Assembly: GCA_001600695.1 (NCBI GenBank)
Contig: BCKQ01000001.1
Span: forward strand, 1,800,005-1,864,004
Length of the DNA: 64,000 bases
From: Ascoidea asiatica JCM 7603
Taxonomy: Eukaryota; Fungi; Ascomycota
Direction of reading: 5' to 3'
The position numbers and the translations under genes are program-made. Positions within the stretch are counted from its first letter, which is position 1. The number at the start of each line of letters is the position of its first letter. Positions 1 through 64,000 of this stretch are shown piece after piece. Under the pieces are notes generated by a model. It saw only the letters and a list, made by a program, of their open reading frames with translations. It made no database searches and was not told the DNA's origin.

Positions 1-584
1 GAAAAATTGTTATTATTATTTGAATTATTTAATTTTAATTTTTTTAATCTTTCAATTTCTTTTTCTTTTTCTAATTTTTCTTGTTCTAAAATATCATCTT
101 TATTTTTTTGAATTAATTCAGGAAATTCTTTTAAAAAAATTGGATTTGAATTTAAATTCCAATTTTTACTATTTTTAGCAAATTGAATTTTAACTTCATC
201 ACTTGTTTGAATTGAACCAACAGTTGATTCATCACCAGTCATAAAACTTAATAAACCTGTTAAAATTGTTGAAACACTCCAAGCAGGATTCCAAGTATCA
301 GGATGAAAATCACTCATTGATAAACATAATCTTCGATTAGTATTAAATCTACCATTTGGTGTTATTATTTTTATTGTTAATGGTTTAAAAGGATAATCAG
401 GTTTAAAAAATAATTTACCATGATATTGACCATTTTCATATGGAGTATTTGGTGGACCAGTTATTAAATAATGCCATTCTAAAATATTTTCTTCATTTGG
501 ATGAGCAATAATATATGGAGGAGGATCATTAACCATTAATTTATATTCACGAGTTAATCTCTTTTGAGCACCACGAGTAGCCAT
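1..584 (-). CDS. UBC6: Ubiquitin-conjugating enzyme E2 Ubc6 (3' end runs off the window)
   Basis: Not in the ORF track. The ATG is the reverse complement of cat at 582-584. Manual translation gives MATRGAQKRLTREYKLMVNDPPPYIIAHPNEENILEWHYLITGPPNTPYENGQYHG...TPNGRFNTNRRLCLSMSDFHPDTWNPAWSVSTILTGLLSFM, with the catalytic Cys in the Ubc6-type RLCLSMSDFHP motif. The frame stays open to the window edge. Confidence 0.95.
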   Translation of the reverse strand, partial: MATRGAQKRLTREYKLMVNDPPPYIIAHPNEENILEWHYLITGPPNTPYENGQYHGKLFFKPDYPFKPLTIKIITPNGRFNTNRRLCLSMSDFHPDTWNPAWSVSTILTGLLSFMTGDESTVGSIQTSDEVKIQFAKNSKNWNLNSNPIFLKEFPELIQKNKDDILEQEKLEKEKEIERLKKLKLNNSNNNNNF

Positions 585-1417
585 TTTAAAAATTTAAATT
601 ATGAAAAGTATTTTAAAGAAATATAAACAATAATAGAAATATTTTTTAATATAAATTAAGAGATGAGTTTATTTTAATAAAGCAAAATTTCAAAGAAAGA
701 AAGATAAATTTAATAAATAATTTACAAAGCGCCTAATTATTACTATTTGAATTTTTTTCAAATTCTTTACTGATTTTTTCTTAGATAAAAGATAGGTAGT
801 TAAGGAAAGATACTATAAGAATAAATAAGAAAATACTACAGTAGTAAATAAGCCTGTGTTAAAAAATATGCAGATAAGAATAATCTTAGTGATAGAATAA
901 TGATATTACACTGACTATTATTGAAAATGTTGAATAAATTGTTGGATTAAATTCTTTGAAAAAGATGATCAAGAGGTAAATATAAAATAAATAAATTCTA
1001 AAAAGAAGGAAACATATCTATTATATTATATTATATTATTATATTCTTTTTTCTCACTTAGTACCAAAGTGATAATATTAAATATTCAATACTTCCTCAA
1101 ATACTCTACCGTAGCCTTAGAAAGCATTCATTCAACATAAGTCAGTAAGTGCAGTGCTAATTTAACTTGGGGAAAAGAGAACCACACGACTGGCTTCCTC
1201 TGCGGAATCGAGTCGTGCGGATGGTCACCTGATTTTCACTTTTTGTTTTTAGCCAGCAATTCTCCAGCATCCACAGCAATGGTAGCAGTACGTTTCATCT
1301 TGTTCCAAGTCAACATTCGGATAAGTCGTATAGTGATATAAATATAATTTTTATTTATGTAATTCATTATTGTTTAAAGTGATTCAATGACTTTGAAATT
1401 ATTAAATTTTCAAGAGT

Positions 1418-1515
1418 GCTTTGGTGGCTCAGTTGGCTAGAGCGTCAGCCTCATAACAATACAACTTGTGTTGTGGGTGTGCTGAAGGCCGGGAGTTCGA
1501 GCCTCCCCCAGAGCA
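1418..1515 (+). tRNA. tRNA-Met(CAT), elongator type, with 24-nt intron (1456-1479)
   Basis: Acceptor stem GCTTTGG/CCAGAGC-A, D arm GCTCAGTTGGCTAGAGC, anticodon stem TCAGC/GCTGA with CT-CAT-A, T arm GGGAG-TTCGAGC-CTCCC, followed by an oligo-T Pol III terminator. G1-C72 and the TTC T-loop indicate elongator rather than initiator. Confidence 0.93.
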
Positions 1516-3765
1516 TTTTTTTTATATTTTTTTATACTTAATCACTAATATTTTTAGTTAAAAAGAAAAAAAAAAAAAACATCCAGTAATTAAGTCATTT
1601 TCCAATTGACCCAGATAATAGTTATATATTTCAAAATAAAATAAAAAGTTTTTCAAATAAGGGTTTTCAATAATCAATTTAAAAGAGGTTTTTAAAATTT
1701 CAATTTCGCTAATTTAAATTAAAATTTCTAATCAATCACTATAAATGTAATTCAAAGTGAGTAAATAAAAGTATAAAATGCGTAAAAAATTTAAAAGTCT
1801 CTAAATTTTTTCATCATGTTACCTTCTATTTTGGTTAAATATTTCAAATTATTTTAATTTTATAATTTTCATTATGTAATAATAAAGGATAAACTAATTA
1901 AGGATAATTTGAAAAGTTAAGCCGAAATAATGTTCATTCTAAAATATACCTTAAATAAGTCAATTCAAAAAATTGCGAAGGTTTTCTTTTTAGTTTTTGA
2001 ATTTTCATAGAGATTATTAAATCTCATCATCCAGGACATTTACGCCGTAATTGTAGCTTTTATATTCATCACCAATCTATTTAACAGTGAAATAAGATAC
2101 CAATATAGTTAAACCTATCCTACTTAATCTCTTTATTATTATTATCTCTAAGCTTAATAAATGAGCTGGGTGTAAATTATTGCAATGGATTTTATAATAA
2201 AACTCAATGAAAAATGTTCATTTTTATTCTTTTCTCGATTCTTCTTTAATAACCAGACAAAATTCAAGTCGCAAACAGCTTTCGATTTAATATGGGGTCA
2301 GTTTACCTTCACTTTTTCTCAGTTTCATCACGCCCATGCTCGGGTTACCGACGTCGGAAAAATCAAAATCCACTTTCCTCCTGTTTCGGCGTGCAAGTTT
2401 TGAATTTCAATTTTTCTCTTTGCATCGTGGTCAGTGATTTTTATTCCACTAAACGAGTCCCGTATTTTTGGACTCGATTGTTCAGCTGGGAGCATTCTGC
2501 ACCAGAAACCCTACAGATGCATACTGCATCTTCTAATAATCGTCAATTCTTTATCTCTGGCCAATGACAACTTAGAGTCCTATTTTCCTGAACCTTAATG
2601 TACAGCATATGCATTTCCTTGTCCTGAAAATAGTGGTCTTCTATTTTCACTTTTAAATCAGGATCTTTTTATTTAAATTTCATTTTCAATCATATAAAGT
2701 AAAAAAATTCAATTTTTATAAAATATAATGCTTTTTAAAAATTAAGTAATTAAAACATTCATAATTTTCTTTATTGTCATTTTCAACCTTTTAATTTCAT
2801 GAGAAAATGCCCTTTTTTGAAATAAATAAACTTCCTTAATCAGTATTTCTTTCAGCATATACTCATCTTTTTAAAAAAAAAATTAATAAATATTCTCTTT
2901 GAAATGTCTCTTTTGAGAAATAAGTAAATTTAAAACTATTTGAAAAGCTATTTTAGTTAAAAAATTATTATTTTTATTATATTTGAGTTTTTCATAGCCA
3001 GTTTCATTGTATTCAAAAAGTCATTTATTAAATATATATTTTATAGTTATATTTCACTAAAATTTCATTATTCAAAAAAAAAAAAGGAAAAAAATTGTTT
3101 AATGAAATTTTATTCTTTTAACCATCTTGAAATATCACTTAATTAGAATTGATTAGAATTGATTTCACCAATCAGATTCTATTCTTCAAAATAATGTTTT
3201 TTTCTCCTCAACAAATATGGATATTTCTTAGGCTTTTTTGGAGACTAAAAATATTTTAAAAAATTAGCTTCAAAGTTATTATAATTACTATTGTATTTTT
3301 TTTTCTTCATGATCTAACTGAAAAATAAATATTGCAGTCTTAATAGTTTGAATAAAAACAATTATATTAAATTCTTAAAAAGTCTTTTTATTAAAATCCT
3401 GATAACACGTTTCTTGAGTTGTCCTGAAAAGTTTTAAGTTATAATCGACCTTGCAAAGTTTCACCTTTCCTGCTAACGCAGACTTAAAGCTCGATTAAGT
3501 TTATGGGTTTAATTTTCGAGCAAAATTAAGCGTAAAATATAGACATAATTTATTTTTTTTATTTTTGCTTTGCTTAATTATTCCTAATTGCACTTGATTA
3601 GAGCTGATTATTTTAACTTGTTCCCCATAATTATCTTCTAAATCAATTAAATTTCCATTTTTTCAATGCTTTTGCTATTAGGCTTTTCTTTTTTTCGTTA
3701 AAATTTTAATCGCAATTATACTTTCAATCTCGAATTTCTCTAATTTTAAAATGACATGGTTCTGA

Positions 3766-3802
3766 GATAAAACTGACTCATAATTAATAAAAATCATATA
3801 AA
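3766..3802 (+). promoter_or_regulatory. GDH proximal promoter: GATAA (3766-3770), Gcn4 site TGACTCA (3774-3780), TATAAA (3797-3802)
   Basis: The three motifs are clustered about 220-255 bp upstream of the GDH ATG. GATA-factor and Gcn4 control of NADP-GDH is known in S. cerevisiae. Confidence 0.6.
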
Positions 3803-4021
3803 TATCATTCAATATTCCATCTTTTAAAATGAATAATTTTTAAGAATTTTCTTTTTTTTATTTTACATCATTCAAAATCTATTAATTCAACTCAACTCAA
3901 TTCCAATTAATTTAATAAAAATCAAATTTTTTTAAATTAATCCTAAAATCCAATTTCAATTCAATAATTTTTTTTCAATTGAAACAAAACAAATAAAAAA
4001 TATTAAACATAATTTATAAAA

Positions 4022-5392
4022 ATGGTATCTGAACCTGAATTTGAACAAGCTTATAATGAAATTGTTTCTTGTTTAGAAGATTCAACTTTATTCATAAAAC
4101 ATCCAGAATATAAAAGAGCAATCAAAGTTGTGTCAATTCCAGAAAGAATTATTCAATTTAGAGTAACTTGGGAAGATGATAATGGTGTTTATCAAGTTAA
4201 TAATGGTTTCAGAGTTCAATTCAATTCTGCTTTAGGTCCTTATAAAGGTGGTTTAAGATTTCATCCATCTGTAAATTTATCAATTTTAAAATTTTTGGGT
4301 TTCGAACAAATTTTTAAAAATGCTTTAACTGGTACTAATATTGGTGGTGGTAAAGGTGGAGCAGATTTTGATCCAAAAGGAAAATCTGTTAATGAAATTC
4401 GTAGATTTTGTGTTGCATTTATGTCTGAATTAGCTCGTCATATTGGTGCAGATACTGATGTACCAGCTGGTGATATTGCTGTTAGTGGTAGAGAAATTGG
4501 TTTCCTTTTTGGAGCTTATAAAAAACAAAAAAATGTTTGGGAAGGAACTTTAACTGGTAAAGGTTTAACATGGGGTGGTTCTTTAATTAGACCAGAAGCT
4601 ACTGGTTATGGTCTTTTATATTTTGTTGAAAATATGGTTAAATATGCTACAAAAGGAAAAGAATCTGTTCATGGTAAACGTGTTTCAATTTCTGGTTCTG
4701 GTAATGTTGCTCAATATGCTGCATTAAAAGTTTTAGAATTAGGTGGTATTGTATTATCATTATCAGATTCTAAAGGTTGTATTGTTTCTGAAAAAGGTTT
4801 AAGTTTTGAACAAGTTAAATCTATTCAAAGTATTAAAGAAAGTAGAGGAACTATTAAAGAAGCTTTATCGAAAGATAAAAAATTATTTGATGGATCAGAT
4901 GTTAAATATTTTTCAGGTATGAGACCATGGACTTTAGTTAAAAATGTTAATATTGCACTTCCATGTGCAACACAAAATGAAGTTTCAGAATCTGAAGCTG
5001 AGGCTTTATTAAAAGCAGGAGCTAAATATGTTGCAGAAGGATCAAATATGGGATGTACTCAAGAAGCAATTAATATTTTTGAAAAAGCTAGATGTGATTC
5101 AAAAAATTTATCAGTTTGGTATGCAAATGGTAAAATTTCAAATAGTGGAGGTGTTTTAATTAGTGCTATTGAAATGGCACAAAATTCTCAACGTATATCA
5201 TATAGTTCTGAAAAAGTTGATTCTATTTTAAAAGAAAGAATGACTGAAGCTTTTGATGTTGCAGTTTCTACAGCTCTTGAATATAATTCTGAAGAAAATA
5301 AAGAAGCTTTACCATCAATTGTTAAAGGTTCTAATATTGCAGGATATGTTAAAGTTATTCAAGCTATGTTTGAACAAGGTGATTTATGGTAA
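4022..5392 (+). CDS. GDH1: NADP-specific glutamate dehydrogenase (GDH1/GDH3 family)
   Basis: EPEFEQAY N-terminus, [61 protein letters not shown] (NADP-type GxGxxA), [21 protein letters not shown]. Confidence 0.97.
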
Positions 5393-6027
5393 TTTCCAAT
5401 TTGATTTAGATTTTAATTTCAATCTTTGTTATTACAAATATTTTTTCAATTTGTTATGAGTTTTTCTTATTAAGTTAGTGATTTTTTTTTTAGTTTCTTA
5501 TTTTTATAATTTTATATTTTTATATGTTTATTATTACCTATTTTTTATAATTTGATATATATAAACTTGAAAGTATATGCATTTTTTATTTATTTCCAAT
5601 CTATCATTTACATTTAGCAATATTTTTGATTAAAAAATCAAATGATTATTCTTTTTACGCTAAGAATAAATTTCAATTAAATTCAAGCTTTTATAAAACC
5701 TAAAAACAAAGAAAATTCCGAGGAAAAAAATATTAAAAATATAATAAAATTCCGCTTGAAGACCCATAAATCAGGATTCAAATATACACGTGATCAAATC
5801 ACTTTTTTTAATTTTTTTCTTGGAATTTCACATTTGATTCGAGTTATTGAATTACACTTTGCAATAAAAATAAATAAACGAATTAAATTGTAATTCAGCA
5901 AAAACTTTAGTAAAAAAAGTAAAAAAACAAAAAATAATTGTTGGAAGAAAAAAAATAAAAGGAATTATTAAGGAAATTTAAGAAATTTAAAGGTAGTAGT
6001 GAATTTAAAAAACTGAATTGAGAAGAA

Positions 6028-6771
6028 ATGAAAAGCATTGGAAATAATCAATTGATAAATATGTCAGTAAATTTTAATCAACTAATAACAGGTTGTTGTA
6101 TATCATTATTTACAGGATGTTGTATTGGAGCTTTATTAAATTCAAAAAACTGTACTTTATCTATATGTAAAAAAAAGTCAGAGATAAATAAAAATAAGAA
6201 TAAAACAATTGGTAAGCGAAGAATAGGAAATAATAATAATAATAATAAAAACGATGATAAAGTAAATAATAGAAATAATACAGAAACATCATCTTCTGGG
6301 TATGAAAATGATGATGAATTATCTAGAGAAGAAACAGAAACAGATTTAGGATCTGAATCTGAATCTGAATCTGAAGATGGTATTGAAGTTGATACAAGTG
6401 ATTTGAATGATATTCCTGGAGAATGTCGAATGGCATTAATTATAAGAAGAGATTTGAATATGACTAAAGGAAAAATAGCAGCTCAATGTGCACATGCAGC
6501 AATTGGTTGTTATAAAAAATTTATGAAAAATAATTTAAGATTATTAAATAGATGGGAAAGAGGTGGTCAAGCAAAAATCACTTTACAATGTAAAACAGAA
6601 GAAGATCTTGATGAGTTGCTAGCAAAAGCATTATCTTTAAATATTAGTGGAGTACAGATTCATGACGCTGGAAGAACACAAATTGCAGCTGGATCTGTGA
6701 CAGTTCTCGGACTAGGACCAGCTCCAAAATCAGTATTGGATCTAGTGACTGGAGACTTAAAGTTATATTAA
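6028..6771 (+). CDS. PTH2: Peptidyl-tRNA hydrolase 2 with N-terminal membrane anchor (start may be ATG 6061)
   Basis: RMALIIRRDLNMTKGKIAAQCAHA, W-x3-GQAKITL, IHDAGRTQIAAGSVTVLGLGPAPKSVLDLVTGDLKLY C-terminus. Confidence 0.95.
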   Translation: MKSIGNNQLINMSVNFNQLITGCCISLFTGCCIGALLNSKNCTLSICKKKSEINKNKNKTIGKRRIGNNNNNNKNDDKVNNRNNTETSSSGYENDDELSREETETDLGSESESESEDGIEVDTSDLNDIPGECRMALIIRRDLNMTKGKIAAQCAHAAIGCYKKFMKNNLRLLNRWERGGQAKITLQCKTEEDLDELLAKALSLNISGVQIHDAGRTQIAAGSVTVLGLGPAPKSVLDLVTGDLKLY

Positions 6772-6851
6772 AAAGTTGAAAATATCATATATAAAGTATA
6801 TATTGTATTACATATCTTTATATTTTGCTTTTGAATGGAAATTTCATCAAT

Positions 6852-6857
<6 letters not shown>

Positions 6858-6891
<34 letters not shown>
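6858..6891 (+). repeat. Poly(dA) tract, 34 nt
   Basis: Uninterrupted A run downstream of PTH2. Confidence 0.9.
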
Positions 6892-6893
<2 letters not shown>

Positions 6894-9800
6894 TAAAGCT
6901 AACATTAAATTTATAATGTCATGTGACCAATCATAATCATTTCTCTGGCCAACCTAATACAAAAAATAAAATAAATTTTATTCTGAGCAAAAAAAGCGTG
7001 TTCAGATAGTTCAAATGAGTTAACGTTACAATTGAAAAAGAAAAGGATTAAATCAAATGTGGTTGCTTGTAAAGTGAAAACTTCGGAATCTGGAACGTTT
7101 GCAAGTTTCCTTTGATAATAGAAATAGACGATGCATTGTATGCTGCATGTTTTATGTTATATGTTGTAGTTGTTGGTGAAAGCTTATCAGAAATTGGAAT
7201 AGTTTTTTTTTTAATTTTGCAGGGATTATCCACGAACGGTTAGACTGGCAACATTTTGACAAATATTTCAAGATTCTCTTTTTTATCTTTCAAAAAAACG
7301 TACGAGCGAATCTACCATTACGTATTCCAGAACCACAAATAAAATATATCCTAGATATAAATTAAAGAAGATTTATTCCTATAAAATAGAAAATATAATT
7401 TAAAAGGAAATAAAAAATGATGTATAGAGAGACTTACCAATGAAGAGTTTTATTTCAAGTGGAAACTCTACTTTTGAAATGAATCTCTGGAAAAAAGTCT
7501 CAACATTTCTAAAATGGGTGGAAACTGCATAAAAAAGTTAGGCAATCTTGAAATCAATAAAACTGAGTTTTTTTTGCTTCTTTTTTTTTTTTTTTATTAA
7601 TTTATCTAATATTTGGTAGATTATCAATTAATATTAATAGATAAGCTATTAATGTTAATGAAAACATTTAACAGTAAAATTGGTATCATCTAAAAGGCTA
7701 GAAACTGTTCTTTATCTAAAGCCGTGAAAATGATTTACACTTTAGAAGTTGAATAATTTAAAATAAAAATAGCGACTTTTATTATTACCATTATAACTAT
7801 TGTTATTACTATTGTTATTACAATTGTTAGTATTTTAAAAAAATATTTCAAGTACTTTAGGACAATGAAAATGTCTCCGTGGCAAAGTGACTACAATAAA
7901 ATTATTTAATATTTTATATGTTAAGATTTTCGTTCAGAAAAACGATTTGCAAAAAGGTTTTAAGATTTTCGTAACTTAAATTAACTCATCTTTTTTAGCT
8001 TGAGCTTAGTTTTGCCTTAGTTTGACCTCAAAAATGAGAGACAATCAAAATATTTACTAGTTTAGTATGTGTAAAAAAGTTGACGTCAGCAAATAAATGT
8101 GTCTAAAACACTTCTAATCCATGAAAGAGGCAATGCTAGGCTAAAATCCGCTGTGTAATTGGTTGGCTTTTAGTTAACTTGTCTCTTAAAATTTAAGTGT
8201 GTTTTTAGTACGAATTAGTGCATAAACTTATGTCTCTGTACCTACAGTTTAAAACAAAGAGTCAGTGATTAGGATTTTTTTGTGCATCAAATAAAAATTA
8301 CCGATCTTGCATCAACGGAGAGATCTTCCTTCTATTATCTGCGAAGTTTCCTTAACAAGTGTTGACTTGTTGTCTACCTGCGCAGATGATGAGAAAGAGC
8401 TTTTCGCGTGTTTATATGCATAATAAAGTTACACCATGCTTTCTCTTCTAATAAATTTTTTTTTTTAGTGTAGGTTTATTATACCGTGTATTTAAACAAA
8501 ACTATACACAAATTAAATCAATTTAAAAGATATTAACTAAGAATAATAGGTGAAATTTTTATTATGAGCCTTGTTTTTCATTCAAGAATAATAAAATAAA
8601 AATCAAAAAATTAAAATACTCATTACAAAAAACTGAAGCGCTGATACTCTGTAATTTAGATTTGAGTTAATATATTTATTGGGAAAAATTTGAGGCCCAT
8701 TTTTTATTTCAAAATAGATATTAAGAGGAAAATGTTTTTTTATTTATAAGCGAATTTTCGATCTTGATTATTGGTTGATTGAGATTAATTGATTTCAACT
8801 TTAATTATACCCGGAGGAACTTTGCTAACAAAATTTTTAAAAAATTTAATATTCTTACATTAATGAGTAAAGTTAAATGATTTATAAAACTTTTGTAAAA
8901 CGTAATACATAATACATAATGCATACAGTATATATATTTACAATTTACTAAATGATTGTAATTTACAATTATTGCAATCACAATACTAATTCTATTACTA
9001 TACACAAACCTTATTAGATTAAGTAACATTTTCATTAAAACTTTCAAAAGATAACAATTGAATAACTGGCTGGCTTAAAATAATAGTGATAATAATAAAA
9101 TTTAGCTAAAGAATTGTGATGGGTTACTGGAGTCACTAACGTTACAGAATCCTGGTAAAATTGCTTCAAAATTAAAAGAAAATGAATCAATTCCAATGTG
9201 AAAATGGAAAAGAATTGATAAAAAATCGACAATCTTTGAATATTTTTCTTTGTCGATACTTTGCGGTAAGACTTTTTGATAGTTTTCTTTAATAATAAGC
9301 TTTGATAACGATTTCAAAATCTGATTCGGGATTTGAAACAAAACTTCAACAAAAATGAAATAAACAGACAGAAAGTAAGAAAGTAAAGAGGAGTATTTTT
9401 ACTACTGTCGTGGGGGTTGTAGTGCTAGTTATACTGCTAGTTATGTTTATATTACTCATATGAATTTTGTTTGGAAGAAACGTTGCAAATCAAATTCATT
9501 TTTAGTATCTATTCCATATGAACTATAGAAAGTAGAAGATCGAATGAAACTGAATATCAGTGCTTGGTCTAAATTCGATCAAAGAACCCAGTTGGGAAAA
9601 GTTAGTTAAAACTTAGTTGGTTTACTTAGTTCAAGTTAGCTCAAATTAGCCTTTGTTCAGTAGTTAGCATCTTTTTACTATTCAATTCTGTTGGTTCAAT
9701 CAAAATAAGTTCTTGAAAAGTGAAATTATTGCACTCTATTTTCATCAGAGCAACTTCAATCAAATAAAGTAACTAATACTACTACTAATACTACTGAGTA

Positions 9801-10040
9801 GTATAATATTAATTCCCTTTAAATTTGTTTGTAAATGTATTCAATGTTTCTACAATCTTAATTTTTTTCAATCATTGAATTATAAATACTTTAATAAATC
9901 TTGACTCTTTTAAATATTATTTTTGAAACTAATTTTATCCATAATATAATATTATTATATAAATTAAGTAATATTCCCTTAAATATCTACTGAATAAATA
10001 ATTTTTTAAACTTTTATCTTATTTTCAATTTATTCACTTA

Positions 10041-10075
10041 CAAGATACAAGATACAAGATACAAGATACAAGATA
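10041..10075 (+). repeat. (CAAGATA)5 tandem repeat in the 5' leader of the globin gene
   Basis: Read directly from the sequence. Confidence 0.9.
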
Positions 10076-10089
10076 ACAATATATTTCCA

Positions 10090-11895
10090 ATGAATAAACA
10101 AAGATTATATAGTAATGAACCAATGTTAAATTCTTCATTTCCAAGATCTTCTGTAATGATAAATAAAATTTCTTTAGATCCTTCTTTAAATCCATCAAAT
10201 TTAAATTCAAATTATAAAATAAATTTAAAAAATCGTCAATTAAATGATATTCATAATATAAAATATCATTTTGATCAAGATAAATATAAAATTTCATTGA
10301 TTTTAACTCAAAGAGAAATTAGATTAATTAGATCTTCTTGGGATAAAATGGTTTCAAGAACTTTTTTAAATTATAGTGATGAATATTATTATAATTATAA
10401 TAATAATTCTTATGATGATGATGATGATGATGACGATGATGACTTACGTGATAATAATAATAAAGATAACGATAACGACAACGATAATGATAATCATTCT
10501 CTTTTTTCTTCTTTTTCATTCAATTCAAACTATAATAATAATATTAAAAGTAAAAATAATAATAAAATAAATATTAATAAAGAAGTTAAAACAACATATA
10601 CTGATTCTTCATTATTATGTGAACAATTATATCTTAATTTATTATCAATGCAACCAGATTTAGAAAAATTATTTCCTTCAATAAAACATCAAGCTTCTTC
10701 ATTTGCTGGTGTTATAAGAACTGCAATTTTAAATTTAGAAAATTTATCTGTTTTATCTGATTATTTAAATGAATTAGGTAAAAAACATTCAAGAATTTTA
10801 GGAATTGAACCTGTAGATTTTGAATTATTTGCTGATGCTTTATTAAAAACTTTTCATGATAGATTTGGTTTAGATTTTTCAATTGAATTAGAAGATTCTT
10901 GGGCTAAATTATATACTTTTTTAGCAAATAGTATCTTACAAGGTGGTCTTGATCCAATACTTGATTTAACTTCAAATAATAATGGAAATAATAATGGTAA
11001 TATTAATCAAAATGAAATTGAAAATTTTAATGATAATGATAATAATAATGATAATAATAATGACAATGATAATATAAGTATAGAAAATAATAATGAATTA
11101 AATGAATATAGATTTTCAACTGGTTCTTCAAATATTTCTTCAGATGCATCTTCAACATTTGATTTTCCAATAGAATCAACAACTGAAAATAATATAACTA
11201 GTAAAAGTATGAGTGGAACTTCATTAAGTTCTTCAATTTCAACTTCAAATTCAAATTCAATTTCAAATAATAAAAAATTATATTCAAAATTCAATAATAA
11301 TAATAATAAAAATAATTATAATAATAATAATAATTATATTACTAAAACAAATACAAATTTTAATACAATTTCATCATTTTCTAATGAAGATAATGATTCG
11401 ATTTTATTAAAAGAATCAAAAAAACAAAAAAAATCATTAAGTAAATTCAAAAGGAAAACTTCTTTAAGTAATATCTCAAATAATTTTTCCAATGATATCA
11501 ATGATAATCAATATAATTATACTTATAACAATAACAATAAAACAATTTATAATAAGACATCAGTTCCTCCAATACTGTCATTACCTTTATCATCTTCAAC
11601 TTCTTTAACTTATTCAAGAAATCCATTAAATGTACCAAATTTTAAAAAAAATTTAAGTATTGAAGAAATTAATAATAATAATAATAATAAAAATAGAAAT
11701 AATAGTGAAATGAATTCTTTTACATTTTTATCATCAAAGAAAAAAGATCGAATTTCATTAACTTCAAGATTAATGGGTGGTAAATCAACTAAAATTAAAA
11801 AGACTTCTTTAGTAAATATTGATGAATATAAAATGCAACAAAATAAATTAAATGATAAAGAAAATCAATCAGAAGAGGAATGTGTTATAATGTGA
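10090..11895 (+). CDS. Single-domain globin (flavohemoglobin-type globin fold, no reductase domain) with C-terminal CaaX box; YNL234W-like
   Basis: Helix A LTQREIRLIRSSW, then LCEQLY (B10 Tyr), LEKLF (CD1 Phe), IKHQA (E7 Gln), LGKKH (F8 His), FELFADALL, LEDSWAKLY. The rest is N/S-rich and ends in CVIM. Confidence 0.85.
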   Translation: MNKQRLYSNEPMLNSSFPRSSVMINKISLDPSLNPSNLNSNYKINLKNRQLNDIHNIKYHFDQDKYKISLILTQREIRLIRSSWDKMVSRTFLNYSDEYYYNYNNNSYDDDDDDDDDDLRDNNNKDNDNDNDNDNHSLFSSFSFNSNYNNNIKSKNNNKININKEVKTTYTDSSLLCEQLYLNLLSMQPDLEKLFPSIKHQASSFAGVIRTAILNLENLSVLSDYLNELGKKHSRILGIEPVDFELFADALLKTFHDRFGLDFSIELEDSWAKLYTFLANSILQGGLDPILDLTSNNNGNNNGNINQNEIENFNDNDNNNDNNNDNDNISIENNNELNEYRFSTGSSNISSDASSTFDFPIESTTENNITSKSMSGTSLSSSISTSNSNSISNNKKLYSKFNNNNNKNNYNNNNNYITKTNTNFNTISSFSNEDNDSILLKESKKQKKSLSKFKRKTSLSNISNNFSNDINDNQYNYTYNNNNKTIYNKTSVPPILSLPLSSSTSLTYSRNPLNVPNFKKNLSIEEINNNNNNKNRNNSEMNSFTFLSSKKKDRISLTSRLMGGKSTKIKKTSLVNIDEYKMQQNKLNDKENQSEEECVIM

Positions 11896-13976
11896 TAATA
11901 TGATATTGCAAGAATATTTACATAAAAATTGAATTATTAAGTAGTTTCAAAATTTATAATGGATTCTTGCATTTATAAAATTTTTTTTTTTTATGTATTT
12001 TTAGTATACCAATCAACCTTTAGTTTTTTTTTTTCGAGATCTGTTTTTTTCTTTTATTTTACTTTTATCATAAATGAAATTCATTTTTGATTTTACTTCC
12101 TATATAATAACCATTAATAATTATATTTAGTTACTTGAATTAAAAATGTATATCACTACTTTCGATAATATTATTGTTAATAATGAGGGGATCTTTTGTT
12201 ATCAGTCTAAAAGGTATCTCTTCAGCAATGAAGTGGCTTTTTTTTCCTTTGCTACTTCCCTTCTGAGTAAAAAATTATTTGACATGAATAAATTATGTGT
12301 TTTCAATTTATGTACTGTTTATATAAATTATAGAAAATATTATTATAATAGCTGTGCATTATTCCTATTTGTTTTTGTCCTAGGTAAACAATTGGAGATT
12401 TTGAAATTCCTAAAAATTAGTGAGACTTCTAAAAAATATATTTAGTTTCTTTAATGTAAAGTTGTCTAACCTCAAATTTTGTCCATTCATGAAAATTGTC
12501 TTGGAATTTCTTTAATAAACTATTTAAAAAAATAACCAAAGAAATTATATGAAAATATATAGAATGTAATATTTAAGACATATATGAAATATCATATGAT
12601 ATTTTATTCATTATTCTCCTAGTCTAATTGATTTCTAGTTTTGAAATAATAGATGATAACTTCGATTATTTTATTTTCTAATTCCAAGATCTACTGTTGA
12701 AATGATGATGGAAAGAAATAAATTACAAAAGATGTTATAAATTTCAGTTGTGGAACAAGAAAAAGAATTTGCAAGCATTAAATTCTGATTTTAATTGTTT
12801 CTAGAAACTGATATAATTTCCTGTTTGGGAAAACCTTTATCTTGGTTAAAATGTAATTGAACATTCTTTTCCTATCAATTAAAAAAAAATAATGATCATA
12901 GAAACTAAAACGAACTCAATAAAAGAAGAGTCGTTTAATAGTAAATCGATCTGTTTCACAAAATTCACCTAATTTTTAATCGGTTTAGATTCGGCTTTGA
13001 ATCAACTTACTCAGCTTTGATTCAATTTTTGTTTCTTTGATTTCATTTTTGATTTCCACAAAATATAAGAAAAACTATTTAACCCACAATGGTGGTAATA
13101 CTTTATGACAGATTAATACGTGCGTGCGCATAAAACCTTTTTTTACAATTGCATGAAGACACTTTAGTTTCTAATCCAAATTCATGGGTCTAATGCTTAC
13201 TGACGCTTGAATACATTTGATTTGGAGTTACGAGGCTAATTGATGGCTCATGTGTGGCATATTAAAGATATGTTGAAGGCTGATGTAATTGTAAAAGATC
13301 CATATTCCTGGAGTCTAGGGCTCTATATATTTTCGCCTTTTTCCTTGCGGGGTGCTTTTGTTTTTGCGCTGAACCAAACAACTCAATCTGCTTCTGATTG
13401 AAAACTGAAAACTGAAAAAAAGCATTTGATTTACTTTAATTTTAAGTGATTTGATTTGATTCAACTTCGTTTAAAATCATTTTCATTTGGTAGTTTTGAT
13501 ATATATTCAACCAGTGTTTTATCATCATTCATGTCAAAAATCTATTGATTCAATCCTGTGATAGAATTCTCAACATTTATTATGCTCAAGCTGGGTCAAT
13601 TCCAATTCACTTTCATACAGCCCGTCTGGCGTCCGCTTATCTTATTCTTTGACCATTAAAATCTAAATTTTAAATAATTTTGTTTTTTTTCTGCTAAATT
13701 TATCTCCTTTTATAATAAATCTGCTTGACTCTGCAATAAAAATATACAATTTACATTTGGTATATTTAAATCAATCAATAATCTTTTCAATAATCCTTTT
13801 TCATTCTTTATATTTTTGACTTTAATCAAATTGATTTAATCATCTCAAACATATCATCTTCAATAACTTTGATTCAGTTTGATAACAACTATTTTAATTT
13901 CAACTTCAAACTTAATTTCAAGAATTATATATAATAAGAAGCAAATATCAATGAATTCCATAAATTTTTTTTAAAA

Positions 13977-14948
13977 ATGTCAAAAACTGAAAAAATCAAT
14001 GAATCTGATTTAATAAAAAGAAATCAAAAACATGATTCGAATCTTCAAAAAAAAGAAATAAGAATAGAAAAAACCAAAGAAAATGAGAAATTAGAAGAAA
14101 AGTTTATCAAAACTACCAAATTTCCAAAAATTTCAATTTCAAATTCAAATTCAAATTCAAATGAAAAAAATAAAATCAATTTAAAATTGTTTGAAAAATT
14201 CAATTATTTAATAAAAATAATCTCAGCAAAGGATATATATATTAAAATTTCAAAAAATTTTGAACCTGATAGATATGATACAACTATTGCTTTTATTGCT
14301 TATTCATCATTAGTAATTTCTCAATTGATTAAATTAACTTTACCAATTTTAATTAAATATAAAATTTTATCAAATTTTAAAACAATTAAATCTAATCAAT
14401 TTAATAATAATCTTAATCAAATCTCAAATAATTTAGATTCAATTTATACATATATTGCAGATATTAGAATATTTAATAGATTATTTTTATTACCTTCAAT
14501 GACACCATCATTTATATCATTATTTGAAAATAATATTAAAAATAATATTAAAAGTAATAGAATTGAAAATTTAACTATATTTATTGATTATTTTACACAA
14601 TTTTTTGAAAATATTGCATTTTTAGGTGATCATAAATTTATTGGAAATTATTTATATGAAAAAAGTTTATTAAATTATCAAATTTCTTCAATTTTTTGGT
14701 TATTAGGTATATTATTATCAATTTATAAATCAAAAAGTTTTAAATCAAAAAAATTATATAAATTAAAAAATTTCAATTTCAATTTTAATTTTAATGAAAA
14801 TTTAATTAATTTTTTAAATATTCCATTAGCAATTCATTGGGCTTTAAAAGATGGATGTTTAAATAAATTTACAATTGGATTTTTAGGTTTATTAACTGTT
14901 TGGAAAGAAAATTTAAATAATTGGAATGAAGTTTATAGAATTTCATAA
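13977..14948 (+). CDS. Pex11-family peroxin (Pex11C/PEX11-gamma-like)
   Basis: DIRIFNRLF, FENIAFLGDH, SSIFWLLG and LNIPLAIHWAL..G.L...TIGFLG match the pattern of the PEX11C/gamma subfamily. Confidence 0.75.
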   Translation: MSKTEKINESDLIKRNQKHDSNLQKKEIRIEKTKENEKLEEKFIKTTKFPKISISNSNSNSNEKNKINLKLFEKFNYLIKIISAKDIYIKISKNFEPDRYDTTIAFIAYSSLVISQLIKLTLPILIKYKILSNFKTIKSNQFNNNLNQISNNLDSIYTYIADIRIFNRLFLLPSMTPSFISLFENNIKNNIKSNRIENLTIFIDYFTQFFENIAFLGDHKFIGNYLYEKSLLNYQISSIFWLLGILLSIYKSKSFKSKKLYKLKNFNFNFNFNENLINFLNIPLAIHWALKDGCLNKFTIGFLGLLTVWKENLNNWNEVYRIS

Positions 14949-15007
14949 AATATAAAAAAACAAACATTAGATTATTATTATTATTATTATTATTATTATT
15001 GAAAATA

Positions 15008-15814
15008 TTAAAAACGATGAGATATATGATTATCATTTAAAGTAATATCATCTTCATTAGTTTTATTACTATTTAAATCATTTGATAAAATATTTTTTGA
15101 AAATATTTTTGGATAAAAATCATAACATAAATTTAATAAATAAATTCCATACCAAAATGATAAAGTCCATTCACAAATTGCACTTGCTTTTTTCTTTTTT
15201 TTTTCCATACCAATTCCAAAACCAAGAGCTAAACCAATTGCAATTATACACCAAATTGATTTAAAAATTCCAGAATTTGTTAAATAATTATATTTTTTAA
15301 TATTTTTATTATTAAAAAATTTTTGATTTTTATTTAATTTATAATAATTTAAACCCATTGAAATATGTTCAGCAGTTAAAGATATACAACTAAAAAAAAT
15401 TCCAGCAACAAAAAGTGAAACCATAATAATATGAACATGATGAAAATTATTTGTATTAAAAATTGAACAAAATAAAATACCAAATTGACCAATAATACAA
15501 AAAATAATTGATAAATAACTTAAAACAATTTCATAATTTTTAAAATTTTTTTGTAATTTACCAGTTTTTCTAAGATGTCTTTTAAAAATTAAAGCTAAAA
15601 TAAAAAAAATTGCTTGAAATCCAGCACATGAAATAAATAAAGGTTGTAAATTAGTTGCACCAATATCAGAAATATAAATAGGAAATTGATCTTTAGACAT
15701 AAACCAATAAATTGGATGACCTTGAAAAGACCAACAAGCTAACATTGCAATTAACATACCATACCAAACAATCAAAGCTACACTTGGAATCATCCAATAA
15801 TGAAAGATTTTCAT
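15008..15814 (-). CDS. SFK1: Frag1/DRAM/Sfk1 family membrane protein
   Basis: WYGMLIAMLACW.FQGHPIY, IYISDIGATNLQPLFISC, SIFNTNNFHHVH, SAICEW; about 6 TM segments. Confidence 0.92.
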   Translation of the reverse strand: MKIFHYWMIPSVALIVWYGMLIAMLACWSFQGHPIYWFMSKDQFPIYISDIGATNLQPLFISCAGFQAIFFILALIFKRHLRKTGKLQKNFKNYEIVLSYLSIIFCIIGQFGILFCSIFNTNNFHHVHIIMVSLFVAGIFFSCISLTAEHISMGLNYYKLNKNQKFFNNKNIKKYNYLTNSGIFKSIWCIIAIGLALGFGIGMEKKKKKASAICEWTLSFWYGIYLLNLCYDFYPKIFSKNILSNDLNSNKTNEDDITLNDNHISHRF

Positions 15815-16363
15815 TTTTGAAGAATTTAATTTTTATATTCTAATGTGATTTTTAAAAATGAATTGAAACATTTATTACCTTTATGAGGAGGGAGTATTTT
15901 TTTTTTCTATTTGATTTACATAAATAAAAATATGTTAGTTATAATTGAAATCAAGACAAAATAAAACATCAATTCACATTAATCATTGATAAAGTAATAC
16001 ATACACTTATGAATAATATATGGGATGATTTCAAGTCTTCATTGTTTAAATGAAGAAGAGACAAAAAAAAAAGAATATATAAACTGAATCAATTTAGAAT
16101 TGAAGAAGTTGTTTGAATAAAAATTAAGCGCCAAATTCCATACATTTAAATATTAACTAAATAAAGAATGTTGATTATTTATTATTTATTATTGATTATT
16201 GATTATTGATTATTGATTATTGATTATTATTTTGATAAACAGTTATTCAAGTAAAGAAGGTGTAAAATAAGCAATCAGGTTAAATTGAACTTGGGAAGAG
16301 ATCACTCAGTCTCTGAAGATCTGAAATTTGCACTGAAGCTTTGAAATTGCAACTTTTGTCTTG

Positions 16364-16590
16364 TGCAATTTCCTCTGCAATTTCCTCTGCAATTTCCTCT
16401 GCAATTTCCTCTGCTTACAGACGACCCGAAATAACCACGGATTTAATTACGTAATGCCCAGCCAGTCAAGCGAACAGCCGGAAAAAGTGCCGCAGAGGCC
16501 GCAGAGGCCGCAGAGGCCGTTTGGCTGGGTCTGGTCTGGTCACGGGACGCGGCGCGAGGAAAGCTGGAAACATCCGGAAACATCCGGAAA
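16364..16590 (+). repeat. GC-rich island with tandem repeats (TGCAATTTCCTC)4, (GCCGCAGAG)3, (GGAAACATCC)2
   Basis: Read directly; lies upstream of SFK1. Confidence 0.85.
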
Positions 16591-17656
16591 CAAGAAACAG
16601 AGCTTGATCCAAGAAAACCCACAAAACTGGCGAGTAGGGCTCTGTATGAGGATTACTTTAATCATTTGACCAAATTTGGTTTACTGGTAACAGTTGGGCT
16701 ATTAAAGTTATTTAAGCTTTTTGGTAGACTGTAAAAAGTATAGTACTGCTTTTTTTTTTTTCATTTATTACTTTTTTATTGATTATTTTTCGAGGAAGAA
16801 TATATTATATGTACTAAATATACTATAATTTATGTTGAATTACTTCTTTCTATTGAATGACTTTAGAAATTGAATAATTATAACATAATGAATGAATTTA
16901 TAAGAATGTGCTATATAACTTTTTGAAACTAAGAGTAAAATATTGAAAACATATAAAATATATAAAATAAAGTTCTTTTTCTATTCATCTTTTAATCTTA
17001 TATTCTTTTATTTTTTTTAATTTGAATATGACTTGAAGTTTATAAATTCAAAGAATTTTTCATAGTCATTATAGTATAGTTGTTAAATTTGAATTTTTAA
17101 TTTCTATTCAATCTTTTAAATTGAAAAAATTCAAAAGTTCAATTGAAAAGACTGAATAGAAATTAAATATATTGTACAAAGCCATTAGTAAAAATATAAA
17201 TTATTTGAAAAATAAAATAAAGAAAAGACAAGTTGATAAAATGAAAAAGAGAAAGAGTAAAAAGAATGAAAATTGAAAAAAAAACAAAATAAAATAAAAT
17301 AGAATAACTATTGATATTGTATTTTTTTTTTTTCTTTTTCCATTAATTTCCACTTCAAATATAATTAAAATATTGAAAGGATTAACTCTGAAGAAATTTT
17401 AAAGGATCTATCTAAATATGAGGTTTGAAAAAAATAATAAAAACGAGTAAAAATTCAAAAAAAAAATATTAAAAATCTTAACAAAAATATTAAAAGTAAT
17501 TAAAAGTAACTTAAAAAAATAAAAATAAACAAATAAAAGATAATAATAATCATAATAATAATAAAAATAGAACTAAATTAGTTTGTTGATAAAATCAGTT
17601 AAAAATGTTAATGAATTAAATAAGATTCAAAAAATGTAAAACATCCACTTTCGAAT

Positions 17657-19588
17657 TTACATATCTTTATTACCTTTTTGAGATTCGGAATTTGTTTTTT
17701 CCTCTGAAACTTCATTATTTGTAATTGTTTGTTTATTTACTGGTTCTTTCGAATGATCTATTGATATTGAAGTAGATATAGAGCTTTCATTAGGAATTGA
17801 ATTAGAATTCAAATTAGCATTATATTCATTATGAATCAGACTTGAGTTTAAATTCTGATTAATATTATGAATTGAATTACTAGCCTGTGTGTGACTTAAA
17901 ATTAAATTTGCTGATGTATTTACCTCGTCTCGATGTGAGCTTGAAATTATATTATTTTCATTATTTATTGAATTAGAATAATTATAAGAGTTATTTTCAA
18001 AATTTCCAGTGAATTGTGATACAACATTTGAATATTGTTGTCTAGATTGAAATTGTTGAGGCTGTTGAGATTGCTGAAAATATCGATATTGGGATAAATC
18101 ATAATATTGATATTGTTGACTTTGACTTTGATTTTCTTGAGATGTATTTAAATTTGAATCTACACCTATATTTTCTATCCCTGAAACTGGAGTCACAGAA
18201 ATTTCATTTGATCCTGAAGTTGAATTAACCACCTTATCTTTAGTTATTTTTTCAACTATAGCAGAAGAATTTATAGAGTTTGCAGTATTTGTAATATCTG
18301 TAATATTTGTAGTATTTGAAGTTTCTGAAATATTAGATATTTGAGTGGATGGTTCGGAGGAAGAAGCTGAAACTGATGTGGGTATATCACTTTCAGAAAT
18401 ACTATTTCTCATAATAGGATTTTGTATTAAAGTACGATTTGAGTCTGGATTTGAATTTGAATTTGAATTTAAATTTGAATCTGAATTTGGATTTGGATTT
18501 GGATTTGGATTTAAATTTGGATTTAAATTTGAATCTTCGGCTAAAACTGGACTAGATCCAGCATCAATTGATAATTTTGGAAAATTTCCAGGTGTTAAAG
18601 GAAAATAAGTTGAAGAAGTTGTATCCATTGGAGAATCAACTATAACTCTTTTAATATCTCTTACAAAAAGAGGATATAACATATCAACTATACCTTCTTT
18701 TTGAGCTAAAGATAAAGCTCTTTCAAATGGTATCCAAACACCTTTTAAATGCATTGAACCAACTTTTACAACAATTCTATTTCTTTCTGCTTTTAATATA
18801 CCATCTCTTCTACCTCTTGTCATATTAGCAACATTTAATAATTTTGTACCATTTATCATATTATTATCATCTCTTCTGACAACAGATACACCAATTGCAT
18901 CTACTTGATAACATAATGTTTGTTCATCTTCCCACATTGTTGTTGTTACTTTTGGTCTTACTGCAGTTCGATGAAATTGACCAATTTGTGAAATTTCTGG
19001 ATTTGAAGTTGTATTAGGTAATTGAGGAACTGGTGGTAAACCAAATGGATTTGAATTAAAAAAATATGGTAAAGGACGTTGAGAAACATTTGGATTGAAA
19101 TTTACAGGATAATTTTCACCATGAGGAATCAATTGTGATTGTTGAGGTATAGGTGGTAATGAGGGTGGTTGAGGCTGTTGTTGTTGTTGGAGGGGTTGCT
19201 GTTGTAGTGGTGGCTGTTGTAGCGGTTGTGGTTGTAATTGATTTGGATAAAAATAATAAGGATTATATGAAGGATACTTATAATAATTTTGATTAGGTGA
19301 AGTTGGAAATTGATTAGGTTGTAAATAAATAGGTTGAGGATTTAGAGATTGAATTGGAGTTTGTTGTCGATAAGGAGTATTTGAAAATTGAGGAAAAGGT
19401 TCATTTAAATTTGAAGGTTGTTGAATTGAAGTTTGTTGTGGATAAGTAGGATTTGAGAATTGAGTATTTGATTCATTTAAAATATTTGATTGAATTTGAG
19501 TTGATTTATTAGAATTTTTATCAGGTTTCGAATTATTTGGAACATTATTTATATTGGAAGTAGTTGATGGAGAATTAGGAATTGACAT
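17657..19588 (-). CDS. APSES transcription factor (Efg1/Sok2/Phd1/StuA family)
   Basis: [19 protein letters not shown]...[33 protein letters not shown]...[16 protein letters not shown]...LYPLFVRDI, with P/Q-rich flanks and a 3.5-kb upstream region. Confidence 0.96.
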
Positions 19589-22500
19589 TTTTATAATTTA
19601 TAAGAATAAATAGTATATAATAAGTCGATATAATTTGAGTGTTATTGAATAAGTAATATTGAGTGATATGAAGTAAGATGTAAGAAAAATAAAATATTGA
19701 GTTTTAAGTATAAATAGTTAAGTAATAAATATTAAATATTAAATATTAAATATTGAATATTGAATATAAAATATTGAATATTATATATGAATGTTTTCTA
19801 AATCATTAAATATTTGATATATTATTAAAAATGTATTTAAGATATAGTGTAATATATAATGTAATATATAACTCTGCATATATTGTACTTTTTTCAAGCC
19901 TTTTTTATGATTTTTTTACCTATTTTAATTTTTGAGAGTAAGTATAATATAAAATATGACTATTTATAATAATTAGTTAGATAAATTAATATGTTTTGAA
20001 TTAGATTATAGGAGAAAAAAAGAAAAAAAATTGACTAAAATATTTTGAGAATAAAGCACTAATTATAACTGTAATTGTAATTGATTGTAATTTAGTTAGT
20101 AAAGAAATAATGAAGAATCTAGAGACAGAATTAAGCAGATTTCGAGAATAATATAGGTTTTTTTTGTTTAAAATTCTAAAGATAATAAAATTGATCAAAT
20201 AATTGAATATTTGAATGATTGAAGGATTGATTTATTGATTTATTGATTTATTGATTTATTGATAAATTGAGTGATTAAGTGATTTAAAGATTAAGTTCAG
20301 AATAAAAAATTAATGACTTAAATTAATAAGCAAATAATTATTCTTTTTTTGTCTTTGATATTATTAATATTATTTCGAGTATCAATTCAAGTAATAATTG
20401 AATTCTCTAATGCAATTCGATAAAGTTTTGATAAGTTCTAAAAAGTTTTAAAAAGTTTTAATAAAATTGAAAAGATTAGGCTGAGTTAATTTTTATGAAT
20501 TTCTTAGAAAAGCTAAACGCTTCAGGAGTAAAGTTAAATAAAATATTTCTTATTAGTAAGTATTAATAAAAATAATGTTATTATTAATAAATGTGTATTA
20601 TTGGAGAAAATCCAATTGATAGAAAGTAAAAGATTGAATAGGATCAATTAAATGAATATAATAATATTTTTGTAAAATTAGTAATTTTTGATAATTTTAA
20701 CTTGGATAAAATTTTGGTGAACAAATAAATAAATCACCGGAATGAAGTTGCATATTATTATTTACAAATCTTCAAAAAAACCAGAAAAAATAAACAAATT
20801 GAGTGCGGTAGGTTAAATATTGAAATAAATTGAATATTTGAAATCAATAAAAAATTACGAAATTTGAAAAGATTCAAAAAAATTTGAAAAAAAAATTCGA
20901 CAAAAAAGATAATAATTGATTGATTGATTGATTACAGGTACAAGAATTTCAATATTTGACTAAGGTACTGAAGATAGCTAAAAAGTAAATGATCTTTCAG
21001 AATTTCAAATGAAATTAATAATTAAAAAATTGTGCAGATGAAACAGAATAGTCCTATAATACGACAAAAAGTATCTGATATTTCAAGTTAGTAAAGGAAT
21101 TAGATGCTAAATAAGTGCTATTTATTTTTTTCACATTTTTTTCGATCCAAAAAGTACTGAAACATCTGAGCCTTTTGTTCATTTTTTAGCTACTTTTCAA
21201 TCACTTTTTGATCACTTTTCGATCACTTTTCGATCGTTTTTCGATTACTTTTCAATTACTAATTCAGATTGATACTTTCTTTGTTACTTTTTTTCTTTTT
21301 TTGCTTTTTTTCCTTTGTTGAAATGTTAAAGCAGTAGCGATAAGGCTAAATGAAAATATTAAAAAAAAAGGGGCCAGCCAATCGGGAAAGTATGTAGAAA
21401 GTTAAGCTCCGAGACTTCTCAGAATAAAATAAGAAAGTATCGTGATCTGCATAGTTTGTTGTCCATTGAGGTTCATTTCTAACTTGTAATATTAACGTTA
21501 GCTACAAAAACAAAAACAGATGCTGTGCTGTCAGGAATAACCGCACAAAACATCGCAGAAAGCAGAAGCAGCATCGAAGGCAGCACAAACAGCAACAGAA
21601 GCAAAGGCAGAGAAAGAAGCAGACACAGAGGCCGTACAGTGCCTAGGAGACACCTCAAAATAGTATCAAAATAACCTTAGGACCTAGACCTCAACCAGAG
21701 CCAGGAGTGCGGATACTGGCAAAGTTGTAGAGTTCTGTACCGAAGTTGCGGTCAGAGGGTTCTGACCTACGTTGGATACCTTTGAGAGTTACACTCTGAA
21801 ATATGTGATTCGTCCTGATATTCTGCCGTTACTTTCAACGTTGCTTACAACGTTACTTATAAGATTTTACTCAAAGAGCTTCGATATTATCGAAAATCAG
21901 ACTATATTCATATTATACATAGAAAGCATTTTTGCTTCTAATTCAATATTATATTCAATACAATCAGTTCAAGCCTTTTGTGATTGTTATTCGTGAATTT
22001 CATTGATTGGAATACAAACTTCGGTTATTTTATTTTTTTTGTTGTAACACAAAACACAAATATAAATTTTAAATAGTTAAAACCAATATCATGGGTCACA
22101 ATTGAATCAATTTCTAACCTTTAAAAAGTAGTTTGATTGTTTATTCTGTTGCATATGTTTGTGATAGATATCATGAATAATTTGAATCAATGAAGGATTA
22201 TTAGGTTTACTCTAAAAAATTTCAGAACTTGACGTTGTTTGGTTTTTGAAAAATTTTAAAACTTCAAAAGCACAAATCAAAAAGGCTAGCTAGGTGCTAA
22301 TATCAATTTATTCATTTGGTTTAAATATTCTTCAACCATTTCTAAATAATAATAAATTTAATTAAAATTATTCTAATAATTGAGTAATTTGATTTATTAT
22401 TTCTAAATCACCAATCAGATTATTTGTAATATACTACTAACTTTTGTAATTTTGCGAGAATTATTTTTATTATCTTTCACTACTTGAAAAATATTTTGTT

Positions 22501-22828
22501 ATTTTCTAAAGGAATTCAGTAATATAGTTGATAGTTTTCGATCATTTTTTAGAAACGAAGTTCATTGATTCATTAAGTAATAGTATTTGTGAACTCTTAA
22601 ATCTTATTATTGTTTTGAAAATTTACGAGGGATCAATTTTATATTATTCTTTTTATTCTTGATTAACTTCAATGATTTCGAAACCAATCTAATCTATTAA
22701 CTTCATTATAAAGAGGATTTATTAGATCCGTGCTACTGGTTAAATATTTTTTTAACAGTCAAATCAGCGATAAGCGAAAATTTAAGAGACCTACACATTC
22801 AAATAGAACAAAAAACGAGCTTAGTTAG

Positions 22829-22928
22829 CACGTGATATTAAGTTTTTGTCGCAAAAAATGATATTAGAAGCCAAAGTCTGGGACGACACTGTGACATAAA
22901 AAAAGTTGCACGAGATTTATGTTAGGGC
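22829..22928 (+). promoter_or_regulatory. RPS30 promoter: Cbf1 site CACGTGA (22829-22835) and Tbf1-like TTAGGGC (22922-22928)
   Basis: The motifs lie 215-315 bp upstream of the RPS30 ATG. Tbf1+Cbf1 is the known ribosomal protein gene regulatory pair in non-Saccharomyces yeasts. Confidence 0.55.
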
Positions 22929-23143
22929 AATGTTTTTTATGACCACGGATGATTTGTAATGTTGGTGGCAATAGAATAGAGCCCTTGATTACTACTTCAA
23001 TCAATATACCCAAATTCGAAATTACCCCCAACTGACTTCATCTATCAATATTTATTATTTGATATAGAAAAATATACTATTAATATAATTTAAAAAAATT
23101 AAAAAGTGAATTTATCATCAAAATCTATAATAAATAATACAAA

Positions 23144-23847
23144 ATGGTATGTCAAATTTAACTAATCGTATATCAATTCAAGAGATTTTAATTTAAAAGA
23201 GGTTAATCTGATTTTATATTGTATTTCTAATTCCTTCATAATATGTCCAATAAATAAGAAAGTAATTTCCTGAATTTAGTGATCCAAATTTTCAAAATTT
23301 TAAAAAAGAATATCTAATATGTTTCTACATTAATCATTAAATCATTTTAAAGACATTTTTAGCTTAAAAAGCTTTTGTCAAATGGTGAAAATAATATTAC
23401 TTTATAACTATTTGTTCCAGTTTAAAATTTTAAATTTTGTTTATGAATATAATATTAAGATTCTTTAAAAATCATTATTATTTGTGATTCAAAGTTGTCC
23501 AATTAAAGCCTTTTTGAAATAGAAACAACTTAAATTCAATCTTTCAAATCATTTTTATATCCAAGACTTGTTAAATCAAAAATTTCCAGTTTATTTATTT
23601 TAAATTTCATAAAGAGTTAATAACTAACAAACTTTTATTTTTATTATTTACTTATTAATAGGGTAAAGTTCATGGATCATTAGCTCGTGCCGGTAAAGTT
23701 AAATCTGCCACTCCAAAAGTTGACAAAACTCCAAAACCAAAAACTCCAAAAGGAAGAGCAAAAAAGAGAATGCTTTATAACAAACGTTTCGTTAATGTTG
23801 CTTTAACTAGTAAAAGAAAAATGAATCCAGCTCCAACTGCTGCTTAA
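23144..23847 (+). CDS. RPS30: 40S ribosomal protein S30 (eS30), 62 aa; exon1 23144-23146 (ATG only), intron 23147-23661, exon2 23662-23847
   Basis: Missed by the ORF track. AAAATG|GTATGT donor, AACTAAC branch point at 23622-23628, TAG acceptor. Exon 2 reads [46 protein letters not shown]...[10 protein letters not shown]. Confidence 0.97.
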
Positions 23848-25084
23848 TCTTAATCTCTTTATTGTTAATTTATCTTATAATAATATCTATATGAAGAAAT
23901 AAAAATCTGTTATAATTCAAATGTAATTTTTTTAATGTAGAATTCATTTCAATATTTTATATCCAATTTGAATTGGTAATTTGTAATCTTTTCCATTTTT
24001 TTTTTGTTTTACTAAAACTTGAACTTTACTTATGAACAAAAGTTTACTTTGTAAAATTTTCCCAAGAAGATTACAAATCAAACACAATATTACAAATTTG
24101 TAACTTTTTCAATTCAGTTAATAAATACTTTTAGAAGTGAAGTCCCAATATACAAAATAGAGTTAGATATTATCGTTTGATAATACTTTCTGTAACTTTT
24201 TTCTCAAAGAACCAAGTTACCAGGATCTCCTTCAATGGAATTTTTAGTATCAGTATCTCATATCATCTAATATAAATTGAATGATATTTGTTGATATTAA
24301 TAGGCAAAGGAACCTAATAATAACTAGAACACAATTATAAACGATATTATAAACTATACTATTACAACTAATTTAAAAAAAATTAGGAAAGGATGGATTC
24401 AAATGCTCATAATATCAACCAAATAAACATTTATCAAGAATCAATTTAAATATGTCAAAAAGAGGGAAACATTTGGTTTAAGCGTGAAAACTAATGATTT
24501 ATGTTATTTTATTGATAATCAAAAGTTATACAATTAAAATAATTTATCAAGAAAGTAAATAAAGACTTATGTTTTTGTTTGCATTCTTTTCATTTTGCCT
24601 TGAATTTCTATAATTTTGGATTGATCAATCTATATCGTGTTTCTGCTTTTTTGATTCTTTATCTACTTTAGATTTAATTGTGTTTCATCACTTTTTTATA
24701 TTTACTTTCTAAAAATTGATAACGATTGATTAAAAAATCAAGTAAAACTAATATTGAATTTTAATACTTGCTATTTATTGATTGTAAATAAAATTGAAAA
24801 CCGTTGAAGCTTTCTGAGTAATTTTTGAGAAAATATAGGAATTAATCCCATAACTTGCGTTCACATTGTGTGGAATCTAGCCGTTACGAGTCGCCTTTAA
24901 AGTAACTATCTCCCAACAGTGAAATCGAATTCATTCAAAGAATTCATACATGCGCTATGGGGGTAAAGTAAAATACCATCAATGAAAAAATATTTTTTCT
25001 TCTTGATTAAACTTGAAATAAATATCAAAAAGTTTTTGAAGTGGAAAAAAACCAATTTTTCTCAAAACTTTATAACAATTTCGA

Positions 25085-25891
25085 ATGGAAAAAGAAACTA
25101 ACAGCAAAACTACTATCCCAGAAGAAGATGATGATTTATCATTGAATATATTCGAAGAGCCTGAAGATTTTAGACCACCTTCACCACCACCAAATCATTT
25201 TGTAAAATATGATAGAATAGATAATAAAGGTCAAATAAGCTTAAGACTAGTTGGTGCTAGTCCATTATGGGGTCATTTATTATGGAATGCAGCAATTTTT
25301 ACATCAAATTTCTTAGATAATCAAAATGATTCAAAAATTAAAAATCTAATCAAAAATAAAAATATATTAGAATTAGGAGCTGCAGCAGGACTACCGAGCA
25401 TTATTGCTGCAAAAAATAATGCCAAAAATGTAGTTATAACAGATTATCCAGATAATAACTTGATTGAGAATATTCAATTCAATGTAAATACAAATTTTGA
25501 AAACAGTAAGAATATTTCAGTTACTGGTTACATTTGGGGTAATGATTCTTCACCATTATTAGATTTCATAAATAAAGATAATGAAACTAAGAAAGATAAA
25601 TTTGATTTAATAATATTATCTGATTTAGTGTTCAATCATTCAGAACATCATAAATTGTTGAAAACTTGTAAAGATAATATAAATAAAGAAGGAAAATGTA
25701 TTGTTGTATTTTCTCCTCATAGACCATGGCTTCTAGAAAAAGATTTACAATTTTTTGAAACTGCTAAAGAATATCAATTTATAGTAGAGAAAATTGATTT
25801 AGTGAGTTGGAATCCGATGTTTAAAGATGATAAAGGAAGTGCTGAAGTCAGAGCTAGAGTTTATTCTTTTTACTTGATTCCTAATTGGTAG
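25085..25891 (+). CDS. EFM7: eEF1A N-terminal/lysine methyltransferase Efm7 (Nnt1)
   Basis: LRLVGASPLWGHLLWNA, motif I ILELGAAAGLPS, VVITDYPD, GYIWG, DLIILSDLVFNHSEH, FSPHRP. Confidence 0.95.
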   Translation: MEKETNSKTTIPEEDDDLSLNIFEEPEDFRPPSPPPNHFVKYDRIDNKGQISLRLVGASPLWGHLLWNAAIFTSNFLDNQNDSKIKNLIKNKNILELGAAAGLPSIIAAKNNAKNVVITDYPDNNLIENIQFNVNTNFENSKNISVTGYIWGNDSSPLLDFINKDNETKKDKFDLIILSDLVFNHSEHHKLLKTCKDNINKEGKCIVVFSPHRPWLLEKDLQFFETAKEYQFIVEKIDLVSWNPMFKDDKGSAEVRARVYSFYLIPNW

Positions 25892-26035
25892 TTTTAGTTC
25901 AGAGTTACTTTTTCAAATAAATATATATTTACTATTGAATGAATTTTATATATTTAGCTGGTTAGCTGAAAATAATGCTTATAAAGCTAATTGTTTTTTT
26001 TTTTTTTTTCAATTCGTCAGTCAGTACCTATTAGT

Positions 26036-26863
26036 TCATAACTTCGAAGCTCTTTTGAAATTTAATAAAACTTTATTATCAATAACCTTTGAATTGAAAT
26101 GTGCAACTCTTTTTAAACCTTCGTCAACAGTACCTTTATTTTCATAAATAAAATTGATTGAATCTTTGGTACCAGAAATAGCTGAATAAGTTGATTTTGA
26201 AATATGTTTAGCTAGATTTAAAGCATAATCATAAGCCAAAGATTTATTTTCAAAACAATTTGATACAAATCCATATTTTAAAGCTTCGTTTGAGTTAAAA
26301 TTTCTACCAGTTAAAATTAATTCATTTAAAATTGATTGATTATTAAATAATTTAGAAATTCTTTGTAAAGTTCCAATATCAGCAGGAAATCCAATTTGAA
26401 TTTCTTTGATTGCAATTACTGAATCATTTGTTGCAATTCTAATGGAAGTTGTAGATAGAATATCTATAGCTAAACCAAAATTTATACCATGAGATATTGC
26501 AATTATTGGAATTTTAATATTAACACCAGTTGAAATTGAATTTTGAAAATCAATTATATGATCATATATGTTTTTTTGAATACTTTTTTCATCCTTTTCA
26601 GATTTAAGAAGTTGACTAAATTCATTATAAGCTTGCTTTAAGTTTATACCTGATGAAAAATGTTTACCCTTTCCAGATAAAATAATAACTTTTGTTTTTT
26701 TATCATTATCTAAACTAGTTAAAATTTTGGCATACTCAGTCCAAGATTCTGTATCTAGACTATTAAAACTTTCTGGATTATTGATTTGAATGTGAATAAT
26801 AGAAGGAAAAACTTCTTTTACTAAGAAATGTTTATAATTATAAATCTCAGAGTTTTCAGTCAT
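26036..26863 (-). CDS. Peroxisomal crotonase-fold enzyme, delta3,5-delta2,4-dienoyl-CoA isomerase (ECH1-like)
   Basis: LSGKGKHFSSGINL, PIIAISHGINFGLAIDI, IKEIQIGFPADIGTLQR (catalytic Glu/Asp pair of dienoyl-CoA isomerases), LTGRNF..EALKYGFVS, and C-terminal PTS1 SKL. Confidence 0.88.
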   Translation of the reverse strand: MTENSEIYNYKHFLVKEVFPSIIHIQINNPESFNSLDTESWTEYAKILTSLDNDKKTKVIILSGKGKHFSSGINLKQAYNEFSQLLKSEKDEKSIQKNIYDHIIDFQNSISTGVNIKIPIIAISHGINFGLAIDILSTTSIRIATNDSVIAIKEIQIGFPADIGTLQRISKLFNNQSILNELILTGRNFNSNEALKYGFVSNCFENKSLAYDYALNLAKHISKSTYSAISGTKDSINFIYENKGTVDEGLKRVAHFNSKVIDNKVLLNFKRASKL

Positions 26864-28649
26864 TTTTTTAAGTTACTTGGTATTTGCTTAAAACTTTTTC
26901 TTATCTACTATCGACTTACTGATTATATTCTGCATAATCGATATAAGTTTCAATCATTTTTGGAAACTCGCAATATCTTATACGATTATAATATCACTGC
27001 CCAAATAATTCAAGTGCTACAAAATAATTATTACAACTTTTGAAGGTTGCACACCCTTTATTTGAAAGAGTTAAAATGATGTTAATATGAACATGATAAG
27101 TTTTGGTTATCAAAAATTAGGTAATGTGGAGAAGAAAATTTAGACAATTTTAAACGAAAGCTTTATGAGGCCTGTTTAAAGGTAGCCCTCAAAATTCTAA
27201 AAATACATCACGTGCATTGCTTTTAAAATTGTCTCTTATCGGCTAGACACTGAGAAATATCTGTGAGAATATCTAAATATTTTTATTATCAACTTTCTGA
27301 TGATAAACCTGAAAGCTTGAAGAGAAAGAATCTTCTTTTTAATAAATGTCGATAGAGACCAACAAAGAAAAAAATATGAATTTTTGGAAATCAATTCTTA
27401 TTGCTCAAAAAATCTTTTTGAGAACTCAGCATTAATAGAATTGCAAATTATAAATAATAATAATAATAATTCAATTTGATTTCATTAGCAGGAATATTTT
27501 CTAATATTGGTTTTCAAAATCGATATGATTAAAAATATTTTTGATTCATATTTTAGGGTGTAAAGCTCTATTTTAATAAACATTTTCTTCTTTTTTAATT
27601 ATCTCTATTGAAAACAAAGCAATCCTTTTAAGCCGGCTCTTCTTTTATTATAAATTGGTGAAATAGTAGTTTTTGATTCCTTGTTATCATCATTGATACA
27701 ATTCTATGGTGATTGAAAAACTACAATAGGTACATGCCTCACCTTAACTACTAAAACAACCAAATATATTTTTTCAGAATTTGAGCCTTTGATCTTATAA
27801 TTTGTCATACTACAAGAAATGTGCAACCCCTTTGAAATACAAATAATAAGGAAATATTGAGTTGCACGTGCTAAGAATGTTTTTTATCTGGGCCGATAGC
27901 CATTGCAAAATTCATTAATTAAGCTTGTTTTTGGTATTTGCCTCATTGGGTCGACTTGCCACTGAAAATAAGTTTTTTTCATTTTTTTCAATTTAATAAG
28001 ATTCATTTAGCCTTCGGTTTGCATTGTTTAAGTGTTGTATGTATACTTTTCATTTTAATAGTTGAGTTTTATTTGCATCAAATCTAAAAAAGGCTATGAT
28101 TTGGTTTACTTTCTAACTCCAAAGAGATATTATCTCTATAGATTGTTTTACTTTCAATTGGTCCTTATTTGTGGAAAATAAATATGAAGAGACCTTGTGT
28201 CTAGTTCATGCACTGCTAGATCCTAATTTCAAATTTTATAACTTTTAATTACAGTTCCAGTATGTCTTTAATTTCAAAATGTACTTGAGTTTTATTTTCA
28301 TATTCAATTCTAAATTTCAAATGACCTTTTCTTTACCAAAATCATGTTTTTTTTTAAAGAATTTGCACTATTTTCATATTTAGTTTTATCATTTATCGAT
28401 TCAAGCTTTGTCTGGCTTCCATTGGTTTCATTATTTTAGCCATGGGTTAATTAAAAATAAAATTTTTTTGAATTATCTAATTTGGTGTTCCCTTAATTTT
28501 CTCTTTTTCTTTCGAAAATAAAAAGATTAAAACTAAAAATATAATATAAATATTCTATAACTTCCTCATAAATTTTCTTAAAAATTTTTATTTTGTTTAT
28601 TTTTCTTTTTGTGTTATTACTTTAGATTAATCAAAATTAAAACTTACCA

Positions 28650-30743
28650 ATGACAGACAAAGAAAAGAAAAATAATAATCTTGTTGAACAAACTATGGAG
28701 AATCAGGGATCCCCTTTAATAATACCTGATAATATATTAATAATTAATAAAATTGATTTGGATAATGTTGTTAATAAACATTTACTTCAGAAAATTGGCA
28801 ATAATAGTGATGATAAAAAAAATTTAATTAGTTCTTTAAAAAACACTGAGATCAGTAATCATAAAGTCAGTTCCAAAGAAATGTCAATAATTAAAAGTTA
28901 TATTTGTATTTTCTTTATGTTTTTATCTTTTTTTGCTTATCAATTACATGATTCACTTTTAACCTTTTTGTTATCTGATTCAAATTCTACATTCAAAACT
29001 ACATTAAATCTTTCTTCAAATAAGCTATCAATTGTAACAACTGTAACTGGCTTTATCTCAGTTTTTGCTCCAATTTTGTATAATATTATATTCAATAGTT
29101 TTGGTATTTCTTTTTTAATTCTTCAATTACTTATAATTTCAATCATTGATTTTTTTTCTTTTTTTCTTGAAGATTTTGCAGGTTACTTAATTGTTAAGAT
29201 TTTTTTGACTTTTGCTTCAGCTGGTTTCACTTCTTGTATAATATTTTACTCCTCTTCCTGGATTACAGGCTCTTCTAAACTTACTTCTTCCTCTAAGAAT
29301 TCATACACAACACAAAATAATACTGTTAAAGAACAAACACCTCAGGAAAAAGACCAAGAGGATCAAGAAGATGAAGATGAAAAAGCTATGCATCTAACAG
29401 CAAGCAGATTATCTATGGTTTATGTTGGAAATACCTTAAGCGATGCCACCAGTTCGTTAATAAATAGAGCAGTTTTAAAAAGGTTTAACAATTCAGCCTG
29501 GGAAAGTTGGAGATATTGTTTCTTAATAGTTGCAACTATCTGCTTTTTTGTTGCCTTTGTGGATATGTTTATTTTACCTAAATCTAATACTAACTCGGTC
29601 ACTTCTATAAAACTCTTTTATAATTGGTTTAAGAATTTATTTGATGTGAATAAAAGTGAAGTTCAACAGAATGAATCAGCCTATATTATATCTCAAGCTA
29701 AAGTACCTATTAAATCTTTTTTTAAATCTTCTACTGATGGTAAGAAAATTCTTTCGACCTTATTATCTTCTACAAATAATCCAAAAGATTCAAACTTTTC
29801 ACTAAGCGATCTAGAATTTTCTGCAAAAGATTGGACCAATTGGCTACATGCTATAATAACCTTATCTTGTACAAAGGAAGAACTGGTGCTAAATTCTTTT
29901 ATAAGCTCTAATAATAATAGTAATTCAACTCTTAGGAATATAGCAATTTCAAAAATTGGGTTATTTTCTTGTGTGTTAATAGTTCCGATTATGGCATTTT
30001 TTTATGATAAATGGAAAGGTTTAAGGGCAGGTGGTGCATTACTTTTACCAACTTTTTTTCAATTTTGCTTTTCAATTGTCAATGCTTCAATTTGTACAAG
30101 TGGTAATAAATCTTTGAAACTTGGAATGAGTATCTTAAGTACAACTTTTGTTAGAATATCCACTATTTTCAATTACTGCCTTTTAACTGAATTTACAATA
30201 TCTCCAGCAAATTCATCCTTTGGAGTGGCTTTAAGCTCATCTGCAACATCTATTGCGAATATTTTTTCTTTATCATCTACAGATTCCACCACTTCAGTTA
30301 CGAGTACAACAACTGCTAATTATATTCATGCATTTGTTGGTGTTATTATTTTAAATTCAATCAGTATTGCATGTACAATTTTTTTATTTGTTAGTTATTG
30401 TCGAGAAAATAATGAGACTAAAACTAGTAATACAAGAAACAGATTGAATGACTCTTTAAAGGAAAATGATCTTTCTACAATAAAATTCTGGAAAGCTTTT
30501 TTTGCTGATTTTGTTAAAGAATTTGTTCATATATTCCAAAAAAGTAAAATCCTTAAGGTTAAAGTAAAAAAGTTAGAAAGTTCTCCGGTATCTGCAAGTT
30601 CCCAGATGACAGAAAGCTCTCAAGTAAAGCAAATTATTGTTTGGAGGGAATCTAAAAATTATGATGTTTTAAAGCGATTTGATAGTTTGGTTGGAAGTTC
30701 TGATTTTAAAATTGTTTCGAATTTGGATGATATATTTGAATAG
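28650..30743 (+). CDS. Highly divergent MFS protein, anion:cation symporter (Dal5/Tna1) family-like
   Basis: About 12 hydrophobic segments. FKTTLNLSSNKLS, DFAGYLIVKIFLTFASAGF..IIFYSSSW, RLSMVYVGNTLS and SWRYCFLIVATI...FILP align with ACS-family blocks. Confidence 0.65.
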   Translation: MTDKEKKNNNLVEQTMENQGSPLIIPDNILIINKIDLDNVVNKHLLQKIGNNSDDKKNLISSLKNTEISNHKVSSKEMSIIKSYICIFFMFLSFFAYQLHDSLLTFLLSDSNSTFKTTLNLSSNKLSIVTTVTGFISVFAPILYNIIFNSFGISFLILQLLIISIIDFFSFFLEDFAGYLIVKIFLTFASAGFTSCIIFYSSSWITGSSKLTSSSKNSYTTQNNTVKEQTPQEKDQEDQEDEDEKAMHLTASRLSMVYVGNTLSDATSSLINRAVLKRFNNSAWESWRYCFLIVATICFFVAFVDMFILPKSNTNSVTSIKLFYNWFKNLFDVNKSEVQQNESAYIISQAKVPIKSFFKSSTDGKKILSTLLSSTNNPKDSNFSLSDLEFSAKDWTNWLHAIITLSCTKEELVLNSFISSNNNSNSTLRNIAISKIGLFSCVLIVPIMAFFYDKWKGLRAGGALLLPTFFQFCFSIVNASICTSGNKSLKLGMSILSTTFVRISTIFNYCLLTEFTISPANSSFGVALSSSATSIANIFSLSSTDSTTSVTSTTTANYIHAFVGVIILNSISIACTIFLFVSYCRENNETKTSNTRNRLNDSLKENDLSTIKFWKAFFADFVKEFVHIFQKSKILKVKVKKLESSPVSASSQMTESSQVKQIIVWRESKNYDVLKRFDSLVGSSDFKIVSNLDDIFE

Positions 30744-31261
30744 ATTGAATAATGATTTTCTCTAATATTAATTAATTTAAGTTAGTGATTTTGTATCCAA
30801 ATTCTTCTTCGGTTTTTTTTTTTTTTACTATAACTGCAAACTTTGCAGATTTCATTCACATTTTTTTTTTTTAATTTTTTTGTTAATTGAAATTGACTCT
30901 AGCTAGTCAATTTTCTTTCTTCTTAATAATAAATATTATTCTAATCAATAAAAACCAATAAATAAATATGTTAAAGAATTAATGTATCAATCAATCATTA
31001 AATAATAATAAAATGGGTAAATATTGTAGATTATTAATAAAAAACTTACGGAAACTCGGAAACCAGTTTAATGGATCAGTATAAATACATATTGAAAGAA
31101 ATTCCGGCGGGAAAAGAAGCAAAACTAGGAATATGAAATCAATGTTTATCTCGGAGACTCTTTACTTGAATAATAACTTTCAATACCTACTACATTTTTA
31201 AATTGAAAGTAACTTTTTATTCAGAATTTACTTTTCAAAGTTTGATGCAATAAATTCTATA

Positions 31262-32117
31262 ATGAAATCAGGCATGTATTTTCTTTCAACAATAGTTTCC
31301 AAAGACTGGAAAAATTCTCAAAGCTTTATCAATTTTGACTAACAAACATAAATCAATCATAAAATTAGACAATTCTGGCAATTCAATTTTTGAAAACATT
31401 ATTTGTAAACAAAATACTAAAACCCAGAATCTTCAAAAAAATTTAAAAGCTTTCAATAAGAATAGATATATATCTCAGTCTAAAATCAATTTAAACAATT
31501 CAATTTCAAAAACTTCTTATAAAATCAACAAACAGTTTGCAAACAATTCTAAAACTTCTAAAAATAATCGACCTCAATGCATTAAAACAGGTTCTTACCT
31601 TGGAAGGGGAACTAGATTTAAAAAAGTTAATCACAATAAATCATCTGGTTATAGATTTGATAAGAATATCAAACTATTTCAGTTACCAATTTTCAAACCT
31701 GAAAAAAAACAAGAATACGAGAAATTAAGAAAACAATTATCAAAAACTTTAGTACCGTTAGCAAAAAAAAATTCATTTGAGTATACAAACTATTTGGCTT
31801 TAGAATTGATTTATTATTTGGCAAAAGAATTATCAATTGATAATCTTAGGAAAATCATCTCAACCTTAGAAGTAATTTGTAAAAATAAGAAACATCAGAT
31901 AAAACACAATAATTTATCAACTAATAATGCTTCCTTTGGTCATTATGGAAAACGACGACCTAAAGGAAAACTTAACTTTGAAGGTGGAATTAAAAGAAAT
32001 AAAAATTTAATTCAGAATGATCTTTATGATCACGCTATAAATTCAATAATGGAAGAAGATATGAAAGCTAAAGAAGATGAATTCACAGATGATTTCAACC
32101 AAATGAGTATATCTTAA
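31262..32117 (+). CDS. eIF3j (Hcr1)-like protein, 252 aa; exon1 31262-31271, GC-AG intron 31272-31368, exon2 31369-32117
   Basis: The C-terminal half, PIFKPEKKQEYEKLRKQLSKTLVPLAKKNSFEYTNYLALELIYYLAKELSIDNLRKIISTLEVI...GKRRPKGKLNF.GG.K...DDF, follows yeast Hcr1 (as recalled: PLFNAETKREYQDLRKAL...[33 protein letters not shown]...GKKKVKGKTNLGG). The track ORF has only a TTG start. Splicing ATGAAATCAG|GCATGT...GACTAAC...TTAG|AC restores an in-frame ATG. Confidence 0.8.
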
Positions 32118-35100
32118 TTTTTGTATTTTACGAAAACCTTTAATGCTCTAAACGTACTTTAAAAAGTCCCTGTACAACTAAGATTTTGCAATGAAGTTTT
32201 ATTTTAAAAGCGTGATTAAAATTTAGAGTGTTGTTCGGAAGTAATTATCCCTTAAATGAATTAATTTTCAACGTTTTCTAAAGTATGTAACAGAATATAA
32301 ATTACACGTGAAAGAACTTAGAAGGAGGATCATTTTATTTTTTTATTTTCAACTAACTCGTTTATATCACATGGCGTTTACGAGAAAAACCACAAATTCC
32401 TTCCATAAGGGGGTAAGTGTTTTCAATTTGTTTATTCTAGATTTTTATTGTTCATTATTGAAAAATCTTTTTTTATTGTTTAACAATTGTTTATTGTTTA
32501 AGAATGAAAACCAAAAGGTATATTCAAAGTCCAATAATGTGAAGTCGATGATATAATAAAAGATCTGCTCTTATTTTAAGGCAAAAATGTTTGATTATGA
32601 AAACTTCATGAAGTAAATCTTCTTTAAAAAAAAAACTACGGTGTATTGAATACACAACGAATCTGGTTTTACTTTTTGTAACGTTTACTTTCAAAAATGC
32701 CCTGTACTTCTTAAATTTGAAATTTAATCTGCAAAAGGATCTATTATTTAATTTATTCAAATGATTGTTTTTGATTTTTGATATTTTAATAGATTTTAAT
32801 AAAAATTACTTTGTAAGCAAATCAGAAATTAAAAATTGATCTTAAAATTAGGAACTTGAGGTTTAAGGACTATTTAGAGAATATTAAATGAAAATACGAG
32901 TAAATAGAATATATTAAAGAAAATCGGAAGAATTGTGAAAAGAAGCTTCTTTGTAGATTGTGCTACTGTAGCAGTAGACCCAGATTTTTTCAAAAACAGA
33001 ATTTTTTTTGCTTCCGATCGTTTCTGAAGGGGTATCTAAGATACCTTCTTTTGGGCCCATCGATGCTCTTTTTACTTCAAGAAGCGGCCCTTTGTGGAAT
33101 GCATTTTAGAAAAAACGAATTAGTAAAAGACAAAAAAAAGGATTTTGGCTGTATTTTGAAGTAAACTAGCTGAATAGCGGGCACTTTTAGGAACTTTAGC
33201 CCTTTGGACACCTTTGACATTTCTGTTGAAGTGGTTGAACTGTTGAGATTTCTCTGCTGTTTGTGCTGTTTTTGCTGCTTCTGAGGGTTGTTAATTGGAG
33301 CGAAGGCTACGTAATTCAGAAGATCAATCCCAAGCCTTCAACCGTATTTTTTTCAGTTGATCTGTATTTTTTCAATAACCCTCAATAGATTGAAGCCACA
33401 TATTTTTAATAGATCTAATATATAAAATAATTATTAATAATACATTATAATAAATAATAATAATTCTTCAAGTGGCATAAGTCAATTTCTAATAAATCTG
33501 CCTCAATCATCTTTTAACAATGCCTTACCAAATTCTTTTCAGTTCCAATTCAGGGGAATGAAAAGTAACTGATGGATTGAATTGAAAGATTTTTTCACAA
33601 TTCTTCTCGGAGATTCTTTAAATTCGCTAACCGCCGAGAAGATACAAAGGAAAAAGCAAAATAAAAAAAAACAAAAGAACAATCAATTCAAATAACGTAG
33701 ATATACCTTTTTTTTTATTTCATTTTATTTCAATCAATTTATTTCTTCATTTCAGTTTAATGGTTTAGTATTTTAATTTTATAGTAAATGTATTGTAGTA
33801 CAATTCTAGTTCAATGGTTCATTATATTCAGTCTTGATTTTTATTCATAATTTTTCAACTTCTAAAATTAAATTCTCCAAAATATCTGTTTTTACAATTC
33901 ATCGCGATTTTGATAGAAGGTGCATATATTTTGGTGTAAATCACAGTAATGATAAAGGATAAATAATAAATTATAATTCGTTCATAATAAATACTGGTAA
34001 ATAATATTTTCAATCAAGAGTCAAATACATGCACTTCTCATGTACTAAAAGTTATGTTAGGTTTGCCCAAGTGACAAGTCCAACTGGTTTTAGTAGCTTT
34101 TATTTACAAATTTGGTCAGAAAATAGTTCAGTGATATAAACCTTTTCTAAATTTCCCAAGTTGACTTTGCTCAACTTAATCAGGCTTTAAATTTGAAGCT
34201 TTTATCCTTAGGATATGATAATAAAATGATATGATACTATGAATATTCAAAGTTAACAATTAATAAAATGATTTATTCTCATGTTTTCATATTAACTTCT
34301 TCAAAACTTTTTTAATAATTATTGAATAACGTTGCTGTTTTTATTTGTCTAACATTTTAAATTTTTTTTAAAAAAAATATTATTACCGGTAGTTAAATTA
34401 AATTAAATTAAATTAAATTATCATTATCATTATTATCATTATTGGCTTTTACTTTTTTTTTGCTTTTTTAAATAATTTATTGTAATCATTCTTCAAAACT
34501 GTTTTTATGTGCATTCAGATTAAATTATTATAATTTTCATTATTCTTGTATGCTTTTCACTTTAAAAAGGTTAAAAAGCTGCCATTTTCTTTACAAATTC
34601 TCTAAAGGACATCAATTGATTAAAGCTACAATTCTTTCAAAAATTTTCAGTAATAATTTTTACTCTACAACACTAACTTTTCTCAATCAATCAACATATT
34701 AATCTGCAATATCAATATTTATAAAAAAAAAAAATTAAAAAAAAGATTTATTCAACTCCATTTGAAATAATTCATAACAACTCTGTTACATTTTCATGAA
34801 TTATAATTTACAATTAATCAAATTATTTCCTTCTTGATTCAATCAATTAAAAATTTGCCCATAATATTATTTCAACTTCAATTTCAATCTCAATCTCACA
34901 TTTAAATCTAAATATCTGTTTTTCTTATATTTTTGATCATATATTATTCTTTAACCTCCCTTCAATAATTACATAAACAAAAACCACTTCATAGATTTCC
35001 CTATCAGATTTTTCAACTTAAATATATTTAAAATTATAACCATAAATTAGTCAGTATAATATAATCATTATAATATAATCATTATCATTTATCATTTATA

Positions 35101-36098
35101 ATTATCTAGATTTTAGTTTTTTTCAGCAAAATATTCATAAAGTCTACTAGAAAAAAACATTTATAAATTCATAATTTTATAAACTATTAAACCGTTGAAT
35201 CTAATAAACTGTTAAAGCATATTAATTTAAGACAAAAAAATTCCTGAGAAAAAAATATCTTCCATTAGTCTCAATACATCAATATCTTGAAATAGTTAAT
35301 TAATACTCAAAATAATAAAAGTTTCTTGTTTCAAACTAAATAAATCAATAAAATAATTCATATATAGAAAAAGAAAAGAAAAATCATACTTTATTTCTTT
35401 ACCTTATTAAAAATACAATGAATCAAATAAAATAACTAAGATCAAATTCCTATATAAGTAACGCGTATGAATAATAATATAGAAAATAAAAAAGATATAA
35501 TAAATAAACAAATAAATTTTTTAAACTTTGATTTCACTGCAAATATTAAAGATAAATCATTACAAGCAATATTCATCATTGGAATCTCAAATAATATCAC
35601 TTAAATTTTCTTTTTTTAATTTAAATCCCTGCAGTACATCAAAAATTCTCACAAAAAACAAAACGAAAATCCCTTCAGAATAAATTTTAAATACAATTTC
35701 TTATAAATTTACGATAACTTTTTTTGCATTTTTGAGTTAAATTCATTCATTCCTTTTACATTTATTCATTCTCTGATTATCATTTCTATCAAAACTATTT
35801 CATTCAAATACCGGTATTTAAATATTTCTCATTTTCCGAATAATAAATCTATAATTTATAAGTTATTGGTCAAAAATTTTAAAAGCTTATAGTTTTTAAC
35901 TTAGTAACCTAATAGGTTAGAGAAAGAACAGATAAAACTTTTCCTTTTTCTCATTTATTTTAATCAAATTTTCTCTACTAAGAAAAATTATTTTATTTTT
36001 ATCTTTTTTTCTCTTAACTTGAACACATTAACAAATTTGGAAGTTATTACAAAAATTAAATTGTTTAGTCTCTTATTTTCAAAAATAACATTTTTTTC

Positions 36099-37877
36099 AT
36101 GTTAACAATAATGCACAAACGTTCTGAATCGATTCTGCAAAGTTCACCAAAATCATCATTAAATTTTTCTAGGTGGAATATCGAAATGGACGCTGCCTTA
36201 GTAAAATTTGCAATTCAACAAGTTGATGATACTTATATTAAAACTGGAGATTTTTCTAGAAAAGCATGGGCCAAAATTATTAAACAATTATCAATTCTAT
36301 TTCCAGATAAAATTCAAAAATTTGACAAAAGTAAATTATTAGCTCACTTTAGAGATGTTCTTGTTAAAGATCATCAAGTTTGGAGAGATATAAAACTGCA
36401 TGGTGTTGGTATTGTGTGGTCAGAAACTCAAAATTGTTTTGTAATTGATAATAATTCTGATACTCTAGAAAACTTTTTTGCCAATCAAGGTGCAAATAAA
36501 GAATTGTTTGAAAGAAATAAAAAGAAGTTGAGTATCATGAAATTTATGTTCATGACAAACTGTTGTTTTTATCTTTCCTGGTTTGATAAATATCTTTATC
36601 GTCATGATGAAAACATTGAATTAAAAAAAATAGACTACAAAAATCTAAGTTTGGATTTACCAGATATGTCATCTGCAAGTTTCCCTTCCAGAGCATTTGC
36701 AAAAACTCATCAATTAAAAAGTTTTTTTCAACAGCAGCAACAAGCTCAACAACAACAAGAGCAACAAGCTCAGGAACAACAACAGCAAAGACAACAGCAA
36801 CAACAACAACAACAGCAATTAACCACCTCAGATATATTATCAAATCAATTCGGATCGTTGCAATCAAGATTATCAAATAATCAGTTCAACCCACAGTTAG
36901 TTAATCAGATGAATAACTCATTAACTGGCCAGTTAAGTCCTCAAATAAGTAATCAACTCAATATAAATGCTCAATTCAATAATCAACTCGCCTCTCAATA
37001 TCAGCTCTCTAACCAAATGGTCGGTCAAATGAATCAACAATTAACACCAGGACTAAGCAATGAATTATCAAACCAATTTCAATACCAAACATTTCATAAT
37101 CCAATATTACATAATACAATAGAATCCTTACAATCATCAAATACACTACAATCATTGTCTTCTTCAAATCAATTAGGACAACCTCAAAATCATTCATCAA
37201 ATGATCCTAGTTCTTCATCAGCCTTAGCTTCAAGTCCACATGGTTCGATGTCAATGCAAATGATGTCTGCAGCCCCTCAATATGCCACATCTTCATTAGC
37301 AACACCAAGTGGTATTTCAAATAACGCACTAAATTTAGCTGGATCTGCTTTAAATACAAGAACTTCTCAAGGAAGTCTACAAAGCAGTTTACATGAAAGC
37401 TTAGGTTCAAGTAAAAGTCGTTCCAACTCGCATGTATCTGTTTCCAGCGGTAGAATAACAAAACCTGAGTCCTCACCTAGAAGTCTCACAACAATAACAT
37501 CCAGGTCTGCATTATCTACTTTAGAATTATTGACGTCAAAATCATCTATGCTTACACAAAGCCAGAAAACTTTAAAAGAATCAATGGAGAGAAAAATAGT
37601 AGACCATGTAATAAATTTAAAGCAAGACCAATTTAAAAAAATCTCTTCGGTGATATATCAACTACATAACTCAAATTTAATTTCAATGGATTACCAAATA
37701 TTATTTTCAAGAAATTATACCAGACAGAGGGAATTTCATCTTGTGAATAGAATATTAATAAATGATCAACTATCGTATGAAGAAAGAGCAAACTATTTCA
37801 ATCAATTCATGGAAAGGTATATTGCAACCAATCATGATAGTAGTGATCATGCTAGTAGAGATTCTGACAGCGAGTGA
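36099..37877 (+). CDS. Myb/SANT-like DNA-binding domain protein (PIF/Harbinger ORF1 type) with poly-Q and S-rich regions
   Basis: RWNIEMDAALV...TGDFSRKAWAKIIKQL..LFP...FDKSKL...LVKDHQVWRDI...GIVWSE matches the W..MD..L / G.F...AW..I / L.K....W / G..W pattern of Myb_DNA-bind_3. Confidence 0.72.
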   Translation: MLTIMHKRSESILQSSPKSSLNFSRWNIEMDAALVKFAIQQVDDTYIKTGDFSRKAWAKIIKQLSILFPDKIQKFDKSKLLAHFRDVLVKDHQVWRDIKLHGVGIVWSETQNCFVIDNNSDTLENFFANQGANKELFERNKKKLSIMKFMFMTNCCFYLSWFDKYLYRHDENIELKKIDYKNLSLDLPDMSSASFPSRAFAKTHQLKSFFQQQQQAQQQQEQQAQEQQQQRQQQQQQQQQLTTSDILSNQFGSLQSRLSNNQFNPQLVNQMNNSLTGQLSPQISNQLNINAQFNNQLASQYQLSNQMVGQMNQQLTPGLSNELSNQFQYQTFHNPILHNTIESLQSSNTLQSLSSSNQLGQPQNHSSNDPSSSSALASSPHGSMSMQMMSAAPQYATSSLATPSGISNNALNLAGSALNTRTSQGSLQSSLHESLGSSKSRSNSHVSVSSGRITKPESSPRSLTTITSRSALSTLELLTSKSSMLTQSQKTLKESMERKIVDHVINLKQDQFKKISSVIYQLHNSNLISMDYQILFSRNYTRQREFHLVNRILINDQLSYEERANYFNQFMERYIATNHDSSDHASRDSDSE

Positions 37878-40587
37878 AATACAAAAATACAAAAAATTTC
37901 AATTTTAAATGAGCTTTATATTATGTCTTCAATTTCCTTTAATTTTTACCAACTATTTTTATTCTAATTAACTGTTTTTTATCTGACTTATTTTTGATCA
38001 GCTTTTTATACTGTCTTCCAAAAAAGTTAGATCTGTATTATAAAAAAGTCACAGAAACATTCCAAGAGTTTTTCATGATTAATTTATTTAAATACAATTT
38101 CTCTTGTTTTCGATCTTTTTACAATCGAGGTAATTCGATAATCTTCTTTATTCAGAATGCTCAATTTCCATATTTTGCTTAAAAATTGTTTGTTTTATTT
38201 TTATTATATAGCTTACATTTGTTTTTTTAGAATTTTGTTTGCTTTTTAATATCAATTTACACAATTTATCTAAATTTTTATTCTGCTTTTGTTTCTTTCA
38301 ATCCATCATTTTTTTCTCCTAAGTTTTTGCTATAATTTCTTTATTACTTCTCTATATGTTTTTTATATAAGAAACTAAAATTCGTTCTTTACTACATTTA
38401 ATTGTCATAGCTACTGAATATTTTGCCAATTAATGCTTCAAGTTAATTTAATGACAATCTATACTCAACCTTTAGCTGCTATAAATATTTTTCTTTAATC
38501 CTTTCATCATTCAATTGTTCAATACTAATAAATTTAATTCCAAAAATCTGAAATTTAGCTATAGATTCCAGACCTTTAATCTTTCATTATCTTTCGTTTT
38601 CTTTCATTACCATTTTTTCTAATTATTCCCTTTAATAAATCATAAAATATTATATAATTCAAACTTCAATTTCCTTGTAAATTATAAGTTTATCAGTAGC
38701 GTTCATTCGTATTTCACCTTTTTATTTTTAGGCCTGGATCTTTATTGGCAATCTGGGAATGTTTTAGGCAATAAGAACTTAGATGTCTTAGCGATGCTGG
38801 AATTTTGCTTTAATCTGTCTCTTATTACTATTTTCCCTTTCTCTAATTTTTTTTTTGCTTTTTTCTTCTTAACAATCAATAGCTTTTTTGCAATTTCATA
38901 ATATACTTATTCCTTCAATCAGGTTCTCTTAAACAATAATTCTTTGTTGTGAGTTGTAACAAAATACCTAATTTTTCTTTTTTCAAAAATATAAAGATAA
39001 CGAAAACTTCTGAAAATAGAGCACAAAACATGAACTGCAACTTAAATGACTTTAAAGTATTAAAAATCTTTATCTAACAATAACGTTCATTTACTTTGTG
39101 TAAACACACTATAATTATTATCTTTCAAGACATTTTGTCTTTCATTTTTTTCTTGTTCTAAAAAAAGATTTATTCTTTCATAGATTCACTAAAACGACTA
39201 GTGTTCATTCTTTTACTTTAGTCATTCATCTTCCTTTTTTTGAATTTTAGGTTAAACTATTATTCTTTCTTTTCATTTTATCATTTTATTCATCTTACAC
39301 CGAGAATCTAATCAAATGATGTAAAAGTGTAGGAAGGTGAGTATTTATTTGATTCTCTTACACTCATTCTTTAACTGATAAAATTGTTTCAAAGTAATTA
39401 TAAATAGTAACTCCATTTAAAATTTGTAACTTATTGGATTAAATTCTAAAATATCGGATGAATTTATTAACATTCCAAACCATCTAAAGAAATGAAAGTT
39501 CTCCTAGAATATAGAATGTAACCCCTGTTATTATCATGTAATTGAATTGAGTTTTTGATCTAAAGACTTTCCAAATGATTATCAATCAAACCAGTAGTAG
39601 AAGGCCATGAATAAAATCTTCTGATTTGGTGAATTAGGTTTATAATTAAAAGTACATGACTGTAATTTATGTAAAAGGTCTTAATAATAGTCTAAAAAAA
39701 ACCTAAAGATCCTAAAGAAATGATTCCATATCTTCTTATTATACAGCAGCTTAAAATAGCTTAAAAGCTTTTGGATATTGGAAGAAATTAAAGAAAAATA
39801 TAAGTTTCATAAAAGAATTGAAGTTCTTTAACTTAGATAAACATTGAAATCAGTTGAGATAAATTTAGGTGGACCTTTTATGTCTGACATTTTCATTCCT
39901 TTTACCTTGATAATGCAAAAATAAAACGGTAATTTGTTTCACTCAAATATTGGTTTGATCTCATCGCTATTTACAAAAAAAAATAAAAAAAACAAAAAAC
40001 AAGAAGCAGGAACATCTGAAAAGATTAGAAAGAATTAAAGTTCATTTACGAAAGAAGATTAACTAAACATATGACTTAAAACCTAAATGTTAGGCCTTTG
40101 ATGGTTCCTGAATGAATTTTTATATTAAACAAACAATTACAGCATTGTATCTTCCGCTTCAAATTCATAAGTTCTAGTTATTATCAAAACTTATGAATTA
40201 TTATTTCAAATTCACTCTGAATTCCTTTCTGAGGAAAATGGTCAGGAATATTTGGTCAGAAAGTTTAATTTACAACTTTCTGGTAAAATTATTTTCAAAC
40301 TTGTCTTAAATTACTGCAATGTTATACACGTAGAACATGGGTTCCTGAATGAAATAATTTCAAGTTGACATTTGTAAGTTTTCGAAAGTTTTTGAATATA
40401 ATTAAAAGTTAACAAAGTGTTTAGTGGTACTGCTTACATAATTAAAGAAACAGATAATACTACGATATAAAATAATTTATAAGAAAATAAAATATGAAAT
40501 AGTATTATTTGAGTCTGTTGCAGATAGTAGCGATGATAAGTAAAAAGAATCAAAACTAAAACCAAGAAAAATAAAAGTACACACGTA

Positions 40588-40669
40588 TTTATATATAAAC
40601 AAATAACGTTTTGGTTATGTTAGAATAAAACGCTAAAAAAAAAACAAAAATGAAAATCAGTTAGGGCTA
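40588..40669 (-). promoter_or_regulatory. Orphan promoter: Tbf1 site TAGCCCTAA, poly(dT), TATATAAA on the minus strand
   Basis: On the plus strand: TTAGGGCTA at 40661-40669, A-tract at 40635-40650, TTTATATATAAA at 40588-40599. No ORF lies downstream. Confidence 0.45.
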
Positions 40670-41237
40670 TAATGAAAGAGTTGATATATATAGTGAAAGC
40701 TGAAAGTGAAACAAATAATTGAAACAGATAATAAAAATTGAAACAAATTTTAAATCAAGTGACCCAAAGCATATCTTTGGTAAAGCTTTTAGGTATAAAA
40801 AATTTAAATTAATAAATAATAAAAACTGGTGTTAGAAATAGTGCTTGTAGTATTTCTGTCAACAGTACCTTACTTTTACCAACTTTTAATGTATTTTTAA
40901 ATTCACCAATTGTTCAGATTCTCCTGATGCAAATTGTTTAACTTTTTTTGATATTTTTGATAAAGGTGTACCTGCTTTCAATGACCTAAATTTTGGTGTT
41001 ATCAAGTTTTTTTATAGAATTTTAAAAAGAATCCCCAAACGAGTTGAAATTTTTACTACAAAAGTAAAGTACTTCATAATCAAAAAATCTACTTCTTAAA
41101 TTCTAAGAGTTGAGAATCTAGATCCCAGATTACCTTTGTATTCAATTTTTACTCAAAAGTCTAAATAATAATTGAAACCTATAGAAAATCTCAAAATCTA
41201 GAGTTTATATCGTTTATTAAAATGACTATCATTAATT

Positions 41238-44200
41238 TTAGGCATTTTGAACCTTGGCATAGTTTGGGGGCCTGAGTTTTCTATTTAATGCTTTTGTACC
41301 CCATATTGGTAGTATTGAAACAGTTAATATAACCACACTTTGCCATAGAAAAGAAAATGAAGAAACATATTCTAAGTCAAAATATTCGCTCAAAAAAGGA
41401 ACAGAAACTATATATATAAGAGCTGTAACTACTTCGGAACTTATCATTGGTTTCGTCCAAGTGTTAATTTCGATTGCAACCATTATTAATTCATTGAAAA
41501 TTAATGTGGTAAAACTTATAGCAACCATAGTTAAAAATTCTTCAGGATCAATTGATGTAAAATTTTGAGAAAAAAGTTGAATAACACATCCTTGATAAAG
41601 AGAAACCAAAAACCATTTGAGAAATGATGTATAAGATAATGACTTACTTATGGTTAATTCTTTATACAATTCAGGATATAATTTTGCTAAGCTCTCATTC
41701 ACATCACAATCTAAAACCAATGAAAAAACAGGTGCCATTGTATACAATGTAGCATAACCAACCATTAGCCAACCTTGATATAATGCCAATGGCTCAAAGG
41801 ATGAAGATATTGAATAAACTGCTTGACAAACTGATATTATTAAACCTCTATGCATTACAAATTGTGCTAATTTTGCTGATCTTTTATAAGAGTTTCTTCC
41901 ATGCCATAATAATAATTTAGTTAAATGACAGAATTGGGTTATTGAAAAATCAGCTGCAAGAGATGCTTGCTTACCTTCTTTTCCAACAATTCCTACACCA
42001 ATATCCGCAGATTGAATCATAGAGACATCATTTCCACCATCACCGATACAACATACCCGCTTTTTTGTGATTTCTCTGATCATCAATGCAACATTTGCTT
42101 TTTGTTGAGGAGTACATCTACAAGCAATAACTGCTGGCAAATTAACAACAATATCAAAAAATTCTTTCTTATAATATTTCATAAATATTCCTAAAGATTC
42201 ACCATCAATTAATAAACAAGCATCTCTATTTGTTCTTAAATATTCAATAGTCCCTAATATATTTGGTTGATTCTCATTCAATTTTGTTATTGTATGAACA
42301 TATTGACCTCTTGAAATTAATTTAGCACTTACAGAAACACATCTTGCGGTTTCAACTTTATCACCAGTTAACATCCAAATTTTAATACCAGCATTTCTCA
42401 ATAATTCAATTGAAGATTTAACATCTAATTGTAATTTATCTTCAACTCCCGTTAATCCAAGTAAATCAAGATCATGTTCAAGATATTTATTTATAACACT
42501 AGCCATTAGTGCATCTCTATTATACATTGATAATGAAGATTCATGATATTTTTCTTTAAAAGTTTTATACAAATTCTCACTTAATTTTTTTCTAGCAATA
42601 ACTAAAGTTCTTAAACCTTCTCTTGCCATATTTCCTACTTCTTCATCTAACCAATCACTATGTTGAACAATTTTTGCCATTACAGTATCAGCTCCTTTTT
42701 CTAAAAACAAATATTCATCTTTCTGTTTATCTTTTATAATAATTCCCATTCTTTTTGTATCTGAATTAAAAGGAAAAACTTGTAAAATATCATAATATAA
42801 TGGAGTTGAAGTTTGATTATGAATTAAAGTTATAGAAGTTCTATCTCTTTTATATAAAGATAAACCTACAGATTCAGTAAATTTAACAATGGCAATTTCA
42901 TCTGGAGATGCAGCTTGATAAGATAATTCATTATCTTCAATAGTTGGAGTAACATTATGACAAATAGCTAAAGTTGTAACTAAATCACGTACTCTTTGAG
43001 ATAAATCTCTTCTTGATTTTGAAATTTCCATTGAATGATTTGTATAATCAAGATTAGAAGAATTATTTTCAAATTTAAAATTTGTTATATAATCAGTAAC
43101 AATATCCATTGAATCACCAGCATAAGAAACAGTACCAAGATGTAATTTTTTTAATTCCATATCATTTTGTGTTAAAGTTCCAGTTTTATCAGATAATAAA
43201 TATTCAATTCTACCTAAATCTTCAGGGATTGTACTTGTTCTAACAATTGTTTCTGGAATTGTTTTATCATTTTGAATTTGATAAGCATAAACCGATTTTC
43301 CAAGATCTAAATTAACTCTTAAAGAAACAGGAATAATTGTTGAGAATAAAATTAAATATTTCATTATATCAATATACCAATTTTCTTTATTTTTTTCAAA
43401 ACATACTAAAATTATTGATAATATAAATACAGAAAGACATAAAATTTTAGATAATGAATTAATTTCTAATTCTAATAAAGAAGTTTTAATTTTTGATTTT
43501 GTTGTATTCATTGATTGTCTTGTATCTATACCAGTATAAATAATTATTGCAATTACAGTTCCAGAAGCTAAAACAGTATTAGCCCATAAAGTATTATCAA
43601 CAGTTAATGGAATTGAAGTTGATTCATAAGTTAAATTACCTTGAAAAGAATGAATTGATTTATTTGGAGGTTGAATAGTTAAATGAATATTAAATAAATC
43701 ATTAAAATTTAAATTTTGAGTTAAATTAGAAGCAACTCTTAATTTCCAATCAGTTTCACCATCTAATTGATCAGTTTTTATAAAAGATTCACCATTTATT
43801 TCAGAAGAATTTAAAAGTATACAATCTGCAGGAATTCTACTACCTTTATTAATTTTTATTAAATCTCCAACTTTTAAATTTTTACTTTGAGTTGAAATTG
43901 TATTTTTAATAATAGAAGAAGAAGTAGTAGAAAGTAAATTATTATTATCAATTATAGAATTATTAATTGTATTAATATTTGAATCAGATAAAGGATTATT
44001 AATTAATTGAGAAAATAATTCATTATTTGATTCATTATCTCTTTTTCTTCTTTTAATATCATCTATAGCTTCTTTTAACATTGTTACAGATAATACAAAA
44101 GCTAAAGGTACAATATAAGAAGATAAATAACCAATTCTTAATGGAGGTATAGCTTGAGATAAAGCAACAATTAAGAAATATAAATTAAAAAAAAATTTAA

Positions 44201-44327
44201 ATTGTTCATATAATATCACAGGTATGAAAGTAAATGGATTATATTTTGCATTTGAGATAAAATTTGAATTAAAATTTGAATTATTTATACCTGGATATAT
44301 ATTTCTATCTTTTTGAATAATTTGAGA

Positions 44328-44372
<45 letters not shown>

Positions 44373-45275
44373 GTTGCTATTATTATTAGTATTAGGATTA
44401 ATATTTGAAGATAATGGTAATAAAATTGAATTTTTTCTTTTATTATTTAATATTAAATTTTTAAGATAAATTATGACAGATTGAATAATATTACGATTAT
44501 TATTATTTATGATGATATTATTAATATTATTTTGATTATCAATAATATAATTAGAGTTATTATTGATGGAACTATTAATAATATTTCTACTATTTCTTTT
44601 ATTATTTCTAATACTATTTCTTTTACTATTTCTATAATTATTTCTTTTATTATTATTTGAAGAAATCATTGGAGTTGATGAATTTATATTTAAATCAGAT
44701 TGTATATCATCATAATCATTATCATCAATTATGAAGTCATCAATATCTATATCATTGTCATTATCATTATCATTATCATCATCATTATCATTATCAGTAT
44801 CATAATTATAATCATTTATATTTCTATTGGAATTGATGATATTATTATTATTGTTATTATTAAGATTAATATTAAGGTTATCTATTGAATGAGAATTGAA
44901 ATTAGAACTTGTCGATTTAGAATAATAATGTTTATTATAAATATTTGAATCATTAATTGAATTTGAAGACATATTATTTAAAGGTATTAAAACACTTTTA
45001 TTATTTATATAACTATTTCTTTTTTTTGAATAATTATTATTATTAATATTATTAATATTATTATTATTACTTAAATTAAAATCTGAAGAAGAATGAAAAT
45101 CTTGAAATGGATTAAAATCAGGTTGAATATCAGTTAATGATAAATTATTATCTAAAGTATGATTACTTGAATTATTTAAATTATTTAAATTATTTAAATT
45201 ATTTAAATTATTTATTGTTGAACTTTCACTTGAATCAGATAAAGATTGATAATCTTTTTTATTATTTTCTAACAT
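41238..45275 (-). CDS. NEO1: P4-ATPase aminophospholipid flippase Neo1
   Basis: ISNAKYNPFTFIP, KTDQLDGETDWKLR, IIPVSLRVNLD, DKTGTLTQN phosphorylation motif, WMLTGDKVETA, CIGDGGNDVSMIQ, RPPNYAKV C-terminus, with an N-rich N-terminal extension. Confidence 0.98.
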
Positions 45276-45909
45276 TTATATTTTGATTAAATTGAATAAA
45301 TTGATTAAATGATTAAATTGATTATAATTATTTCAATGAATATATTTTAATATTTAATTTTTAATAATCTATTTGAAACATATCTTCAATGAATATGAAT
45401 GGAAATGCAAAAATGAGAATAGGAATATTAAAGGAGTAATTGATAATTAATACAATATATTTGGGGAAAAAAAAAGAAAAGATTATTCTAATTATTATTT
45501 CAGATATTATGATTAGTTATGATTATTTATGATTATTTATGATTCTTACAGATATAATTTTAAATATCCAAGATTATCAGATATATTAAAGCAGGAATAT
45601 TGAGTATATTCTATTCATATTCTATTCATAGTAATTAGTTAATGCTATCTACGTATCAACCCTATTCTAAGCATCTGCAAAACCTGGGCCTCGGTCACGG
45701 GATACGCTCTCAAAGAAATAACTAGGCGGATATATACCAGGAATACAGCGGAAATACAGTAAAAACACAGTGGAAATACAGAGCAGCCTGGCGAGGCTTA
45801 GGCAGGCATCTCGGCGCTGCTTAAAGTTGCCCGATGAGTTGAAGCCCTAGGACATGTTTTGTAAAATATAGGGCAGTCATTATATAAATATAACAGCAAA
45901 AAAAAAAAC

Positions 45910-45980
45910 TGCGTAAGCCCGGAATTGAACCGGGGGCCCGACGATGGCAACGTCGAATTTTACCACTAAACCACTTACGC
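45910..45980 (-). tRNA. tRNA-Gly(GCC)
   Basis: The reverse complement GCGTAAGTGGTTTAGTGGTAAAATTCGACGTTGCCATCGTCGGGCCCCCGGTTCAATTCCGGGCTTACGCA folds as a cloverleaf and is followed by an oligo-T terminator. Confidence 0.97.
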
Positions 45981-46226
45981 TTTCTTGATACGTGTTAGGA
46001 AAAGCAATAGAGGGCTCGGTGGGGTATTGAGAATTGCCTATACAAATACAAAATACACAAATCTATAAATTGAAATGGTTCAATTTGACAAAGAGTAAGA
46101 ACTATTAATAGAAAGTATCATAGATTTAAAAAAAACAGATATATAATAATAGGATAATAATAAGATAAGATTAAAATAAAAATAGGAATAAAAATATAGT
46201 ACAGTACAGAAAGTTCAGGAGTTCAT

Positions 46227-47624
46227 TTAATATGAAATTGATACATAGTTGAAAAATAAAAATAAAATACAAGAGATTAGAATAATTAAAGGATATGAAA
46301 ATTGTTTAGGTGAAGTAATATAAGAAATAATTTGGCTTTCTTCAATAATTTTTTTATTATTTGTTTCAAGTTTTCTTTTTTTCTGTTTTTTTGAAATTTT
46401 AGTTTTAGTTTTAGTTTTAGTTTTAGTTTTAGTTTTAGTTTTAGTTTTAGTTTTTTTATTTATTATATTTGATTTGTTGTTGATTGAAATTTTAACCGAT
46501 TCTTTTGAAATGATATTATCAGTTAAATCTTTATTTGAATTATTATCTTGATCAAAATTTAATAATTTAGAAAAAGAATATAATTCAACTTTTGAATTGA
46601 TTTTATTAATGGTTTCATTTGGTATAATTTTATTTTTAGATTTTTCATTTTGAAATTTATTAAATCCATGTTTTTGAACTATTTGAAAATCATTATTAAT
46701 TATTGAATTATGAATAATTTTATTTTTATTATTTTTAAAATTATTAATATTTGAATTTAAATTAATATAATTATTATTTGAAAGATTTTTATTTATAAAC
46801 TTTACCCAATCTTTAATATTAGAAGAACTAGAAGAACTAGAAGAACTAGAAGAAGATGATGATGAAGATGATGAAGATGATGAAGATGATGAAGAAGATG
46901 TAATTGAATGTTCATTTTTGATTTCTTTTTTTACTTCTTTTTTTAAATTATCTTCTTCAATTAATTCTTCAATTTGTTCTTCGGTTGATTTTTCTATAAT
47001 ATTTTCAATTATTTCATTTTTTCTTTCAATTTCTGATTCTTTTAAATTTTTTAATGATTTATTTAATATATTTAATGGAATGAAAGTTTTTATATTATTT
47101 ATTTTAACTTTATAATTTGGAATATTTCTAGTAATATTATTAATATTATTATTATTATATTCTTGATTATTATTTTGATTACAATATTGATAATTGTATT
47201 GATCATTGTATTCATAATTGTATTGATTAAAATCATGATTCCAATATTGTTGATTATATTGTTGATTATATTGTTGATTGAATTGTTGATTGAATTGTTG
47301 ATTGTGAAGATAATTATTGAATTGGTTACTATATTGAAAGTCATTATATAATAATTGATTATTATAATTATAGTTATTTAGATAGTCATTTGAGTATGAA
47401 TTGATATAATTAACTGAATACCAAGATTGAGTATTATTATTATTAATTTTATTTTGATTTCTATTTACTTTAAGTTCAGAAAAATTATCAAAATATTCAT
47501 CAGAAGAAATAGTTGAAGAATGAATATCTTGATAATAAATTGAATTATTTGAATCTAAACTTGAAGAAGAACTTGAATAAGTTCTTTTATTATGATTATT
47601 ATTAATCCTAGTTGAGTTTATCAT
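46227..47624 (-). CDS. Hypothetical low-complexity protein with a single C-terminal TM helix (tail-anchored)
   Basis: 465-codon ORF with an AAAATG context and AT-ending codons. It has N/Q/Y repeats, poly-Ser, (KT)n and a terminal hydrophobic helix FSYPLIILISCILFLFFNYV. No family recognised. Confidence 0.65.
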   Translation of the reverse strand: MINSTRINNNHNKRTYSSSSSSLDSNNSIYYQDIHSSTISSDEYFDNFSELKVNRNQNKINNNNTQSWYSVNYINSYSNDYLNNYNYNNQLLYNDFQYSNQFNNYLHNQQFNQQFNQQYNQQYNQQYWNHDFNQYNYEYNDQYNYQYCNQNNNQEYNNNNINNITRNIPNYKVKINNIKTFIPLNILNKSLKNLKESEIERKNEIIENIIEKSTEEQIEELIEEDNLKKEVKKEIKNEHSITSSSSSSSSSSSSSSSSSSSSSSSSSSNIKDWVKFINKNLSNNNYINLNSNINNFKNNKNKIIHNSIINNDFQIVQKHGFNKFQNEKSKNKIIPNETINKINSKVELYSFSKLLNFDQDNNSNKDLTDNIISKESVKISINNKSNIINKKTKTKTKTKTKTKTKTKTKISKKQKKRKLETNNKKIIEESQIISYITSPKQFSYPLIILISCILFLFFNYVSISY

Positions 47625-48919
47625 TTTTTTTTATTTTTTTTTAAGTTATATTTATTTAATTTATAAATGAAAATAATAAATATAAGAGAAACAAAGAATT
47701 TTTGAAAATAAAAACATATTTATTTATATTTATATGATTATTAATTATAAGATTCTATTTCAATTATTATCTATAATGTTTTTTTAATTTCAAATGTTTT
47801 AGGAAATAAAGTAATGTATGATCTAGAATAGTTAAAAATAAGATTTATAAATACAAAATATAATAAAAGTATTTTTATATATAATAGTTTATAAAAAGCA
47901 AATATTAAACATATTAAAAACTCAGAGAAAAGCAATCTAAATCTAAAACTGAGCAGTGATTTATTCATTAATGTTTATACTGTTTATGAAAGAGAATAAG
48001 CAAATTAGGAAGGACCCCTTTGAAACCAGTGATGTGGGTCTTGTTCAGACCCAGTCACGGGACTTAACGGAGGGTAACACTTTTCTAGTTTATTATTTTT
48101 CTTTTAGCGGGGCAGATCAGCCCCACGGAGCTGGAAAAGAAAGAAAACGAGCACAGCGCAAACAGCGCAAACAGCGAGAGAGGGGCTCTCCTGTGGCCTT
48201 CTGCTCGGAGTTTCTCCGGCCTGGGCCGCGCACCCCCTCGGCCTCGGTCGTGCGCAGTGTTGGAACTGGCAAAGGTGCCACCAGCCAAAACCTGTGTTCG
48301 GAGTTTGCTCATAACGCTATTTAAGTACTATTTTAATATATTACTACACAATATCACAATAACACAATAAGAAATTGTATGTCAAGGTGATGAAAAGAAA
48401 GAACAGAGAGTGACAAAGAAAGTAAACTATGGAGAGAGGTATTTCTTCTACTGAAGAAAGTCAGTTGAATGCAAAGTTGAATGCAAAAGACGTGGCTAAA
48501 GAATGATAAATGGATAGATATAACGAAATATGGAAACTGAGAAGGTAACACCAGAGAAAGAAACCACCGGACTGCGTGTTTCTTAACAACCAGAATCAAA
48601 AGTAGCTGGAATTCGTTTACTTTCTGAAATATTTCATTCAATAATCGAGATTCGGAACTGACCCGCAAAATAATTAATTATTGTTGTTATTGTCATTGAA
48701 GAGAAATGGTGAATTGATGAGTTAAAGTGGTGTTTGTAAATCTCAGATTATGGAATATGAAATGAGAAATGATATAAAATCAATCCAATTTCTCTTCTTT
48801 TATCATTTCTTTTATTGTTCATTTTCAATTGAAGTAAGACAGACTCAGGTAAAAAGAAAATATTATAATCACATATATTTACAATAAAGTTATAATAAGT
48901 TTTATAACTTAAACAAAAA

Positions 48920-49825
48920 ATGTCATATAGTGGTGATAGTATTGATAAAGTTGATAATATGAATAATTTTATAGAATCTCAAGATATAAATCTGAATAAA
49001 TCAAATTTAAAATCAATTAATAATGATAATGATAATGATTATATAAATTTAAATGGTAAAAGAATATTAAAAGATGATTTAATTGCTTCTTTAATATTAA
49101 AAGATAATTATAAATATTTATCTTTAAATAATAATATTAATCAAAATAATTCTTGTAATCATAATAATTGTAATGATACCAACAACAATAACAATAACAA
49201 TAATAATAATCAAATTCCAAAAGCAAATTATTTACCAATGGGTCTTGGTGTATTTGGAATAACTCTTTTTACTTTATCTTGTTCAAATGCTGGTTGTCTT
49301 GGTTTAGATATTGCAAATATTGCTGTACCTTTAGGATTCTTCTGTGGTGGATTTATATTATTTTTATCTGGTTTATTAGCTTTTTTTCAAGGTGATACTT
49401 TTACAAGTGCTTTATTTATACCATTTGGTGGTTTTTGGATATCATGGGCTTCAATTAATACATCTCAATTTGGTATAATTTCTGCTTATGGTAATGATAC
49501 AAATAAATTAAATAATGCCTTAGGTTTTTTTTTATTATCTTGGGCTTTATATTGTTTTTTATTATGGATTTGTACTTGGAAAGGTAGAATTGATTTTTTC
49601 ATACTTGTATTTTTATTATTTTTAACTTTAATTTTATTATCAATTGGTAATTTTAAAAATTCTTCTGGTTTAATAAAATCTGGTGGTATTGTTGGTATAA
49701 TTTTATCAATTGGTTCTTTTATTGTTTCTTATACTGAATTAAGTAATAATTCTAATTCTTATATTGTTTTAAATTATGGTACAATTCCATTAAAAAGAGT
49801 TAAAATTAAACAAGAACAAGTTTAA
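48920..49825 (+). CDS. GPR1/FUN34/YaaH (Ato/Ady2) acetate/ammonia transporter family
   Basis: ANYLPMGLGVFG (a variant of the NPAPLGL signature), FFCGG, GDTF...FGGFWISW, FGIISAY...LNNALGFFLLSW, KSGGIVGI; 6 TM. Confidence 0.9.
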   Translation: MSYSGDSIDKVDNMNNFIESQDINLNKSNLKSINNDNDNDYINLNGKRILKDDLIASLILKDNYKYLSLNNNINQNNSCNHNNCNDTNNNNNNNNNNQIPKANYLPMGLGVFGITLFTLSCSNAGCLGLDIANIAVPLGFFCGGFILFLSGLLAFFQGDTFTSALFIPFGGFWISWASINTSQFGIISAYGNDTNKLNNALGFFLLSWALYCFLLWICTWKGRIDFFILVFLLFLTLILLSIGNFKNSSGLIKSGGIVGIILSIGSFIVSYTELSNNSNSYIVLNYGTIPLKRVKIKQEQV

Positions 49826-50027
49826 AAAAATTTAAAAAAATTTAAATTATCAAAAATTATTTCAATTCTTCATTAAAAATTTATCTTATCTTATTTTACT
49901 TTTATTTTCTTTTTTATTTTAATTTTTATTTTAATTTTTATTTTCATTAATTCATATATACTTCAATTTAATTTACATACTACTTAATATTATAAAATGA
50001 TATAAATTTTTTTATATATAATTCAAA

Positions 50028-50187
50028 TTATGCATTTAATAAATCTTCAAATTCAGCAAAATCTTCATCATCTTCATCGTCATCTTCATCATCATCTTCA
50101 TCTTCTTCATTAGTATCTTGATTATTATTATTATTATTATTGCCATTACCATTAATTATATTATTTTCATTATTTCCATTTTCTTTA

Positions 50188-50222
<35 letters not shown>

Positions 50223-50348
50223 ATTTATATTTTCATTTTCATTATTAGTTTTTTGACTACTTGGTTCATTAATTAAATTTTCAATTTCTTCATCCAGATC
50301 CGCATTTTCTTTTTCTTTTAATTTTGCAAAATAATCTGATAATAAATC

Positions 50349-50383
<35 letters not shown>

Positions 50384-50795
50384 TATTATTATTATTATTA
50401 TTATTACTTGTATCCATAGTAATATTAGTTTCAAGAGTACTATTTGATTTTAATGATTGAACATTTGAAATTGAACTATCTAATGTTTCTGAATTACTTA
50501 TAGTTGTATTTGTAACTATTGAATTTGAATTATTAGAATTTGGTCTATTTAAAACATTTATACTTGAATTATCTTTATTATTATTATTATTATTATTATT
50601 AATATTATTAACATCAGAATTATTTATGATAATATTATTATTACTACTAACAACAGTTGAATATTGAGACCAAGCAGGTATAACATTATCAATTGCTTTT
50701 TGTCTTTTTCTTTCCATTTCTTCTTTTGCTTTCTTTTCTTCTTCTTCATTATCACCAGCTATATTAACATGTAAAGTAGTTGTAGATTTAAATTG

Positions 50796-50834
<39 letters not shown>

Positions 50835-51848
50835 TGAATTACTATTAGCAGAATTAGGTGGAGTTGATTTAATTTGATTTTGAATTGGAGTTGTATTATT
50901 TATAATTTGATTATCTTTATTTGTTTTTAAAGTTGTAATTGCATAAGCTGCAGTTGAATTTGATTGTGCAGGTATAATTCTTGATAATGCAGAACTAAAA
51001 TCATTATCAGGTATAAAAAATTCATCAATTTTTTTTAAATTTAAAATTATTGGATCAATTTGAAGCATTAATTTTGATAATTTTTCTTGTTTTAATTTTG
51101 ATTGAATTGAAGAATCATCATCAATTAAAAAATCACCACAAATATCACAAATAAATTCTTTTTTAAAATCATCAAATAATGTTGAAGCATCTAATAAATT
51201 TTTTTTATTTTTACATCTTGGACATATATAACCTTGAGTTAAATTATCTGTATTTAATTCAGTTTTTAAAGAATTTACCATTCTATTAATTTTAAATTTT
51301 ATTGAATCTAAAGCTTCAGAATGATGAATAAAATAATATGTTTTTGTAACATATCTTTGATAAAATTGAGGAGTTTTTTCTCTTTCATTTCCATTGGAAT
51401 TATTATTATTATTATTATTTGGAGTATTAGTATTTGGAGTATTATTGCTAGAGTTATTATTTGAATTATTATTGTTATTATTATTGTTGTACATGTTAGG
51501 AGTTCCTGGCTGAGGAGTTGAATTTCTACTTTTATCGTAATAGTTATTTGAATAACTATAGTTATTGTTATTATTATTACTATTGATATAGTTATTATTA
51601 TAATTATTTTGAACAGGTTCTCTTTGAGATACCATTGTCAACAATCTATCTTCACATAATTTTGTACACAACGCCTTTAGTTCTTTTTTCTGAAATGAAA
51701 GTAGATAAATTAAATCTTCTTCAGATAATACACTATGCAATAGTATTGCATCCAAAATTAGCACATATGGCTTTCCATAAAAGTTTCTAGATACATATCT
51801 TATTAATGAAGTTATCAATTTCTCAATTTGGTCATTATTGTTTGTCAT
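50028..51848 (-). CDS. TFA1: TFIIE large (alpha) subunit
   Basis: LIRYVSRNFY..PYVLILDAILLHSVLSEEDL, YYFIHH.EALDSIKFKI, zinc ribbon GYICPRC...FICDICG..LIDDDS, LMLQIDPII..LKKID, N..PAW, acidic C-terminus. Confidence 0.95.
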
Positions 51849-52316
51849 TTTTATGAATAGAGTACAATTTGATATGAAAATAATTTAAAGAAACCTGAAA
51901 ACAATGATTTCCCCTAGTTTTGAAACAGAACCAAATGAGACAGACTAGAGAGTGATTGAAGAGATTAATTAATAGAAACTTATTAATTGGATTAATAATA
52001 ATAATAAATAGTTATTGCTCTTTTTTGATGCTTTATTTTATCCTTCTTAGCGTTAAATAATTTTGTATATTGCCATCGGAAGAATAATTTCAAAAGATTA
52101 CGTAATTGCTGACAAAAATAAATATTTCAAAGCCAAAATGACGGATCTCTTTTTTTTCACTTTCCAAAGTTGTTCAAAACAAAACAAAACAAAACAAAAC
52201 AAAAGAAGAAGAAGAAGAAGAAGAAGACGAAGACGATGCTGAAAAGATGAAGAAGAAGATGAAGAAGATCAAATGAAATGACAACAAAGAGCAGATTGAA
52301 AAGAATTTAACTCCAA

Positions 52317-52601
52317 ATGACAACAATAATAATAATCTGTTCACTTTTCCTATACTACACCATTTGGGTATTTATTGTTCCTTTTCTTGACAAAGATAAT
52401 CCAATATTAGAGCTTTTTCCAAGTAAAGAAATTGCTATAAAGATACCAGTAGTTTTACTTATTCTTGGAACATTTGCAGTTGGTACTTTTGTTGGTATTG
52501 TTCTTATTCAGGAGTATTTCAGAGTAAATAAGTTGAAGAAAAATAAAGATTCTAACTTGGTATCTCATAAAAATGATTTCTCAAACAAGAAGCAAGATTA
52601 A
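52317..52601 (+). CDS. DPM2: Dolichol-phosphate mannose synthase / GPI-GnT regulatory subunit Dpm2
   Basis: FLYYTIWVFIVPFLDKDNPILELFP...AIKIPVVLLILG...VGTFVGIVLI is the two-TM DPM2 signature (FxYY.xW...PF, FP, IP). Confidence 0.88.
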   Translation: MTTIIIICSLFLYYTIWVFIVPFLDKDNPILELFPSKEIAIKIPVVLLILGTFAVGTFVGIVLIQEYFRVNKLKKNKDSNLVSHKNDFSNKKQD

Positions 52602-53543
52602 GTTAAAAATACATAATTAAAAAACTGAAGAAAAATAGATAGATGTGTAATTGAACCCAAAAATAAAAACATACTTGAAAGTTGTGAGCAAATTGTAGGC
52701 TTATTGGTGATTTCTAAGTCATAAATTAGGGGATTTTTCTAACTTTTTTATTTAAAAAAAAACAGAAAACGAATAAAAAAAATTTTTGAACGAGGAAACA
52801 CTTTATTATGATCCAGAGTATTTATAGTAATTCTAAATTAATAAAAAAAAATAGAAAATAATAGTCTGAGTAGATAAATTTATTAAATACAGAACGATGT
52901 TTGAATAATGGTTCGAAAAAGAAAAAGGATAAATTGGAAGTAAGAATCTCCTGTTGTTGTAAAGACATCTTAGAGAATTAATCCATAAGTATTCATCCCC
53001 TACAGCTTAAATATCAAAAATAAAGTACAATAAGTCAAATTAGGATATGGAATTTAATTTTTTATGACATAATTGTTTATTATCAGACACGCTCAAAAAG
53101 ATCCCATATAAATGTCATCAAGAAAGTAATAGAGAAAATTTCAGATATTTAAAAATAATTTAAGAGTTATTACTGATTACGAACAAATGATAAAAGTTTT
53201 ATGAATGCAAGAATTTATTAATAAAAAAATTGAGGAATATAAGTAGTAATAATCTATTGAATTTGAATAATGAGTCAAAATAGACTGTAAAAAATAAAAA
53301 AAAAAGTATAAAAGCAGCATACCAATTGAACACTAAAAAAATTGGATTAGTTGATTAATAAAAAGATATTGAAAATAAAAAAAAAAGAATATGAAAACTG
53401 GAATTAAAATTAAGCATTAAAAGTTTTGAAATTAAGAAAATAAAATATCATGAGGAAATTAAGAGTAAAAAGAATGAAAGAAAACGAGATCATAATAATA
53501 GAAAAAAAAATTGTTAAAAAAAGTAAGTTAGTTTCATTAGTTA

Positions 53544-55271
53544 TTAGTTATTAGTACTATTATTATTTTCAAGATCTTTTCTATTACGTTTTCTTTCTTT
53601 TGATAATTCAATTGATTTTTTAATATTAAAACCATCAGTTAAAATTTCTTGAGTTTCTTCTAATTCTAAACCCGATAATTCAGGATATAAGAAATAAACA
53701 AAAATTGCAGAAACAAAAGATAGACCTGCAAAAAATGAAAAAGTTCCAGTTGGAGTTATATTTTCTAACATTGTTAAAAAAGTTGAAGATATAATTAATG
53801 AACCTGCCCAATTTACAGCAGTTGGATAAACAATTCCAACACCTCTAACAGATTGTGGAAATAATTCAGATTGTTGCCATGGTACATTACCAATACCAAT
53901 TGCATATGAAGCTGCAAACCAAATCATACTTATAATTACAACTATACCCCAACCAGAAATTGAATTTGAATTATTAATAACAGAATCATGATTTGAGAAT
54001 TTTATATTCATAAAATGAAATGCAACAGCACATAAAACTAAAGAACAAACCATCATTGGTAAACCAAGTAATAAAATTTTTCTTCTACCAACTCTATCAA
54101 TTATAAAAAAAGCAATTAAAGTGAAAATAAAATTTGTACCAGAAATAATAATTGAAACTGCAGTTGAATCTTTAAAACCAACAGTTTCAAAAACAGTACC
54201 ACTAAAATACATTAATGAATTCCAACCTGTGAATTGTTGAATACCTTGTAAACCACAAGCAATAATTAAACCTCTAAAATTTGATGGAATTTTATGAATT
54301 TGAATAATTGAATTAATAGTTTTTGAAATTATATTTTTACCAGAAATTGAATTATTAATTTTTGATAATTGATTAATTTTTGATTTAATTATTTTCTCAG
54401 AAGGATTTTTATAAATTTTAAATAAAACATTTTCAGCAGATTGTAATTTACCTTTTAAAATATAATATCTTGGAGTATCAGGTAAAAAAATTACAAAAAT
54501 AAATTGTAAAATTGTTGGAATTAAAGATAAACCAACTAAAATTCTCCAACCATTAACATGAATTAAACCAGCACCAATACCATAAGCAATTAATTGACCA
54601 CCAGTAATTGCAAGTACATTAACAATAACTAATCTACCTCTAAATTTAGAAGGAGCTAATTCAGAAATATATAAAGGAGCAATTAAAGAACCAAAACCAA
54701 CACCAAAACCCATTATTAATCTACCAATAATCATTGTCCAAACAGTTTGAGCAGCACATTGAATAATTGCACCAAGTACAAATAAAATATTTGAAAATAA
54801 CATTACTGGTTTTCTACCAAATAAATCAGCTAAAATTCCTGCAAATATACAACCAATTAAAGCACCTAAAGAAGTTGCAGCAGTAATTAATTCTTTTTGA
54901 CCATAAGTTAAAGTTTTATTATCAAGATCAGTACCAATTGCAACTAAAGCAGAAGATATATAACCAGTATCATAACCAAACATAAAACCAGATATTGAAG
55001 CAACTAAAGTTAAAATAATTACCATTTTTGAAGGAGTTTCATTATCTAAAGCTAATAATTCAGAATCATCATTATTACTATTATTATCAGAATCAACAGA
55101 ATCTATATCATTTATATTATCAATATCTTCTATTGATTTTGAATTTGATTTTATTTTATCTGATGGCGGTAATGAAGTTTGAGTATCTAATGAATGATTA
55201 CCTGAATCAGATGAAGAACGATGTAAGCCTTTAAACTTATCCAATATTCCAGTCATTTTGGAAATACTCAA
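53544..55271 (-). CDS. ITR1: Myo-inositol transporter (sugar porter family; ITR1/ITR2)
   Basis: [102 protein letters not shown]. Confidence 0.96.
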
Positions 55272-55334
55272 TAATAATAATAATAATAGTAATATATATC
55301 AGATTATAGTTTCAGTGTTATAAGTATTTGATAA

Positions 55335-55368
<34 letters not shown>

Positions 55369-55921
55369 TGTCTAGTTTAAATAATAAAGTAAATATACAA
55401 TAGAGTGAGTGAAATATTTATAATAGACAGATATGCAGAAATTCGATTAGTGAAAATAGTAAAAACTCCAAAAAAAAAGAAAGGAAATATTTCTGGATTT
55501 ATATAGTTTTAAATGATTGTACGAGATTAAAGATATTGATTTCTAAAATTGCCATTTTTGTATATCAAATGTTTAAATTGATATCAAAGAAAATACTAGA
55601 AAAAAAACAAAGGCCAATGCAAAAGCAAATGCAAATGGTCAATTTCGCCTTTATTTCATCGGAAAAATCGAAAGATACCCAAATAAATGCGGTCTGGCAG
55701 CAGCTGATTGGCTGAGGGGAGCTGGACTTACATCACAGCGAGCTTTGGCACAAGGGCCAAACTTCCGAAACGAGACGAGTTCTCGGCCAAACAGCGAAAG
55801 CAGAACAGACCACACACAGTTTTCTCCGGGAGTGCAGCGCAACACGCTCTGCGTGGGGCTCGGAAGGCCCAATTGGGACATCTTCAGCTTTCCCCGCCCC
55901 GAGCGCGGTGTGCTGCGAGAC

Positions 55922-56019
55922 CCGGGTAACACTGAAATGGAACTGGAATAGTCCTGTTTTGATTGGTTTTCTGTCCCTATTTTAAAAGTAAAGAAGACCC
56001 TGGTATCTGGCTTCACATG
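55922..56019. promoter_or_regulatory. Reb1-like CCGGGTAA (55922-55929) and UAS-INO/ICRE TTCACATG (56012-56019) in the ITR / RING-gene divergent promoter
   Basis: Exact core motifs. The ICRE lies upstream of an inositol transporter, as for S. cerevisiae ITR1. Confidence 0.55.
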
Positions 56020-56289
56020 ATAACGTGACCATAAAATAACAATCTAGATCTTAGAATCTTAGAATCTTAGAATCTTAGAGAAGGGCTCCAAGCAACAATG
56101 AGGATTTATAATAAACACATCTGGAGATATTAAAGAAAGGTATTTAATGATATTTATTTCTTCAGATACTAAAAAGAACTGGTAATTATTTAATATACTT
56201 TAATAATCAATTCAATTCAAAATCAACTGTCATTAGATTATCCAATACATTTAACTTCCTCATTGGTTTTAATTATTTTTTTCCAAATC

Positions 56290-58749
56290 ATGGATAGTAA
56301 TGATCCTAATACTGATCCAGACAAAGATTTCTTTCTGAAAGATAATAATGAAGATACTAATTTCATATATCCAATTGGTTTAGATATTCAAGATAATCAA
56401 AATCCAGAACTATCATTAAAAACAATTGATGAAAATCATTTATTATATATATCTGAGAGAAATAATTTAAAATTAAATTTAAATAAAAAAATTGGTTTAA
56501 ATATAGATAATTTAATTTGTTCAATTTGTCAAAAAATTTTAAATAATCCAATATTATTAAATTGTAATCATGTTTTTTGTAAAAAATGTTTAAATAAATT
56601 TTTAAAATTTAAGAAAAAAAAAATTTGTCCAATTGATAATTATCCTTTTAATTCTTTTAAAAAAATTCCATTATTATTAAATAATTTAATTAATGATTTA
56701 AAATTAAATTGTTATAATTATCAAAGAGGTTGTAATTGGTTAAATATTAAATCAAATTTAAATAATCATTTATTACATTCTTGTAATTTTACAAGAATAA
56801 TTTGTATTTGTAATAAATTTATTGAAAAAAGATTTATAAATTTAATTAATTATACTATTAATCTTAATAATAATAATAATAATAATAATAATATTAATAA
56901 TAGTAATGAAAATGAAAATGATAAGAATATTTTACTAGATAATTTAAATAATTTTATCTTAAATCAAAATAATCATACTTTCACTTTTAAAGATTTTCAA
57001 TTAAAGAATAATAAATGTTATCATAAATTATTTTTTCAATTATTTGATTTAAATTATAATGATTTTATTATATCTTTATACTCCAATATTAATAAAAATA
57101 CAAATATAAATAACAATACTCATAACCATAATCACATACATAATCATAAAAATAAAGATAAAGATAAAGATAAAGAAAAAGAAAAAGATAAGAATAAAAA
57201 TAGAGATAAAAATAAAGTGAAAATGAAAAGAGAATCTTTCAAATCTTTGAATCAAATAAATAATGAATTCAATAACTCTTCTATTACTCAATTAATTCAA
57301 AAAATTAAAGATTTTCAAAAACTTGAAAAGAATAACAATAATGATCATGATAATACAAATTCAAATTCAAATTCAAATTCAAATTCAAATTTAGAATTAA
57401 TTCAATGTTCAAATAAATATCTTGGTTGTAATTGGAAATTTAAATTATATGATACCTATTATCATAATCAATATTATAATATAAATAATGATTATCAGGA
57501 TAATAAAGAAATTTCAAATTCAAATAAAACAGACAAAGATTTAGATTTTAATATAAATAATGAAGAAAATAAAATAAATAAAGAGAATAACTTAGAATTA
57601 AATAATAAAAAGGATAATATAAAACTTCAAACTAATAAAATTATTAAAAATCATTTAAATAATCATTGTAAATATCAAAAATTAAATAATTTATTAAATA
57701 ATTCTCTTAATCAATTAATTAATTTAAATTCAAAATTAAATAATCAATTTGATAATAAAATTAATGAAAATGAAATTTTTTTAGAAAAAATGGAAGTTTT
57801 AAGAAATTTAGAAAATTCTAAAAGTGATAATGAACTTGAAGAAATTGAAGTAATTGAAGAATTTGAAGAATTTGAAGAATTAGATGAAATAATGAAATTT
57901 AATAATGATTTAATGAAATCTTTTTATTTTGAAAATTCAAATAATGATAATATAAGTAATATAAATTTTAATAATAGTAATGATAATGAGAATAGTGATT
58001 ATGATATAAGTGAAATGGAAAAATTAAAGAAAACATTAAATTTAAATTTAAATACAAATGTTAACTTGAATTCAACTACAAATAATAATAATAATAATAA
58101 TAATATAAAAAATTTTATATTAAATTATATGAATAATGATTATGAAATAAAAGATGATAATCTTGATGAATTTTTTAATAATTTATTTCAAGAAGAACTT
58201 TATTCACCAATAATTTTAAATAATAAATTAAAAGAATTATTTAAAGATTATATTTTTTTAATTAATAATTTTAAAAAATTAATTAAATTTAATTCAAATT
58301 TATTAATTAATAAAGATCAATTATCATTTTTAAATAATTTTCAAAATAATTTTATTAAAAATCAACAATTTAATAATTTAAATAAAAATTTTAAACTCAG
58401 TCAATTGAAAACAAATTTAAATAATAATAGTATAAATAGTGAAGAAGAAAATGAAAATGAAAATGAAAATGAAAATGAAACAAGTTCTTCAATATTTAGA
58501 AGTTCAAGTAGATTTAATTCAAGATTACCTTCAAATAGTTCTACAAGAACAAGTGATTCAATAAATAGTTCTGAGAGTAATTCGGAAACTAGTTCAACAA
58601 ATAGTTCTATTATAAGTAATTTTAGTGAAGATAATCTTAATAGTATTTTCACTGGAAATCATTATAAAAGTAATAATAATAATAATAATAATAATAATGA
58701 AAATCATAATGGAAAGTTTAATGGAAATAAAGTTAAAGTTAAATTATAA
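56290..58749 (+). CDS. C3HC4 RING + TRAF-type zinc finger protein (putative E3 ligase), Asn-rich; ATG start at 56290 preferred over TTG 56263
   Basis: RING: CSICQKILNNPILLNCNHVFCKKCL...CPID. TRAF-type fingers: LINDLKLNCYNYQRGCNW...LNNHL..SC and IQCSNKYLGCNW...NHL..HCKY. Confidence 0.85.
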   Translation: MDSNDPNTDPDKDFFLKDNNEDTNFIYPIGLDIQDNQNPELSLKTIDENHLLYISERNNLKLNLNKKIGLNIDNLICSICQKILNNPILLNCNHVFCKKCLNKFLKFKKKKICPIDNYPFNSFKKIPLLLNNLINDLKLNCYNYQRGCNWLNIKSNLNNHLLHSCNFTRIICICNKFIEKRFINLINYTINLNNNNNNNNNINNSNENENDKNILLDNLNNFILNQNNHTFTFKDFQLKNNKCYHKLFFQLFDLNYNDFIISLYSNINKNTNINNNTHNHNHIHNHKNKDKDKDKEKEKDKNKNRDKNKVKMKRESFKSLNQINNEFNNSSITQLIQKIKDFQKLEKNNNNDHDNTNSNSNSNSNSNLELIQCSNKYLGCNWKFKLYDTYYHNQYYNINNDYQDNKEISNSNKTDKDLDFNINNEENKINKENNLELNNKKDNIKLQTNKIIKNHLNNHCKYQKLNNLLNNSLNQLINLNSKLNNQFDNKINENEIFLEKMEVLRNLENSKSDNELEEIEVIEEFEEFEELDEIMKFNNDLMKSFYFENSNNDNISNINFNNSNDNENSDYDISEMEKLKKTLNLNLNTNVNLNSTTNNNNNNNNIKNFILNYMNNDYEIKDDNLDEFFNNLFQEELYSPIILNNKLKELFKDYIFLINNFKKLIKFNSNLLINKDQLSFLNNFQNNFIKNQQFNNLNKNFKLSQLKTNLNNNSINSEEENENENENENETSSSIFRSSSRFNSRLPSNSSTRTSDSINSSESNSETSSTNSSIISNFSEDNLNSIFTGNHYKSNNNNNNNNNENHNGKFNGNKVKVKL

Positions 58750-59749
58750 TTGTTTAGAATAAGAATAAAAATTTCTCTTATTTATTATTGAGATTTTACT
58801 CGAGTAAATTATATATAATTGTATATTTCATTTCATTTTAGTTTATTTTAGTTTTTTGTTTCATTTTTTCAACATATATTAAAGTTTTTGTAATATTTCG
58901 GCTAATTTTAAATTTTGAAAATAAAAGGTCTTTTTTTTTTAAAATATATTTGTGATTAACCCTTTTAATTTAAATAAATAAGCGTGTGGTGTTTGTAGAA
59001 GTTGAAAAAAATTAAAAAAAAAATGATTTACAAAAATATAAAAATATTAATTGTTCTTTTAATAGATTTAATCAAAAGGAGTATTAAAACTGAAATTATG
59101 AATGAAATTGTAAAGAGTTCAGTAGTTTTCTTTTAAATAGTTTTATTAATTGTATCATTTTGTATCATTTTATATCATTTTATATTAGTTTGTATTATTT
59201 TAAATGGGATTAAAAAAAAAAAAAAAGGATGAAATTTGACATACGATTATGTTCAATGAAATTGATAAAAAAATATTAATTATTAACAAGTTATTATTAT
59301 TATGGAAGTTAAATAAAATTTTTGGTAAAGAAATGATAAATTATTTTAAATTTCTTTCAAAATTTAGTCATTTTTTAAAACTTTTTAATTAATTGGATAA
59401 AATTTGAGTAAAAATTGAGTAAAATTTGAATAAAATGTGGTTAAAAAGGATAAGAAATTATTGAAAGTTATTAAAAGTGATTGAAAGTGAATGAAAATGA
59501 TAGAAACCGATAAAAAAAAAGGATAAATTTTGATAAAATTTTGATAAAAAATGACTCCTTTCATAATTTGAGAAATGTTTATATTAAAATTAGTGTTCCA
59601 TTGTTTAAATAATTAATCTGTTAGGTCAACAGATTCCCAATTCATGATTTTATTTTAAGATTACTTTAAGAATAAATGTTTAATATCTGGGTAAGTAACT
59701 AGCCAACTAACTAACTAGGTTAATATTTTGTAATTTGCAAATGATAATT

Positions 59750-59798
59750 GATAAATGATAAATGATAAATGATAAATGATAAATGATAAATGATAAAT
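59750..59798 (+). repeat. (GATAAAT)7 microsatellite
   Basis: Read directly; the reverse-complement array (ATTTATC)5 is at 61106-61140. Confidence 0.9.
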
Positions 59799-61261
59799 AA
59801 TAAATTTAAGGAATCATTAATTCATTTCATTTACTCTTTACAAAATTTATCATTAATTCATTCCAATGTAGAAATTGCAAGGCATCAGAATACTTTTGAA
59901 TAGTAAGCAGAGTGATTATGATCATCATAATAATAAAAGTATTAAAAGTATTATTTCAATATTATTTTAATATTATTCCATGTTGAATGTTAACAGAAAG
60001 GGTTGAGAATTGAATAACATAGAATAAATATAGTATTTAGTATTTAGTATTTATTTAGTACATTGTAATTGAGTATTTGTTTGTTATTTATTTGAATAAC
60101 GTTGATATTTATTGCATTTGAATTTGAAATTAGGTGGAAAAGTGTTGAGAATTTACTTCATTTACTTCATTCAAAGAACTCAAATTCAAATTCAAATTCA
60201 AGTTTAAACTGTTTTAAAATTTAATTTAGACAATTGTTGAAAGTTGTAATAAGTAATAAGTAATAAGTAATATTTATTTCATCTCATTTCAGTAATTCTT
60301 CTTCACTGTGCTGGGCTGGCTAGTTTTTAATCTTCCTACGTTTATTATTGCAATCAATCTAATATATAATAATATAATAATATAATACTTAATATAATAC
60401 TTAATATAATACTTAATATACTACTTAATATTCTGCTCAGTCAAATATAATCAATCATATCCAAGTAATCATCAATCGATAATCAATATATTTATCAATC
60501 AATAGCTATCCACAAATACAAGTAAGTTGGCTATTTGTATTTATTTGTTTTTGCATTTGTTTTTGTTATTCTTTGCTGTTATCATTGCATCTTTCAATAC
60601 TTCTTCATTATCACTTCTCGTCACTTCTCTTACAACTACAACTACAAACATAATTCATTATCAATAATCAATATCTAACAATCAATATATTTATCTTCTT
60701 CATCTTCATTATCATTATCATTATCATTCAGTTATAATATATCCCAAATCTTCATATCATATCTCTGTCATTCTCATCCTTGTCATACTTTTTTGTTCTC
60801 ATTCTCCTTGATTCTGTATAAAGACTTGCTAAGGCCTTTTTGTTACTTAAACCTGGTTTAAAACTACAATTACTAATAATATTTTGCAAAAAAAAAAAAA
60901 TATAATACAAGTACTTAAACTAAATTATATATTTTCTCATAACGTTGCTTTCTCAAATATTTATTACTTTATTCCATTTACTTTCTATATTATATTAATT
61001 TATATCAATTTATATCAATTTATATTAAATTATATTATATCATTATATTCTACAAACTTCATATTCTTATTCATATTCATCTTCATTCTCATTCTCATTC
61101 TCATCATTTATCATTTATCATTTATCATTTATCATTTATCAAAAGAATTCATTTTCTTTTATAATCACATAATCAATTAATCATCTAATATTTTCACAAT
61201 TCATCCTTCAATTTTTTTTTCATTACAAATTAATCATTTTAATAAAAGCCATCAATATATA

Positions 61262-63139
61262 ATGGCTAAAGATAGAATATCAAAGCCAGGCGTATATAAA
61301 AATAAATCAAGAAAGAATTCTCTGGCAAGTGTTCATAAATCAACTTCTTCTGATTTAATTTTAAAAGCAGCTCAATCTCAATCTCAATCTCAATCTCAAA
61401 ATCAAAATCATTCTCATTCTCAATCTCAGAATCAAATTCATTCTCATTCACAATTACAATCTCATTCTGTTCTTTTAAAACATTCAAATTCAATATCTGT
61501 ATCTAATAATTATCAAAATTATCATTCAACTTATAATCAAACATCTTTATCAAATAATTTACCTTTACAATCTCAAATAAATTCTCAAATTAATCCTCAA
61601 ATAAATCCTCAAATTCAACATCAGTTTCAATATCAACAGTCTCAAGTTCCTAATGGTACTTTAACTCCTCAAAATCTTCATCCTACTTCTTTTCAACAAA
61701 ATAATTATAATAATATTAATAATCTCAATAATCTCAATAATCTCAATAATCTTAATAATATTAACAACATTAACAACATTAATAATCTCAACAATATAAA
61801 TAATCTTAATAATATCAATAACCTTGGTAATTTAAATAATGTTAGTACTTTTGATAACCTAAATACTATAAATCCAGTTACCACCACTACTTCTAACAAT
61901 AATAACATTAAAGCTAATAATGATAATAATGGTAATAATCAAAATAATCAAAATATGGACTTATATTATAAATTTGCAAATCAACAAAAAGTTTTAGAAT
62001 ATCAAATTAAACAAGAAAGAATTCAAAAATATTTAATTGAAGAAAAAAAAGTTCTTGAAAAAGTTGAACAAGAAGAATTTGAATTATATAAAAAAAAATT
62101 AGCAGAAGAAGAAGAAAAAAAAATTAATTTAATTAAAATTTCAAAAAAAAATGATACTCAACAAGTTTATATTAAAAATAAATTAGATAATATTATGAAA
62201 ATTAATACTGTTACTGATCCAAGTAAAATAACTTTAATGGGAATGCCTTCAAATTCAAAAAAATTTAATAATCTCAATAATAATAATTTAATTAGTTATC
62301 AATACTCTTCAAATCAAACTCAAAATGGTTTACTATTAAATCCTCCTTTACAACAACAACAAAATAATCAATATTTACCTTCTTTAAGTCAACAGTTTAC
62401 TTCTTATCAATCTAATCCATTATCTGGAATTTCCCAACAATCAAAAGAATTATCAAATCCTCATCCTTTAACTAATCAATATTTAAATAATAATAATAAT
62501 AATAATACCAATTCCTCTTATTATGATATTAAAGGTTTGAATTCTAAAAAACTATTAAATGATTTATCTCCAAATCAAAATCAATTACCTTCCATAAAAT
62601 ATTTATTAAAAGATAATATAATTTCAACTAGTCCAATCAATATTTCAAGTATTTCAAATAAAAATTCATTATCCCCTTCAATGTCTCCAAGAGGACCACA
62701 ACAACCACAACAGCTTCAACAGCAACAACAAATGATTCCTTTACAATCCCAATTAGTAAATTCAAATTCAAATACAAGTAATCAATATCAATATCCATCT
62801 ATAGACCAATCTTTAAATCAAAATTTACCATATTCAATGAATAATTTTCAATTTAATTATAACTCTATATCAACAACAAATTTACCATTGCCAAGGTTTA
62901 CAACTAATACGGCAAATACAACCAATACAACAAGTACATTAAATACATTAAATACAGTAAATACAATAAATACGATAAATTATCAAAATGATCAAATTCC
63001 AGCAAGTTCAATTCAAAATTCAAATAGAAATTCTTCTGGAGGTAATTTAAATACAAGTAATTCAACAAGTAATACTACTCCAAATAATACAACTCCAAAT
63101 TATGCTAATAATATATATTATCAGCAAAATTATAAATAA
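61262..63139 (+). CDS. Hypothetical N/Q-rich protein with a central coiled coil
   Basis: 625-codon ORF with the same codon bias as neighbouring genes. It has a basic N-terminus, a charged helical segment (QQKVLEYQIKQERIQKYLIEEKKVLEK...) and an LPSIKYLL motif. No family recognised. Confidence 0.75.
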   Translation: MAKDRISKPGVYKNKSRKNSLASVHKSTSSDLILKAAQSQSQSQSQNQNHSHSQSQNQIHSHSQLQSHSVLLKHSNSISVSNNYQNYHSTYNQTSLSNNLPLQSQINSQINPQINPQIQHQFQYQQSQVPNGTLTPQNLHPTSFQQNNYNNINNLNNLNNLNNLNNINNINNINNLNNINNLNNINNLGNLNNVSTFDNLNTINPVTTTTSNNNNIKANNDNNGNNQNNQNMDLYYKFANQQKVLEYQIKQERIQKYLIEEKKVLEKVEQEEFELYKKKLAEEEEKKINLIKISKKNDTQQVYIKNKLDNIMKINTVTDPSKITLMGMPSNSKKFNNLNNNNLISYQYSSNQTQNGLLLNPPLQQQQNNQYLPSLSQQFTSYQSNPLSGISQQSKELSNPHPLTNQYLNNNNNNNTNSSYYDIKGLNSKKLLNDLSPNQNQLPSIKYLLKDNIISTSPINISSISNKNSLSPSMSPRGPQQPQQLQQQQQMIPLQSQLVNSNSNTSNQYQYPSIDQSLNQNLPYSMNNFQFNYNSISTTNLPLPRFTTNTANTTNTTSTLNTLNTVNTINTINYQNDQIPASSIQNSNRNSSGGNLNTSNSTSNTTPNNTTPNYANNIYYQQNYK

Positions 63140-64000
63140 TTAATGGACTTTTAAAACTGTTACTTATTTAAATATTACAATTTAATATTTTTATATTGTT
63201 ATACCATTTGTATTTTTATATTATTGTAATTGTGCCTTTTAACATTAAAAAACCAATTTTCCAATTTTTTATATTATTTCATCTTAAAGTTGGTTTTTAG
63301 TTTCATTGTTGTTTAATTTTGTTGTCATTTTCATATCTTACACTACATTCATTATATTCATTCATTCGTTCATTCACTTATTTATTAAATTATTTATTGT
63401 TTCTTAAACATTATAAGTTTTTAAGTTCATAAAATCATAAATCTATATCATCATAAATCCAAATAATCATTAGTTTATTGAATTTATTAAGTCATTTAAT
63501 CATTTCATCCAAATTTTCAATAAACCATAATATAAAATCATCACAATTATAGATTCAATTATCATCATCATTAACTTTTTTTTTTTTTTTTATTTTTTTC
63601 AACTAAGCAACTCATTTTACTTCTTTTCAAAAGCACTAGTCTATTTTTTTGATATTTAACTAATTGTTAATTTTTTTTTTCTTTTGTCGGTTAATTGATC
63701 CTCTTTTTAAAAGATCTCAATTAGATTTTGAAGTCAATTTGTATTATTATTTTTAAGTGCTATTGGGTTGTTTATATATAAATTTGGTAGTTTAATTTGT
63801 TTTATCAATATCTTTTTTAGTTTGAATTATTTCTTTTTATTATTTTTATTATTTTTATTATCTTTTTGTTATTTTTAATATACTTTTTTTTTATCAAAAA
63901 TATGAACACTTGAAATCAATTTTTATTCTTGTCATTTATCATCATTTTCATTAATACATTTAAAGGGATATTAAAATTTTTGTTTTTAATCTTTTATAGA

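Follow-up and report, generated by a model that had tools for sequence, protein, structure and literature searches.

eIF3j, known in S. cerevisiae as Hcr1, is normally the product of a single-copy gene in yeasts, and its two halves are separable: the N-terminal half docks on eIF3b and governs start-codon stringency, and the C-terminal half lies in the mRNA entry channel of the 40S subunit and acts with ABCE1. As reference structures of S. cerevisiae Hcr1/eIF3j we take PDB 6ZCE and 7A1G, and for human eIF3j the 3BPJ dimer, 6ZMW and 6YBW. On the eIF3 side, a Trp-containing acidic motif (yeast Trp37, human Trp52) docks on the eIF3b RRM, and Trp37 is needed for this contact (PMC2824034). On the 40S side, the KERR motif is required for RPS2 and RPS23 binding in GST pull-downs (PMC2824034), yeast K230, K231 and K234 contact h33/h34 of the 18S rRNA beside the mRNA entry latch (PMC7780240), and on 40S-ABCE1 complexes the working form of eIF3j is an entangled dimer (PMC7780240). 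In S. cerevisiae the N-terminal half of Hcr1 alone suffices for wild-type growth (PMC2824034).

The window analysed here, a 64-kb stretch of Ascoidea asiatica DNA with ~25% G+C, carries a gene that compares unevenly with these systems. Like S. cerevisiae Hcr1 and the canonical copy of the same genome, its product has a three-helix domain, a basic tail with the equivalents of K230/K231/K234 and an acidic C-terminus. It differs from both, however, in having neither the Trp-acidic motifs nor the DLNNAADLF block, in a degenerate KERR and in an altered DDDFM; it is also ~23 aa shorter, has a GC for a GT donor and sits on a branch 10-20 times as long as those of other yeast eIF3j. Its closest parallel is a truncation made in the laboratory, hcr1-CTD [136-265] (PMC2824034), which likewise consists of the C-terminal functional half only, whereas the paralog occurs in nature, carries a long basic arm at its N-terminus and has lost KERR too. 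The fold is also that of human eIF3j (Z 6.8), whose working form is an entangled six-helix-bundle dimer (PMC7780240), but the human protein has an acidic Trp52 motif that binds the eIF3b RRM and the paralog has none. Use of eIF3j-related sequence outside the canonical j subunit is seen as well in the HCR1-like domain of eIF3a/Tif32; that domain, in contrast, is defined by KERR conservation and belongs to a large eIF3 core subunit, while the paralog is without KERR. In the literature we came upon no yeast eIF3j paralog described as being without the acidic motif. The C-terminal half alone, as a natural gene beside an intact HCR1, would amount to a ready-made separation-of-function allele.

A second eIF3j locus beside the canonical HCR1

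An earlier note on this DNA had placed a divergent eIF3j/Hcr1 paralog at 31262-32117 (+) of the window, and start and stop codons are indeed found at those ends (ATG at 31262, TAA at 32115-32117). The frame is open only with a 97-nt GC-AG intron (31272-31368) removed, since in the long ORF at 31335-32117 (+) the first in-frame ATG comes only close to the end; the ATG at 31262 lies in another frame and, if unspliced, leads to a stop after 26 codons. Removal of the intron gives a protein of 252 aa. The features of the locus are the following:

31080-31087 (+), candidate TATA box TATAAATA, ~175 nt 5' of the ATG; possibly a chance occurrence in this AT-rich genome
31104-31111 (+), putative partial URS1-like core (CGGCGG) in the promoter, CCGGCGGG
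31133-31201 (+), upstream ORF of 22 codons, read from the sequence; relevant only if inside the transcript
31245-31253 (+), minimal uORF ATG-CAA-TAA, likewise a reading of the sequence, ending 8 nt before the main ATG
31262-31271 (+), exon 1, ATGAAATCAG, encoding Met-Lys-Ser and the first base of codon 4, with A at -3
31272-31368 (+), GC-AG intron of 97 nt, predicted to be spliced, with 5' GCATGT, branch GACTAAC at 31337-31343 and 3' TAG
31369-31664 (+), basic Asn/Lys/Ser-rich N-terminal region, spliced residues ~4-102, without recognisable eIF3j motif
31707-31925 (+), three-helix eIF3j domain (dimerisation/40S-contact bundle), assigned from pLDDT 86-93, Z scores and 49% identity to the canonical copy
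31881-31913 (+), degenerate KERR position, K-x5-I-K-x2-N against K-x5-E-R-x2-R, aligned in Saccharomyces numbering
31947-32003 (+), basic tail GKRRPKGKLNFEGGIKRNK, counterpart of the Hcr1 tail that in yeast reaches into the 40S latch/mRNA entry region
32049-32117 (+), acidic C-terminus (…EDEFTDDFNQMSIS) and stop codon, with the universal terminal DDDFM altered and extended in the alignments

The first AG 3' of the branch point is the acceptor itself (31367-31368), none lying between branch and 3' site, and the intron is one of only two intron-like patterns in the 64 kb. The CGGCGG hexamer occurs in the window, both strands counted, at 31105 (+), 157 nt upstream of the paralog ATG, and at 33631 (-), in the long gap between the paralog and a Myb/SANT-like gene, and nowhere else; ~0.5 occurrences are expected by composition. 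Two other readings of the 5' end were discarded. An alternative exon 1 (ATGG at 31013, GTAAAT donor, in phase) gives way to the 31262 model, which is homologous to the canonical exon 1 and intron, and an origin of exon 1 in a local tandem repeat (ATGAAATCA present twice, at 31133 and 31262) is unsupported.

Exon 2 (window 31371-32114) served as the query in database searches, and the spliced CDS was used for translation and composition. Exon 2 matched Pfam PF08597 (eIF3_subunit) with 52.8 bits (cut-off 28.9; E 6.7e-14), the match spanning positions 133-249 of the profile's 250 only; when the whole genome was scanned with this profile, the paralog scored 51.1 bits. Among solved structures the closest relative is yeast eIF3j (6zce_t, E 8e-18); the alignment spans residues 129-249 and takes in the GKKKVKGK-NLGG tail. 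AlphaFold2, given an alignment of 38 sequences (A1), modelled three helices at pLDDT 86-93 and rendered the N-terminal region as a low-confidence helix. An exhaustive structure aligner ranked 6zce_t first (Z 7.8, rmsd 2.6 A, 81 of 84 residues aligned) and human 3bpj_A second (Z 6.8), with unrelated coiled coils following at 4.8 at most; a Foldseek search of the PDB with the whole model returned no match. Profile, solved relative and fold all agree with the assignment, made in the earlier note, of the C-terminal part to the Hcr1 helical bundle and its GKK/KGK-N-GG tail. The window gene is a genuine eIF3j paralog and a real duplicate gene. It belongs to the eIF3j homology family, but two features that define the functional subunit are missing from it, the acidic Trp motif and KERR.

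The genome (20.3 Mb, 71 contigs) holds exactly two eIF3j loci. The second is a canonical HCR1 on another contig (G000:C3:1455824-1456732, minus strand; PF08597 E 7e-48 over positions 5-250), the product of which starts MSWDDEDF and carries three Trp-acidic motifs, so that the window gene is not the only HCR1 of the genome. In the canonical gene, exon 1 (ATGAGTTGGG) is 10 nt long and is followed by an 87-nt intron with donor GTATGT and branch TACTAAC, which interrupts codon 4 behind its first base (G000:C3:1456646-1456732; L001 2313-2409, minus strand). Exon 1 length (10 nt) and the phase-1 intron in codon 4 are common to both genes, and next to the donor dinucleotide both introns continue with ATGTAT. 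The start codon, 10-nt exon 1 and phase-1 intron position, all shared, show the paralog to be a descendant of the canonical HCR1. The same positional homology of ATG, exon 1 and intron excludes a hidden acidic upstream exon; together with the two loci, it disposes of the possibility, raised in the earlier note, of a sole HCR1 with an acidic exon that had gone unnoticed.

The codon-4 intron is absent from the HCR1 genes of Ascoidea rubescens, Saccharomycopsis crataegensis and Pachysolen, a distribution that suggests a lineage-specific gain, or else repeated loss elsewhere. The simplest history would be intron gain in this lineage, then duplication at the DNA level, not by retroposition. Since the two genes share the 10-nt exon 1 and a phase-1 intron that three relatives lack, the paralog is most likely a lineage-specific, DNA-level duplicate. 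Its C-domain is 49% identical to that of the canonical copy over 115 aa, and nucleotide homology between the two loci is confined to this domain (69% over 230 nt). Neither a segmental duplication nor a transposon-mediated copy accounts for it, as the flanks are not homologous and no dispersed repeat borders the paralog. No partner was co-duplicated, eIF3b and ABCE1 both being single-copy; a second PF04068 match, considered as a second ABCE1, proved to be TSR3.

A word-indexed protein search with exon 2 gave no match, and phmmer against 1.84 billion representatives gave nine, all of them canonical MSW-type eIF3j, with neither an ortholog nor a similar N-terminus among them; the best (P0001) reaches the N-region only through low-complexity Lys/Asn runs. 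The terminal branch of the paralog, at 2.0-4.1 substitutions per site, is 10-20 times as long as the family median (0.14-0.21). In the full-length tree the paralog groups with another long branch, and the C-domain tree is a polytomy, with a clade of the paralog and the canonical copy still acceptable by the AU test (p = 0.27); codon-level likelihood favours this clade by 6.9 lnL units, a preference that shared codon bias could cause. In A. rubescens, the closest named relative (canonical Hcr1 53-55% identical, Neo1 77%), the neighbourhood of NEO1 and the Myb/SANT gene is conserved and collinearity ends there, with no eIF3j-like sequence within 6 kb beyond the syntenic NEO1-Myb locus. Because collinearity stops at this point, the lack of the paralog there is no more than suggestive.

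Live gene or decaying duplicate

Taken together, the sequence features point to a gene that is probably functional. The strongest rival, which we consider possible though on balance unlikely, is a dying duplicate that has lost its N-terminal half, whose donor has passed from GT to GC, that is silent or barely expressed, and whose open frame is a remnant of recently ended constraint. The frame itself is hard to reconcile with decay. It contains no stop, whereas the other five frames contain 15-38, and its 249 codons are open in a genome of 25% GC in which ~8.5% of random codons are stops. Upon shuffling of the N-region, the frame was open in 5e-5 of the trials; neutral simulation from the canonical N-region left it without a stop with a probability of 1e-3 at 0.25 and 5e-5 at 0.5 substitutions per site, which makes the open frame improbable even at modest divergence. 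An open frame under neutral drift is thus very unlikely. Moreover, the N-region is free of frameshifts despite having diverged beyond recognition, and the branch point, 3' splice site and phase are all intact.

Substitution rates are to be read with more caution. A codon branch model of four taxa and 109 C-domain codons yielded an omega of 0.10-0.16 on the paralog branch against 0.03 in the background and rejected omega = 1 on that branch with p from 0.05 to 0.012 according to the topology; owing to saturation at synonymous sites, omega is rough, at about 0.1-0.2, and neutrality only marginally rejected. For the C-domain of the paralog and the canonical copy, NG86 gave dN/dS of 0.43/0.99, and pairwise YN00 and LWL85 estimates were unstable because of the saturation. 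A dN/dS near 1, which the earlier note had named as the mark of a decaying duplicate, is at odds with the C-domain, where omega lies below 1 within these limits. The N-region, on the other hand, has an NG86 dN/dS of 1.11/1.01, about equal, as decay would have it. The branch of 10-20 times the family median and the want of an ortholog among the 1.84 billion representatives also suit a dying copy, as do the near-invariant columns of the C-part (alignment A1), 17 of 29 of which are kept and 12 changed, the latter including KERR and the LIRD motif.

The signals for expression likewise fall on both sides. Two uORFs possibly lie 5' of the ATG, and GCATGT...ACTAAC pairs occur genome-wide at chance level (13 vs 12 in the control), whereas GTATGT pairs are enriched (129 vs 71); GC donors are accordingly no regular class in this genome. 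The uORFs, the equality of dN and dS in the N-region and the unenriched donor were all counted against a live gene. A GCAUGU donor is nonetheless used efficiently in an S. cerevisiae reporter, where it needs Hub1 and a surface of Prp8 (PMC12830679). If the paralog is silent, it would be a well-preserved case of asymmetric decay after duplication under AT bias, with the charge reversal of its N-terminus as a G-to-A by-product.

The two halves of the product

The first 100 residues of the paralog include 21 K+R, two D+E and no W (N 18%, K 16%, S 13%), against 22, 28 and three in the canonical HCR1, and the whole protein is devoid of Trp; composition of the spliced model thus bears out the description of the N-terminus as Lys/Asn/Ser-rich and nearly acid-free. 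In alignment A1, only 3 of the 28 conserved N-part columns are kept, and the W3, W23 and W37 columns are all gaps or changed. Lost in consequence are all three Trp-acidic motifs, including the equivalent of yeast Trp37, along with the central DLNNAADLF block. A search of a protein atlas with the N-terminal 100 residues retrieved no look-alike. Upstream of the NIKL motif there are 98 codons in the paralog vs 138 in the canonical gene, a net loss of ~40 residues. Since the basic segment is bracketed by the homologous exon 1 and intron and by the C-domain, it most likely diverged in place and was not swapped in.

Between the canonical and the paralogous N-region, codon position 1 drops from 29% to 10% G and rises from 36% to 53% A, which we read as the signature of GAT to AAT (Asp to Asn) and GAA to AAA (Glu to Lys) changes under AT-biased mutation. 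Given this signature, the charge reversal needs no adaptive explanation. The basic N-terminus is not necessarily adaptive and may reflect in-situ decay of a D/E/K-rich segment of which only the frame was preserved. The earlier note had proposed that an acidic N-terminus was replaced by a basic one: as a reversal of charge (21 K/R, 2 D/E) this stands, but as an adaptive replacement it may not hold, in-situ AT-biased decay fitting the data.

The composition also bears on a different reading, in which the basic N-terminus would itself have been selected, for example as a disordered arm for RNA/rRNA binding or nucleolar targeting, in a role unrelated to canonical eIF3j cycles. The reversal of net charge could be taken in its favour. 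The segment has, besides, stayed more polar, and poorer in hydrophobic residues, than if it had drifted to equilibrium: I+L+F+Y make up 21%, against ~40% hand-calculated for random codons of intergenic base composition, and N+K+S exceed the stop-free neutral simulation. Yet the A-rich, G-poor codon pattern is just the one to be expected from G-to-A decay of GAA/GAT/AAA, and the region has no motif, family match or confident structure. We regard a selected arm of this kind as improbable.

At the other end of the protein, the alignment shows K/R/K at the positions of yeast tail lysines K230/K231/K234, so the basic tail is kept. In KERR (K205-x5-E211-R212-x2-R215) the K is kept while E has become I and the two R residues K and N, whereas the canonical copy and A. 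rubescens Hcr1 keep all four residues. Because binding of the CTD to both RPS2 and RPS23 depended on KERR (PMC2824034), these contacts may be missing in the paralog. With the tail lysines kept and the Trp motifs lost (alignment A1; PMC2824034), the 40S/ABCE1-facing half would be retained and the eIF3-facing half absent. The N-terminal half being sufficient for growth in S. cerevisiae (PMC2824034), the paralog keeps the half with the weaker known phenotype. Of the "eIF3-independent" paralog put forward in the earlier note, the paralog is established by the two loci, and the independence holds as far as the loss of the eIF3b-docking Trp motifs from the sequence.

The dimer surface was addressed by two-chain prediction with the paralog and canonical domains, which gave an ipSAE of 0.79 against 0.02 for the best control, with runs agreeing in at least 91% of contacts and a partner pLDDT of at least 74. 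A mark of 0.79 is reached by 51 of 78 solved complexes and by 2 of 108 mismatched pairs. As the eIF3j homodimer is already solved, the score speaks for a compatible surface, not for binding, and may reflect the predictor's memory of that structure.

The explanation that we favour, and to which we give about as much credence as to all others combined, is that of a live but relaxed paralog, whose product dimerises and binds the 40S subunit without docking on eIF3b, as an eIF3j variant or competitor. Under this explanation, a lineage-specific, DNA-level duplicate of HCR1 would have retained its open frame through a period of very rapid evolution. Its basic N-terminus would have arisen in place from an acidic/Lys-rich segment by deletion and G-to-A change (Asp to Asn, Glu to Lys), with selection on the N-region acting chiefly to maintain an open frame and a polar segment. 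Splicing of the GC-AG intron would yield the 252-aa product, which could dimerise with itself or with canonical Hcr1, would sit on the 40S subunit near the mRNA entry channel and would be unable to dock on the eIF3b RRM. Rather than serving as a second eIF3j, such a protein would be a variant that binds the 40S subunit uncoupled from eIF3, or else would partner or compete with canonical eIF3j. If expressed, the paralog should show what the 40S/ABCE1-facing half does alone and whether mixed eIF3j dimers exist.

A more elaborate possibility is a splicing-gated, condition- or stage-specific variant, made only when the weak GC donor is used, which would form mixed eIF3j dimers or replace eIF3j on 40S-ABCE1 post-recycling complexes, free the 40S subunit from docking through eIF3b and thereby retune re-initiation, start-codon stringency or stop-codon read-through in that state. 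The stage-specific part of it would derive from just two features, the weakness of the GC donor and a single promoter CGGCGG, and we hold the whole to be a long shot. Least probable of all is subfunctionalisation, with the paralog still active in eIF3 by way of contacts that involve neither the acidic motif nor KERR: the core domain and tail are retained, but both published determinants, the acidic-motif Trp on the eIF3 side and KERR on the 40S-protein side, are missing, and the single eIF3b gene offers no compensating paralog.

Surroundings of the paralog and a repeat elsewhere in the genome

The 4 kb between the paralog and the Myb/SANT gene (window 32118-36098) contain no ORF of 150 aa or more, and elsewhere in the genome this stretch finds only short low-complexity matches. 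At 32283-32357 (+), 170 nt 3' of the paralog stop, there is a GTATGT...AACTAAC pair that is probably due to chance, since no YAG follows within 60 nt and there is no ORF to join. The other intron-like pattern of the window, GTATGT...AACTAAC...TAG over 98 nt at 15907-16004 (-), lies ~90 nt upstream of the ATG of a 268-aa membrane-protein ORF (15814..15008, -) and is for that reason a candidate 5'-UTR intron.

The Myb/SANT-like gene (36099-37877, +; 592 aa) has a 55%-identical syntenic ortholog adjoining NEO1 in A. rubescens (annotated with 701 aa; L006 14963-17083) and is therefore an old conserved host gene, not the remnant of a recent transposon. Further along, the NEO1 ortholog (41238-45275, -) is an uninterrupted ORF of 1345 aa, against ~1060-1150 aa in relatives; as its first Pfam domain begins only at residue 317, either the N-terminal extension is long or the true start lies later.

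A dispersed repeat of the form ...AATAGAGA(T/C)CTATATATG(G/C)TAGG(G/T)CATAT...GTACTAAC was seen at G000:C3:477479-477534, C3:480364-480419 (inverted), C11:513670-513728 and C14:292331-292402. The copies on C3 share one and the same sequence, face opposite ways and lie 2.9 kb from each other, and the repeat may represent a mobile element or its terminal repeats.
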